From contig JAUZTB010000062.1 in assembly GCA_034780895.1 (NCBI GenBank), forward strand, positions 9,920,045 through 9,984,044: 64,000 nt of DNA. Direction: 5' to 3'. Under the pieces are notes generated by a model. That model was not told the DNA's origin and ran no database searches. It saw nothing but the letters and a program-made list of their open reading frames with translations. Source of the stretch: Rhynchobatus australiae. Its lineage: Eukaryota. Of the stretch, positions 1-64,000 are shown in pieces (within the stretch, counting starts at the first letter, position 1; each line of letters starts with the position of its first letter). Position numbers and translations under genes: made by a program.

Positions 1-640
1 TTTCTCTGTTACGCCCAAAGCATTTGTATCCCGGAACATTGAGCTGCCAATCCTGCCCTTCTCTCAGCCACATTTCTGTTATGGCCACAATATTCCCAGT
101 CTGAAGAGGCAATCTGTGTCCTCAGTTTATATGCCTTACCTGTTAAGCTAAATGCATTAGATGCAATTTAAAGCAGTGGTTCTATCTGCTCTTTGACTGT
201 AAGCATGGCTATCATGATTGCTCTGCTGCACATACCCCCATCTTCTCACTAACTTCACTTGTCCCACCCCCCCCCGCCCGCCAATCCAATTTAAGCCCTC
301 CCTGGTGGCAAAAACAAATTTCCCCATTAGGATATTGGTCCCCCTCTGGTCCAAGTCACCTCTACCTCAGAAGAGATCCCAATGATCCAAGAACCTGAAT
401 CCCTGCCCCCTGCACCAGCTCTTCAGCCACACATTCATCTGGCTTATCTTTCTATAACTGGACTCATGAGCACATGCCACCGGAGTATTATGCAGATCAC
501 TACCCTCAAGGTCTTGCATTTAAATTTCTTACCTAACTCCCTATACTCATTCTGCAGGACCTCGTCCCTTGTTCTGCCTATGTCATTTGTAGCAATGTGT
601 ACAACCACCTCTGGCTGTTTGCCCTCCCCCTTGAGAATTT
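1..640 (-). mobile_element. CR1-type LINE, ORF1 (esterase-like) end and ORF2 endonuclease start, decayed; runs off the window edge
   Basis: Minus strand encodes AITEMWLREGQDWQLNVPGYKCF (APE N-terminus) and QRGTNILMGKFVFATREGLN (CR1 ORF1 C-terminus). Confidence 0.8.
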
Positions 641-749
641 TGACAAGTTTTTCTTGTTATTTTTAAATCTTTTTTTAAAGCCAGCCTGTCCAAAGAGCTT
701 AATAAAAAAAAATCACTTACAATAGTTAAATTCCTTTCTGAACTGATCA

Positions 750-2024
750 TTACCACCGTGTCTATCATTTTATTTTCAATCTGAGCAATAAAAAACTGCA
801 ATAAGCTTTAACAATATCAAGTCTTTTCTAAAAAAAAATGTGTGCTGCCAATTGTTAAAGGAAGCATTTGGTATATTTTACAAATCATGTGAAAATTGGT
901 AACACAATTAAAACCTTTTAATGTTTACATATAACAGAATCAAACAAACAATTTCACTGACAGAAATACAGAAATGTCACACAGGAAAGGGGTATTCAGC
1001 TGATGAGGATGAAGTTTTCTTTAGGACGATAAGCAGTGTACAGTTTAAAGTACAGGAAGTAGACCTCCTTGTTGATTACAGAGAATTTGATTTATTTGAC
1101 TTGGTTTGTCAGTGCTAAACTACAAGTATGAATGGCAAAGTTTGAAAAATTACTCCAACAATTTATCCTCACAACTTAAAATCAATTAAGTACAAAAAGA
1201 AAATTTATACATTAAGTATATACAGCTCTGATAAATAGACTAATACTGCTTAGTCATCTCTTTTTTCTGCAAATGTTCACCAGTGCACTGAATAATGGAA
1301 ATCAACAAGAAAAAGTAAAACATATATTAACAAAAAGCTTCAATTAAAAAATTAAGTCAAAATGTACCGTCTGATGGACAGACGATTCTTCTTGCGCAAT
1401 TTTTTCAATTATAATGTAACTGGCTTCGTTCCAGGAAAATCTTCATTTTCCAATTCCCATGTCACCACATATCTCGCTCCAACAATCTGGACTGGTTGTA
1501 CACCCTCAGTTTACTAGCACGTCATGAATCATAGCCCAACATCTGTCAGACTTTCCACTGGCATATGAAACACTGAGACTCTGACCTTACCAACTTTCCA
1601 AGATGAATGTTTTTCATAGCTTTCTACATATAGGTTTCTAGAGCTGACATGGATTTTCAATCATACCAGTCCTTGAATATGGCTGATAGAATCATAGGCC
1701 CCTTCCAAAAAAAAGTTAAATCAAGAGCTTCTTGATAAGAAATATAAAGCTTTGAGGAGGTAAAGTAGCGGCCCTGGACTCCACAAACAGACCAGCTGTG
1801 CAGAGGGAAATATTGAGAGATTTTTTTGAGTAAAAACTATATCCTCATTAGTTGAGGAACAGGCAACAGAAGAGCCTTCTAACTTTCAGCACTTTGCTCC
1901 AGCACAAGCACATACCCAGCCCTAGAATGCACTGTGGTTACTGACACTTGAAAACAGACCTCCTTAGGTCAAATGGTCAATGTTAGAAAGATACTTGAAT
2001 CAAGTTGCATAAAATGCTGTCATC
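750..2024 (-). other. CYTH1: Putative CYTH1 3' UTR (about 1.3 kb, AU-rich, no recognisable repeat)
   Basis: Follows the stop codon and ends near AATAAA at 769-774; true end unknown without transcript data. Confidence 0.55.
769..774 (-). terminator. Candidate polyadenylation signal AATAAA (alternatives: AATAAA 1091-1096, ATTAAA 917-922)
   Basis: tttatt on the plus strand; a GT/T-rich tract (gtaagtgattttttttt on minus) follows about 50 nt downstream. Confidence 0.5.
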
Positions 2025-2103
2025 CTAATGCTTCTTTGTTGAAGAAACTTTCTTCTTTCTTGCTGCCAGCATTTCATAGAAAGGGTCTCTGCTGATTGCA
2101 GCC
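2025..2103 (-). CDS. CYTH1: CYTH1 last coding exon (79 nt to stop): AAISRDPFYEMLAARKKKVSSTKKH*
   Basis: Acceptor cttgcAG at 2104-05, TAG at 2025-2027; C-terminal helix and polybasic tail. Confidence 0.97.
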
Positions 2104-2704
2104 CTGCAAGTTAAATAAAGATGATTTAAACAAGACTTTGGATATAAATATAGCACCTAAAATATAAACAATTCAAACCTCTGGCTTAATTTTTCAACAT
2201 CTGCAGTCATTGTTGGTTTACACAGTCATAATTTTTTTTAATTGGTATTGTATGAATGGACACTTAGCAGTGCTTCAGTCAATTTAGATGTTGATAGAAA
2301 AGAATGAAGTACAACAGAACTAGGGCAGGATTGGCAGAAGTCAACTGTGTTGAAAGAACTATCCAAGAACATAGATCCTAATGGCCCTGTACTCAAAAGA
2401 AAAACATGGGAATGCACAAGGGTTAATTTACATAAGGATCCTTTTTGCCCATTTACTTAATTTTGGTAGAAGAGCCATGGAAATCCCACAAAAGTAATAT
2501 AAAAATTGCTTATATGGCTTTCCAACAAGTTGTATGAGTTTCAGGGAGAATCCTAGTGGAAGTTCACCTCCATATCCTCTAGCAAAATGACAGAAGGCAT
2601 GACTAGGCTGAACAGTATTACATACAGTGCAGTTTCTCACTGGACATGAAGTAGCATCAATGGAAATGACACTGGTAATATCAGTTGCCTGCAGATACAG
2701 GAAC

Positions 2705-2785
2705 ACACAAGAACATGGGACAGGATCAGGCCATTTAGTCCCTCAAGCCTGTTCTTTCAGTCCATAAGATCATGATGATCTATGA
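2705..2785 (-). mobile_element. CR1/HE1-type 3' tail fragment
   Basis: aagaacatgggacaggatcaggccatttagtccctcaagcctg resembles the tails at 9735 and 29545. Confidence 0.55.
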
Positions 2786-3419
2786 CATAACTATTATTTA
2801 ACATTGTTCAATTTTCCTTAACATCCTTATTTAATATAAGCTTTTAATAATTTTGGATTTTTTTTTTCTCCTAAGTGTTTTTGGTTTAAAGTGCAGATAT
2901 TAACCATGAGAAATGAAACTGTTTCCATTTNNNNNNNNNNNNNNNNNNNNNNNNNNNNNNNNNNNNNNNNNNNNNNNNNNNNNNNNNNNNNNNNNNNNNN
3001 NNNNNNNNNNNNNNNNNNNNNNNNNNNNNNNNNNNNNNNNNNNNNNNNNNNNNNNNNNNNNNNNNNNNNNNNNNNNNNNNNNNNNNNNNNNNNNNNNNNN
3101 NNNNNNNNNNNNNNNNNNNNNNNNNNNNNNNNNNNNNNNNNNNNNNNNNNNNNNNNNNNNNNNNNNNNNNNNNNNNNNNNNNNNNNNNNNNNNNNNNNNN
3201 NNNNNNNNNNNNNNNNNNNNNNNNNNNNNNNNNNNNNNNNNNNNNNNNNNNNNNNNNNNNNNNNNNNNNNNNNNNNNNNNNNNNNNNNNNNNNNNNNNNN
3301 NNNNNNNNNNNNNNNNNNNNNNNNNNNNNNNNNNNNNNNNNNNNNNNNNNNNNNNNNNNNNNNNNNNNNNNNAATGAAGTGCTCATGAGTGAGATACATT
3401 TCAGACAGCCAAGAACCCC

Positions 3420-3545
3420 ACTACGGCCTCTACTAGAAGAGCTTGGCAGGAGGTGGTTTGAGTCAACTCCTCCCGGAATGAAAATCTACAATTCTATGCA
3501 AAGTTGTTGTACGAAGTTGCATGATCTCACAAGATATGCTAAGAT
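3420..3545 (+). pseudogene. Decayed Myb/SANT-like ORF of a PIF/Harbinger transposon
   Basis: TRRAWQEVV*VNS (from 3432) then, in another frame, MQSCCTKLHDLTRYAK (3496-3543), resembling the AW.EV...QC.KK.NDL.R..K pattern. Confidence 0.55.
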
Positions 3546-3754
3546 GAATTGCCAGCCACTCAAAACAGGCACATTACTCATCCCTCATCCACACCATCTC
3601 CTACCCCAACCTTTCTGCTAACCACATTTACCCCCTCAACTTCCCACATAGAAGCCAAGCCTCCAAATGAAGGATAATCAGATTATTCAATGTCCTTCAT
3701 CTTCCTCTTTAAGGCAAAAAAGGCAAGGAATAAGAGGGAAGCCTCTCATCCCTT

Positions 3755-3900
3755 TGGACAAGAGGAGAAATAATAAAGGCAAGAAGAAACTTGTGGCAGT
3801 GGTGTATGGACCGCTGAGCAGGAACCACATAGCAGGACAGAGTATAAAGGAAGAAATAATCAGGGTTTGTCAGAAAGGGAAGATGGTAATCATGGTCTTT
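3755..3900 (+). mobile_element. Internal CR1 ORF2 endonuclease fragment
   Basis: RNNKGKKKLVAVVYGPLSRNHIAGQSIKEEIIRVCQKGKMVIM resembles CR1 APE (VGVVYRPP...VIMGDFN). Confidence 0.7.
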
Positions 3901-4089
3901 CCTGGCTGCTCTTCCTTTGGCACTGGCTGTTTTCTCTTGTTGGCCAGTCTATGGAACTGCAATATACCACAAAAATTTTTTCACTCTACTGGGACTTATA
4001 TCGCAGCACACTCCCACAAATTGAAGGCACCTAAATCTCATTTTCAAGAGACTAACAGCATTATTTACAACTGTTTTTAATGTTCGTTG

Positions 4090-4740
4090 GCTGTCACTTC
4101 ATTGACACTCAGCTAGAATGGTGGGGATGTGCACTGGCATTATAGGGCTCAGGACAGAGGGTCTCCCAAGATCCATGCCTAATGGCACTAGTGTCTACTG
4201 AAAACATCAGGCAGTGCAGGCAAATGAAGATGAAGGGATCATGGAAGCTACCAGGAAATATGGCATTGACCATCAGAAAATTCTTCTCATGATCAATGAT
4301 GACCTGAAGGCTTAGTGAGCCTTCATGAAGAGATTGAGTATTTTTCAAAAGATCCCTTATGGAAACATGATAGCAACCTGTGCTTTGGGAAAGGCATCAA
4401 CAATGGCAAAACCAATTCATGACATGTTAACTTCTCCTCACCAAGATCAATCTGCATAAAGTCATTCCCCCACCATTCCAGAATCTGAATGATCTTTCTA
4501 AAGTTTTGTAAAAAAGCAAATTGACATTGATCCAGTGGTGAGGAAGTTGAAATCTACAAGCACTTTGACCTCCAAGTTCATGGTCATCCCTTAGAATATC
4601 ACAGACATCAGTTAGTAAAGCTTTGGAAACCCTGCACATGTGAACACATTGCTCATAAAAAGATTCAGGAACCATCTTGTCTCTGGGAATAGGATCTTCA
4701 TAAATCAGCATTCCTGTGCCTCTTGTCTCATGGTTCCCAG
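4090..4740 (-). mobile_element. Decayed PIF/Harbinger (HARBI1-like) transposase
   Basis: Fragments EQCVHMCRVSKALLTDVCDIL, GFAIVDAFPKAQVAI and SLSLQVIIDHEKNFLMVNAIFPGSFHDPFI match Harbinger motifs (EQC.RRLR.S, GFP.V.GAID, SLNVQ.VCD...A.FPGS.HD.FI). Confidence 0.75.
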
Positions 4741-5414
4741 TCCTTCCAGAGTCATCTGCAACTTTATGCTGAAACAATCCTATGATTCTATTTAACCCAA
4801 AGCATCCATCGATAAACTTCTTCTGGTAGAATAACTACTGAGGCACCCACCAAATGAGTTGCTTGCAGTTAAATATTGAGTACAGTCTGAAGACCCAGAA
4901 AGATGATTCTGCCACCTGTGGCCAGCTCCAGAACCAAGGTCGGCGGAATGGCCCTTTAAAATGGAGTTAAATGAAGAATGTAGTGCATTTTGCTCCTTGT
5001 TTTCCTGCCACAGCAGTTAAATGGCAGTTGTTTTCTGGAGCTTTGGGTTTTAATGTATGCCGGAAGGGGTAGAAACAGATATTGTACATCACATAAAATC
5101 GCAACTTAGATGTCTGACACTGGAAAAACATGACATACTTATGTGGATTGTGACACGAAGTGTGGGGTTCAATTTTACCACTAGCTAGCAACTAATTCTG
5201 GTGAAACTTATTTTGAACTCATTAGAAAGATAATCTAGGTTCATTAATGATGAAAGCACAACTTCATGTACATTGAATTTGGTGAGGAGCAATTGACATT
5301 ACTGAATTAAAAGCACTATTTTCAAGTAACTGCACCTCTAATTCCTCAAGTCAAATGTTTTGTAAAATTAATTACAATATCTATTGCTTGAATGATGAAT
5401 ACTTATTTACTCAC

Positions 5415-5569
5415 TTAATACATTTTATCCATTCATCTTTCTCCTCTGGGGTTGGTGCAGATATCCTGTAAACTGTGTGACTTCCTTCTACCACTCGCCC
5501 ATCAGCCTCAGTCTTGCAGGCCTTAATAAACTGGTCTTTGTTATCCGGAATGTAGAGCTCAAAGCAATT
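5415..5569 (-). CDS. CYTH1: CYTH1 exon 13 (155 nt): [51 protein letters not shown](K)
   Basis: Acceptor tttcAG, donor GTGAGT; PH beta6/beta7 insertion [15 protein letters not shown]. Confidence 0.97.
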
Positions 5570-5849
5570 CTGAAATTTAAAAAATAAGAAATGTAAATTA
5601 TTTCTAACAAATCTGCTGACAAAGGATCACATTGTTAAACAATTTAAAGATTATTCTCTATTATTTTCTCTTACTCAAGTACACTTTGAATTGTACCAAG
5701 CAACTATAATTCAAGCCCATAATCATCATGATAAATGCTTGAAAAGATAACAGATCTAATCTTTACCCTCCGCTATTTCTCACTGATATACTGCCCCAAA
5801 TCCCAAAACTAAATGTCAGATTACATTGGATTACCCACCCGATATAACG

Positions 5850-6800
5850 CAGACCATTTGCACCATTCAATCCATGCTGACAGTTATGCTCCATTCAATC
5901 CTCCTCCTGCCTTTCCTCATTAATCAATTAGTGTAACTCTCTATTCCATGCTCCCACATATGCCTCTTAAATCCATCCATTGTATTTGCTTCAACCATGG
6001 TAACATGCTTGAATTCACATTCACACCATTCTTTGAGAAGAGAAGTTTCTTCTGATTTTTCTATTGGATTTCTTGATGGTATTATATTGAAGGTCTCCAG
6101 TTATACTTCTCTCACAAATGGGAACATTATCTTTGTATTCTCTTGATCAAGACCTTTCCTCANNNNNNNNNNNNNNNNNNNNNNNNNNNNNNNNNNNNNN
6201 NNNNNNNNNNNNNNNNNNNNNNNNNNNNNNNNNNNNNNNNNNNNNNNNNNNCCTCAAAACAGACTCAGCACAACCTCCCTTCTTTTCAATTCCATCCGTC
6301 TAGAAATAAACAAACCCTAGTGCTTGATGTGCTTTCCTTGTGGCCTTGCTAAACTGTGGCATAACAATTAGTGAATTTATGCTCCAAGATCCTTTTGTTT
6401 CTCCACCTCATCTGCACTTGCAACTTTAAAGTAATATGTGACCCTATCAAAATGCATTACATTTACCCATTCTGCAAGTTTACGAATGTTCTCTTGTAAC
6501 CTGTTAAAATCCTCTTAAATATTGATTATCCTCTCACCAATTTAGTATCTGCAAAGTAAGAAGTTGTGTTCATGATTTCAAAGTCTAAATTACTGATGTA
6601 AATTGTAATGTAAATTATGAACAGCAATTGTCCCAGCACCGATCTTGTGGAATAACATTATCCACCCTCTTCCACTGTAAATAGGTACCCATAACTCCCA
6701 CTTTCTGCTTTCTGCCTTGAAGCCAGGTAGCAAACAATTCTGCTACTTGTCCCTAACTCCATATTTATTATTATGTTATTATTCTATTATTAAAAGCTTC
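5850..6800 (-). mobile_element. Old CR1-type LINE 3' part (3' UTR and RT C-terminus), contains a gap
   Basis: Shares motifs with other CR1 copies (ccaagatcc, gtcccagcaccgatc, aagcca); heavily diverged. Confidence 0.6.
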
Positions 6801-6825
6801 CACACCATTGACAACCAATCTAACC

Positions 6826-7848
6826 AGCTGGATTTCAAATAACGATGAGTCGGGGTACAGGAAAGAGATAGAGAGCTCAGTCACTTGGTGTCATGACAAC
6901 AACCTTTCCTTCAATGTCAGCAAAATGAAAGAGCTGGTCATTGAGTTCAGGAAGGGGGGCAGTGCACATGGTCCTGTCTACATCAACGGTGTTGAGGACA
7001 AGAGGGTTGAAAGCTCCAAGTTCCTAGGAGTGAACATCACCAATAACCCATCCTGGTCCAACCATGTAGATGCCATGGTCAAGAAATCTCACCAGTACCT
7101 CTACTTCCTCAGGAGGCTAAAGAAATTTGGCATGTTCCCTTTGACACTCTCCAACTTTTAGCGATGCACCACAGAAAGCATTCTATCTGGATGCATCACG
7201 GCTTGGTATGGCAACTGCTCTGCCCGGGACCACAAGAAACTGCAGAGTTGTGGACACAACTCAGCACATCACAGAAACCAGCCTCCCCTCCATGAACTCT
7301 GTCCATACTTCTTGTTGTCTCAGTAAAGCAGCCAACATAATCAGAGACCGAATCCCACCTGGGACATTCTCCGTTCTTCCCTCTTCCATCAGGCAGAAGA
7401 TACAAAAGCCTGAAAGCACCTACCACCAGGCTGAAGGACAGCTTCCATCCCACTATTGTACGACTATTGAACAGTTCCCTAATATGATATGATGGACTCT
7501 TGACCCCACAATTTACCTCGTTATAACCTGGGCACCTTATTGTCTATCTGCACTGCACTTTTTCTGTAGCTGTGATACATTACTCTGCATTCTGTATTGT
7601 TTTACCTTGTACTACCTCAATGCACTGTGTAATGAATTGATCTGTATGAACAGTGTGCACGACAAGTTTTTCACTGTACCTTGATACTTGTGACAATAAN
7701 NNNNNNNNNNNNNNNNNNNNNNNNNNNNNNNNNNNNNNNNNNNNNNNNNNNNNNNNNNNNNNNNNNNNNNNNNNNNNNNNNNNNNNNNNNNNNNNNNNNT
7801 TTTTCACTGTACCTTGATACTTGTGACAATAATAAACCAATTCCAATT
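6826..7848 (+). mobile_element. Rex1/Babar-type LINE, 5'-truncated
   Basis: [14 protein letters not shown]...FNVSKMKELVIEFRK...KFLGVNIT...LYFLRRLKKFG; 3' end caataataaaccaattccaatt. Confidence 0.9.
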
Positions 7849-8068
7849 CTACCTCACTACCACTAAAAGATAAATCTTCCTCCCAATATATATCACGTTT
7901 TACTTAAACTTCAGATCCTCTGAAGATTTTATTCAGATTCTCTTTGGTTGCACATTGTCAAATCACAAAATGCTTTGCAGGAATGAATAAACTAATGCAG
8001 AAATTTGCTGTATTAAAATATATCAAAAAGATTTCTTTTTGAAAATGATAAATTTCTGATTAACTTAC

Positions 8069-8140
8069 TGGCTTTTTTGAGTCCTCTACTTCTCGGATGC
8101 TGAGGTTTTCAAGTGGAATGATTCCTCTGGGTTCTTTGTC
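8069..8140 (-). CDS. CYTH1: CYTH1 exon 12 (72 nt): DKEPRGIIPLENLSIREVEDSKKP
   Basis: Acceptor tttcacAG, donor GTAAGT; peptide visible in ORF 8060..8308. Confidence 0.97.
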
Positions 8141-9734
8141 CTGTGAAAGTACTATTCTTTTAACACAAAACTCATGAATACACGATTTCAATACATTATC
8201 AGTACAGCTATTTTTGGTGGAGGAAATTAGTAACATTTCTTTGGTTCCATATATGAAAGTAAATGCAGTGAATCTTTTGACATTCTTGAATACCAAAAGA
8301 TAAATCAAAAGGAATAGTTGCTGGTCTGATATTGCATTTGCCCTTGAGGCGTGACAAGAAGTTGAGAAGGAGATAGCTGCCTAAACCATTGCTTGCAAGA
8401 GATCCAATGCAGTGCGCTCTGTGTATATAATAAAAATGAGAGAGAAAACAGATTTTGCACAAAAGGCAGGCTAATTTTATAAGCCTTTACATCTCCATAA
8501 GGCATTTGTCATGTCAGCATCAAATTAAAACTTGCAAAATCTTTCAGGTGACATCAATAGTAAATACTCCCTGATACAACTACTCAAAGACTGTAACATA
8601 CATGAGAAAGGATCAATTGTTTTTCAACTAAGTTTTAACCTAAGGGTATCAGTTACTGAAAACAAAAGATAAAAATTAATTTCAAATATTTAACATAATA
8701 TAAATATCAACCCTTGCCTTAGTTTCAAGATATCATCTATATCACTACAGGGTTGATAAGTATATCAGATTCTTTAAGCGCATGAACATAGCCTCCTTTA
8801 TATGCATGCAATCCAGAGATGTTATGTTCTACTTCCTTCATATTAGCAAACCTGGAGTTCATGGACCAAATGAGATCCTCCTCAGCAAAGTATCCTAGCC
8901 AGTTTCTCCCTCATATCATTCAAAATTAAATGCATATAACAATGTCGTCTATGGATGACAGCCAATCACCAATGTCTACGAATAAAGTAAAACTCAGAAA
9001 AAGCCAAAAAATCACCATACAATGCCAGCGCATCGCAATGGCATGACAATGAGGTCAATGGAATAAATTTCCAAGGCAGCATACAATGTACTGACACTAC
9101 AAGACATTTAGTACCATTGATCAGGACTTTTTTTTAAAGGAACAAATCTATCATGTAAAGCCAGACAGTTTTCCTCCCACCAATCTTGCAATGTCTGGAA
9201 TTTTAACCTACTCGTCCAAGAGAATGAGAGGAATTAAGTTGACAGTGTCCATTTTTACAGTTTGCAGAATGGGGTACAAATGCTAACCTAGGTACCCAAA
9301 TGCAATTTAGTGTCCTGAGCAGCCAAACCTCTTAATCTTTTCCTGCCAAATCAAGAGAGGAGGAAGAAAATTCCAAGTCAGAGAAGTCTTAGGTAATTAA
9401 AAAAATATATTTTCCTTACAGAACCTGGACTAGTAGGAGAGCTCCAGTAGCACAGGAGTTGTAAACCCATCAAGTGTCCGTAACCATTCAGGAAATCTTT
9501 TGGATTGAAAGGGTGCAGTTACAGACATTCAATGAACGTGAAGCCAAGTTGTGATCTCTCGGCAAGTGAATAACCAGAAGCTGATTTGACTTTGCTCCAC
9601 TGGGTGAGAGCATGGCAGGAATGGTCTGTTCCTCCCACTCCAATCCCACCTCTCTTTGTCCATTCATTTCAGGGCAAAGCTCATTCAAATATGTTAGGAG
9701 TGTTTCATAATATACCAAGGACTTTTAACCAAAG

Positions 9735-10270
9735 AAACATAAGAAATTAGGACCAGGAGTAGGCCACTCAAGCCTGTCCCACCATTCATTCTACATGATC
9801 ATGGCTGATCTGCCCCAGGCCTCACCTCCTCTTTGGTGCCAGTTCCACAAGTTTTAAATAATTGGCCCCTTCTATACCCCCTCATTCCAGATTCTCCTCC
9901 AAATGGAAACATCTCAACATATACTCTGTCAATCCCCCCACAGGATCTTGTATGTTTCAATAAGATCACCCCTCTTCTAAATTCAAAGGAACATCGGTTT
10001 ACATTTTTTGCTGTTCACAATAGGTCAACTCTCTCATCCCAGAGATCAGTCTCGTGAATAACTTTAGGACTGCCTTTAATGCTAGTACATCATTTCTTAA
10101 ATAAGATGACCAAAACTTTATACAATATTTCAGTTGCAGTCTCACCAACATGAACACTTTGTAACAACTTCTCTATTTTTTAAAATCCAACTCCCTAGTA
10201 ATAAAAAAACAATTTGCCTTAGTTTATTTGCTGCACCTGCACGTTATCTTTGCTTTATGCACAAGAACAT
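9735..10270 (-). mobile_element. CR1-type LINE 3' fragment
   Basis: aacataagaaattaggaccaggagtaggcc...gatcatggctgatc tail followed by decayed RT C-terminal sequence. Confidence 0.7.
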
Positions 10271-11228
10271 CTTCTGCCAAACGTCCCCTCCATCCTCACT
10301 ACACACCAACTAAGAACAACATCTACACTTCAACTCCACTGTGAAATCACCAAAGTTCCAAGTGCCATCCAGTTCTTGCGGATTTATGGACGCAAGCTCC
10401 TGGTTCCTCTCCGATGATGCAAGTGCTCCACTTGCCACCTGCCTGAAGTCTGGTAGTAGTTAACATCCACCCCATTGTCAAGCACCGCAACATTAAAGGG
10501 CAAAGGGTAAGCTATTGAACCTGACTAGTAGAAGTGAGCTGTAACTCAAATCAGAACATGCGCCTTTGGGAGAGAAGAAGAATAATTGCTCAGTTTTTTT
10601 CTGAGATTATCAGCATTGTAAACTTCTCTGCATTAAATCTGATTTTAGGTAACTAACTTCAGGATCCAATCAAAGCAATTATTGTCTCGTTTCATCCAGA
10701 ATTGTCTAGTGCCAAAAGGGTCTATTGTCTAAATAGGGTCATTGATATAGCTGCAAAATAAATAGAAAAAATAAAGCAACCCTGCATTGGGATTCTCTGT
10801 TTTAATCAGAGTTTAGCTGTATTAACACATCTTACATCTGCAATCAGCCTTACATTGTCCTCATTTTACACTCACATTAAAGGAGTAGCCACTTCAGTGA
10901 ATAATGCCTAAACTATCATTAATCAATGCTTTCTGAGAGGGGAGTACCTAGAAACAGTTAAAAAGCTCTTTCAATTATTCTGAATATTTGTATGGTAGTT
11001 GCTTCATATTTCAGTTGATCTCGGTGATATTTGGGGGGTGATTCAAAACTTTGCACTGCCTGTGCTGAATTGTTCTTCNNNNNNNNNNNNNNNNNNNNNN
11101 NCATCAACCAAAACCTGATGGCAGTACATGGCAATGGCCCAAATTTTCATCCACTTCTTAAGAAAAACAGAATATAATTTAGAGTAAAGGGCGAGTAGAA
11201 TTCTGAAAACTTAACAGCCCTAACTTAC

Positions 11229-11305
11229 CGTGGTGTATTCAAAGTAGTACAAGCAGTTGTCAGTCAGAATAAACCAACGTCGTTTCCACGTTTTCACTCT
11301 TCCAC
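11229..11305 (-). CDS. CYTH1: CYTH1 exon 11 (77 nt): (G)[25 protein letters not shown]
   Basis: Acceptor ctacAG, donor GTAAGT; PH phosphoinositide-binding motif KTWKRRWF. Confidence 0.97.
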
Positions 11306-14300
11306 CTGTAGTTTGACAAATGTGTATTTGGCAGGAAGAAAATAAAGAGAAAACGCAAAAGGTTCACAAGTATCCCATTAAGCCCGAGGCACAGCAGAGC
11401 CTTTTGACTGTGTCTGTCTCCATAAAATGTAGGTAGAATTATCATTTGTCCAGTCACAAAATTCTCCATGCAATTTTGCCATCATCGCCAATTCAAAAAA
11501 ATTTTAATTTTCTGTGCCTGGGAGCTACGAATTTAAGTGTGTTATTTGCTGATCAAATAATGAAGAATATTGTGGAAGACCTGGAGAATGACACACAACA
11601 AGGCAGTGCTTGGAGAAGGTAGCATAGAATAAAGTAGTATGTTTTACACACAAATACAACACCACATGCCACTGATAGGATGCACATCATACTGAACGTC
11701 AAGGCTTCTTCTACAATATTGCTATCAGAATGAGGCGAGTTTTATCTGCATAAGGAAAGGCAAGACATGAATTATGAACTGCTTAGAATGGATTAAAGAA
11801 TCAAAATATGGTTAGTGAAAATAGGAAAAAAATGATGATTGCAGAGCATTTCAAAGTGAGAGATCAGGTTTGCACCTTAAAAATATTAGGAAAAAAATAC
11901 ATTTGTTTTATTTATGTTAACATGATCCAATTAGCTCAAAGATGCTTTAGGGCCAAGTGAACTAAGAATTGAATGCTTTACAAATCACACTCCCCAAAAC
12001 CATATCACTTGCCTAGTTTCTGTTTGAACATCACTAAGATTTGACTTTCTTTGAAGATCAAACAGATAAGAGAAAAAAACTAGAACGGGGAAGAAAGGAA
12101 GCCATTTTATGATTGCGACTAACAGGGAATCAACACTAGCTCATTAGCAACAATAAATACTTTATCTTATTAGCTCTCAGCTGACATCTTAGTTGAGTGC
12201 AGAGCATAAGAGAATGTGATGAGATCCATAATGGTAATCTGTTGCACCTACTAGAGCAGGATAACTTGGAAGGGGTTGTCTAGAAGCAGTACATAAGAAA
12301 TAAGTATAGGACTACCGAGCCAGAGTAATAATTTAAAATAAAACTCTGCCTTTAAAACATCCACTAAAATGACATAAGATCACACAATTGGCCTTGATGC
12401 GAATATGATACAAATAAACCAGCTTCAAGTGGATATTCAGATGATTTAGTCCATTTCCTGCAAGGCACACTACAGTATAACATTGTATACACACTTTACT
12501 CCAGTCACATTCTGAAAGAAAGCCATTTAAAGTTGAGAAATTTACATCAAGTAAATTCAAAAGGAAGCATTGATTAATCAGTAATTTTTTTAAAAATCAA
12601 TTATTCGTTTAAACATAATGTTAATTGGATTCAGGTGAATTAATTTTGAAAAGATATGCATTTTATCAAGGACTAGACCAAAATCAACACTGCAGTATAA
12701 AATTTACTGTACAACTACTGGGTCATGGGATTAAACAGGATCATTGCAACTTTTGAATGAACAAATCATCTCCTGAAATAATTGAAGGGACATCAATGTC
12801 AGAGCGCCAGTCGGTCTCCCCAGCAAAACCCTTCTTGTGCAGTTCAACAAAGAGTATTGGTCTACTCCTAATATAAAAGCATGCAAAGCAGTTAGATGTT
12901 TAAAAATAATTTGTTTATCAGAGCTTGCCTCTTGGAATTGTTCAGAAAGGAAATTCCTACGTTTAAGCGGTTGCACAGTACTTGGTGACTAGCGCTACCA
13001 TCTGGACAACTAATTGAATAACAGGAAGCAACAAAACTGATATTTTCTCCCCCACTAATTTGTTTTAGGAGCATTAAAGCCCAAAGGAGCAGCAATTTCC
13101 AGGAGCACAAATGTTGCTTATAATGAATGGAAAGATCTTTGAAGTTTTTTCTCCATTAAATAATATTTGAATAGTTAAAGATCTTTGTTCCCTTTATTGA
13201 AAAAAAAAGTATCTTTTCTTGCACACTGCTCAAATCCATTATAACACTGGTTTTATTCTGCCATACCTACTGCCCTGTTTAAAATAAAACTTACACAGGA
13301 AAATTGAGTGGTACGTGGAACTGCTAACATACTTGTGTACTGTGTACAAAATAGCACAGCGTGGATCTGGTCTGATGTTCTACACAATGATTTTTCAATT
13401 GCAATCAGGTCATCTATATAAAAGTTAATCACAAAGGGGGAAGGAAGGACAAGCCAACATGCTATTCCTCACTAACGTACATTATTAGTTGAGGCCTGAA
13501 AATAACATAAGCTAGCGTAAAAGATGGCAAAAATGTCTCATGTAGAAATCTGTGGATCCAAACTTTAATGACAGAATTCTAAACTTACTTACTTTAGTTA
13601 ATTTTGCTACGTTGTACACAACACTGTGACTGTGTTTTCTGTACTGAACTTTTCTTTTAATAGTTGCGTTAATTTCTAAGAAAGTGAGCAGCTATGTTTT
13701 CCTATATCTCCCTTTATAAATGTTTCTGTAAAACACATGCCTCCTNNNNNNNNNNNNNNNNNNNNNNNNNNNNNNNNNNNNNNNNNNNNNNNNNNNNNNN
13801 NNNNNNNNNNNNNNNNNNNNNNNNNNNNNNNNNNNNNNNNNNNNNNNNNNNNNNNNNNNNNNNNNNNNNNNNNNNNNNNNNNNNNNNNNNNNNNNNNNNN
13901 NNNNNNNNNNNNNNNNNNNNNNNNNNNNNNNNNNNNNNNNNNNNNNNNNNNNNNNNNNNNNNNNNNNNNNNNNNNNNNNNNNNNNNNNNNNNNNNNNNNN
14001 NNNNNNNNNNNNNNNNNNNNNNNNNNNNNNNNNNNNNNNNNNNNNNNNNNNNNNNNNNNNNNNNNNNNNNNNNNNNNNNNNNNNNNNNNNNNNNNNNNNN
14101 NNNNNNNNNNNNNNNNNNNNNNNNNNNNNNNNNNNNNNNNNNNNNNNNNNNNNNNNNNNNNNNNNNNNNNNNNNNNNNNNNNNNNNNNNNNNNNNNNNNN
14201 NNNNNNNNNNNNNNNNNNNNNNNNNNNNNNNNNNNNNNNNNNNNNNNNNNNNNNNNNNNNNNNNNNNNNNNNNNNNNNNNNNNNNNNNNNNNNNNNNNNN

Positions 14301-14476
14301 NNNNNNNNNNNNNNNNNNNNNNNNNNNNNNNNNNNNNNNNNNNNNNNNNNNNNNNNNNNNNNNNNNNNNNNNNNNNNNNNNNNNNNNNNNNNNNNNNNNN
14401 NNNNNNNNNNNNNNNNNNNNNNNNNNNNNNNNNNNNNNNNNNNNNNNNNNNNNNNNNNNNNNNNNNNNNNNNNNNN

Positions 14477-14790
14477 CCAGTTCGGGGAGGGGGAGAGGGA
14501 GAGGGTGGAGGTAGAGCCAGAGGCTGGAAGATGATGTGGAGACAACAAAGGGCTGCAGATTCTGGAACCTGATAAGTAAGGAAGGTGATGTGGAACCAGA
14601 TAAGGGAAGGATGATGGGCAGTTGGATCCACTGGGGAGGGGATAGAAAGCCCTGTGGGTTAAGTATGTAGGTGATAGGCAGATGGAACCAGGGGGATGTG
14701 AAAGCAACTGGGTAAATGGAGGCTGGGTGGGAGTTGGTTGGAAAGAAGGTGGGGGTATGAGAGAGCCTGAATGTATTAGGAGAAAGAAAG
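14477..14790. mobile_element. Penelope-derived purine-rich interspersed repeat
   Basis: agaggctggaagatgatgtggagacaacaaagggctgcagattctggaa is nearly the same as 35437-35490. Confidence 0.65.
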
Positions 14791-15524
14791 GAACACATGA
14801 GGCATAGTATGGTACTCCTAATACCACACACTGCAATATTCAAATTATAGTCAGTGATTTTGTAAAAGAGAAAATATGGAATCTGTACATTTACTTGTGA
14901 AGAGACATGGTGTTGATAGCTATTCTGTTTCTGCAACACTGTTAAACTATGCAATCAAAAAAACTATTGCAAGGTTTTTTAAAATACAAAATTAGAACTA
15001 AAGATAGGATATTTTTATCTTTGGAAATAATTAATGTCAAATCAGATGAATCGGAAACTGTTANNNNNNNNNNNNNNNNNNNNNNNNNNNNNNNNNNNNN
15101 NNNNNNNNNNNNNNNNNNNNNNNNNNNNNNNNNNNNNNNNNNNNNNNNNNNNNNNNNNNNNNNGTTAGAGAATGTGTTCTTATTATGAAGTTATTTCTCA
15201 CTGCATGTACATGTTAACTAAATGTAATATTTATGCAAGCATTCACTAGTAATGTTTAACAATGACTGGGAAAAAAAAATCAAAAGTGAAAGATAAACTT
15301 AATTTTCTTAATGAGGTCTTCTGCACAGTTAAAAATCATGCAACTAAATTCAGAACAACACCAAATTACAGATTAATTTGTAATTCTGTGTTTTCAAATA
15401 TAATTTAATCATGTAGCACAAGGAGACTATTTTGTTCAATGTGTCTGTGCCTGCTTTTTGCAGGAGCTAGGCAAATGGACCCATTCCTCTGATTTTACCA
15501 CATATGCACTTCATAAGTTTTTGC

Positions 15525-15745
15525 TGCTTTTGGGATGTGGATGGACAGGAGGGAGAAGGGTGGGATGTGGACTAGTTGCCCTTATCTATCGGCACTGTTA
15601 AGGTGATGGTAGACTTTCTCTTTGACCTGCTGCAATCCTTTTGGTGAAGGTGTTTCAGCAATGATGTTATGTATGGAACTTCAGGATATTAACCCAGTGA
15701 CACAAGTTATGACAATACATGACCGTCATGATGGTATATGGCTCA
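15525..15745 (-). mobile_element. 3' end fragment of an ancient chondrichthyan LINE family
   Basis: aaggtgatggtag...ctgcaatcc...ttcaggatattaacccagtgac pattern recognised by eye; highly diverged. Confidence 0.4.
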
Positions 15746-16674
15746 GATTATGAAGGAAATGATATTAACTACCTGAACTTATCTAACAATTAAAATTATA
15801 AAACAATAACCAATACTGAAGATATGAAACAGTCTTGAGTTCTGGCAAGTATATACACATATATTTTTAAAATTTTAAAATCATCCTCAGCTAACCAGTG
15901 AATAAAATCTGAAAACATATGAAAGAATGATTTTTGAAAGTTACTTTTAACTCACTGGAAACATAAGGAATCTGTCCTAATTTCTACAGAATGTTCATCC
16001 ATCCTTTCAAAGGTAAATGGAACACACACAATTTCACATTTCACAATATTAAAATCTTTTGTTAAATTTCAAGAGTCAAGCTTTAGCTTTTAATCACACT
16101 TGTAAGAAGTCCCATTTACCTTTACTACTGCAGGCACCAGGTTTTCCACTTATGAACACTTAGGATATGAAAATCAGTAGGACACTGCAAAAGCAACTGT
16201 CCCTGTAGGACGAACGCCACAGATTGATCACCAAAAAAAGCAAAACAGCAGCACAGTGGAAAACTGTTAAATGCATAATGCTTCTACAAACTTTTTTTTG
16301 TAATGCTATCAATATTAATAAGTTTGTTACAAAAATGTTTAGTTCATTATCCAAGGGTAAATAATGTAGGAATACTTTAACAAATATGAATTATTAGCTC
16401 AATATTAGATTGGGGATTAGAAGGTGTATATACCACAACATTATTTTGGGCATTCCACTTTGAGTCCAATTAGTATATGTGTTTCTGTTTTATTAAGTTT
16501 ATATTTACATTTATGTATTTAAGAGTGATCCACTGTACTGCTACCTTAAGCTCACACGTAGCAAAGAGCTAACAAACACCCGCTATTGAAAGCAGCACAC
16601 CTCTACCACCAGCTGTAAGACAAAGACCAGCAGCACCCTGGGCACAATTAGCTACATGTCAGTGTGGTACATAC

Positions 16675-16677
16675 CTC
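16675..16677 (-). CDS. CYTH1: CYTH1 exon 10, 3-nt alternatively spliced microexon (GAG) adding one Gly to the PH beta1/beta2 loop
   Basis: Minus strand reads ctctctttccttatacacacAG-GAG-GTATGT, i.e. pyrimidine tract, acceptor, GAG, strong donor, in the intron between exons 9 and 11. Inclusion gives LKL-GGG-RVK; skipping gives LKL-GG-RVK, as known for mammalian cytohesins. Confidence 0.85.
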
Positions 16678-18724
16678 CTGTGTGTATAAGGAAAGAGAGC
16701 CAGTCATGTAACAACCAAACGGGAAGGAAAGAAAATTAAAAAGAAAAACAAAATTAATTTTAGAAATTAACCCTTTGAGTACTAGAATTGCAGAAGTGAC
16801 TTGATAAACCGACTTTGCTTTAAAATGAGAGCATTATATATAATTTCTTTTCCCTCTATTTTGAATTTTAACTGGAAAAGCATTTTGAACACCCAGATTT
16901 TTATTCAAAGTTTCAAACTCATCTACTGTTTTCAGCTTCTTTAAAAAATACTGAGGTGACTGACAATTTCAACATTGCTATTTCACACATGGAAGTTAAA
17001 AAAAAAGTTGCACATATATGAAATCCAATGTTGAGAATCCATTTTAAGAGTTTTTAAAAATGATCAGAAGGCCAATCTGTACATAATTAACAGATTATCT
17101 CACTAGTTATGGCAAGTTCCAGACTATTAACCCCTGGGAATTTCATAATTCAGCCTCTTTCCTTAGAAGAATTGTTCTAAATCATCCTTCACCCAAGAAG
17201 TGTCTTTTATTAATGAGTTTTATTTCCTTCTTTTTCATAGTTGCCCAATCTACTTCATGGTTAATCCAGCAACCAAATTAGCTTCTTACCCTTCTGGACC
17301 TCCCAATGACCAAAATCACTCAATGATTCAAAAAGAAAGAGATAAACAGGTTTATGATAGCCAGATTGAAATTAAGCCACCATGGGTCAGTACAATGTAC
17401 CAGTAGGAAAGTGGCCAACGTGACCAATAGGTTCCTTTGACCACCACATTAAGTTACTTTCACCCCCAATAGCTTTCGCTATTAAACACAAAAATGAAAA
17501 ATAGAGATTCTCTATATACTGATTTGAGATTGCATTCATGCCATCAGCATGCTAATATAGAGTTCAAATCGGGTACCAACAGCTTGTTCAACTTTATCAA
17601 CAATTGAAGTAAATGTAAAAGGAAAACAGATAAACTTCATTCATTTTCATTTCTGCTTTCTTTGGAGATGTCAGTTATTTTACAGTCTTAAATATAGTTA
17701 ATTCAAATAATAAATGTTGTCAGATTACTGAGTCACAACTGTATTCTGAGGTGCATTTCCTTCTTTTAATACTCTGTCTAAAATAAATTCTCCTGCCAGT
17801 TGAATGCAAAGATGCAAACTGGATCGCTCAAAGGGTTAAAGTGAATAAACAGAATTTTCAACATAGGTAGGTAAAAATGAAATTATTCAAATCTAATTAT
17901 CAAAATTATAACAAAATATTTTGTATGTACAACAATTAAAACTGGGCTGAAACGTTGAAACTGACTCACATTTTGAGATAGTCTGCACAAAAGCTTTCAC
18001 TTAACCCTTGGTTGTGAGAATTAACCCTTGCCACAAATGTCACACTGCTGTGCACCAATACACCTGTAAGATCATGTAACTTTTTCATTTAGTGACAACT
18101 ACCGAAGGGTACTATTAATGTTACTGTTGTTATTAGCAACGCTAATTAGCAACTAATTAGCAATGCTAATTAGTTATTAGCATTTAATGAAAGAACTGAT
18201 CTCTTTGTCAATGAATAAGTGCTATACTAAGATACATCCTCTCAAAAGGTGATAAATGAATAGTATTACTCCCAAAATGAACTGCAATTCTCCATCAAAC
18301 TTTTGTGTTGTGCTCCAGATCTGAGCTCCAAATGATGTACAAGCTACTCACTTTCCAATCCATATCAAGTCACATAGTTAATTACAGATTTCTAGCATAA
18401 AATATGAACTACTTGAAGTCTAGAAGCTTAAAATGGAGTTTTAATCTTCCACAAGTTAAAACTAATTCACTCAGCAGTAATATAATATTCAATATTTATG
18501 CTATGGAAATTGTAGAAAGATATTTACGCACAATATGGATTTTCTTTTCCTGGTGGGAGAAACCAGTTATGTGTGAATCAGGTGAAGCATGCGACTGTGC
18601 AAAACAGAATATATTTTCCACTTCTGTCAATCTGCACCAACATCAAATACTCCTAAGCCGGTGGGAGGTGAAGCAGAATTTGACCTGGAGCAGTTTTCTC
18701 TCCTGTTGCCCAGTCTAGGGAGGA

Positions 18725-18827
18725 TACAGGTGGTTCTGCTATAACATATGTTTCCATAATGTGAATTTTTTATAATGTGATTGATGGGTTAGGGAATACT
18801 ATTAGCATTACATAGACCACATTGTTT
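18725..18827 (-). mobile_element. Truncated copy of the TA-flanked MITE at 63639-63872
   Basis: tacaggtggttctgctataac...gatgggttagggaatactattagcattac aligns with the reverse complement of 63775-63874. Confidence 0.75.
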
Positions 18828-18859
18828 GCTATTAGGCATTGACAAAGACACTAACTCTG

Positions 18860-20460
18860 GATACAAAGTCCAGGGGACTGATGTCTAAACTGGGAGAGCT
18901 GTCGGACAATCAAGACAAGCATCAGCCTGCTGTTCCCTCCCATCTCCCTTTGCTTAACTGTGACTGCAATCATTCTAAAATGGGATAGGCTCACAACCGG
19001 TTCAGCATTTTAAAACCTAGCATCCCTGAGACTCCATGGACCACCAGCAGTAGTAGAATAAATGTACACGATCACAATCTGTAACCTCATGGTCCAGCGC
19101 ATCTTTCACTCTACCACTGCTACCAAGCTAGGAGATCAAACCCAGATCAACAAGGAATGCAGAAGTTCATGCTGGGAGCTGCACCAGCAATACCTGAAGG
19201 TGAGGTGCCAACCTAGTGAAGCAGCCACATAGGACTACATGTGTGCTAAACATCATGCAATAAACAGTGTTAAGCAATCTCATAACCAATGGAACCGATC
19301 AAAACTCTGCAATCCAGTTGGTAATGGACAACTAACCAGTTAATGGAAGAAGATCCAAGAACATTCCCATCCTCAGTGATGGTGGGGCCTCGTACAAGAA
19401 GGCAAGGCTGAAGCATTCATAACCACATTCAGCAAGAAGTCCCTGCTCCCGAGGTCCCACCAAAACAAAAAAGTCTTCAGGTCACATGTTGTCAAGAAAT
19501 GGTTGAGAACACTGGATGCAGCAAAGCCTAAAGAACCAGATAATACCCCAGCCTTCATACTAAAGACCTGTACCCCACAGCAATGTGCCTCCAGCAAAGC
19601 AGATCAAGTAAAATTACGAAAAGGATTTCAATCCAACAACATGGAAAATTGCCTATGTATGTCCTGTTCATAAAAAGCAGGACAAGTCCAGTCAGCTAAC
19701 TTCTTACTGCCCAGTCTAGTGTCAACCATCGGCCAAGTGGTGATCATCGACTATGCTGTAAAGGGCACTTACCCACCAATAACCTGCTCACCAATACCAA
19801 TTTGGGTTTTACCAGGACCAATCACAGTGATTCTTATCACAGCCTTGATCCAAGCAAGGATCAAACAGCTAAATTCCAGAGATGAGTGCCATTGTTTTTG
19901 ATTGCATGGCAGCATCTGACCATGTGGCATCAAGGAGCCCTGACAAAACTAAAGGTAATGGGCATCAAGGGAAAACATTTCAAACAGTGGAACAATATTT
20001 TAAACAAAAATAGATGATTGTGGTTTTTGGAGGTCATCTCAGCCACAGGACATTGCAGCAGGAGTCCCTCGGGGTGGTGTCCTCCGCCCTACCATCCTCA
20101 GCTGCTTCATCAGTGAAACTCCTTCCATCAAATCATTCACATCTCCCCAGGAAATGAGTGCATGACCTAGACTGCATCCAAGCATGCCCAGTATATTGCA
20201 AATAACAGGTCCACCACAAAACTGCCAGACCTGACCATTGCCAACAAGCCGGTTCAGCAACCAAGAGTGTCTAACCACCTTCCTTTGACAATTGCTGACA
20301 TTACCATTGCCAGATCCTCCACCATCAGAACCTAAGTGTCACCATTGACCGTAAAATCAATTAGACAACCACGTAACACTGCAGTCACAACAGCAGGTCA
20401 GAGGCTGAGTATCCTGCAATGAGCGACTCACCCGCTCATATCCCAAAGGGTCTCCACCAC
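18860..20460 (+). mobile_element. Decayed LINE ORF2 (CR1/L2 superclade, family distinct from the other CR1 copies)
   Basis: RT motif QDIAAGVPRGGVLRPTILSCFISE at about 20046-20120 (cf. GVPQGSVLGP.LF..FIND), plus AYVCPVHKKQDKS and SDHVWHQG-like remnants. Confidence 0.8.
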
Positions 20461-20749
20461 TTTAGAAGAGTGACTTCCCTTCCCCTTTGACTCCTAACTC
20501 TTTGCCCAACAATTGTCATAAGATGAATGCAGAANNNNNNNNNNNNNNNNCTTGTGTAACACTACGTAATATCAGCAAGACTGGGTTCCACCACTGGACA
20601 CAATATGGGGTCCATTAACAAGTGAGCTGACTGATTTAGCTCTCTGAATCTCTCAGTAAGTCCCGTCTTTCAATGCTTAGCTGCACGTGCACAGGAATGC
20701 CAGCAGTTCAATGTGGAATCGCTGGCAATTATCCTCATGCAGCAATGAC

Positions 20750-21140
20750 ACAAATACTAGCATATCTGAAGCACCTTTCACCATCTGTGCACATCCTAAA
20801 ATGCTTTCCAGATGAAAGAAGAATGTTTCTTTTGTAGCACATTCATTGCTGTAACATAGGAAATGTGGCAAACAATTTGCACACAGAAATGTGATAATAA
20901 CCAAATAATCTATTTATTTGATTAAGGGATACATGTTTGCCAGAACACTGGGGCAAATTCCCTGTTGTTCTTCAAAATAGTGCACTATCTCAATTGTGCC
21001 CACCCTAAGTGAGTGGTCTTAGTCTAATATTTCACATATAAAAACTGCACTTCCAACAGCCCAGCATTCCCTTGATACTGGATTTTTGTGCTCAACTTTC
21101 GGGAGGCTGGAACTCACAAATGTCTGGACTCAGAGGCCAC
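20750..21140 (-). mobile_element. DeuSINE (SacSINE1-like)
   Basis: ccctgttgttcttcaaaatagtgc...cttccaacagcccagcattccc...gatttttgtgctcaa...gactcagaggc matches the reverse of the Deu-domain SINE layout as I recall it. Confidence 0.7.
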
Positions 21141-21240
21141 NNNNNNNNNNNNNNNNNNNNNNNNNNNNNNNNNNNNNNNNNNNNNNNNNNNNNNNNNNNN
21201 NNNNNNNNNNNNNNNNNNNNNNNNNNNNNNNNNNNNNNNN

Positions 21241-21397
21241 TACGTCTTTGGAATGTGGGAGGAAACCGGAGCACCTGAAGGAAACCCACGCAGACACGGG
21301 AGAATGTACAAACTCCTTACAGGCAGCGGCGGGAATCGCACCCGGGTCGCTGGCGCTGTAATAGCGTCGTGCTAACCACTACGCAACCGTGCCGCCC
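21241..21397 (-). mobile_element. tRNA-derived V-SINE (HE1-like), 5' part
   Basis: Minus strand: gggcggcacggttgcgTAGTGGTTAGc (A box), GGTGCGATTCCC (B box variant), V-domain tgcgtgggtttcc...ctccggtttcctcccaca. Confidence 0.85.
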
Positions 21398-24300
21398 TTA
21401 AGACATAAATTAATTGAAAATAATATAAATACAGTTCTGATCATTTCTTTCGACTTAAGACTTGGACCATGTGCTCTATGTTACTTTATCATAATGAACA
21501 TTAAATAATTTAAATTTAGAACTAAAATAACTCTTTAATTATCCTTTTACTACTTTACCATTTAAAGTTAGAAAAACAAATCCATAAGGTACCTTTAAAT
21601 CTAAAACACTTCTAATTACATTATTTTATTCAGGGTAATATTTTAGTGCTTTACAAGTGTCAATCATAAACTTTTTCAAAATAATGAAGTTTGTTGGCCA
21701 TAAAAGGAATAGATATTGGATATTAATACCAAAACATTCCCTGGTTTGTATCTGATATTTACTTTTTAATTTTTTACTGCCAATGTGCAGCAACATATTT
21801 ATGAATGATTATGCACACGGCTTGTATTTCAGTTTAAATTTCATATAATGGGATAAAAAAATTGTTTTTTCTGGTAGAGACAGTTCTTTTAAATTTAAGC
21901 TGGATCAATGATTATACGTAACCAATGACTGCATGCAAATAGTCCACAGGTCCATTTTCATCTTCACTCACTCAATGATACTTAATGTCCAAGATACTCT
22001 CACAGTGTTAATTTTTCTGACTACGGTAATGTGGAATTGTTCATGTGGATTTTCCACAGATCTCACCTCAAAGTACGGTTTGAAATCAAATCCAGATACT
22101 AGAAGTTAACAGCTAATGTATTATGGGCAATAGGTCGCTGAACTCTTGGCTTCACTTTTTAGATAAATTAAAAGAATTATACAAATCAATCCCACCCTTC
22201 CAAGACATTCTTTTAATGAATTTCAATTCAAACTCATATCTGCATGAGAAAAAAAATTAAATGGTTAAAATTACATCATAAATCTACGGTATATAGACAC
22301 ATAGGAATGATTATTTTGTATTAAAATAGCTCTCAGGTGTATTATGCATTAATGACTGCAAGTTATAGTACCCAGATGTTAGAACTCCAATTTACATAGC
22401 TAGATCTTATCACTAATTCAAATCATGCATTGCTTTAAACCTTTGGGGGAGAAATTTACATCAGGTTGCTTATACTAAACACACAAGAAAGTAATAGCTT
22501 TGCATTGTATTGAGCTTTTGAGCTTAATGGGCCCAAATTTCAGAGACGGAGTAAAACAAACAGCTGCTATTATATGTTTAGTGTGAGCAACATGAGTGGT
22601 TTCTCCTGCAAAGGAAAAATGACCTTAGAATCAGAATAACCCCTTTTAATTCCAAAGCAGAACTATAGAATCTATTCCAAATAATTATGGATAGAAGGTC
22701 TACTCAAAGCTGATTGGAAGCTTGTAATGATTGAAAGTTTTGAGCTTTAATTAACACATGTGATATTAACAGAAGATCACTTTATATGTCAGTACAGCTT
22801 TCCACTGTGTACCATTANNNNNNNNNNNNNNNNNNNNNNNNNNNNNNNNNNNNNNNNNNNNNNNNNNNNNNNNNNNNNNNNNNNNNNNNNNNNNNNNNNN
22901 NNNNNNNNNNNNNNNNNCCATTATAATAGTCAGTAGTCTCTCTTTATGTAATGAATTCATATCTTCATTTAATCAGAGTTCAGAGGAATAAAATATAAAT
23001 GCAATGGGCAATAGTTTGCTAAACTCTTAGCTTCACTTTTTAGATAAATTAAAGGAATTAATTATGCAAGAATTTCATTTAATGGAAAAAAATGGCATTT
23101 CAAACCCTCAATTAATTACATAAAACATTTTCAAAAAGTGCAAATGTATTTCAACCAAGACAGCTTTCTTTGTAAATGCTTATCCTGACAAATCTGTGGT
23201 TTAATAATTGATTATTGTGAAATTCCTGTTGAATAATTAAATAATTTTTCAATACAATAAAAAGCAGTTTAGACAGTTTTGGTGATATTTGTAGCACAGG
23301 ATGTATTTGATTAGAAATGAGATTAAGCAGCAATGGACATTTCATGGAGGAAGAACAATGCAGAGAGAAATGGCTCATAATGAATGTCAAATGTACTCCG
23401 AAGAATGAAGGATAATTACTAAAGTGCTCAGCAAATTTCAAAACAAAATTGATCAGCAGGTTTTAATGTTTGAAGCCCTAGACCTTCAACTATTAAAATT
23501 GTGCAATATAATTGGTTTCTTAGTATTTGTTAAGCAAATGGACAAATCAATCGGCTTACAAATTTGACTTTGAGATTCCTTTTAATTTACTAGTCAACCT
23601 CCAGTGGCATTGCGGAAAGTGAAGGCTAATTTTAGGTTGGGAGGATTAAGGTATGTACATATTCATTCCAGAGCACACCATTCTCAATTTGAAGTCATTC
23701 ATTGTTATTTTATACAATATACTTTGATTTTGGTTATAGGTAAATGATAAAATGTACAGTAGTTTTCTGAAGATGCAAATAAAATGCAATGGCATCCTAT
23801 TTTTGTACTATTACAATTTTATAGTTGGAACAACAATCAGTTTCAGCTGGTTACAGCAATCCCTTTGCTACCATTGGAAATAAAACAGAATTCATTCAAG
23901 ACATTGATCTGCCAAAGAAATGTAAGATTAACTAGATTCGAGTCATTAAAACCTCAGTTATCTTTCAAGAACATACGATTTCTAATACCTGTAACATAGC
24001 TGAGCAGAGCTGCATTCCTACCAAAATTATTAACTGTGAATTTTAAACCAGGTTGTTACATAAAACAGTATTAATATATTATTTTGGAAACTGGGATGGA
24101 AAATCTATGAGAATCCACCAAGGAAAATTCCTTGAATTGCATTCATGATAAACTGGATGCTTAGCCTATGTTTTTCTAACATAGTTTACATGATTCATCT
24201 TTCCCCTGTTAAAATTATTGGAAAATAATTGTGTAAATCACTAGTTGCTTTTTTTTTAAAGAACTGGGGCTTAATATAAAAGGCATTTCAAATACATTAC

Positions 24301-24643
24301 TAAAATTTTGTTTGAAATATGTTGAGATGGTCAGGTTGAATTATTAATTATGCTAACATTTAAATGCCTCTATAACTACATAGAAAACTTTACAGTTTAT
24401 AATGCTTATTTATCCTTAAACCCTACTAAATTTCACATGTTTTTTCTTGCATTTACATTTTTAAGTTCTAACACTCAAAGAAGGATTCATGTTGTTCTTC
24501 ACCATAATTTACCTTCTTAAAGCTGCTTTCACAAAACATGCCAAAAATGTTTCACACTACAAAACTCAACTGATTCACAGTAATGAAAATAATTACAATT
24601 CCCAGGATTGGCGAGCAGCTAAAAATAAACCAAGTTAACTCAC

Positions 24644-24755
24644 CCAATTTGAGGAGCCAGCCCTCTCGATCTGGATTGAAGAATGTGTGGGTCAAGTCAT
24701 TGCCGTCATCTTCTGGAATTTTGAATGGTTCGTTCTTAATACTTTCATACAGATT
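24644..24755 (-). CDS. CYTH1: CYTH1 exon 9 (112 nt): [37 protein letters not shown](G), Sec7-PH linker and PH beta1
   Basis: Acceptor ttaacAG, donor GTGAGT; ends in phase 1. Confidence 0.97.
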
Positions 24756-25386
24756 CTGTTAACAAAGGTCAAAATTAGTTAATATTTCATTAGTAACTAT
24801 ATCATGGATAAAATAACAAAATAAATTTTTTACCATATTTGTAATTCTGTGAATATTTAAAACCCCAGCCACCATGGATTAGTTTATTTGGTTAGATTGC
24901 CATAATTGCTGACAAGTTTATTGTGCACCACCTGGATGTTGCAAGTCCTAATTCACTGGGTGGGAAAAGTAACTCTATTCAGAGAAACTAAGTTAAGGAT
25001 TTGAAAGCCAAATTTCAGAAAATGCAACAAAATTGAATTCAAATTAAATGAACTGTGGAAAAAAACAATAGGATCAGAAATGAGCAACAGCCGGAATATG
25101 TTCTTATTTTTATATAAAAGCTGTGTTTTAGAGATTAAACTCTGTAGTTTATACTTAATACAATAAAGTTATTCTTTATCTTTAACTAATGTTATTATTG
25201 TGATAATTTTTGCTCACTAACCAGTACATTTGAAGGAAAAAAACAAAGCCAGTATTTTTCTGGACCCGTTCAAGGAACAGGTGAGGTTTATGGAGCCACA
25301 GTAGTCACTAATTTCCCCTTTGAAAATGTGCATGCATTACTCAGTACAACTGTCACACAAACACAGCAAACAAATGTGATGCTTAC

Positions 25387-25535
25387 TCGTAGTAGTTCTT
25401 CAGGTAAGTCACCACCATCGTTTATTCCTCTGTTCATCAGAATGAACCTTTCCACAGTGGGTTTATCCTTAACATTTGGATTGTGTAGACTGGTATTCAG
25501 CATAATAATTGCAAAAGATAATACATAGCATGTAT
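25387..25535 (-). CDS. CYTH1: CYTH1 exon 8 (149 nt): (D)[49 protein letters not shown]
   Basis: Acceptor ctttgcAG, donor GTAAGC; Sec7 motif IMLNTSLHN; overlaps ORF 25288..25503. Confidence 0.97.
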
Positions 25536-25661
25536 CTGCAAAGAAAACTGGACTTCAGTTTTGTATGTTAGTAAAAGGTCCATATTGCCCCATTAGAAGA
25601 TTACTGAAAGTGCTGAAACATGAAATAAACAGAAATAAATAATTACATTAAAATATAAAAG

Positions 25662-25720
25662 CACAGACACACACACACACATATATATATACATAAAATA
25701 TACACACACATATATATATA
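25662..25720. repeat. Compound (CA)n/(TA)n microsatellite
   Basis: cacagacacacacacacacatatatatatacataaaatatacacacacatatatatata. Confidence 0.9.
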
Positions 25721-26093
25721 AGAAAGTTCAAGATTGGAGGTCAAATTGTACTATTAATAAAATGAAAATGTATGTCACCAATATAATATTTTGATGCAAA
25801 ATTTGCTAAGATTGAATGTCATTCAAATGGGCAAAACAAAACAAACTGAACTGTTTTTGAAAGAAGCATTCCCTCATGCTACTTTGCCACTGGTTTCTCC
25901 AGTAACTATTGACATGGCCCCTTTCCTAATAACTCTAAGTACACAGAAATCAAATTAGTTTAAATAACACAACATTCAAAAATTGATTCTGGAGCTCCAT
26001 TGAAAATACTAAATAGTTCCTTATTATTTCAGTTCAAAGCAAGTTATTATTGAATTAATTGGCAAAGACATACAAGGCACTGCCGTTGCTTAC

Positions 26094-26206
26094 CAGTGGA
26101 TTGAAAAACTCCAGGATTACAGTGACAGTATCGCTGTGCAAAAGCTTCCATCATTCGGTCAATCTTCTGTGCCTCTCCAGGTAACCGGAAGCTCCACAAA
26201 AATTGC
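26094..26206 (-). CDS. CYTH1: CYTH1 exon 7 (113 nt): [37 protein letters not shown], catalytic glutamate finger
   Basis: Acceptor atcAG, donor GTAAGC; the FRLPGE Sec7 catalytic motif is intact. Confidence 0.97.
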
Positions 26207-26744
26207 CTGATATTTTTATATTATTTTAATAGAATTATTGAATTGCTAATATACAGATTCTAAATTTTAATATTTAGTTGTGAGATTGGAACCAGCATGC
26301 ATCCTTCATTCTGCATTAACACCAACATTTGTATAAGGGTACTGTGTGGCATTTTTCGGAATACAAGAAGCTACATTATTTATGTAGCTATGTCTGTGGA
26401 GTGTCTTCTGAAGCTGAGAGAAAATCTGTTCATTCAAAATATGTTTGGTTATACTAAATAGATCCTTATATCCAGCTCATTGGGAACATGTTCATCTTAT
26501 TTTATACATGCTATATAAATTNNNNNNNNNNTACGATCTATTAATCTACCATTGCATTTTACTCTAATGATATATTCAAATTTCTACTTGTTCAATTAAG
26601 AAGATCGATTTAAGTAATTACATAGAACACCAAAGCAAGCCTGCCATGTGCTAGTCTAGCAACCTGAACTTTCTTACATTCAGCTCAAAGTTGTGCTGGA
26701 GTTCCAAAGCTGCCAATCCCTCGCCGGTACCATATTTTCATACA

Positions 26745-27065
26745 TTATAGAACAAGGCCATTCATCCCATAAAGTCTGTGCCAGCTCACAGTGCAATCTC
26801 TTCCCCTACTAATTTTCCCTGTAACCTCTTCTACCAACATTTATGTCAATTCCCCCCAGATTCTATGCCTCACCTACACACTGAGGCCAATTAACCTACC
26901 AACCTACATGTCTTTTGGAAATGGGAGGAAATTGGGAATACCAAGGGGCAGGTCACAGGTGGTCAGGGAGAACATGCAATCTCCACACAAACAGCACCAG
27001 AGGTCAGGATTGAACCTGGGTCACTGGAGCGGTGAAGCAGAAGCTCAATGAGCTGCATTCCTGCA
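26745..27065 (-). mobile_element. V-SINE (HE1-like), older copy
   Basis: tgtcttttggaaatgggaggaa...gggagaacatgcaatctccacaca...aggattgaacctgggtcactggagc (reverse of V-domain and B box). Confidence 0.8.
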
Positions 27066-28297
27066 TTACCTGCTTACCCTCACCAAATTTCTCATTTCTC
27101 CCATACAAAACTATACAGTGTGTTTTCATTTTCTATTCCTTCAGAAATTTGGGAGGCATCAGGGAGGTGATCAATTTTGTATTCAACAGATGTAGGCATA
27201 GATAAGTTTCAAAGAGGCATTATTGGATAGCATTTAGAAATCTAACCTAAAGGCAGCATGATGTGCTGAGTTCACATAAATTAGTACAAACATGGATTAT
27301 CTTGGTCGCTCACAGGATTATGACTCACTTATTCAAAAACTTGTCTGTGGCCTTAACTAGTTAGGCATCAAGAGTCACTTTCCACATAATGGAAATTCCA
27401 ACCTCAACTAAGGTTGAATGGCAATTTCAAAATATATTTGCCTGTATTATTTAACTGTATGTTATAGGACTTTATAGCATATTATACACCTCCAAAATAG
27501 CTAAAAATATTTATTTAATCTAAAATATATTCATTTAATGCAGCATGAAACCGATGAACATATTTCATGCCCAAATGGTCCAAAACAATCTGCTTCCATA
27601 TAGAAAGAGCTAGAATGATGCCTCCCAAAATTATAACTTATCTCAATCCATTGGTACTGGGTTATGCAATTTGCATCGTGCATCAACCTTCTTCTTTATG
27701 CATTTTGATTCTACCACAAACTACAATATTAGCTACACTCACACAGTGAAACAAAAACAAGCTAGTGAAGTTTCTTCTTGATACTGTGGTGAATCTGTTA
27801 GAATATCGGAATAATANNNNNNNNNNNNNTAGTGTTTTTGGTTAAAAGATAGTCATTTTGCACAATGATGGTTGGATCTCTCCACACCCAGCAATTCATA
27901 TAGATTTTTAAATAGTTAAGGTACACATCATTACATTGAATTTTGCATAATAACACTGTTTATAGCCAGCAATTAACAGTTGTTAATTTGTAATAAAACA
28001 AATTGGAGGTGCATAATATGCTATAAAGTCCTATAACATACAGATGAATAATACAGGCAAATATATTTTAAAATTGATTTTAACTTGTGTAAATGGATCA
28101 GACTGAAAATTCATTTGGTAGACTTACCATCTATTTTAATTTTATAACCAGCCCACTGCCACTTCACAGGCACCTGGCCACTATTGATAAGCAAGTAACT
28201 TCCAAATTATTTGTGAGGATTGAAAAAAGACAAACACTGCTGGGCTGCCTAAATGCTCACATCAATTTCCTTGTATTTCATTACTAATCATTCTTAC

Positions 28298-28378
28298 CGC
28301 AAAGCCTGCACCAGATTTAAGTCTGTGAATTCATGAAGCTCCACAAAGGCATGGAGAACTTTGACATTGAATTCATCC
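28298..28378 (-). CDS. CYTH1: CYTH1 exon 6 (81 nt): [26 protein letters not shown](R)
   Basis: Acceptor cttgcAG, donor GTAAGA; Sec7 sequence. Confidence 0.96.
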
Positions 28379-28459
28379 CTGCAAGAGGTCAGAGGTAACA
28401 TTCTGTTAGCAGAAAATGTGGTTAAGTTTTGCACATATTTGTTAATTTTAAGTTACTCA

Positions 28460-29520
28460 GAATAATAGTACAACAAGAAAGTTGTGCTTCAGCCCATCAT
28501 GCTTGTGCTTGTTCCAGGGAGGAGTTGTCTAATTAGTTCCACACCCTGCTCTGTCTCCAGAGCCCTGCAATACCCAAATTGTCAGCAATGTGAGCATTCA
28601 GGTCTGTGTTAAGAATTCACAAAAAAAATACATAATTTATGTTACCATCACATGATTTCAATCTTTTCAGCTCTAAGGAGAACCCCAGCTTCTCCAGTCC
28701 TACCTGATATCTGAAACCCCTCAACCCTGGAATCACTCCAGCAAATCTTCTCTGTACCTTCCAGGACATTCAAATCCTTCTTAAAGATAGGTGACCAGAA
28801 TTGGAAGCAATACTCCAGTTCTTGCATAACCNNNNNNNNNNNNNNNNNNNNNNNNNNNNNNNNNNNNNNNNNNNNNNNNNNNNNNNNNNNNNNNNNNNNN
28901 NNNNNNNNNNNNNNNNNNNNNNNNNNNNNNNNNNNNNNNNNNNNNNNNNNTACCTTCAAAGATTTATGTACATTAACAACCAGATCCACATGTTCCTGCA
29001 TTCACCTCAGACTGACTGGCACAGTTCCAATGGCTTTCCTTGTTCTTTCTGTTCAAGTGCTTCACTTCACACTTCTCTGTATTAAGTTTCTACTGCCGTT
29101 CATCTGCCTGTTCTGCCAGCCAATGTCTTCTTGCAGTCTATTCCTAACCTCCTCACTGTTTACCACAAGCTTTCTGTGATCTGTAAAGTTAAACATTTTA
29201 TTTTGCACACCCCAGCCTAAGTCACTAATATACATCAAATGAGCAGTGACACCAGCTCAAACTCCCAAGAAACACTGCCATCTACCTTCCTCCTGTTAAG
29301 GAAACAGTTGTCTACAGCTACAACTTTTTGCCCTCTGGCCAATTTTCTATCCACAGTAACACGTGAATTCCCAGGGCCCCAACTCTTTTAGAGTGGGTTT
29401 TTATCAAAGGCCTGAAAATCAGAGTAAACGATATCTACAACATTTTCTTCATCAACCTTCTCGATCATCTCATCAAAAAATGAAATCCATTAGTCAAATG
29501 CAATTTGCATTTAACAAATT
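28460..29520 (-). mobile_element. Old CR1-type LINE fragments
   Basis: ORF 28648..29001 contains ELEYCFQFWSPIFKKDLNVLE (CR1 motif LEYCVQFWSP). Confidence 0.75.
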
Positions 29521-29544
29521 GATTGAAATTCTCAAGTTACATTG

Positions 29545-29720
29545 GGAACAGAACATGAGGAAAAGGATCAGGAGTGGGCCATATAACCCTTTGCACAGCT
29601 CTATCATTCAAAGAGATCAAGGCTGATATTTTGGTTCTATGCCATTTGTCTACACTAATCTCTCATATTTGTTCCCTTAAACTCTGTCATTCTCTGCCTT
29701 GAATATATCACAAATGTCTG
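29545..29720 (-). mobile_element. CR1-type 3' tail fragment
   Basis: gaacatgagg...ggatcaggagtgggccat...gagatcaaggctgat tail motif. Confidence 0.55.
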
Positions 29721-31331
29721 GGAGNNNNNNNNNNNNNNNNNNNNNNNNNNNNNNNNNNNNNNNNNNNNNNNNNNNNNNNNNNNNNNNNNNNNNNNNNNNN
29801 NNNNNNNNNNNNNNNNNNNNNNNNCTGGGAGGTGCTGAGAGAACATCACACAGTCCAGCATTGTAGGTGGAGAGAAACTATTTCTGTTGACTGGACATTT
29901 CAAGCCTAGGGGACAATTAATCAAAGTTGATATTCAACTTTATATGAAACAAAATATCAACTTTAATGAAACAATAGTCTCATGTGCTAAAGGGCAAAGC
30001 AAGTAGTTTTACAGACTGTTCCATGTACTTCCCCGTCACACAGTCACAGAAAATTTACCATTCAGCTCATCATGTTTGTGCTAATCAATAAAGAACGATA
30101 CAAGCTAATCCTACTTTTCAGCACATGTTCTGTAAATTCTGCAGGTCATGGCTCTTCTACTGTTTAAACACAATATTTTCTGCTTTTACCACCTTTTGGG
30201 CAGAGAGTTTCAGACACCGAAACATCCTCTTTCATATACTTCGATCCAAATATTCCCTCAGCAGTAAAGGAGAGAACCAGTTTAATGTTTTAAAAGGAAA
30301 ATTATAGATTTACATAATTCCATCTTAAATTACTGGGAAGTCTAACTCTAAATAGAAGGACTCCCAAAATAAGATCTGGAGAAGTTTAAAATCATATTTG
30401 ATGGAAAGTTAATGCAAAATACTGATTTGATAGATTCATATATTCCTGGACTAAACCAGGCTCTTTCCCAAATACAAATGTTACAAATCAAGTCTATTAA
30501 GGAGCTCATTTTGCATTGACCTCCAAACTCTATGTAATTGTACTTTTGCATTAGAAAACTCAACCTTTGTAATCTCACACAGAAAAAGTGAGGAAATACT
30601 AACCATTGATCACCTTCTTTTCAAAAAAAAGATATGAACGCCTGACTTCAGGATTGGCAAGAGACATTCTCTTGGCAAGATGGAATGAGGCACACAGGGG
30701 AGGGCCAATGTGGCTCACAGCTGTACAGTTACATCTGTGAGGCAACAGCCACTTTAAGGCTTGGATTTTATTTGCAATCAATGGGTGAGCTGCTGTCACT
30801 TTAAAGCAGCTTGCTACTCCTGTCAGAGTTGAAAATTGAGCTGTTTCTCTGCAGATAGTGGGGTGGAGGACGCAATACTGTGGAGACTTGCAAATAATGT
30901 CAAGCACTCAGAAATGACTGTGGGTTCACTTGGAGCAATCGTATTCCTAACTTACCATTGAAACCTTCCTGTCTTTTTTGTAAAGCAACCAGCAGCCTCT
31001 ATTATGAACGACTGATCAACCTATATAACGTCAAATAGGTGGAGTCTGTACCAAATATGCTACAATCATTTGAACCCATTGAAGGTTCCAATCAGTGCCC
31101 AAGATACATCATGGAACTGCAATCTGCATATAGAAGTCACCTCCCAACTTCAAGAGGGAAGCACTGTAACAGGCCAGAATCCTGACTGAGAGAGTGACAG
31201 CTGACACATTAATGTTAATGGGACCTGGTGCTACTTCCAGTTTAAAATGGGACCTTTAAGTCAGACTTAAAGCTGTTGAGTTGTTACAAATTACACTTCG
31301 TCCAAAATTAATAAACCAGAACAAGTGTTAC

Positions 31332-31450
31332 CTCTCTCCGAGATAATCCCCAATTGCAGTCTTGTTTAGTCCCTCTCCTTTGTACAGAAACTGCGCAATA
31401 TCCTCTCGAGTATTCTTTAAAAGCTCATTTTCAATCAGGAATTGAATCCC
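31332..31450 (-). CDS. CYTH1: CYTH1 exon 5 (119 nt): [39 protein letters not shown](R)
   Basis: Acceptor gttacAG, donor GTAACA; Sec7 motif [13 protein letters not shown]. Confidence 0.96.
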
Positions 31451-32009
31451 CTGTAACAAAGCACACACTTGAAATTCAACTGATGACTTTAAAAACAATA
31501 AATATCAGAGCATTTATTTTAACCGATCCCATTACCAGGGGTACAACAAGGTACAGTCAAGTAGACGTACAAGAGGGTGGAATATTTTTGGAAGTGAATG
31601 CATGGATGTGATACAATCAAGAGACTTAGATTTAAAAATAGATTCAAGGCTCATAAAATTTCAAATTTCAATTTAAGACCTTTAACAAATAGCATCAATC
31701 TGATAGAATGTATGGATATCAATACAGATTACAGTTTCTTTTCTAATTTTCACCTTTATAATTTGTTTAATAAAAATGTGATTCAAGAAACTTGTGTGTA
31801 TCTCGTCAGTAATGAGCTTCTTGATGTGTTCTTACGTTGATCAAAAGACCAGAATAAAATATTCTGTTATAACTACTATGCTTCAGGTTGAATGATGTGC
31901 AATCACAAGTATTATTAAGGTATTTATGATGTTACCGCACCAAAACTTTAATGAGAAGTAGCTTTTCTAAAAAAAATCAGTGTAAACTAGGGGAAAAGTT
32001 GCAGCAAAC

Positions 32010-32090
32010 AAAACTCTGTTTCTCTCTCCACAGATGCTGCCTGACCTGCTGAGTGCCTTCCGCATCTTCCGTTTTTATTTCAGATTTTCA
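32010..32090. mobile_element. Penelope-derived repeat fragment
   Basis: ctctgtttctctctccacagatgctgcctgacctgctgag is the reverse complement of the motif at 42248-42286. Confidence 0.65.
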
Positions 32091-33444
32091 TTTCCTCTCA
32101 TCAGTGGAGTTTACTTATCCATGGAATATTATTAAACAAATACAAGATCATTTCTGAATTATATTCATTTTCAACAGTAACAAGTAACAATTTTGCATAA
32201 CATGAACAATTCAATGCAACAGTGCTCAATTGTTAGCTGTCAATTATTTTACAATATCCTGGAAGGGAATGAGGGCAATTATCATAATTAAACTTTTTCC
32301 CATTATAGGAATCTTGCCTCTGTGCAGTTTGGCTGGTCTCCAACAAATCCCAAAATGTGCCTTAATAATAGGATTCTCTTGATAAATGAGGATAATAGTC
32401 CAAAAAATAACTTAGCTGTTCATATAGTTGAGAGCTAATTTACTGATTACAGAAACATATTACAGTTAATGCAGTTGAGTATAATAATGATTTTTGTTAT
32501 TTTAATAAAATGGTATATCCTTATTCGCCCCCCCCCCTCATTTTGTTACCATTCTCTAACCGAAAAATACAGACATCTGGCCTGTTCCAAATAAAATTCA
32601 TGTTCTGCCATAAGAAAGTGATAAAGTGCTCAATGGGTTGCAGTAATTTCTCAATTTTTTTTGTACATGGAGCTTTTTTGAAGGCAGCTTTCATAAATGT
32701 CAGTACCACAACAGCTGTGAAGTAAATAAAAATAACAAACGTTCATTAATGCCACTGAAATCTGAGTATACAACCATTGTGAAGAAACATTTCACAAATT
32801 TACTGTGTGAAGTTCAACAACCTCTCACCACTTCCAAGATCTATAACTTGTTTTTTTTAAACATATGTACCTTCTGCAACAAATATGTACACAAATAGAC
32901 ATGTATAATAATAGTATCATTAAATCTGAGGACTCACATAAATCATAATCACAGTGTATTTACAATTAACAGTTAAATGCCTTAAATATCACTTTGCTAT
33001 AAAGGATTAGATGCTGCCATCAATTTTCCCAAAGAAATTAAAGTAAAAAAAAACAAGTAGTTGTTTTCTTTTTGCATAAAGTATTAAAAATCACATTACC
33101 ATTTTTCTGGAGATATTCACAAAAACAATTTAATTACAGGAATTCATTTGGGATTCTTACTTTGAAATTAATCTTTGACAGATGTTTTCAGAATGAGATT
33201 CAATTAGCTTCCCCAGTTTTAAATCAATGTGTTCTGTGCTTTGAAAATAAAATTGCCAGAACTGAGTGCAATTCCCCAAAACTTTAATTAATAAATCATG
33301 TAAGATGGCATAAATAAGATCATGGAGTACTGCAGAAGAGGCATCTTCGAAACTCTGATAAATTTCACTAAAGAGCAAAAATTTGGCTGGAATGATGGGA
33401 TTGCCAGGCTTGACTTTGAAGACCACAAATGTGCATAATCTAAC

Positions 33445-33530
33445 AAACTGCCAGAGGTACTCAGTGAGTCAGGCAGCACATGTGGAGACAGAGGGATGGT
33501 CGACGTTTTGGGTCAAGACCCTGCATACCT
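33445..33530. mobile_element. Penelope-derived repeat fragment
   Basis: actcagtgagtcaggcagcacatgtggag...gtcgacgttttgggtcaagaccc. Confidence 0.65.
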
Positions 33531-34322
33531 GTGCAAAATGTCAACATTATGCATTCTCTTTCAGATAAAAGAATTGCATAAATACCAACTCTTCCAGTGA
33601 AGCCTGTTTTATGTACACACTTACATAAATGTGAGTTACCACTGTCACTATTGATTCTGTGGCTATTCCTTTATTTGCTGCACCAGCGTACATTTGATGG
33701 CTTTACATTCGCCAATCAGGGAAGAAGACTATCAGCTCATCATTACAAAAATATCGTAGAGGATAATTAATAAAATGTAATAATTGCTTACCCCTTCCCC
33801 AATTTAGAAAATAATGTATTCATCACACATATCTTTACCCATTTCTAATGTCAACCTCATTCTTTGACATCTATCAAGTGTTAGCTTAAAATTCAAAGCA
33901 GCTGAGATTTGGCTTTATGCTAATGTTACTCCAATGGTTTGTGAATATCCTAGATAAAATGTGAATTTATAATTGTGTTTGAAAAATGTACCAATTTTTA
34001 TCAAATCTGTATCACTCACCTTCAACAGATGAAGTGGGAACCACAACAGGGAATGGTCTGCTGAAATGAACACCCTTGATGGATTGAAACAGCCTTGTCA
34101 CACCTACTTCTCACCCACACTCACGGGTGAATAAAGGACAAGTGTCCCACAGAAGGGAGAGGTATCAGAAGGCCTCCCTTGTACCTGAACCCACCCTGAC
34201 ATAACCCAATAGTAGTTGTGATGATTAATTGAGGTCTATGTATAAGACATATTCAGCAATATAATAACAAAATAAACACTGCCTCAAAACATTGAGAATA
34301 TGGAAACAATAAGATTTCCCAC

Positions 34323-34389
34323 CTTCTTGGGATCCATATTGAATTTCTTCCGGCCCATAGCCACTTGTTTATTCCGTTGCATATTTTTT
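34323..34389 (-). CDS. CYTH1: CYTH1 exon 4 (67 nt): KNMQRNKQVAMGRKKFNMDPKK, start of Sec7 domain
   Basis: Acceptor tttttcAG, donor GTGGGA; peptide also visible in ORF 34284..34469. Confidence 0.96.
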
Positions 34390-34484
34390 CTGAAAAATGA
34401 ATTAAACTTGCATGTTAATTGAAAAGGACAGCCATTGATTCCTAAAGCGTTTATGAGGATACTAAACATGATATAAAAACATTA

Positions 34485-34575
34485 AGTGCTGGAAATACAG
34501 GTCAGGCTGTATCTGTGGGAAGAGAAACAGAATTAATGTTTCAGGTCAAAGACCCTTTGTCAGAACTGGGAAGGA
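34485..34575. mobile_element. Penelope-derived repeat fragment
   Basis: tgctggaaatacaggtcaggctgtatctgtgg...aatgtttcaggtcaaagaccctttgtcagaactggg. Confidence 0.65.
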
Positions 34576-35184
34576 GAGTAAAGAAGCTCATTAAGCTTTC
34601 ATCTTCTTTCATATGATCAGATATTGGACTTGACTGATACACAAAGCCAATCAATGCTATCTCTTGTTTAAATGCAGATAGTCATTTTCAACAAATGCAA
34701 AGGACTACAAACACAATACAAGGCACAACAAAGAACTTATGATTACATACCATATTTAATCATCTAGATGTCATAAGTGCTTTACGACTAATGAAATAAT
34801 CTTATAATGCAGTCACACTATAAGCTATGAGGTGGTTTGCTGGCATACTTTGCTGGTCAGCCACCCAAAGTTGGAAACATTGGTGCTTTTTTGCAGCAAA
34901 GTTTCTGAACAGCATTTCAGATGCAAAACCGCTGAGTGATTTCCTAAACTTTTCTATCTAATAACACTTACGATCAGAAGAATCAGTCCCGACCAGAAAT
35001 GTAACCCAGGACACTCCTGGTTCACATTCACAGAACCACATTATGCCAGGTATGTATGGTATGCTCTACTGCTATCTCAAAAACAATAGTTAAATAAGTA
35101 TGGAGCTTTCTTAAAAATATATGTAAACAAAGTTTGGAAAATTGACAAAATGCCACACAAAGAAACCTGTACTCTAAAAGTACG

Positions 35185-35780
35185 ATGGAGACAGAAGAGA
35201 CTGCAGATGCTGGAATATGGAGCAAAACAAACTGCTGGAGGGACTGTGGAGAGAAATGCACAGTCAACATTTTGCATCGAGACCCTTTAACTGGACTGAA
35301 GGAGGGGAGATAGCCAGTACAAAGAAGTGAGGGGAAAGGGTACGGCAAGAGCTGGCAGACAATTGGTGGAAGCAGGTGAGGAGAGGTTGATTGGCAGATG
35401 GAATCATGTAAGGGAGGGAGGGACGGAAATAGCAACAGAGGCTGGGAGGTGATAGATGGAGGAAACAAAGGGCTGCAGATGCTGGAATCTGATATGAGAG
35501 GAAGATGGAGCATAGAACCAAATAAGACAGGTAGTCCATTTTCCTCCACAGACACTGCCTGACCTGCTGAATTCCTCCAGCAGCTTTTTTCTTTTTGCGT
35601 TAAATATTTCTGTGTGTTTACTGGATGGTCCATTAAATCAAATTAAAAATCATAGAATTGCAGATGCTAGAGATCTGAAATAAAAACAAATGCTGGAAAA
35701 AGTCAGCAGGTCAGGCAGGATCTATGGGAAGAATAAAAGACTTTATGTTTTAGGGCAAAGACCCTTGGTCAGACCCTTCA
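35185..35780. mobile_element. Penelope-derived repeat cluster with inverted arms
   Basis: gagactgcagatgctggaat...ctgctggagg start, purine-rich body, inverted end cctccacagacactgcctgacctgctgaattcctccagcag, then a further copy at 35655-35780. Confidence 0.7.
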
Positions 35781-36889
35781 TAAAGACAATCTGATACTCT
35801 CCACTTCAATTCTTACTTTACTGTTCTTTTGCATTCTTTGTGTTTCTAAGCATTCTCTATTTTTAGTCATTCATAAGACTCGGATGTCACGGGGACCGTT
35901 AGCATTTACTGTGCATCCCTAATTTCTCTTGAAATGAGTGGTAATCAAGAGCAAGCACATTTCTGTGGTCTGGAGTCACATATAGATTACAATGACCAAG
36001 CATGATGGATTTCCTTTTCCAAAGGCCATAACTCAACCAGATGGATTTATACCTTAATCCAGCAATCGGATCATCACCATTCCTAACACTACTGTTTTCT
36101 TCACTGCCGTATTGGGATTTGAGTGCCAGTCTCCAGAACAGTCCAGGCCTTAGATTACAATAGTCTTACAATATAATAATTGCAAATCATTAGAATTCCA
36201 CAAGTGTACAACTGGGTTCCATTCCTAGCTTCCCAATGATGCCCACCCTGATAGTTTCACCTCTTTACAGAGATATGCAGGAGAAGGCTACTATTGGTAA
36301 CCAAATACAAACTTTGTAGACCATCCACAATTCAGATCCTCTCCCTGGTGCCTGCCTGAGGTGAAACCCAATTACATGCAACCTTAATGATATCAAGATG
36401 AGCTTCCAACCACATAGCGTAACGTCAAGGGGACTGCCTCTTTGCACAATGGTGGCATTACTTGATCCCATCCAGCTGCTGATATTGTTTTTGGTGGTTG
36501 AGGTTTTGGGATGAGCAGTGACATAGGAGTAGTCTGGGCAAGTAGCTACAATGCAGTTTGTATATGGTACACACTATAATGGTCTGATTGGCACTCACCA
36601 CTGCAAAAGCTTTTGAACAGCTTTATTTTAAAGTCTCTATGTTGAGAGACTTTTCAAACCTATTCTAATAGATTTAAAAGAATAAAAATTGAAAATGTTA
36701 AATTAATTAGAAATATATTAAAACACCTGACAGGCATATCACCCTATAAAAAGCAGTTTATTATTGTTAGTGTTTTATGGTGTAATTTTGCCCAGTTACA
36801 ATGCAATCTTAAATAAATTTTAAATTTTTTGTCAGTTAATGCTTTATTTTGACTCAAGAAGAGCTTTGAGATCTTTCATTTCACAAAAA

Positions 36890-37715
36890 GAAGCATTTTG
36901 ATTTATATCACACCATCTAAGTAGTAAACCATCCACAAGCACTTCACAGGAACGTTAGGAAATAAAATTAATCATTGGATTAAGGAAATATTAGGGCATG
37001 TGACCAATCAACTCGATCAAAGAGGCAGGCTTAGTGAGAGATTGGAGTTGGAGAGAGGGAACCCTAGAGCTTAAGACCTTGGCAGGTGAAGGATCAATAC
37101 AGGAATGATGAAAATCAGTGATGGGCAGAATCGGAAGAGATCGTAGGATTCCAGAGTCAGACATGGTCAAATAGAGTGGAATAAATAATGGAGTGATTTT
37201 TTAAAAACAGATGAGAATTTTAGAACTACTACTGGAGAGTGAGCTAGCCAGCACCTGAACGATCATAAAACTTGGTGCAATTAGGATAATTCAGGGCCGC
37301 ACTGCGGTGAAGTTAGTAGAGCTGCTGCCTCACAGCACTAGTAACCCAGGTTCAATTCCGAACTCTGGTGTTGTCTGTGTAGAGTTTTCACTTTCTTATC
37401 TGACCGCATGGCTTTCTCTGACTGCTCTGAATTCCTCCCATGTCCCAAAGATATGGAGGTTGGTAGTTCAGCTGGCCACTATAAATTGCCCCAACTGCAA
37501 AAGTAAGTGGTGGAATCCGAAGAGGGATTATAGGAATGTGGGAAGGTAGGTGACAGGGAAAATTACTGGGAGAATAAAATTACTCTATGAGCTGTTATCG
37601 ACTTGATGGGCTGAAATGGCCTCCTTCTATGTCGTAAGGAATAAGGAAATACAGACTTATGAAGTTTTGGATAAACTCAAGTTCAGAGAGGCTACAATGT
37701 GGTATGCTAACCAGG
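36890..37715 (-). mobile_element. Old L2-type LINE 3' fragment interrupted by a V-SINE
   Basis: ggaaatattagggcatgtgacc...gagggaaccctagagcttaagacc...gtgaagg, resuming after 37650 with gttttggataaactcaagtt. Confidence 0.5.
37295..37640 (+). mobile_element. Full-length V-SINE (HE1-like) with CR1-type tail
   Basis: tRNA head (ggtgaagttagtagagctgctgcctcacagc...GGTTCAATTCC), V-domain ttcctcccatgtcccaaaga, tail gacttgatgggctgaaatggcctccttct. Confidence 0.85.
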
Positions 37716-40199
37716 TTCACACACAACAGCTCCACATAAACACTTGTTGAATCCCGCTCAAAGACCGTCTCTGTTCTAATGGGTGAGGAGTGAAAATATT
37801 AATCTGTTTCAGTTACGAGAAGTAAAAATTCTATTTCAAACTACATTTTAAAATTTAGAATATTCAATATTTGAAGATGCACTGATCTAACTCATGATTG
37901 CCAACATTTTCCACGTCACTACATTACTCAAATGGTGAAACTTATGCTTGGACAGCAAGATGTTCCTGGTAACAATGGCCTAAATCGTACCACCCAGACT
38001 CTTCCCCCAGTAGCCTCCCTACATTAACTGGTGCAGACTCGTAGATCCAGCTGTCCTTCCGCTCCCAGAGTCAGGAAGTGAGGGTAACAAGACCTCACTG
38101 GCAAGAAGACTTTAGCTGGTGTTTCTCTGCAGCCCCACACCTCAGAACACCAAGTGGCCTTGCACAGCTTGCTGCTATCAAAGGCTATTAATTTTCATTT
38201 TAAAAAATGTTATAATGCTTCATTACTAATCACCTTTAGAACATGTAACGGTAAGAGAAGGGCATAGATTCACAATATCAAAACTAGCACCTAATATTCA
38301 GAAATGGCTTAAGGCTTGGGAACTAAGAATTCATAGAAGTCACACAAGAATGGGTACATAAAATTTTCTACATCATTCCTTTATGACTGAGAAAATCATC
38401 TTAACAACAATGTTCACCATGNNNNNNNNNNNNNNNNNNNNNNNNNNNNNNNNNNNNNNNNNNNNNNNNNNNNNNNNNNNNNNNNNNNNNNNNNNNNNNN
38501 NNNNNNNNNNNNNNNNNNNNNNNNNNNNNNNNNNTTCTGTCACTGTTCAAACAAAGAATTTTCTTGCATCAGCACTGACCTTGTGCCCAATGCATAAGCC
38601 ATTACAGGAAGCCAGGCAAACAGAAGTAAACAAGATGCACTGTGCTGTTGTTAATTAAAATGTAATTAACCATTGGATCATAGTATGATTGTGATATGTT
38701 ACAACAGTGACAGAAAATTTAAATACAAACCTAACCAAATCTCTCTTGCTAGAGAAAAACAACCTATCAGCTGCATTTGCTGGGTGCATTTTGTTATACA
38801 GTGGGGTAACAATGCCACTTCTGGTGCTATGTGGAGATGGTGATAGGGGAGTGAGATGGATCTCACTAATTTTGGGAATTAGGATGTGGCACTGGGAACG
38901 TGCCTGGTTGTGTGGGGCACAAAGGGATCATTAGTGGAGGCTTCTGGGATAGATATGAATGGGGACAATTAAGAAGAATTCTGCCTTAGTTTTTTTTAAA
39001 TGAATGCAGCTATGGAATCTTTTCATGTTGACTCACATCAGGGAAAAATTGTTCTCAGTTTTAGCAAAGCTGTAAATACATCTTAGCCTTCAGCCTTTCC
39101 AAAGGCTGTTTAGAACAAATAATAGACAGGGAACACCTTGTCACAGGACCAATAATGCAGAGGCAGAAGGAACAGCACAACTTGATGAGTGGGAGCCATT
39201 GCAGAGTGACAATTGCCTTGTTTGGCACAACATGGGATCTTTTACTAGAGGGCAGCAGCAGCTTTACTGGCAGGAGGCAACAGTCAGACTGAACACAGTG
39301 TGCAAGAGTCTGGAGCAGAGCAGGAGGAAGGTGTCACACCTTAAAGAAGGGTTGCTATGGTAAGCCGATTCAATATTAACACATACCAGCAACATTGCAT
39401 TGCCAGGCAATTATCCAATGCAAAGCCTTCACACAACCTCACCTCTGATGAGAAACATGCCTATGTGGTTCAAAGTGGATTAGTGACTCACAACAGAGAG
39501 CCTTGGTACAGCTTTAAAAAGCTTCACACAGGAAAAGTTTGGTAGGAGTCCCAAAATATCTCTGAACTTATCCCATGGTTCCTTATTTTCAGATCTTATC
39601 ATAAAAAACTATATAGACCAAATGATTTTCAATGTTACTCCTTCAAATCAATTTTCAAAATTATTATTTGGGGTTCATTGTCCATAGAAGAAATCACATT
39701 GCCAAAAATAGCACTACACTATTAAATCTTTTATATCATTCAACAGCTTCATCACATAAAAATCTGTCACAGATTTTGTAATGTTCTGTAAAGATTTAGA
39801 TTATTAATTTGCTGCAGTGCATTATTGCTTCTGTACATTATATTTTTAAAACAATCTATTACATTTGAGCACATACATAATAATCTGATGATGTGGTGTT
39901 CACCACATTATGGAATAATGAGGAACACGGTGGCTGTATTCTCTGCTCTTCAGAATGGTCGATCATAGTTTGGGGAAACTACTATTCAAATTACTGCACG
40001 CATAAATGTCGGGGTTGATTTAAATGAAACAAAACCTGGCTTTGAGAATTGGTGCTTTTCTTACAAACACAAATTAAAATTCTTGAGGCATGACCATTTA
40101 GCCCAGTTTCTTCTCCAGACACAACTGTATGTAATCAGCCACTACTGTGAACTTTGGGCAGTTATTCAGATTTCTTTCAGATGTTTCTATCACACACGA

Positions 40200-41110
40200 C
40201 TGTGGAACGTAAAACAGCTCAACACAGGAACAGGTCCTTCGGTCCACAATATATGTGCCAACCATGATGCCAAATTAAACTAATCCCATCTCCCTGCACA
40301 GGATCCACACCCCTTCATTCCCTGTATATTCATGTGTCTAAATACCTCAAGCATCACTACCGTATCTGCTTCCTCCACCAGCCCTGACAGCACATTCCAG
40401 GAACTCTGTGTCAAAAACTTGCCCCTCACATCTTCTTTAAACTTTCCCCCTCTCATTTAAAGCCATGCCCTCTACTATTTCACATTTCTACCCTGGGACA
40501 TCTACCCTATCTATGCCACTCATGATTTTATAAAATTCTGTCAGGTCTCTCCTCAGCCTCCAACACTCCAGAGAAAACAATCCAAGTCTCCTTTGTCTCT
40601 AATCCAGGCAACATCCTGGCAAACCTCTTCTGCACTCTCTCCAAAGCCTCCACATCTTGCCTGTAATGCAGCAACCAGAACTGCACACAATAGCCCAAAT
40701 GAGGCCTAACCAAAATTTTATACTGCTTCAACATGATATATCATTTTATACTCAATGCTCCAACCAATGAAGGCAAGCATGCCATATGCCTTCTTTCCCT
40801 TCTATCTACTTATGCTGCCACTTACAGTGAGCTATGGATTTGCACCCCAAGATCCCTCTGTAAATCAATGCTTCCATGGGTCCTTACATTTGACCTCCCA
40901 AAGTGCAACATCTCACACTTGTCCAGATTAAACTCCGTGCCATTTCTCCACCCAGATTTCCAACTGATTTATATCCTGCTGTATCCTTTGACAAACTTCT
41001 TCACCATCCACAACTCCACCAATTTTTGCATCATCTGCAAACCTACTAATCAGCCCATCGACAGACAACAGACATCCTAGCACTGATCCCTGCAGAACAC
41101 CAATGAACCA
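40200..41110 (-). mobile_element. CR1-type LINE, 5'-truncated
   Basis: ORF 40528..40734 YKILVRPHLGYCVQFWLLHYRQDVEALERVQKRFARMLPGLE; reverse of VGLQMMQK (KFADD region) and GSVLG near 41080. Confidence 0.9.
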
Positions 41111-41841
41111 GTAGCGATCATGTGCAATTTTAAATACTGAAATTTAACAAAAGATAGCACATTGTCACCATATTGTTATGATTGAAAGAATAAATTTAAC
41201 TCATTTGAAGTCTAATGAACTCTCTTGGAAACCAAGGTAAATATTTATGAACATGTGATTATGCAACCTCTTAATAACTTGTTGGTTCATCTGCTCTTAT
41301 TCTCTCCAGCTTCCTGGATATTTAAAAGGTCAAACAGTTACAGGAACTTTACATCTCATGGAATTGGAATGCAACAGAAGCTGCAATATAATAACCCCCA
41401 GGGACTTCCTCCGACCTGCTGCCACTTTGCTGCAGTAACTACCATAGAAGTATGAAGATATAAAATTAATGGGCAGAAAGAGATAAACTGGTCCAACAAG
41501 TGTGCCTCATACAATGACGTTAGAGCTTCATGACTAAAACACTTCCTCTAATGCATTACCATGAGTAAATGGTATTACTGCAACATTTCCAGTAAAGTTA
41601 CTGCACTGTAGTAACAGCAGTTTTAAGGTAAGTGCTGGCCAGTCACACAGGGTTCTTACATATTAAATAATCAATGTGATTACTATACGAGGTGTTGTGA
41701 ATTATACCATTGTTCAGGATATCATGCAGAACTATGCATAATTGTTCTGCAATAACAGAAGATTCCTGTAGGTACTATTTTGACAACATATAGCGCAAGT
41801 AATATGCACAGAACAAAGAGAAAATAGAATTGAATCCTTAC

Positions 41842-41906
41842 CTTTCTTCTGTTGAACCTAGGTTTTCAATCTCATTCGTAACCTCTGCTATCTCATCCTT
41901 CAATCG
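41842..41906 (-). CDS. CYTH1: CYTH1 exon 3 (65 nt): RLKDEIAEVTNEIENLGSTEE(R)
   Basis: Acceptor ttttacAG, donor GTAAGG; in frame with exon 2. Confidence 0.96.
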
Positions 41907-42229
41907 CTGTAAAAGAATTAGATCGAATGTGTAACACCGCCAAACATACAAAATGCAATTGCTCTTAAATAAGTCATTTATTAACAAAACATGAAAACTG
42001 AACAATCAGCAGGCAATATTCCCTAAAGTCATTGTCTGTAAGTGTACTTGCAATAAATGTACTTTCAATTTCATTACAAAGGCCAAACAGAGAAATTTTC
42101 CCTTAGATGTGTGGGCTGGCATATCATCACTGTAGAAAGAAACTGCAATGACAGCTAAACTATAATCTTAATAGAGAACCCAATATGACTTAAAATCTAA
42201 TAATAACCCACTGACTCCCCATTATAAAT

Positions 42230-42315
42230 TAGAAAATTCTATAAACACTCAGCAGGTCAGGCAGCATCTATGGAAGGAGAAACAGAGTCAACTCTTTGGG
42301 TTGAAGACCCTTTGT
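42230..42315. mobile_element. Penelope-derived repeat fragment
   Basis: actcagcaggtcaggcagcatctatggaaggagaaacagagtcaac...gaagaccc. Confidence 0.65.
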
Positions 42316-43899
42316 GTCCTGCTGATAAGTTCAATCCTCACCTAGATGAGAAATTTTATATTCGTATGGTTACTCAGAACCAGGTACTCTGATCATCAGG
42401 ATAGCAGTACTATCACCATGATCAATCAGACTGTCTCCCGAAGAAAGCTTAACATAGGAAACCATTACTTTATAGAGCAAGAATTTCTTGACACAAATTT
42501 TAGATTTCACCACAGTGAAACTTGGTACCAGCCAGGGAAAAATACACCCTGTATATGAAAATCTGCTGAGAGAAGAAGCTGAAATAAAAAAATATATGAT
42601 GTAAATCCAAAATCATGATATGTTCTTAGAATGTCCTAAAACACTGAAAATAGAAATCATTTTCAACTTCTGCAAGGTTGGAGGTGCTCACAGATCAGAC
42701 ACCAGTGAGACAACTTGTCCAATTTTCCTATAAACTGGTTCAACAGAAAGGAAAATCAGAACAGCTGTATCCAATATCCCTCATTTTGTAAAGCCCACAT
42801 TTAATTTGAGTCATCATATAGTTAGCTCCTCCACCATTCACCCATCCAGGGCACTGATTAATGGTGTAGATAAATTAATCTGTCATTTTTGTAGAATTTG
42901 CCATGGTTCGTGCCTTCCTCATTCAAACACATGATCTTCTGTAATCCTCACAATCGATTCCCTTCATGACCTTCAATCACAACCGGACAAATAACATTTA
43001 CTAATGTTCTCTGGAGAATCCTTCTTACAATCAGCACACAGATTATCCTATGAAATTGCACTGGGAAGTATGGATATTGGTTGCCTTTGATGAGCATGAA
43101 GTATTAAAAATGCAATAAAAATATTGTATTTATCACTCTAAATATTTTAAGCAACCATAATTTGTTCATGATATTTTGGCATATATTTATTACTGTCTTT
43201 TGTAGTCTCAAAAAATTGTCAACTTGGGACTTCATGAACACCACAGAAATCAAAAGCTTCATATGTCTCTGTACTACCCAACATTGATAACCCACACACA
43301 TTATTCTGGAAGGGACAAATTTATACATTCATTGATAAAGTGCAACATTGTTATTTGAAATATTAATCCTTGATATTTTAATTCATTGTGATATTCTTAA
43401 CTGGGAAAAAAAGGAAAGAAATGCAAGTCACAATGTTACAAGATCAATCAAGAAAGACTGATCACCCAATTTGCATAAATAGATTAAGGAATGAGATATA
43501 CAGAGGCATTAGCTTTCTGTACTCATGAAGAAATGTTGTTTTTGAAAGAATATGGTCACAATAAAGTTTAAGGGAAAAAAATGAAATTACAGGTACCTTC
43601 TGTTGAAGTTGCATGATAAAATTGTCGTTAACCCCACTTTTATACCCTAATGTTAATTAGTGTTTTAATATTTTTTATGTTAAATAAATATATTTGGAAT
43701 TGTTAGTCTGAATTATTGGTTTTTATATTTTATATAACACTTTTTTGAGAAGAAACCTCATTATATAGCCCCTGCTTACATCTCAGAAATATTTCAAAGG
43801 CTCCGCATTTAGCATCCTACTTTGAAGTGCAACGACTGTTTAGTAATTACATTAGCACTGCATTATGGATTATACATTCTTCTCCTTGCTAAGGGAAGA

Positions 43900-44300
43900 A
43901 TGAACTTGCCTTTATAACTACTTTTCAAGATCTTCGAATATCTTGAAAGGTANNNNNNNNNNCACTTGTGGGCTGTCCCCCAGAATGCTCCATGCAATAG
44001 ATGCATTTCACTATGTGGTTCGATGTACATATGAGTAATAAAGATCTTATCTTATTTCACAGCCACTTTTAAAACATTCTAATGCAAAGGATCACAGCAG
44101 CCAATTTGGAATGAGATAATGACCAGGTAATTTGTTTGAGTGATGTTAATTGAGAGATAAATGCCACACACTGGCAAAGCTCCTCTGTTCCTCTTCAAAC
44201 AATGGCATGGGATCATTCAGGTCTCTTCTGAGATAATACACAGAGTTTCAGTTTAACAGCTAATTTGAAAGTGGACAGCACAGACATTGCAGCACTTCTC
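43900..44300 (-). mobile_element. DeuSINE (SacSINE1-like) with a short inserted tail fragment at about 43963-44055
   Basis: aatgagataatgaccagg...ctcctctgttcctcttcaaacaatggcatgggatc; the inserted piece ends gatgtacatatgagtaataaagatcttatctta. Confidence 0.6.
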
Positions 44301-45469
44301 GCTGTAAGTACCTGCTAAGAAACCAACCATATGGGAACAACAGAAATACAAATCATACTGCTCCTTTCAATAGTATAGTCCTACGTCAACATGTTGCATC
44401 ATTAGGGTCTTATCATTACTCCAGAGAGAAACCATTGCTCCATTCCACCTTTCTAATTCTATTTTCTTTACTCATTTGGAAACTGCAAGTGCTGTTTCAG
44501 GCTTCTGCACGACAAACCTTCTTGACCTAATTCTGTGTCAGCTTCAATTTTCTGCCCTAAAAACTACCAACAGTGAGATCTCAGCAGATTGGGTTGACAT
44601 ACCCCTCAGGCTCTCAAACCTCGTTGAAAAGAAGCTGCTGCAAAATCAGCTAAAGGCAAAGAAAGACCAAAGTCAATCTGATTGCCCTAATTGCCCCGAT
44701 CATTGGTTTTAAAAAAGATTGAACTGTATCTAATTGTCACACTTTGCACAGCAATCTTGTATGCAGATCTTACAATCCTATAAAAATGTTAAGTTGCAGA
44801 CTATTGCACTGATGTTTTGCCTTTTTGCTCCTTGTGTGCTGTAGACCTACACCTCACTTAATTTAAATCTAGTTTTAGATAGTTTTCAGTTTGATTTTAT
44901 AAATTAGCTTCTCTGGTTTGCAGGATGCAATGGGGTCTCGAGGTTACAAATTATTCATTTTGGTGTTTTATTGATCAGTATTGATAGAAAATAACGTGGC
45001 TCAATATGCATTGGAATATGACAAAAGGCAGACTAGTAAAGGAAGCATTCATAAGAATACAATTTGAGTTGAACAGATCATGTCGATATTACAGATGTTT
45101 AACAGATGTCATATGCTGTGCATTTTTATATAACCACTGCATACCAGGAGACTTGCAATCTCCATATAACTTGTAATGGCCATGGATTGCTTTCACTGTA
45201 ATATTTGCATTTTTTTTTACAATAATGGAACAAAGCTATCATTTCCTATAATCTCACTGCACTCAGTATCTGCCAAATTGGCAACTTGAACCCAATAATG
45301 AGCAATATTAAATCAAGAACTCTAAACTTATTAGAAATTTATACTTTAAATGTTAGAGCACACAGTTTGATGAAGTAGGACAGAAATATCAACTGGCAGG
45401 ACTTCAATGTAGAATTAATGTTGAATCTAATCGAGCTTCATCTTCCCACTTAAGTCATAACATTACTCT

Positions 45470-45754
45470 GTCTTTACCTCTCGTTGTCTTGGTGTAGCAG
45501 CCAGCATAATCAAAGATCCCACCCACTCAGGACATTCTCTCTTCTCTCCTCTTCCATCGGATAGAAGATACAGGAGCCTGAGGGCACGTACCACCAGACT
45601 AAAGGAGAGCTTCTATCCCACTGTGATAAGACTAATTGAATGGTTCCCCTATTCAATGAGATGGACTATGACCTCACGATCTATCTTGTTGTGACCTTGC
45701 ACCTTATTGCACTGCACTTTCTCTGTAGCTGTGACACTTTACTCTGTACTGTTA
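45470..45754 (+). mobile_element. Rex1/Babar-type LINE 3' fragment (ends at gap)
   Basis: gcagccagcataatcaaagatcccacc...tgacctcacgatctatcttgttgtgaccttgcacc aligns with 7325-7590 and 61930-62180. Confidence 0.9.
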
Positions 45755-47849
45755 NNNNNNNNNNNNNNNNNNNNNNNNNNNNNNNNNNNNNNNNNNNNNN
45801 NNNNNNNNNNNNNNNNNNNNNNNNNNNNNNNNNNNNNNNNNNNNNNNNNNNNNNNNNNNNNNNNNNNNNNNNNNNNNNNNNNNNNNNNNNNNNNNNNNNN
45901 NNNNNNNNNNNNNNNNNNNNNNNNNNNNNNNNNNNNNNNNNNNNNNNNNNNNNNNNNNNNNNNNNNNNNNNNNNNNNNNNNNNNNNNNNNNNNNNNNNNN
46001 NNNNNNNNNNNNNNNNNNNNNNNNNNNNNNNNNNNNNNNNNNNNNNNNNNNNNNNNNNNNNNNNNNNNNNNNNNNNNNNNNNNNNNNNNNNNNNNNNNNN
46101 NNNNNNNNNNNNNNNNNNNNNNNNNNNNNNNNNNNNNNNNNNNNNNNNNNNNNNNNNNNNNNNNNNNNNNNNNNNNNNNNNNNNNNNNNNNNNNNNNNNN
46201 NNNNNNNNNNNNNNNNNNNNNNNNNNNNNNNNNNNNNNNNNNNNNNNNNNNNNNNNNNNNNNNNNNNNNNNNNNNNNNNNNNNNNNNNNNNNNNNNNNNN
46301 NNNNNNNNNNNNNNNNNNNNNNNNNNNNNNNNNNNNNNNNNNNNNNNNNNNNNNNNNNNNNNNNNNNNNNNNNNNNNNNNNNNNNNNNNNNNNNNNNNNN
46401 NNNNNNNNNNNNNNNNNNNNNNNNNNNNNNNNNNNNNNNNNNNNNNNNNNNNNNNNNNNNNNNNNNNNNNNNNNNNNNNNNNNNNNNNNNNNNNNNNNNN
46501 NNNNNNNNNNNNNNNNNNNNNNNNNNNNNNNNNNNNNNNNNNNNNNNNNNNNNNNNNNNNNNNNNNNNNNNNNNNNNNNNNNNNNNNNNNNNNNNNNNNN
46601 NNNNNNNNNNNNNNNNNNNNNNNNNNNNNNNNNNNNNNNNNNNNNNNNNNNNNNNNNNNNNNNNNNNNNNNNGGACCATGAAAGACAATCTTTCATTGGA
46701 TTAGAAGATGTTACTTTCATTGACTAGAATTTATCCTGTGTCTGCCATTTACAGTACTATGCACCTGAATACCGGCTTTTATGACATGAACCTGATCTCA
46801 TCATCTCAAACTTATCCAGCTCTTTCAATGTGTGAACTTGTTTTGTTATTTTACGCTCACTGACTCCTAATTACAAAGAGCAGTAGCAAAGAAAGTCTGG
46901 GCTGCAGGGGGAGAACTCTTGCAGTGGCTAATTAGTTGTGAGCCACAGTGGTTGGAAGCCCTAAACTGTTATTTAGATGACAAGATTCATATGGATTCAA
47001 TTTAATGACCAAAACTCCAACGAAAACAATACATATGAATGTGCATCCCTTGCCTATTCCAATAAACAATAAGGGCAAATGTTTTTTTTTATATATAAAG
47101 AGGCAACTAACTGTTGAATTGCTTCATATAATTCACAAAGGGAAGCAGCTCGATCATGTTCCAGGCAACTCAGGTTGTTTCATGCAAAAACACAACACTT
47201 TATACAGGCCAGTCCCAGGTGAAGAACACCTAACCTATGGACACCCGTACGTATGACAAACTCCCATAATATTGTGTGCATGCATTCGTCCCTACGAACG
47301 TTGGATCTAGTTTCCTCTTTCTCTCCATTCGTAGTAATTACTCTCAATCGGTCTTATGTGCTTTTGATGCCATTCGTTACAATACGGTAGAGGTATGGTT
47401 ACCATATCAAGTGATTTTTGTGTATTTTCCAACTTATGGACAAAAGCAACTTATGGGCATATGTAAAAATGGAGCCTGGGGACAACCTGTAATTTACTTC
47501 TGGGATTATGTTTGCAGAAAGCAAACACGTTCACACCCCCAGTGGCAAATGTTTGAGCAACTGAGCCTTAACTGCTCTTAATACAGAAGCAATTTCAGCA
47601 GAAGAGACTGGTTATTGATTTAGAAATCATTCTTAATATCTTTCAGCTTTAAAGAATATGGATTTTTATTGCAATTTTGAAATCTGCATTTGACATGAAA
47701 CTTGGGATAAAAGGGAGAGGAGGAGGGCAATAAACACCAACAGGTTGGTGGGTACAAATGAAATTCAATGCAAAATGTGTGTGGTGATTTATTGTGATTG
47801 GGAAGAAAAGGAAACAATGGAAGCTAATAGTAGAAATTTAATTTGGATG

Positions 47850-50520
47850 CAAGAAGACCAACTTCGTGTGTCCTACACATATCTTTCAAGATAGGAGGTT
47901 CAGATACCAAAGCAGTTAATAAGGCAGAAGGAATTCTGTGCTTTGTATATGGGGACAAAGAGTATAAATGCCAGGAAGTTGTGCTACAACTCCATGAAAC
48001 ACTAGCTTAGCCCTAGCTCAAACACTGTGTCCAATTTCAAGCACCATAACTTATAAAGAACATGAAGGCTTTGGAGAGGGTATAGATGAGAATTATTAGA
48101 ATAACTTCAGAGATGAGAGATAACAGTTGATTTTGGTTTATTATTTTCATGTGTACTGAAGTACAATGAAAAACTTGTCTTGCATACTGTTCATACAGAT
48201 CAATTCATTGAGGTAGTACAGGGTTAAACAATAACAACACAGAGTAAAGTGTCACAGCTACAGAGGAAGAGCAGTGCAGGTAGACAATAAGGTGCAAAGT
48301 CATAACAAGGTTGATTGTGAGGTCAAGAGTCCACCTTATTGTATAAGGGAACCGTTCAATAGTCTTATAACAGTGGGATAAAAGCTGCCCTTGAGCCCGG
48401 TGGTATGTGTTCTCAGGCATCCTGTATCTTCTGCCTGATGGGAGACGGGAGAGGAGAGAATGTCCCAAGTGGGTGGGGTCTTTGATTATGCTGGCTGCTT
48501 CACCGAGGCAGTGAGAAGTACAGCCAGAGTCCATGGAGGGGATGCTGGTTCCCATGATGTAGTAGGCTTCACAACTCTCTGCAGTTTCTTGCTATATTCC
48601 GGTCAGAACAGTTGCCGTACCAAGCTGTGATGCATCCNNNNNNNNNNNNNNNNNNNNNNNNNNNNNNNNNNNNNNNNNNNNNNNNNNNNNNNNNNNNNNN
48701 NNNNNNNNNNNNNNNNNNNNNNNNNNNNNNNNNNNNNNNNNNNNNNNNNNNNNNNNNNNNNNNNNNNNNNNNNNNNNNNNNNNNNNNNNNNNNNNNNNNN
48801 NNNNNNNNNNNNNNNNNNNNNNNNNNNNNNNNNNNNNNNNNNNNNNNNNNNNNNNNNNNNNNNNNNNNNNNNNNNNNNNNNNNNNNNNNNNNNNNNNNNN
48901 NNNNNNNNNNNNNNNNNNNNNNNNNNTCAAAGGGGACATGCCAAATTTCTTTAGCCTCCTGAGGAAGTAGAGGCACTGGTGAGCTTTCTTGGCCATGGCG
49001 TCTCTATGGTTGTCCTGGATAGGCTACTGGTGATGTTCACTCCTAGGAACTTGAAGCTCTCAATACTCTCAACCTCAGCACCTTTGATGTAGACAGATGT
49101 ATGTATACTGCCCCCCACTTCCAAGTAAATGACCAGCTCTTTTGTTCTACTTACATTGACAGAAACGTTGTTGTCATGACACCATGTCCCTTAGCTCTCT
49201 ATCTCGTTCCTGTACCCCGACTCATCATTATTTGAGATAAGGCCCACGACAGTAGTATTATCTGCAAGCTTGCAGATGGAGTTAGAGCAGAACCTGGCCT
49301 CGCAGTCATGAATATATAGGGAGTAGAGTAGGGGGCTGAGGACGCAGCCTTGTGGGGCACCAGTGTTGAGAATAATCATGCCAGAGGTGTTGTTGCCTAT
49401 CCTCACTGATTGCGGTCTGTTAGTCAGGAAGTCAAGGATCCTGTTGCAGAGGGAGGTATTGAGTACCAGGTCTCAGAGTTTGGTGATGAGTTTGCTTGGA
49501 ATTACGCTATTGAAGGTGGAGCTGCAGTCAATAAACAATAGTCTAACATAAGTGTCTTTACTGTCCAGATGGTCCAGAGATGAATGGTGGGCCAGGGAGA
49601 TGGCATCAACTGTAGACCTATTCTGGTGGTAGGCGAATTGCAGTGGGTCGAGGTTTTCCGGGAGGCTGGAGTTGATGTGTGCCATGACCCGCCTCTCAAA
49701 GTACTTCATGATGGTGGATGTTAGAGCCACAAGTTGGTAGTCATTAAGGCACGTTACCTTGTTTTTCTTAGATGCCAGGATGATAGTGGTCTTCTTAAAA
49801 AAGGTGGGAACCTCAGACTGATGCAGGGAGAGATTAAATATGTCTGCAAATACCCCCTCCAGCTGATCAGCACAATATCTAAGGACACATCCAGAGACAC
49901 CATGTGGGCCAGATGCTTTCCGCGGTTTCACTTCCAGAAGACTGATCTTATGTCCTCAACGGTGACTATGGATTCAGGTGCATTGGAAGCTGTTGGGGTG
50001 GGTGGTAACAAATCAATCCCCTTCTGTTCAAATCGAGCATAGAATGTGTTAAGCTCATTGAGAAGGGGTGCGCTGTTGTTGGTGATGCTGCCCTATTTCG
50101 TCTTGTAGCCTGTTATAGCATGTAAACCCTGCCACAACTGATGGCAGGGTCTGAGACTCGATTTTGGACTAGTATTGTCATTTATTGGAGAAGGTGATCT
50201 CATTTTTCTTGGACCAGGAAATGATAAGAGATTTTATAGAGATATTCAAGAATGCAAAAGACTTTATTCAGGATACATGAAGAGAAATTTCCCAAAGGGA
50301 AAAAAATCTTAGTTGATGTGATGTAAAAGTTTTTATACAACAAATGGTTAGGATTCACAATCTGATAGACTGGTGAAAACAGATTCTATAACTGCTTTTG
50401 AAATGATTTGTAATATGTTCCTGACAGAGAAAAAATTGCAGTGATACATAGAAAGAGCAGGGGAGTAGGACCATCTGGATTGCTTGTCAAAAGAGCTGGA
50501 ACAAACTTCAAGTGCCAAAT
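47850..50520 (+). mobile_element. Old CR1-type LINE 3' part, split by the Rex1 insertion (host pieces about 47850-48130 and 50180-50520)
   Basis: gagtataaatgccaggaagttgtgctacaactccatgaaacactag...ggctttggagagggt...gagatgagagataacagtt resumes as attggagaag...tatagagatattcaaga. Confidence 0.65.
48131..50180 (-). mobile_element. Rex1/Babar-type LINE, about 2 kb, RT domain with few disruptions
   Basis: ORFs 49473..49931 (KASGPHGVSG...LNDYQLVALTSTIMK...LDPLQFAY...RSTVDAI) and 49191..49406 ([22 protein letters not shown]...[17 protein letters not shown]). Confidence 0.93.
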
Positions 50521-50530
50521 NNNNNNNNNN

Positions 50531-50602
50531 CTGGCATTATCGTGTTGAAAAATGCAGCGTCTTCCCTGAAAGAGATGACGTCTAGATGGGAGCATATGTT
50601 GT
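50531..50602 (-). mobile_element. Tc1-family transposase fragment (DDE domain)
   Basis: Translates QHMLPSRRHLFQGRRCIFQHDNA; FQ(Q/H)DNA carries the second catalytic Asp of Tc1 transposases. Abuts an N gap. Confidence 0.75.
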
Positions 50603-52499
50603 TAAATATCACTTTTCTGGCTATGGAAAGTACCACACGTATTTAAAAACATTTTCTGTCCAAATGTATTCTTAATAATGTGGCATTAAGTAGTAAATAT
50701 TTACTTCATAAATATTCAAATTAATTCATCCTTCAAAGAGTTCTGCAAAAATTATGATTTGATCAAAGGACTGTCACTGAGCAACATTTACTTCACTGTT
50801 TGAATTTCTTGAACGACCTACGTAATGTATAACAAAAGGGAAGGGTGAGAAGATTCCCTCTGTGCACCATATATAGCAAAATCATCAGGTCTTTATAGAG
50901 AATGCATTAACAACTTCCATCACGCATTACTCACTGTATAAATCTTCCTCAGTTGGTCTGAGAACATTGTGGAAGTGACTAAATCCTTGAAGGCGGCATT
51001 AGAAAATGTGTTGCAATACAAGAGCACAAACTAATTAAAATATATCTACCTCGTAAGTCTTATTGAATGTCCTTTTCCTATTCTAGTATTTCACATGAGA
51101 ACAATCATTATAGCCTCAACACTTAGAAACGGTATGCAATTATGATAAATTGGATAAATGTGATACAGGTGACTAGGCTAGGCATCATAGCTTAATATAT
51201 TCACAATAATTGCTGTCCAATTAATATGCAAATAAGTAAAATCCAGAATTCTGGATGACTAGAAATCCCCTGATCTAATCATTTTATTCTAGAGTTGACA
51301 TAAAAGATCAGATCGAAAAAGTACCTACCCTTCTGAGGAAATTCCAAATTCTAATTGGGTCGGAAAAACTAGCTCACTTGGAGATACTTTCTTCTTAGTT
51401 ATAATTGTCGTATTAATTAGAATTTTGACAGTGCTTTATTAACATATAGCCTATAATGACTTAAAACAGGCTAGATCACTGTACCTTCGTAAAGATCCTC
51501 ACTACTTCCCTCATTATGACTTGCTAAACACACAATTATGGTTCAAGGTTTTACAGATTGTTGTTAACTGATTCACAGCAATTTCCTGAGAAACCTCTGC
51601 TTCCAGAAAATATTGTGATGGCTTTATATCCTTTCTAATAAAAATGATTACTGAACTGAAAAAAATGTTTCTAAATATTCCCACAGCAGTGAGCACTAAC
51701 GAGACAAAAGGAGGTGAAGTGACAGGATCAACACTGTGCAAATCATGGAGGATATTCTCACAGTTTATGCTGAAGTAATGGATTTGTGGACAGCAGATGA
51801 AGTACAGAGATCTGTGCTGAAACAACTTTTATTATCATTATGGGTCAGAATAAGTTGTTCACATGAATTCAAGTATTGTTGATTTAATGGGTAATGCCAN
51901 NNNNNNNNNNNNNNNNNNNNNNNNNNNNNNATTGGCTTTCTTTCTATCTGTAATGGAACAGATTTTAACTACAAATTGTGAATCCAACAGATTTTGGACA
52001 TTAACAGGAAGAACTCCATGCAAACATGTCAAAGTGATTGTTCCTTGGGAATAGGGCAGCCGCTAAAGAGAATAAAGAATTGATTAAACATTGTGAACTC
52101 GGTAAACTAAAAACATCAAAATGAAACAGCAATCTCCTTTAGTTTTAGCACACATTTACATGGACAGAACCAATGCAAATGATGCAACTGAGCAATGTCC
52201 TTTCATTATCATGAGTTCAATCTGTTTGCACTTGGAGAAGGAATCAGGATTGCAGCATCAAATTGAAGGTCTCCCTATAAGCATGATTCACTGGGGAAGA
52301 TTCCCACAATTTAACAATGGCCCAGTAACCTATTAAGTGGCACGTAATCAACAAGTGCCATGACTGGAATTTATTCTTCACAGTCAGATCATAGTTTTGT
52401 ATTGCTAATTATGAATTATAGCACCATGGAGGCACAAACGGAGTGATCTGGGAACGTGCAGATATCAGGTGCCATGGTCTATCACCTTAACAAATAAAA

Positions 52500-52605
52500 T
52501 TTAAAAACAGACAAAAAAGAGAAAAGGGGAAAAGAGAAGAGAAAAGTAAAGGGAGAGAAAGAGAGATGGTGGATTAAGAGTAAGAGAGGGAAAAAAAGAA
52601 GAAAA
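52500..52605. repeat. GA-rich low-complexity tract
   Basis: Nearly pure purine run on the plus strand. Confidence 0.7.
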
Positions 52606-53894
52606 TGTTAACATTTAAATAACCTCTAAGAACAACTTGCTGCCTGTCGGATACAAGTTCGTGGTTTAATTGTTCCCCTTCTGGTCCACTAAGATTGAGT
52701 TGCTTGTCAGCACCATTAATTATGTCATAATTAGGGTCATTGCTCTACAAATCACCAACCTAAATGGCTGTGGAGTGAATTTGATAGAGGAATTCATCTT
52801 CAGACACAAACATTAAACTTGAGCGAGTGTTTTGGCCAACAGTCATACTTGGTACCTCATGACCAATGTCCTGGGTCAGATACAATGAATGGCCTGAATT
52901 CTTAAATGTATTTGCTATGAAGCAAAATGAAGTTTCTCCTACTTAATTTGTATTAATGACATAAATATCATCATCTCATGACACACACTAGCAAGGGATT
53001 TGAGCATGACAATTTTTTTCTCTACAGTTTCGTAGATGTTGATGTGGCACAAATCTTCCAGATATCTGTAGCGAAATTGAACTCAGGAACAGTTCTCCTC
53101 CACCACAAATTGCAGAGGTATTGGGGTAGATGAATGTGATTTTACAGATTTATAAAAGTGGCCGCTGTGAATGCACTATTACTTTTCCAGCAATCACTAG
53201 ACTGATGCTAGNNNNNNNNNNNNNNNNNNNNNNNNNNNNNNNNNNNNNNNNNNNNNNNNNNNNNNNNNNNNNNNNNNNNNNNNNNNNNNNNNNNNNNNNN
53301 NNNNNNNNNNNCTAGACTGATGCTAGGTGATTTTTTGTTTTGCTCACCAGCAAAGCGAGTCCAGTTCTCTTCCACAGGCCTAAACCAAAAATAATGGCCA
53401 CCAATGAAAATCAATTTCAATGATTTTTCATTTCAGTTTTGCTGCTGGCTATTCTTTTATCTCAAATGAATGTGAATGAAACCAATTACAAAACCTGGAA
53501 TAAAATACATCGTTTTTGTTCTGGTGGTGGAAGATAAATAGGATAAGAAATTAATTATAACATCTCTCATCTCAAATTACCCAAGATTAATATTAGTCTG
53601 CTGAAATTGCTTAATGATTTTCTCCAAAAATAAAGTATAACTCAAAGCCTGAATCACAGGAGAGGTGAAGACAGATGTATTATTGGACAAGACAATCGCA
53701 GTATTGTATTGTTATTTACCATCTCCTGCTTTATATTCTACTGTCAAGTGCTGTCATTCTTCACTATTAACAGCAGACTTGCAATTATTAGTGATCCGGA
53801 GTACTTAAATCACACAGATTAGGAATTAAGCTCAAACATTTCCCGAGCTGCCTCACTGAAGGGTGTAGAAATTAGCCAAGGCTTGACAGGTGAT

Positions 53895-55170
53895 GGAGTC
53901 ACAGAATCATACAACATTGAAATGGGCCAGTTGGCCTACCTCATCCACGGCAACTGTTTTGCCCGTGAACACCAATCCCAGTTGCCTGCATCTTTCTAAG
54001 CCTTGTTTATTCAAGTGCATGTCTAAATGTCTCTTAAACGTAATCACTGTATCTGACCGCAGCATCCCTTCTGGCAGCAGGTTCTACAATATCAATCATT
54101 CTCTGTGTAAACGAAAACTTTAAAACTCCCCTTTAAAATTCCTTCCTCTCACCTTAAACCTGTATCCTCTTTTGAAACCCCTACCACGGGAAAATGATTC
54201 TGACATTCCACCCTACATACTGTATGTCTCTTCATCATGTCACCTCTCAGCCTCCTTCACTCTCAGGAAATCAAGCCAAGCCTATTCAATCTCTCCCCAC
54301 AACTAAAGTTCTCCAGTCCAGGAAACATAGTGGTGAATCTCCTCTGAATTCTCTCCTTCAGTGCGGCAACCACAGCAGCACACTAAGCAATCTCACCAGT
54401 GCTCTCTAAAGTTACAACATGATGTCTCATGCCTGTCACATGCCTTCTTCACCACCCTGTAGAACATGGAACAGCACAGCACAAGAACAAGCCCTTCGGC
54501 GCTCACAATGTCTGTGTCAAACACAATGCCAAATTAAACTAAATCTATTCTGCCTGTACATGATCCATATCCCTCCATTCCCTGTGCACTCATATATCTA
54601 AAAGCCTCATAAACGCAACTACTGTATCTGCTGTGTGCAGCCATCTTGCCACTTTCAGGAAACTATGGAGTTGAACCCAAGGTCCCTCTGTTCATCAACA
54701 TTCCTTACCACCCAACCATTTACTGTATACATCCCATCCTATTTGACTTCCCAAAATACATCACGTCGCACTTGTCAGGATTAAATTCCATCTGCCAATG
54801 CTCTGCCCAACTTTCCATCTGATCAATATCCTGCTTTAGCTTTAGATATCCCTCCTCACTATACACAATACCACCAACTTTCATGTCATCTCCAAATTTA
54901 CCAATCATTTCTCCTAAATTCACAGCAAAGTTGCTTATATATACATCACCAACGGCTTGGGTCCCAGCACTGATCTCTCCGGTACATTAATGGTCACAGA
55001 TCTCCAATCAGAAAAGCATCTTTCCACCACTACCTGCTGCCTTCTATCATCAAGCCAGTCTTGGACTGAATGAATCAACTTACCTTGGATCCCATCTGCC
55101 TTAACCTACAAGACCAGCCTACCATGTAGGATTTTGTCAAATGCCTTACTGAAGTCCATATAGACAAAGG
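53895..55170 (-). mobile_element. CR1-type LINE with a nested younger CR1 tail (54461-54632)
   Basis: ORF 54720..54923 IGKFGDDMKVGG...DIDQMESWAEHWQMEFNPDKCDVMYFG; reverse of VYMDFSKAFDK near 55135-55165. Confidence 0.9.
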
Positions 55171-55879
55171 TTTAGTGCATAAGAATTCTAAGGCATTATC
55201 CCCCGTTTCCACAACTAAAATTCCAATATGTAACTAAAAAGACAGTTTTGATTATATTTTGTATCATTACATTTTTCAACAGTGATGGAGAACAAAGAAG
55301 AATTGTCATTTAAGATTTGGCTGTCCTCACAAAACGCATCAAAAATTATATGAAAAGGGCCACATTGTCTAAAGTGCATTTTCATTCTCTGCGGAAAAGA
55401 ACAGCAACTCTCTGAATACTTTTTCTCCACACGCATTTCCTAGCAGGAGGATAATCATCCTCTTACCTAATTCAACATGATTCCTCATGATCTAAGTGTT
55501 AGAAGAAAGGCCCTTGTTATTTTAATAGAATAAATTGGTCCAATCAGTGGCCAGCTATCCACTCCACTATAAATAGCATGATGAATTCCAATGCTGTTTT
55601 AGTTATAGCGACATCACACCCATTCTAATCAGAGCTTTACCAGCATTGCACCATGCTTGAGCTAAACATAAACACAAGTTGCATGGACAAAAGAATCTTA
55701 ACAACAGCTACCATACTGGAATTTATGGAACAGGATTGGAAGATCTCTAGGTTTTGAATTTCAGTACAGACTAACCTTCACGGTAATGATCAGTTCTATC
55801 ATTTGTAGGCAAACAGACCCATGAATTTCAGAGCATGGCCCATATACAATCTATTTTATTTCGAGGGATTAAAAAATCA

Positions 55880-56135
55880 TCTTGCAATATGTAGCACCTT
55901 TCACAATGGCCCAAAGTATCTCATTGCCAATTAAGAAATGTGGATAGAGTTGAAAAGGAGTGAAGTTGTGATAAATTCACATCAAATGCTGGTGCTGTGT
56001 AGATGCTATGTAATTCTGTGATACTGGTTGAGGGAAAAAATTCAGCTAAAACTCCTCTGTTCTACTTCAAAAAATGACATAGTATATTTAACTGAGAGTA
56101 ATCCTATTTGAAAGAAGGCCCCTGTAAACAATGCA
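55880..56135 (-). mobile_element. DeuSINE-like remnant
   Basis: cttgcaatatgtagcacctttcacaa...tggttgaggga...ctcctctgttctacttcaaaa resembles 20750-21140. Confidence 0.5.
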
Positions 56136-58573
56136 NNNNNNNNNNNNNNNNNNNNNNNNNNNNNNNNNNNNNNNNNNNNNNNNNNNNNNNNNNNNNNNNN
56201 NNNNNNNNNNNNNNNNNNNNNNNNNNNNNNNNNNNNNNNNNNNNNNNNNNNNNNNNNNNNNNNNNNNNNNNNNNNNNNNNNNNNNNNNNNNNNNNNNNNN
56301 NNNNNNNNNNNNNNNNNNNNNNNNNNNNNNNNNNNNNNNNNNNNNNNNNNNNNNNNNNNNNNNNNNNNNNNNCCGTTACTGCACTGAGGCATTACCCCTC
56401 AATTAGTCGCTCAACTGTCTGAAGTATATATTAAACCTCTAACTTGAAAAGTGAAGAACGAAGACCCTAGCAAAAAATAGAAAAGTCGGGTAGAGTATTG
56501 CATTTTAATAATTTTTGTTAATAGCTGTGGAAATCATTTTCTGTAGCTTTATATTGGTAAAAATTCAAGGTATGTCCTGCTCCACTGGAAAAGGTTTTTA
56601 AGAAAATGTAAAATTCTTAGCTTAAATAAGTTTCAAGCAAATTAATGACCATTTCTCAATGTATCCTTAATACTTTGTTGCAAAACTGGTTAAGTAACTA
56701 AGGTTCATTTAAAGCTAAGGAAGAGATCCTTCACATCACTGCTTCTGACAGCAGCTCTGACTCTGGCAACAGCAGCCCTGATTTCGGTGACAGCAGTACG
56801 AGCTGAAAGAGTGAGTATTTCTGCCTAAACAGGAGCTAAGACCTACCAAAGCAGTTTTCGTTTTGTCTGATATGCGAGTAACAGTTACCACGTCTCCCCA
56901 AAATGCTCAATTAGTCTGGACCAGTTACTGGTTTAGAAAGAGACTTCCTGCCTTTTTGAAGGGTTCAGCAGATAGAAAACACAGTTTACTGACTGAAACA
57001 AATGTACGTGACTGGCCTAGAGAATGGGGGCACTCTGTCCCTGGGCAGAAATGCTAAAATAGAAATAGATTCCAATACAGGGACTGGGAGGACCTGTTCA
57101 GCTGTCGCAGCCTAAAGACTGAAGTAGAATAGAANNNNNNNNNNNNNNNNNNNNNNNNNNNNNNNNNNNNNNNNNNNNNNNNNNNNNNGGGAGGATATCA
57201 TGAAGAGGAAAGGAGAATGGTGGCAACAGTGGTTGGTGTGAGGGGGGAGCGGGGAGCGTGATAGAGAAGTGTTGTGGTGGCGATCCATGGGAGCAGGATA
57301 GCTGGTAATGTTTTTTTAGATAGAAGATGAGAGGAACACTCCTGCATTCCTGGCCCCAAATTCAAGAAAGCATTGTTTTAAAATCTGCATGTAGCTTTGG
57401 GTTTAACATGCAGTTCTCTTTTGTATGTGTACCTGGTTTTCCCAGGTATAGGCACTTGCTATTAGGCCAGACCATTGCTACAGTGGGGATCTCAGTCAAA
57501 TTCCTTATATACATTTGCACTGAGCTTCAGGTATTAACACTGCCTTCTGCTCTTTGGGGGACAGGGCACAACAGCTTGTTTTTTAGCCCACTTTATTGGA
57601 GACTTGGGGAACCATTTATCATTAAGCATTATGTGCCCAAGTTCCTAAGCAAGCATCTCTTTGCTACAATTGGCAATGAAAATGGGATACACACGTGGAC
57701 CTCCAGCACATTATGGAAATATTACTTCTTCAAGTGATAAGTTAGATACATCATGTTGTATCCACACAGTATTCAAGAGATGATTGGATCAACCAGAAAT
57801 TACAGTAATATGATCACAAAAGATCCAGTTGCTAATCTGAATGAAGATTGAAGCAATTCATGAATGATGCCATCCTCATTACTGCAGATCACAGGCAAGT
57901 TGAATAATACAGTAAAGGGAGTATTTATACAACTGGTGACAAATATGAGAACTCCTCAACAAACTGTAGCACATCCATTTATATTGTCATTATAGACTTC
58001 ACTGTGATTTGTATTATTTTAGTAGTTATTCATAAAACTTTACAACTTTGGCATTATGTAAGTAATCACTATGCACCACAGAACTTAAATTAAGTTAAAG
58101 ATTGTATTTATTTTTGAGCTGTACAACAGAACCTGTTCATGCCAAATCCATCCACTAAAATGTACTAGACAACAAGAATCATTTCCTGGTTTTCCTTCNN
58201 NNNNNNNNNNNNNNNNNNNNNNNNNNNNNNNNNNNNNNNNNNNNNNNNNNNNNNNNNNNNNNNNNNNNNNNNNNNNNNNNNNNNNNNNNNNNNNNNNNTC
58301 AAACATGATTAACAAAATTGGCCACAAAGGCTAAAGAAAAGCTACTTTCTGAAATGAAGATTCAAACTTTTATTAGTTACATTTCACATCAAGTAATGTT
58401 CTTTGATTTTATAAAAATAGATACCATGACTTCAGAAAATTAATCGCATTTGTTAGCAATTGAATCAAAACTAAAACTAATAAGCAACTAAACTTCGAGA
58501 ACTTCTGTGTTTGCAATTTCAAACTTACTGTAAACTTGTCAAAATTAGGCACCCAGTACAGTCAGCAACGTAC

Positions 58574-58656
58574 CTGAATGTCAGCCAAGAGCTCCTGCTT
58601 GCGTTGTCGGATGTTTTCTAGCTCTATCACTTCTTCTGGAGTCAGGTCCGCGGGCA
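58574..58656 (-). CDS. CYTH1: CYTH1 exon 2 (83 nt), coiled coil: (V)PADLTPEEVIELENIRQRKQELLADIQ
   Basis: Acceptor tttcAG at 58657-58, donor GTACGT at 58573; translation matches the cytohesin N-terminal coiled coil. Confidence 0.95.
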
Positions 58657-60819
58657 CTGAAAGTAAAGACATGAGTACAGTGAGCCGGCGAGATCACTAA
58701 TGCGAGCACAACTGCTGGTTGGCAAACCTCAGCTGTTCTGACCTTCAGTGTCACCTGACCCATGTTTAAACTAGTCAAGAGCTGCTTCACATGCTTCATG
58801 CCTTTCACTTCTCCCTCCCCAAACTGCTATTTAATTATTCAAAACTGCCTGAAGCATTAAGGCAGAACAGAATAATGCCAGAATTTTCCCCTCCTTTGGT
58901 TAATGCATGCATGTTCATGTATATTAAACTGTATCCTAACACGTAACATGCCATTTCCAATTTTTAAGTTAAAGTCTACTAAGTAGACACAAAGATTCCA
59001 CAGTTATAATTGAATCAAATTAACACAGCTATCGATGTGTATAATGAGATTCAGTTTCTAATTTCTATGTCATATTCAGTGCTGCCTTATCAGGCACCGT
59101 AAAGTATGTGGAACAGCATATGAAATTATAATCCAGTAACATCTGTGCTCTATTAAATCAGCACGGATGTAAAATGATAAACAAAACAGCTAAGCTCACA
59201 CCATGATTTCCCACATTATAAGATGCATTATTAATTCAAGATAACTACACACTGTAAAGATAAATGTTGAGATTTACTGCAGTTTCCTATACCTGTATCG
59301 TGTAAAAACAGGATCATGGTATCTTTTAAGTGAAGTCAATATTTTGGACACAGCAATGTAGCATTCAATGACAGAACCTACAACGAAACTTTTCACTGGT
59401 GAGTGCAATTTCTGGCCATTTACTTACCTAAAGGACCATCACATCTCACCAACCAACACTGGTACTCGCAGTGAGTTTTTATGAAGTCTTTTACTTGTGC
59501 ATGAGATCACTCATAGAACTGAGTTCTGGATCCCTCACAGATGTGATAAAACACTGCTTACATCTGTGGCAAATCCACAATATATGCTTCAGGGTACTCT
59601 GCATAAACGAAAGGCTGATGGTAGCTCAAAAATATTTCAGAAAACTGGATCTTTAATGTCGTCGTTTTAAAGGTCCTTTGCCTGAATAATTATCAAGTAA
59701 AATATTCAAGCTATTCATGCCCCAGAACACTTCCCCCCTCACATTCTGAGTGTGGTTCACATTCAGTTTTCCTGTATAGTTATCAGGAGGGTGCAAATAT
59801 CATTGCCCATTTTGTTTCGATTTTATACCATGACCCCAACTTTCCAGTTCCAGAGTAACAATCCACTGCTTGCTCAATCTACTACTTCCAAGAAAATGCA
59901 GCGAGGAACACTTCCCACTGTTACACCCTAACACTCTTCAGAAATATTCACTGAAGTTCCCATAATGACACAGCCTCAACATTAGTGTGATTTTCTGTTT
60001 TCACAGAAAAATGCAGACTAGTTAAAGAAAAAAACCTGATTTATAAATTATTTTCCACAACCATAGGACTCCCGAAGTATTTCAAGCTGTTGTAATGTGC
60101 GTGGGTTTTCATGAAGTCCTTCATTTGTACAAGACTCACAGACATGCATTATGGATTCTCTGCTGTTGCAACAAAATATTTCTTCCATCTACAGCAATCT
60201 ACAATGCACGTTTCAAAAATGCATACGGCAATGTGCCTTCAGTAAACTCCCACGAACAGCCAAGAATTTTTTTTTAAAAAATCGTTAATGGTAAATCATG
60301 ATATTGTTGTATTTTTTTGCAGGATCTATTAATATTCTCAAAACAATAAACACATAATGTTGCAATACTTCTCATGCTTTTGTCCTCAGACATGTAGGAT
60401 ACAACTGAATTGTTTGGATATCCTTGTCCCTGGTTTTACTCTCGGGGTCTGGGACTTGATTAGATAGATAACTTGGCATGGCAAAGGACTTAAAACATTA
60501 GAGAAATACTTGGAGCAGAATTAAGTAAATATTTAAAAATCATAACAAGCCAGTCCATCAGGAGCTTTGAAGCACATTAAAACTCTCAGTCATGCATATA
60601 ACCATTAACATAAGCATTCAGCCCAAAACCAAAAAAAATAGGTCATGGTACTGGCAGTGTGGCCCTAAGGCAAAAAAAATGCCAGAGCACTTTTTAGTAT
60701 AAAAAACAGTATTGAACAATATGGTGTGTGGAAGCTTTGTTAAAATATGACCATGGGTAAAATTACATGCATCTTTTTCCAGAAATATTTTCACTTCAGT
60801 CTGTTTTCATGAGAGTTCA

Positions 60820-62610
60820 ATAGATCAGTACAGCACAGGAACAGGCCCTTCGGCCCACAATATCTGTGCCAACCATGGTGCCAAATTCAATTANNNNNNN
60901 NNNNNNNNNNNNNNNCCATATCCCTTCATTCCCTGCACGTTCATCTGCCCTTCTAAATGCCTCTTAAACATCACTATCATGTCTCCACCCTGGCAGTGCA
61001 TCCCAGGCACCTACCTCCCTCTATCAAAAACTTGCCTCGCACATCTCCTTCAAACTTTTCCCCTCTCAGCTTAAAGCCATGTCCTCTTGTATTTCACATT
61101 TCCATCCTTGGAAAAAGACTCTATCTACCCTACCTATGCTGTCATAATTTTATAAACCTCTATCAGGTCTCCCCTCAGCCTCTAAAGCTCCAGATAAAAC
61201 AATCCAAGTTTGTCCAACCTCTCTAATCCAAGCACCATTCTGGTGAATCTCTTCTGTACCCTCTCCAAAACTCCACATCCTTCCTCTAACGCAGCAACCA
61301 GAATTGCACACAATACCCTACATGTGGCCTAACATTTTACAGCTGCAATGTAACTTATCAACTTTTATACACAATGCTCCAACCGATGAAGGCAAGCATG
61401 CCATTTGCTGCCTTTACTACCCTATCTACTTGTGTTGTGACTTTCAGGCAACAGTGGACCCCAAGATCCCTCCTAAGGGTCCTGCCATTTATTGTATACT
61501 TTCCCCTTATATTTGACCTCCCATATCCCCAACCTCACAATTATCTGGATTAAACTCTACCTGCCATTTCTCCGCCCATATCTCCAACTGATCTATATCT
61601 TGCTATGTTCTTTGATAACTTTCTTCACAATCCACAACTCCACCAATTTTTGTGTTGTCTACAAATTTACTAATCAGGCTATTTACATTTTCATCCAAAT
61701 CAGTTATATACATCACAGAGGTCCCGGCACTGATCCCTGTGGAACACCACTGGTCACAGACCTCCAGTCAGAATAACATCCCCACACTACCATCCTCTGG
61801 CTTGGTAAGGCAACTGCTCTGCTTGTGACTGCAGGAAACTGCAGAGAGTTGTGGACACAGCTCAGAACATCACGAAAACCAGTCTCCCCTCCATGGACTC
61901 TGTCTACACTTCTTGCTGCCTCAGTAAAGCAGCCAGCATAGTCAAAGACCCCACCCACCCAAACATTCTCTCTTCTCCCCTTTCCCATCGGGCAGGAGAT
62001 ACAAAAGCCCGAAAGCACATACCGCCAGGCTCAAGGACAGCTTCTATCCCACTGTTATAAGAGTATTGAATGGTCCCCTAGTATGATAAAAGGGACTCTT
62101 GACCTCACAATCTACCTCGTTATGACCTTGCACCTTATTGTCTACCTATACTGCACATTCTCTTTAGCTGTTACACTTTACATAGTGCACTGAAGTAGTA
62201 CAAAGTAAACAATAACAGAATGCAGAATAATGAATTGATCTGTATGAACGGTATGCAAGATAAGTTTTTTCCACTGTACCTCAGTACATGTGACAATAAT
62301 AAACCAAGTCTACGGCCAAGCCAATTTTGAGTCCAGACTACCAAGTCACTGTGGATTCCATGTGCCTTAATCTTCTGGATCATTTTACCATGAGGGACCT
62401 CAAAAGTTTTACTAAAGTCCCTGTGTACACATTCACTGCTCTTTCCTCATCAATCATCTTTGTTACCTCCTCAAAAACTCAAACATTCGTAAGATATAAC
62501 CAGCTCCGCACAAAACCATGCTGACTATCCCTAACAAGTCCATGCTTTTCCAAATGCAAGTAGGTCCTATCCCTAAGGATCCTCTCCAATAGCTTCCCAA
62601 CCACTGATTG
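60820..62610 (-). mobile_element. CR1-type LINE interrupted by a Rex1 insertion
   Basis: SDWRSVTSGVPQGSVPGP (ORF 61713..62018), KIKAHGI..DLVVWTQNWL, VVGKLLERILRDR..HLEKHGLVRDSQHGF. Confidence 0.9.
61798..62307 (+). mobile_element. Rex1/Babar-type LINE 3' fragment nested in CR1
   Basis: ggcttggtaaggcaactgctctgc through gtgacaataataaaccaa aligns with 7200-7840. Confidence 0.92.
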
Positions 62611-63594
62611 CAGTAGCCATGTTGCCCATAAAACAGCTAAATATTTAATAACCTTACAACCTACAAGTGCCAAGAGTTTAATTCAATAAAGAAGTTTCCT
62701 TGCTCTGAATGGTCCTCAGGAACTAGCGAGATGTACATTACTAATAAAAAGAGTTGTATTTCCAAATGGACAGCGATATCTGTACAAAATGACAAGCCAA
62801 TAGCATAATGCATGCAAATTGAAAGTGGCGAGTTAACTTGTCAGTCAAACCCTCTTGCCAATAAATCAATTTCTCCAGTTCTTGCCAATGGTAGTTTGAA
62901 CAGCTAACTGCTCTGAACATTGCACGTATCATCAGTTTTAGTAAAAATACTAAATATACTAAGCAAACATCATTAAGCAGAGGAGATGACACACAAAATA
63001 AAAAAATATACACTGTGGTGAAACCTGCCATTTTGTTGCTACTATGTTAACAAAGGAACTACTTAAAAAGTGTAGTAGACTAGAGAGAAACATTCTGATT
63101 CAGTATAGGGATAGCAGTATACCCCTGTATCCGAAGGTTGTTACCTTGGAGGAATATTATTTTGTAGGCTCCAAGTGAGTCACCATCATAGGCATGCTAA
63201 TTAAGAACTTGTTTGGAATGTTCCCAACCAGGCAAATTATTCATTCCCATGTGCCCCTTTTCAAACAAAAGTACATGATGCATCGTCTTAGACCAGAGTT
63301 ATGGATCTTCCCTTGAACAGCCAATATTTGAGGAATGTTATAAACTGCCCCCTTTTTAAAAGAAAATCCTGAGTCAGAGAAAAGCAGCTATTATCATTGT
63401 TATAAGCATTAATATTTTCAACATTTATATGATCCCTCGCATGTTCTAAATATTTCACAATGCTACAAATGCTCAGAGAGTCAGGAATTTTCTTTGGCCT
63501 ACAGGCAATTGTGCCCATTGTGCCTGCACCATTCTCCCAAAAGACTGTGCTAGTTCCCTGCAATTACCCTATACTATCCTAGTGAGAGAGAGCT

Positions 63595-64000
63595 ATGGAA
63601 TCATAGAGGCACACCCTGTCTACGCCAAGCATCAAGTACAGGTAGTTCTGCTACAACACAATAGTTATATTCCTAAGAAACCTCAGGGTTATGGAAAGTC
63701 ACATTATGGCAGAACAGGATGCAGCTGCTTTCAAAAGCACAGATTTCACACAGGTTTTCCCCGATCACACTATAACCAATGTGGCCTGCGTAATGCAAAT
63801 AGTGTTCCCTAATCCATCAGTCGTGTTACAACCAATATGCGTTGTGGAAACACGTTATAGCAAAACCACCTGTACCCATCTATACTAATCCCATTTACCA
63901 GCACTAAGTCTGTAGACTTTCTTTGCTCTGGCAATCCAAGTGCTCATCTTAATACTTCTTAAATGTTATGAGAGTCTGTGCCTCTACCACCTGCTCCGAC
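63595..64000 (-). mobile_element. CR1-type 3' UTR fragment, host of the MITE
   Basis: gccaagcatcaagTA...cccatctatactaatcccatttaccagcac...tgcctctaccacc is continuous once the MITE is removed. Confidence 0.65.
63639..63872. mobile_element. 234-bp MITE of the Tc1/mariner (pogo/Tigger-like) superfamily
   Basis: TA at 63637-38 and 63873-74; imperfect TIRs caggtagttctgctacaac and gttatagcaaaaccacctg; no coding capacity. Confidence 0.85.

Follow-up and report, generated by a model that had tools for sequence, protein, structure and literature searches.

Does the three-nucleotide exon that alters the lipid preference of mammalian CYTH1 also exist in cartilaginous fishes, and is it used there? Insertion of GAG differentiates the variants of mammalian CYTH1-3 according to the available parts of PMC9104363 and, in a repetition of the same statement, PMC6724607, while in the part of PMC6727740 at hand the di- and triglycine variants appear only in the reference list. 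The CYTH1 microexon is termed evolutionarily conserved in the accessible text of PMC6314551, where sharks are unmentioned. The window, by which we mean the whole 64,000-nt stretch of DNA analysed here, very probably contains this exon: a GAG that serves as a 3-nt microexon of cartilaginous-fish CYTH1, spliced in by relatives to give a three-glycine loop and likely skipped as well to give a two-glycine loop.

The gene that surrounds the GAG encodes a Sec7 and PH cytohesin of the CYTH1-3 type (tblastn, exon by exon), and in a 19-row tree without a CYTH4 row it is the sister of Cetorhinus CYTH1b (99/99) within the CYTH1 clade (100/98). Its product is identical to Cetorhinus maximus cytohesin-1b at 334/338 residues, to mouse CYTH1 at 325/338, and to CYTH2 and CYTH3 at 83-85%; from PH beta1 to the C-terminus, 132/136 residues are the same as in human CYTH1 and the four differences leave the loop untouched. 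Twelve further exons lie on the minus strand from 58656 to 2025 (Table 1), with AG/GT ends on all but the last, which closes at the stop. The exon upstream of the GAG (24755-24644) closes in phase 1, after a Leu codon. Joined without GAG, the 12 exons give 390 open codons and two loop glycines, and with GAG, 391 open codons and three. The two glycine counts agree with the preliminary description of this locus, which read GGG with GAG and GG without it in the PH beta1/beta2 loop. A single strict pattern for the first coding exon found no match in 58657-64000. The GAG is presumably exon 10 of CYTH1 by mammalian numbering, and numbering the three exons 9/10/11 presupposes that first exon, which was not found in the window.

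Table 1. Coordinates of the CYTH1 exons, the microexon and its splicing signals in the window.
Feature	Position	Strand	Basis
CYTH1 coding exon (coiled coil), first found in window	58574..58656	-	tblastn exon by exon; AG/GT ends and frame
CYTH1 coding exon (coiled coil)	41842..41906	-	tblastn; AG/GT ends and frame
CYTH1 coding exon (start of Sec7)	34323..34389	-	tblastn; AG/GT ends and frame
CYTH1 coding exon (Sec7)	31332..31450	-	tblastn; AG/GT ends and frame
CYTH1 coding exon (Sec7)	28298..28378	-	tblastn; AG/GT ends and frame
CYTH1 coding exon (Sec7, presumed catalytic-Glu motif)	26094..26206	-	tblastn; AG/GT ends and frame
CYTH1 coding exon (Sec7)	25387..25535	-	tblastn; frame; RNA contigs
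Upstream exon (end of Sec7-PH linker, PH beta1)	24644..24755	-	tblastn; frame; RNA-contig splice joint to 25387
Conserved intronic block around microexon	16526..16826		runs X21 and X1
Microexon acceptor: AG, pyrimidine tract, likely branch point	16678..16710	-	sequence; similar stretch in CYTH3 paralogue
3-nt GAG microexon; its inclusion puts one more Gly into the PH beta1/beta2 loop	16675..16677	-	sequence; +3 joints in runs X1 and X7; X1 contig; frame check
Microexon donor GTATGT	16669..16674	-	sequence; X1 contig reads through donor into intron
Downstream exon (rest of beta1/beta2 loop, beta2), start 11305	11229..11305	-	tblastn; frame; RNA-contig joints
CYTH1 coding exon (PH)	8069..8140	-	tblastn; AG/GT ends and frame
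CYTH1 coding exon (PH)	5415..5569	-	tblastn; AG/GT ends and frame
Last coding exon (C-terminal helix, polybasic tail, stop)	2025..2103	-	tblastn; frame

The source had been described as an apparent cartilaginous fish. Its sequences identify it as a cartilaginous fish and probably as an elasmobranch: Cetorhinus CYTH1b is the sister of the gene, and an exon of another cytohesin in the same genome gave 11 chondrichthyan matches out of 11, the best of them to Pristis (100% over 51 residues). Several features of the gene were observed in passing. The Sec7 exon starting at 26206, which we take to carry the catalytic Glu, has an A-rich acceptor (26207-26250, minus strand) with almost no pyrimidine tract, and Leucoraja model P0083 is without that exon. 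Beyond the last coding exon lies the 3' UTR, with AATAAA near 770 as a candidate poly(A) signal, and just past this likely signal, at 1-640 on the minus strand, is a broken reading frame that resembles ORF1 of a CR1-type LINE.

The CTC of the plus strand reads GAG on the minus strand, where a pyrimidine-rich acceptor ending in CAG stands on one side and the GTATGT donor on the other. Its distance is 7,966 nt to the upstream donor and 5,369 nt to the downstream acceptor, and it is the sole AG-GAG-GT on the minus strand of the intron at 24643..11306 (13,338 nt, of which 1,047 are N), so that AG-GAG-GTATGT within a 13.3-kb intron is as originally claimed. The bare 7-mer AGGAGGT is not rare, with 0.5 copies expected; of 200 second-order Markov simulations of the intron, about 40% contained it. 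The fuller pattern of acceptor, GAG and donor (pyrimidine before AG, plus a consensus-like donor) occurred in 0/200 simulations, and under a simple score of donor match plus pyrimidine content the GAG site ranked first among the 41 AG-NNN-GT sites of the intron. By consensus, the branch point of the acceptor is likely the TGAC whose A lies about 27 nt upstream; the next AG upstream is absent for about 95 nt.

The intronic sequence around the site is conserved. Run X21, from a related species (organism K), had no substitutions in the 301 nt that lie within 150 nt of the exon versus 19 in the other 300 nt of 16330-16930 (Fisher p = 1.4e-6), an interval with 21 differing letters, 19 of them listed by place. 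Run X1 had 1/153 substitutions in the block versus 14/156 outside (p = 7.5e-4), although X1 and X21 have most substitutions in common and are not independent. Run X20, with four changes, is too close to inform, and the more distant DNA run X24 gave two short unrelated matches that leave the site uncovered.

Evidence of use was sought in 24 candidate sequencing runs, none on record as RNA (18 guessed to be RNA, six of unknown kind), of which seven were compared. Four of the guessed-RNA runs, X1, X5, X7 and X11, represent four organisms and were compared over 11100-25700; their contigs come from close relatives of the window's own species. Three of the four, from organisms A, C and D, have contigs that run from exon to exon over the GT-AG intron at 24755-25387 and therefore represent spliced RNA. 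The joint of run X1 (11307-24643) omits 13,335 nt, which is the intron minus three, and corresponds to the form with the three additional bases (+3). Run X7 omits 13,340 nt but carries five letters in the gap, a net 13,335; they read K-L-G-G-G, again the +3 form. In run X11, 13,338 nt are omitted with no letters listed between, and the joint is marked 'between: not known'; this is probably the skipped form plus a synonymous Leu codon. The exons are uncovered in X5. The three-glycine mRNA is accordingly present in two of the four runs and the skipped form probable in one, with one lacking cover. The claim of inclusion and skipping in RNA stands for inclusion and is probable for skipping, in each case from contigs of relatives. 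Joint absence of inclusion and of AG-GAG-GT conservation had been named as fatal to the exon; inclusion was found as +3 contigs in two of four runs, and conservation was found in the flanks.

It could be argued that this lineage includes the exon, though genuine, almost constitutively, and so produces the three-glycine protein alone, with no functioning switch. Only the +3 form is found in X7 and in X1, which is the closest of the RNA runs; the acceptor, free of TGC, carries a good pyrimidine tract; and the upstream contig of X1 shows no branch where the skipped form would diverge, continuing unbranched four letters beyond, so that no skipped form is present in that assembly. Both isoforms were likewise not seen within any one of the four guessed-RNA runs. 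Contigs lose minor variants, however, and inclusion in human cell lines is 66-93% for CYTH1 (5-21% for CYTH3) in the available text of PMC6314551, the former being a range in which assemblers retain one form. The main X11 contig is probably the skipped form, and the 300-nt conserved block suggests regulation. We consider constitutive inclusion unlikely, and regulated switching within one species is proposed. The contig depths in X1, 169 upstream and 114 on the +3 joint, are not taken as an inclusion ratio. Two other stretches of the same intron drew attention in these runs: 21241-21400 is a short repeat, likely a SINE-type element, that each of the four RNA runs covers very deeply, and 11388-11715, just upstream of the downstream exon, is covered at low depth by contigs from organisms C and D (about 92-93% identity) and is possibly another conserved intronic stretch.

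A further X1 contig (334 nt, depth 3.2) bears on where the three bases come from. It aligns to 16370-16678, and its 24-nt loose end matches window positions 24645-24668 in 24/24 letters (by eye). It thus consists of the upstream exon, GAG and the downstream intron, and therefore represents a partly spliced molecule in which the AG of the microexon was used as acceptor. The upstream intron is removable first; this is one contig from one run and does not address the usual order. No intermediate with the downstream intron removed first was found among the joints listed.

A recursive splice site, at which a long intron is removed stepwise, has GT straight after AG and retains nothing in the mRNA. 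An intermediate with the upstream intron removed and an intron of 13 kb would both suit such a site, with GAG as a by-product. At this locus, three bases intervene between AG and GT and stay, being kept in mature RNA in two of the four runs; the in-frame Gly that they add has an effect that was measured in mammals, and a recursive site is very improbable. Scarcely tenable is the remaining proposal, that the three bases arise from a shifted donor or acceptor at one of the adjacent exons, with the intronic AG-GAG-GT a chance occurrence. The 7-mer alone does occur in about 40% of simulated introns, and a shifted non-canonical junction is one way to write the X1 joint. Three nucleotides into the intron, however, no GT is found, nor does an AG lie 3 nt before the acceptor, the last three bases of which would encode Ala and not Gly. 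Conservation of the flanks extends to other species and to CYTH3, and for organism A a shifted site is ruled out by the X1 contig, which joins the upstream exon directly to 16677.

For the microexon, the following course of splicing is proposed. The upstream intron may be removed first, after which GAG would end an exon of normal size with a usable GTATGT donor. Were the upstream donor paired instead with the acceptor at 11306, the microexon would be skipped, and the level of inclusion would be set by competition between the microexon acceptor and that at 11306. Most SRRM4-dependent microexons are reported to lose the downstream intron first in the available text of PMC10250204, and rapid upstream-first removal is reported for microexons in that of a 2026 preprint (PMC13174390); as far as these texts go, they are at odds on the usual order at SRRM4-dependent microexons. 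A naturally occurring intermediate from an exon that is among the shortest possible bears on this open question of splicing order around microexons.

A search of the same genome with each flanking exon gave three cytohesin loci, namely that of the window (C62), C127 and C80; a fourth locus was found for neither exon. The C-terminus of C127 is of CYTH3 type, and in the same intron (8,248 nt, 3,153 N) C127 holds one AG-GAG-GTACGT at G000:C127:3838672-3838674 (L009:6673-6675), a candidate site. The 40 nt upstream of it align to the CYTH1 site with a score of 33, compared with -1 to 20 for 12 other acceptors of the window's gene, and 5/5000 shuffles reach 33. When the flanks of the CYTH3 site are aligned to the whole CYTH1 intron, the best local alignment falls on the microexon. 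The branch-point and pyrimidine stretch is alike at the two sites. TGC motifs occur twice at the CYTH3 site, at -17 and -8, whereas the CYTH1 acceptor has none in its last 32 nt. A matching GAG site with a similar stretch in the CYTH3 paralogue indicates that the exon likely predates the CYTH1/CYTH3 duplication, which the GAG insertions of mammalian CYTH1-3 had implied before; on this comparison a single origin before the duplication is likely, and the cis-elements common to both sites favour it. No AG-GAG-GT site was found in the 1,992-nt intron of C80 (100 N), and proteins of its clade have two glycines in 45/49 cases, the other four being unreadable by the pattern. C80 (L008, G000:C80:4771000-4780999) belongs to a separate chondrichthyan clade with the database names cytohesin-1-, -2- or -3-like, and is perhaps the orthologue of CYTH4. 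At L012:7876-8030 (G000:C135:16998872-16999024) stands an isolated CYTH2-like PH exon that contains an in-frame stop, with no other cytohesin exon in the surrounding 40 kb (partly N); CYTH2 may have decayed or be missing from the assembly.

The same GAG bases, adding one Gly to the same loop of the same gene, constitute the mammalian CYTH1 microexon (available text of PMC6314551, with Ogasawara 2000 cited there); the present exon differs in being that of a cartilaginous fish, known here from sequence and from the RNA of relatives. The microexons of CYTH2 (ARNO) and CYTH3 (GRP1) represent the same mammalian insertion in the parts of these reports at hand, and the CYTH3 of this genome has the matching candidate site. 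CYTH3 differs from CYTH1 in its two TGC motifs and in the low inclusion of human CYTH3 in cell lines. Neural microexons that depend on SRRM3/4 are similar in length (3-27 nt), in preserving the frame and in their conserved flanks, but they have UGC close to the 3' splice site, which the CYTH1 site lacks (0 TGC in the last 32 nt), and the human CYTH1 exon is included in cell lines of non-neural type, as far as the available text reports. The Drosophila cytohesin Steppke has a diglycine loop and binds PIP3, and an engineered third Gly weakened PIP3 binding; triglycine is called a mammalian isoform in the accessible part of that report (PMC4640550).

For the human CYTH1 PH domain, the part of PMC6314551 at hand gives two Kd values for each headgroup: 0.033 uM with two glycines versus 3.03 uM with three for that of PIP3, and 21.05 uM with two versus 7.23 uM with three for that of PIP2. 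Because the loop is identical to that of human CYTH1, the same shift in lipid selectivity is likely in cartilaginous-fish CYTH1. By analogy with the mammalian protein, the two-glycine form would prefer PI(3,4,5)P3 and be drawn by PI3K output, and the three-glycine form would sit more broadly at the plasma membrane. Solved structures exist for close paralogues.

The use of the exon in cartilaginous relatives, together with the three-glycine form in bony vertebrates, dates the exon to before the split of bony and cartilaginous fishes, in agreement with the preliminary description. This date was already implied, because mammalian CYTH1, 2 and 3 share the GAG insertion and orthologues of CYTH1 and CYTH3 exist in cartilaginous fishes; the presence of the exon is expected from the mammalian paralogues and will not surprise a specialist. 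What is added is direct sequence and RNA support that a known one-residue lipid-specificity switch exon exists in cartilaginous fishes, and a correction to gene models with only the two-glycine form. VastDB reportedly includes the elephant shark. We found no literature naming this exon in a cartilaginous fish, and the Irimia 2014 supplements, VastDB or other comparative splicing tables may already list it. Three-glycine models occur among mammals, birds, reptiles, a frog and teleosts (30/324 stored proteins, with 66/324 unreadable by the pattern). None of the four named chondrichthyan CYTH1 or CYTH3 models (P0083, P0258, P0174, P0205) has three glycines, from 40/1553, 40/217 and 40/996 cluster members read and 15 of each listed, so that three-glycine models may exist among the rest; the named CYTH1 models P0083 and P0258 have two. 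In one lamprey cluster, 9/10 proteins have two glycines and 1/10 has Val-Gly-Gly.

A fuller history is offered tentatively, as possible but rather doubtful. The exon would have been invented once in an early vertebrate, with the branch point and pyrimidine tract still shared by CYTH1 and CYTH3, and control would then have split: the CYTH1 copy would be broadly included, UGC-free and spliced upstream-intron-first, the CYTH3 copy would be UGC-bearing and of the SRRM3/4 neural type, and CYTH4-like and possibly lamprey copies would be without the exon. Among the 324 stored proteins, eight have Ala-Gly-Gly or Val-Gly-Gly in the loop (e.g. P0074, P0063 and P0204); these are probably gene-prediction artefacts in which three bases from a neighbouring intron end replace the microexon.
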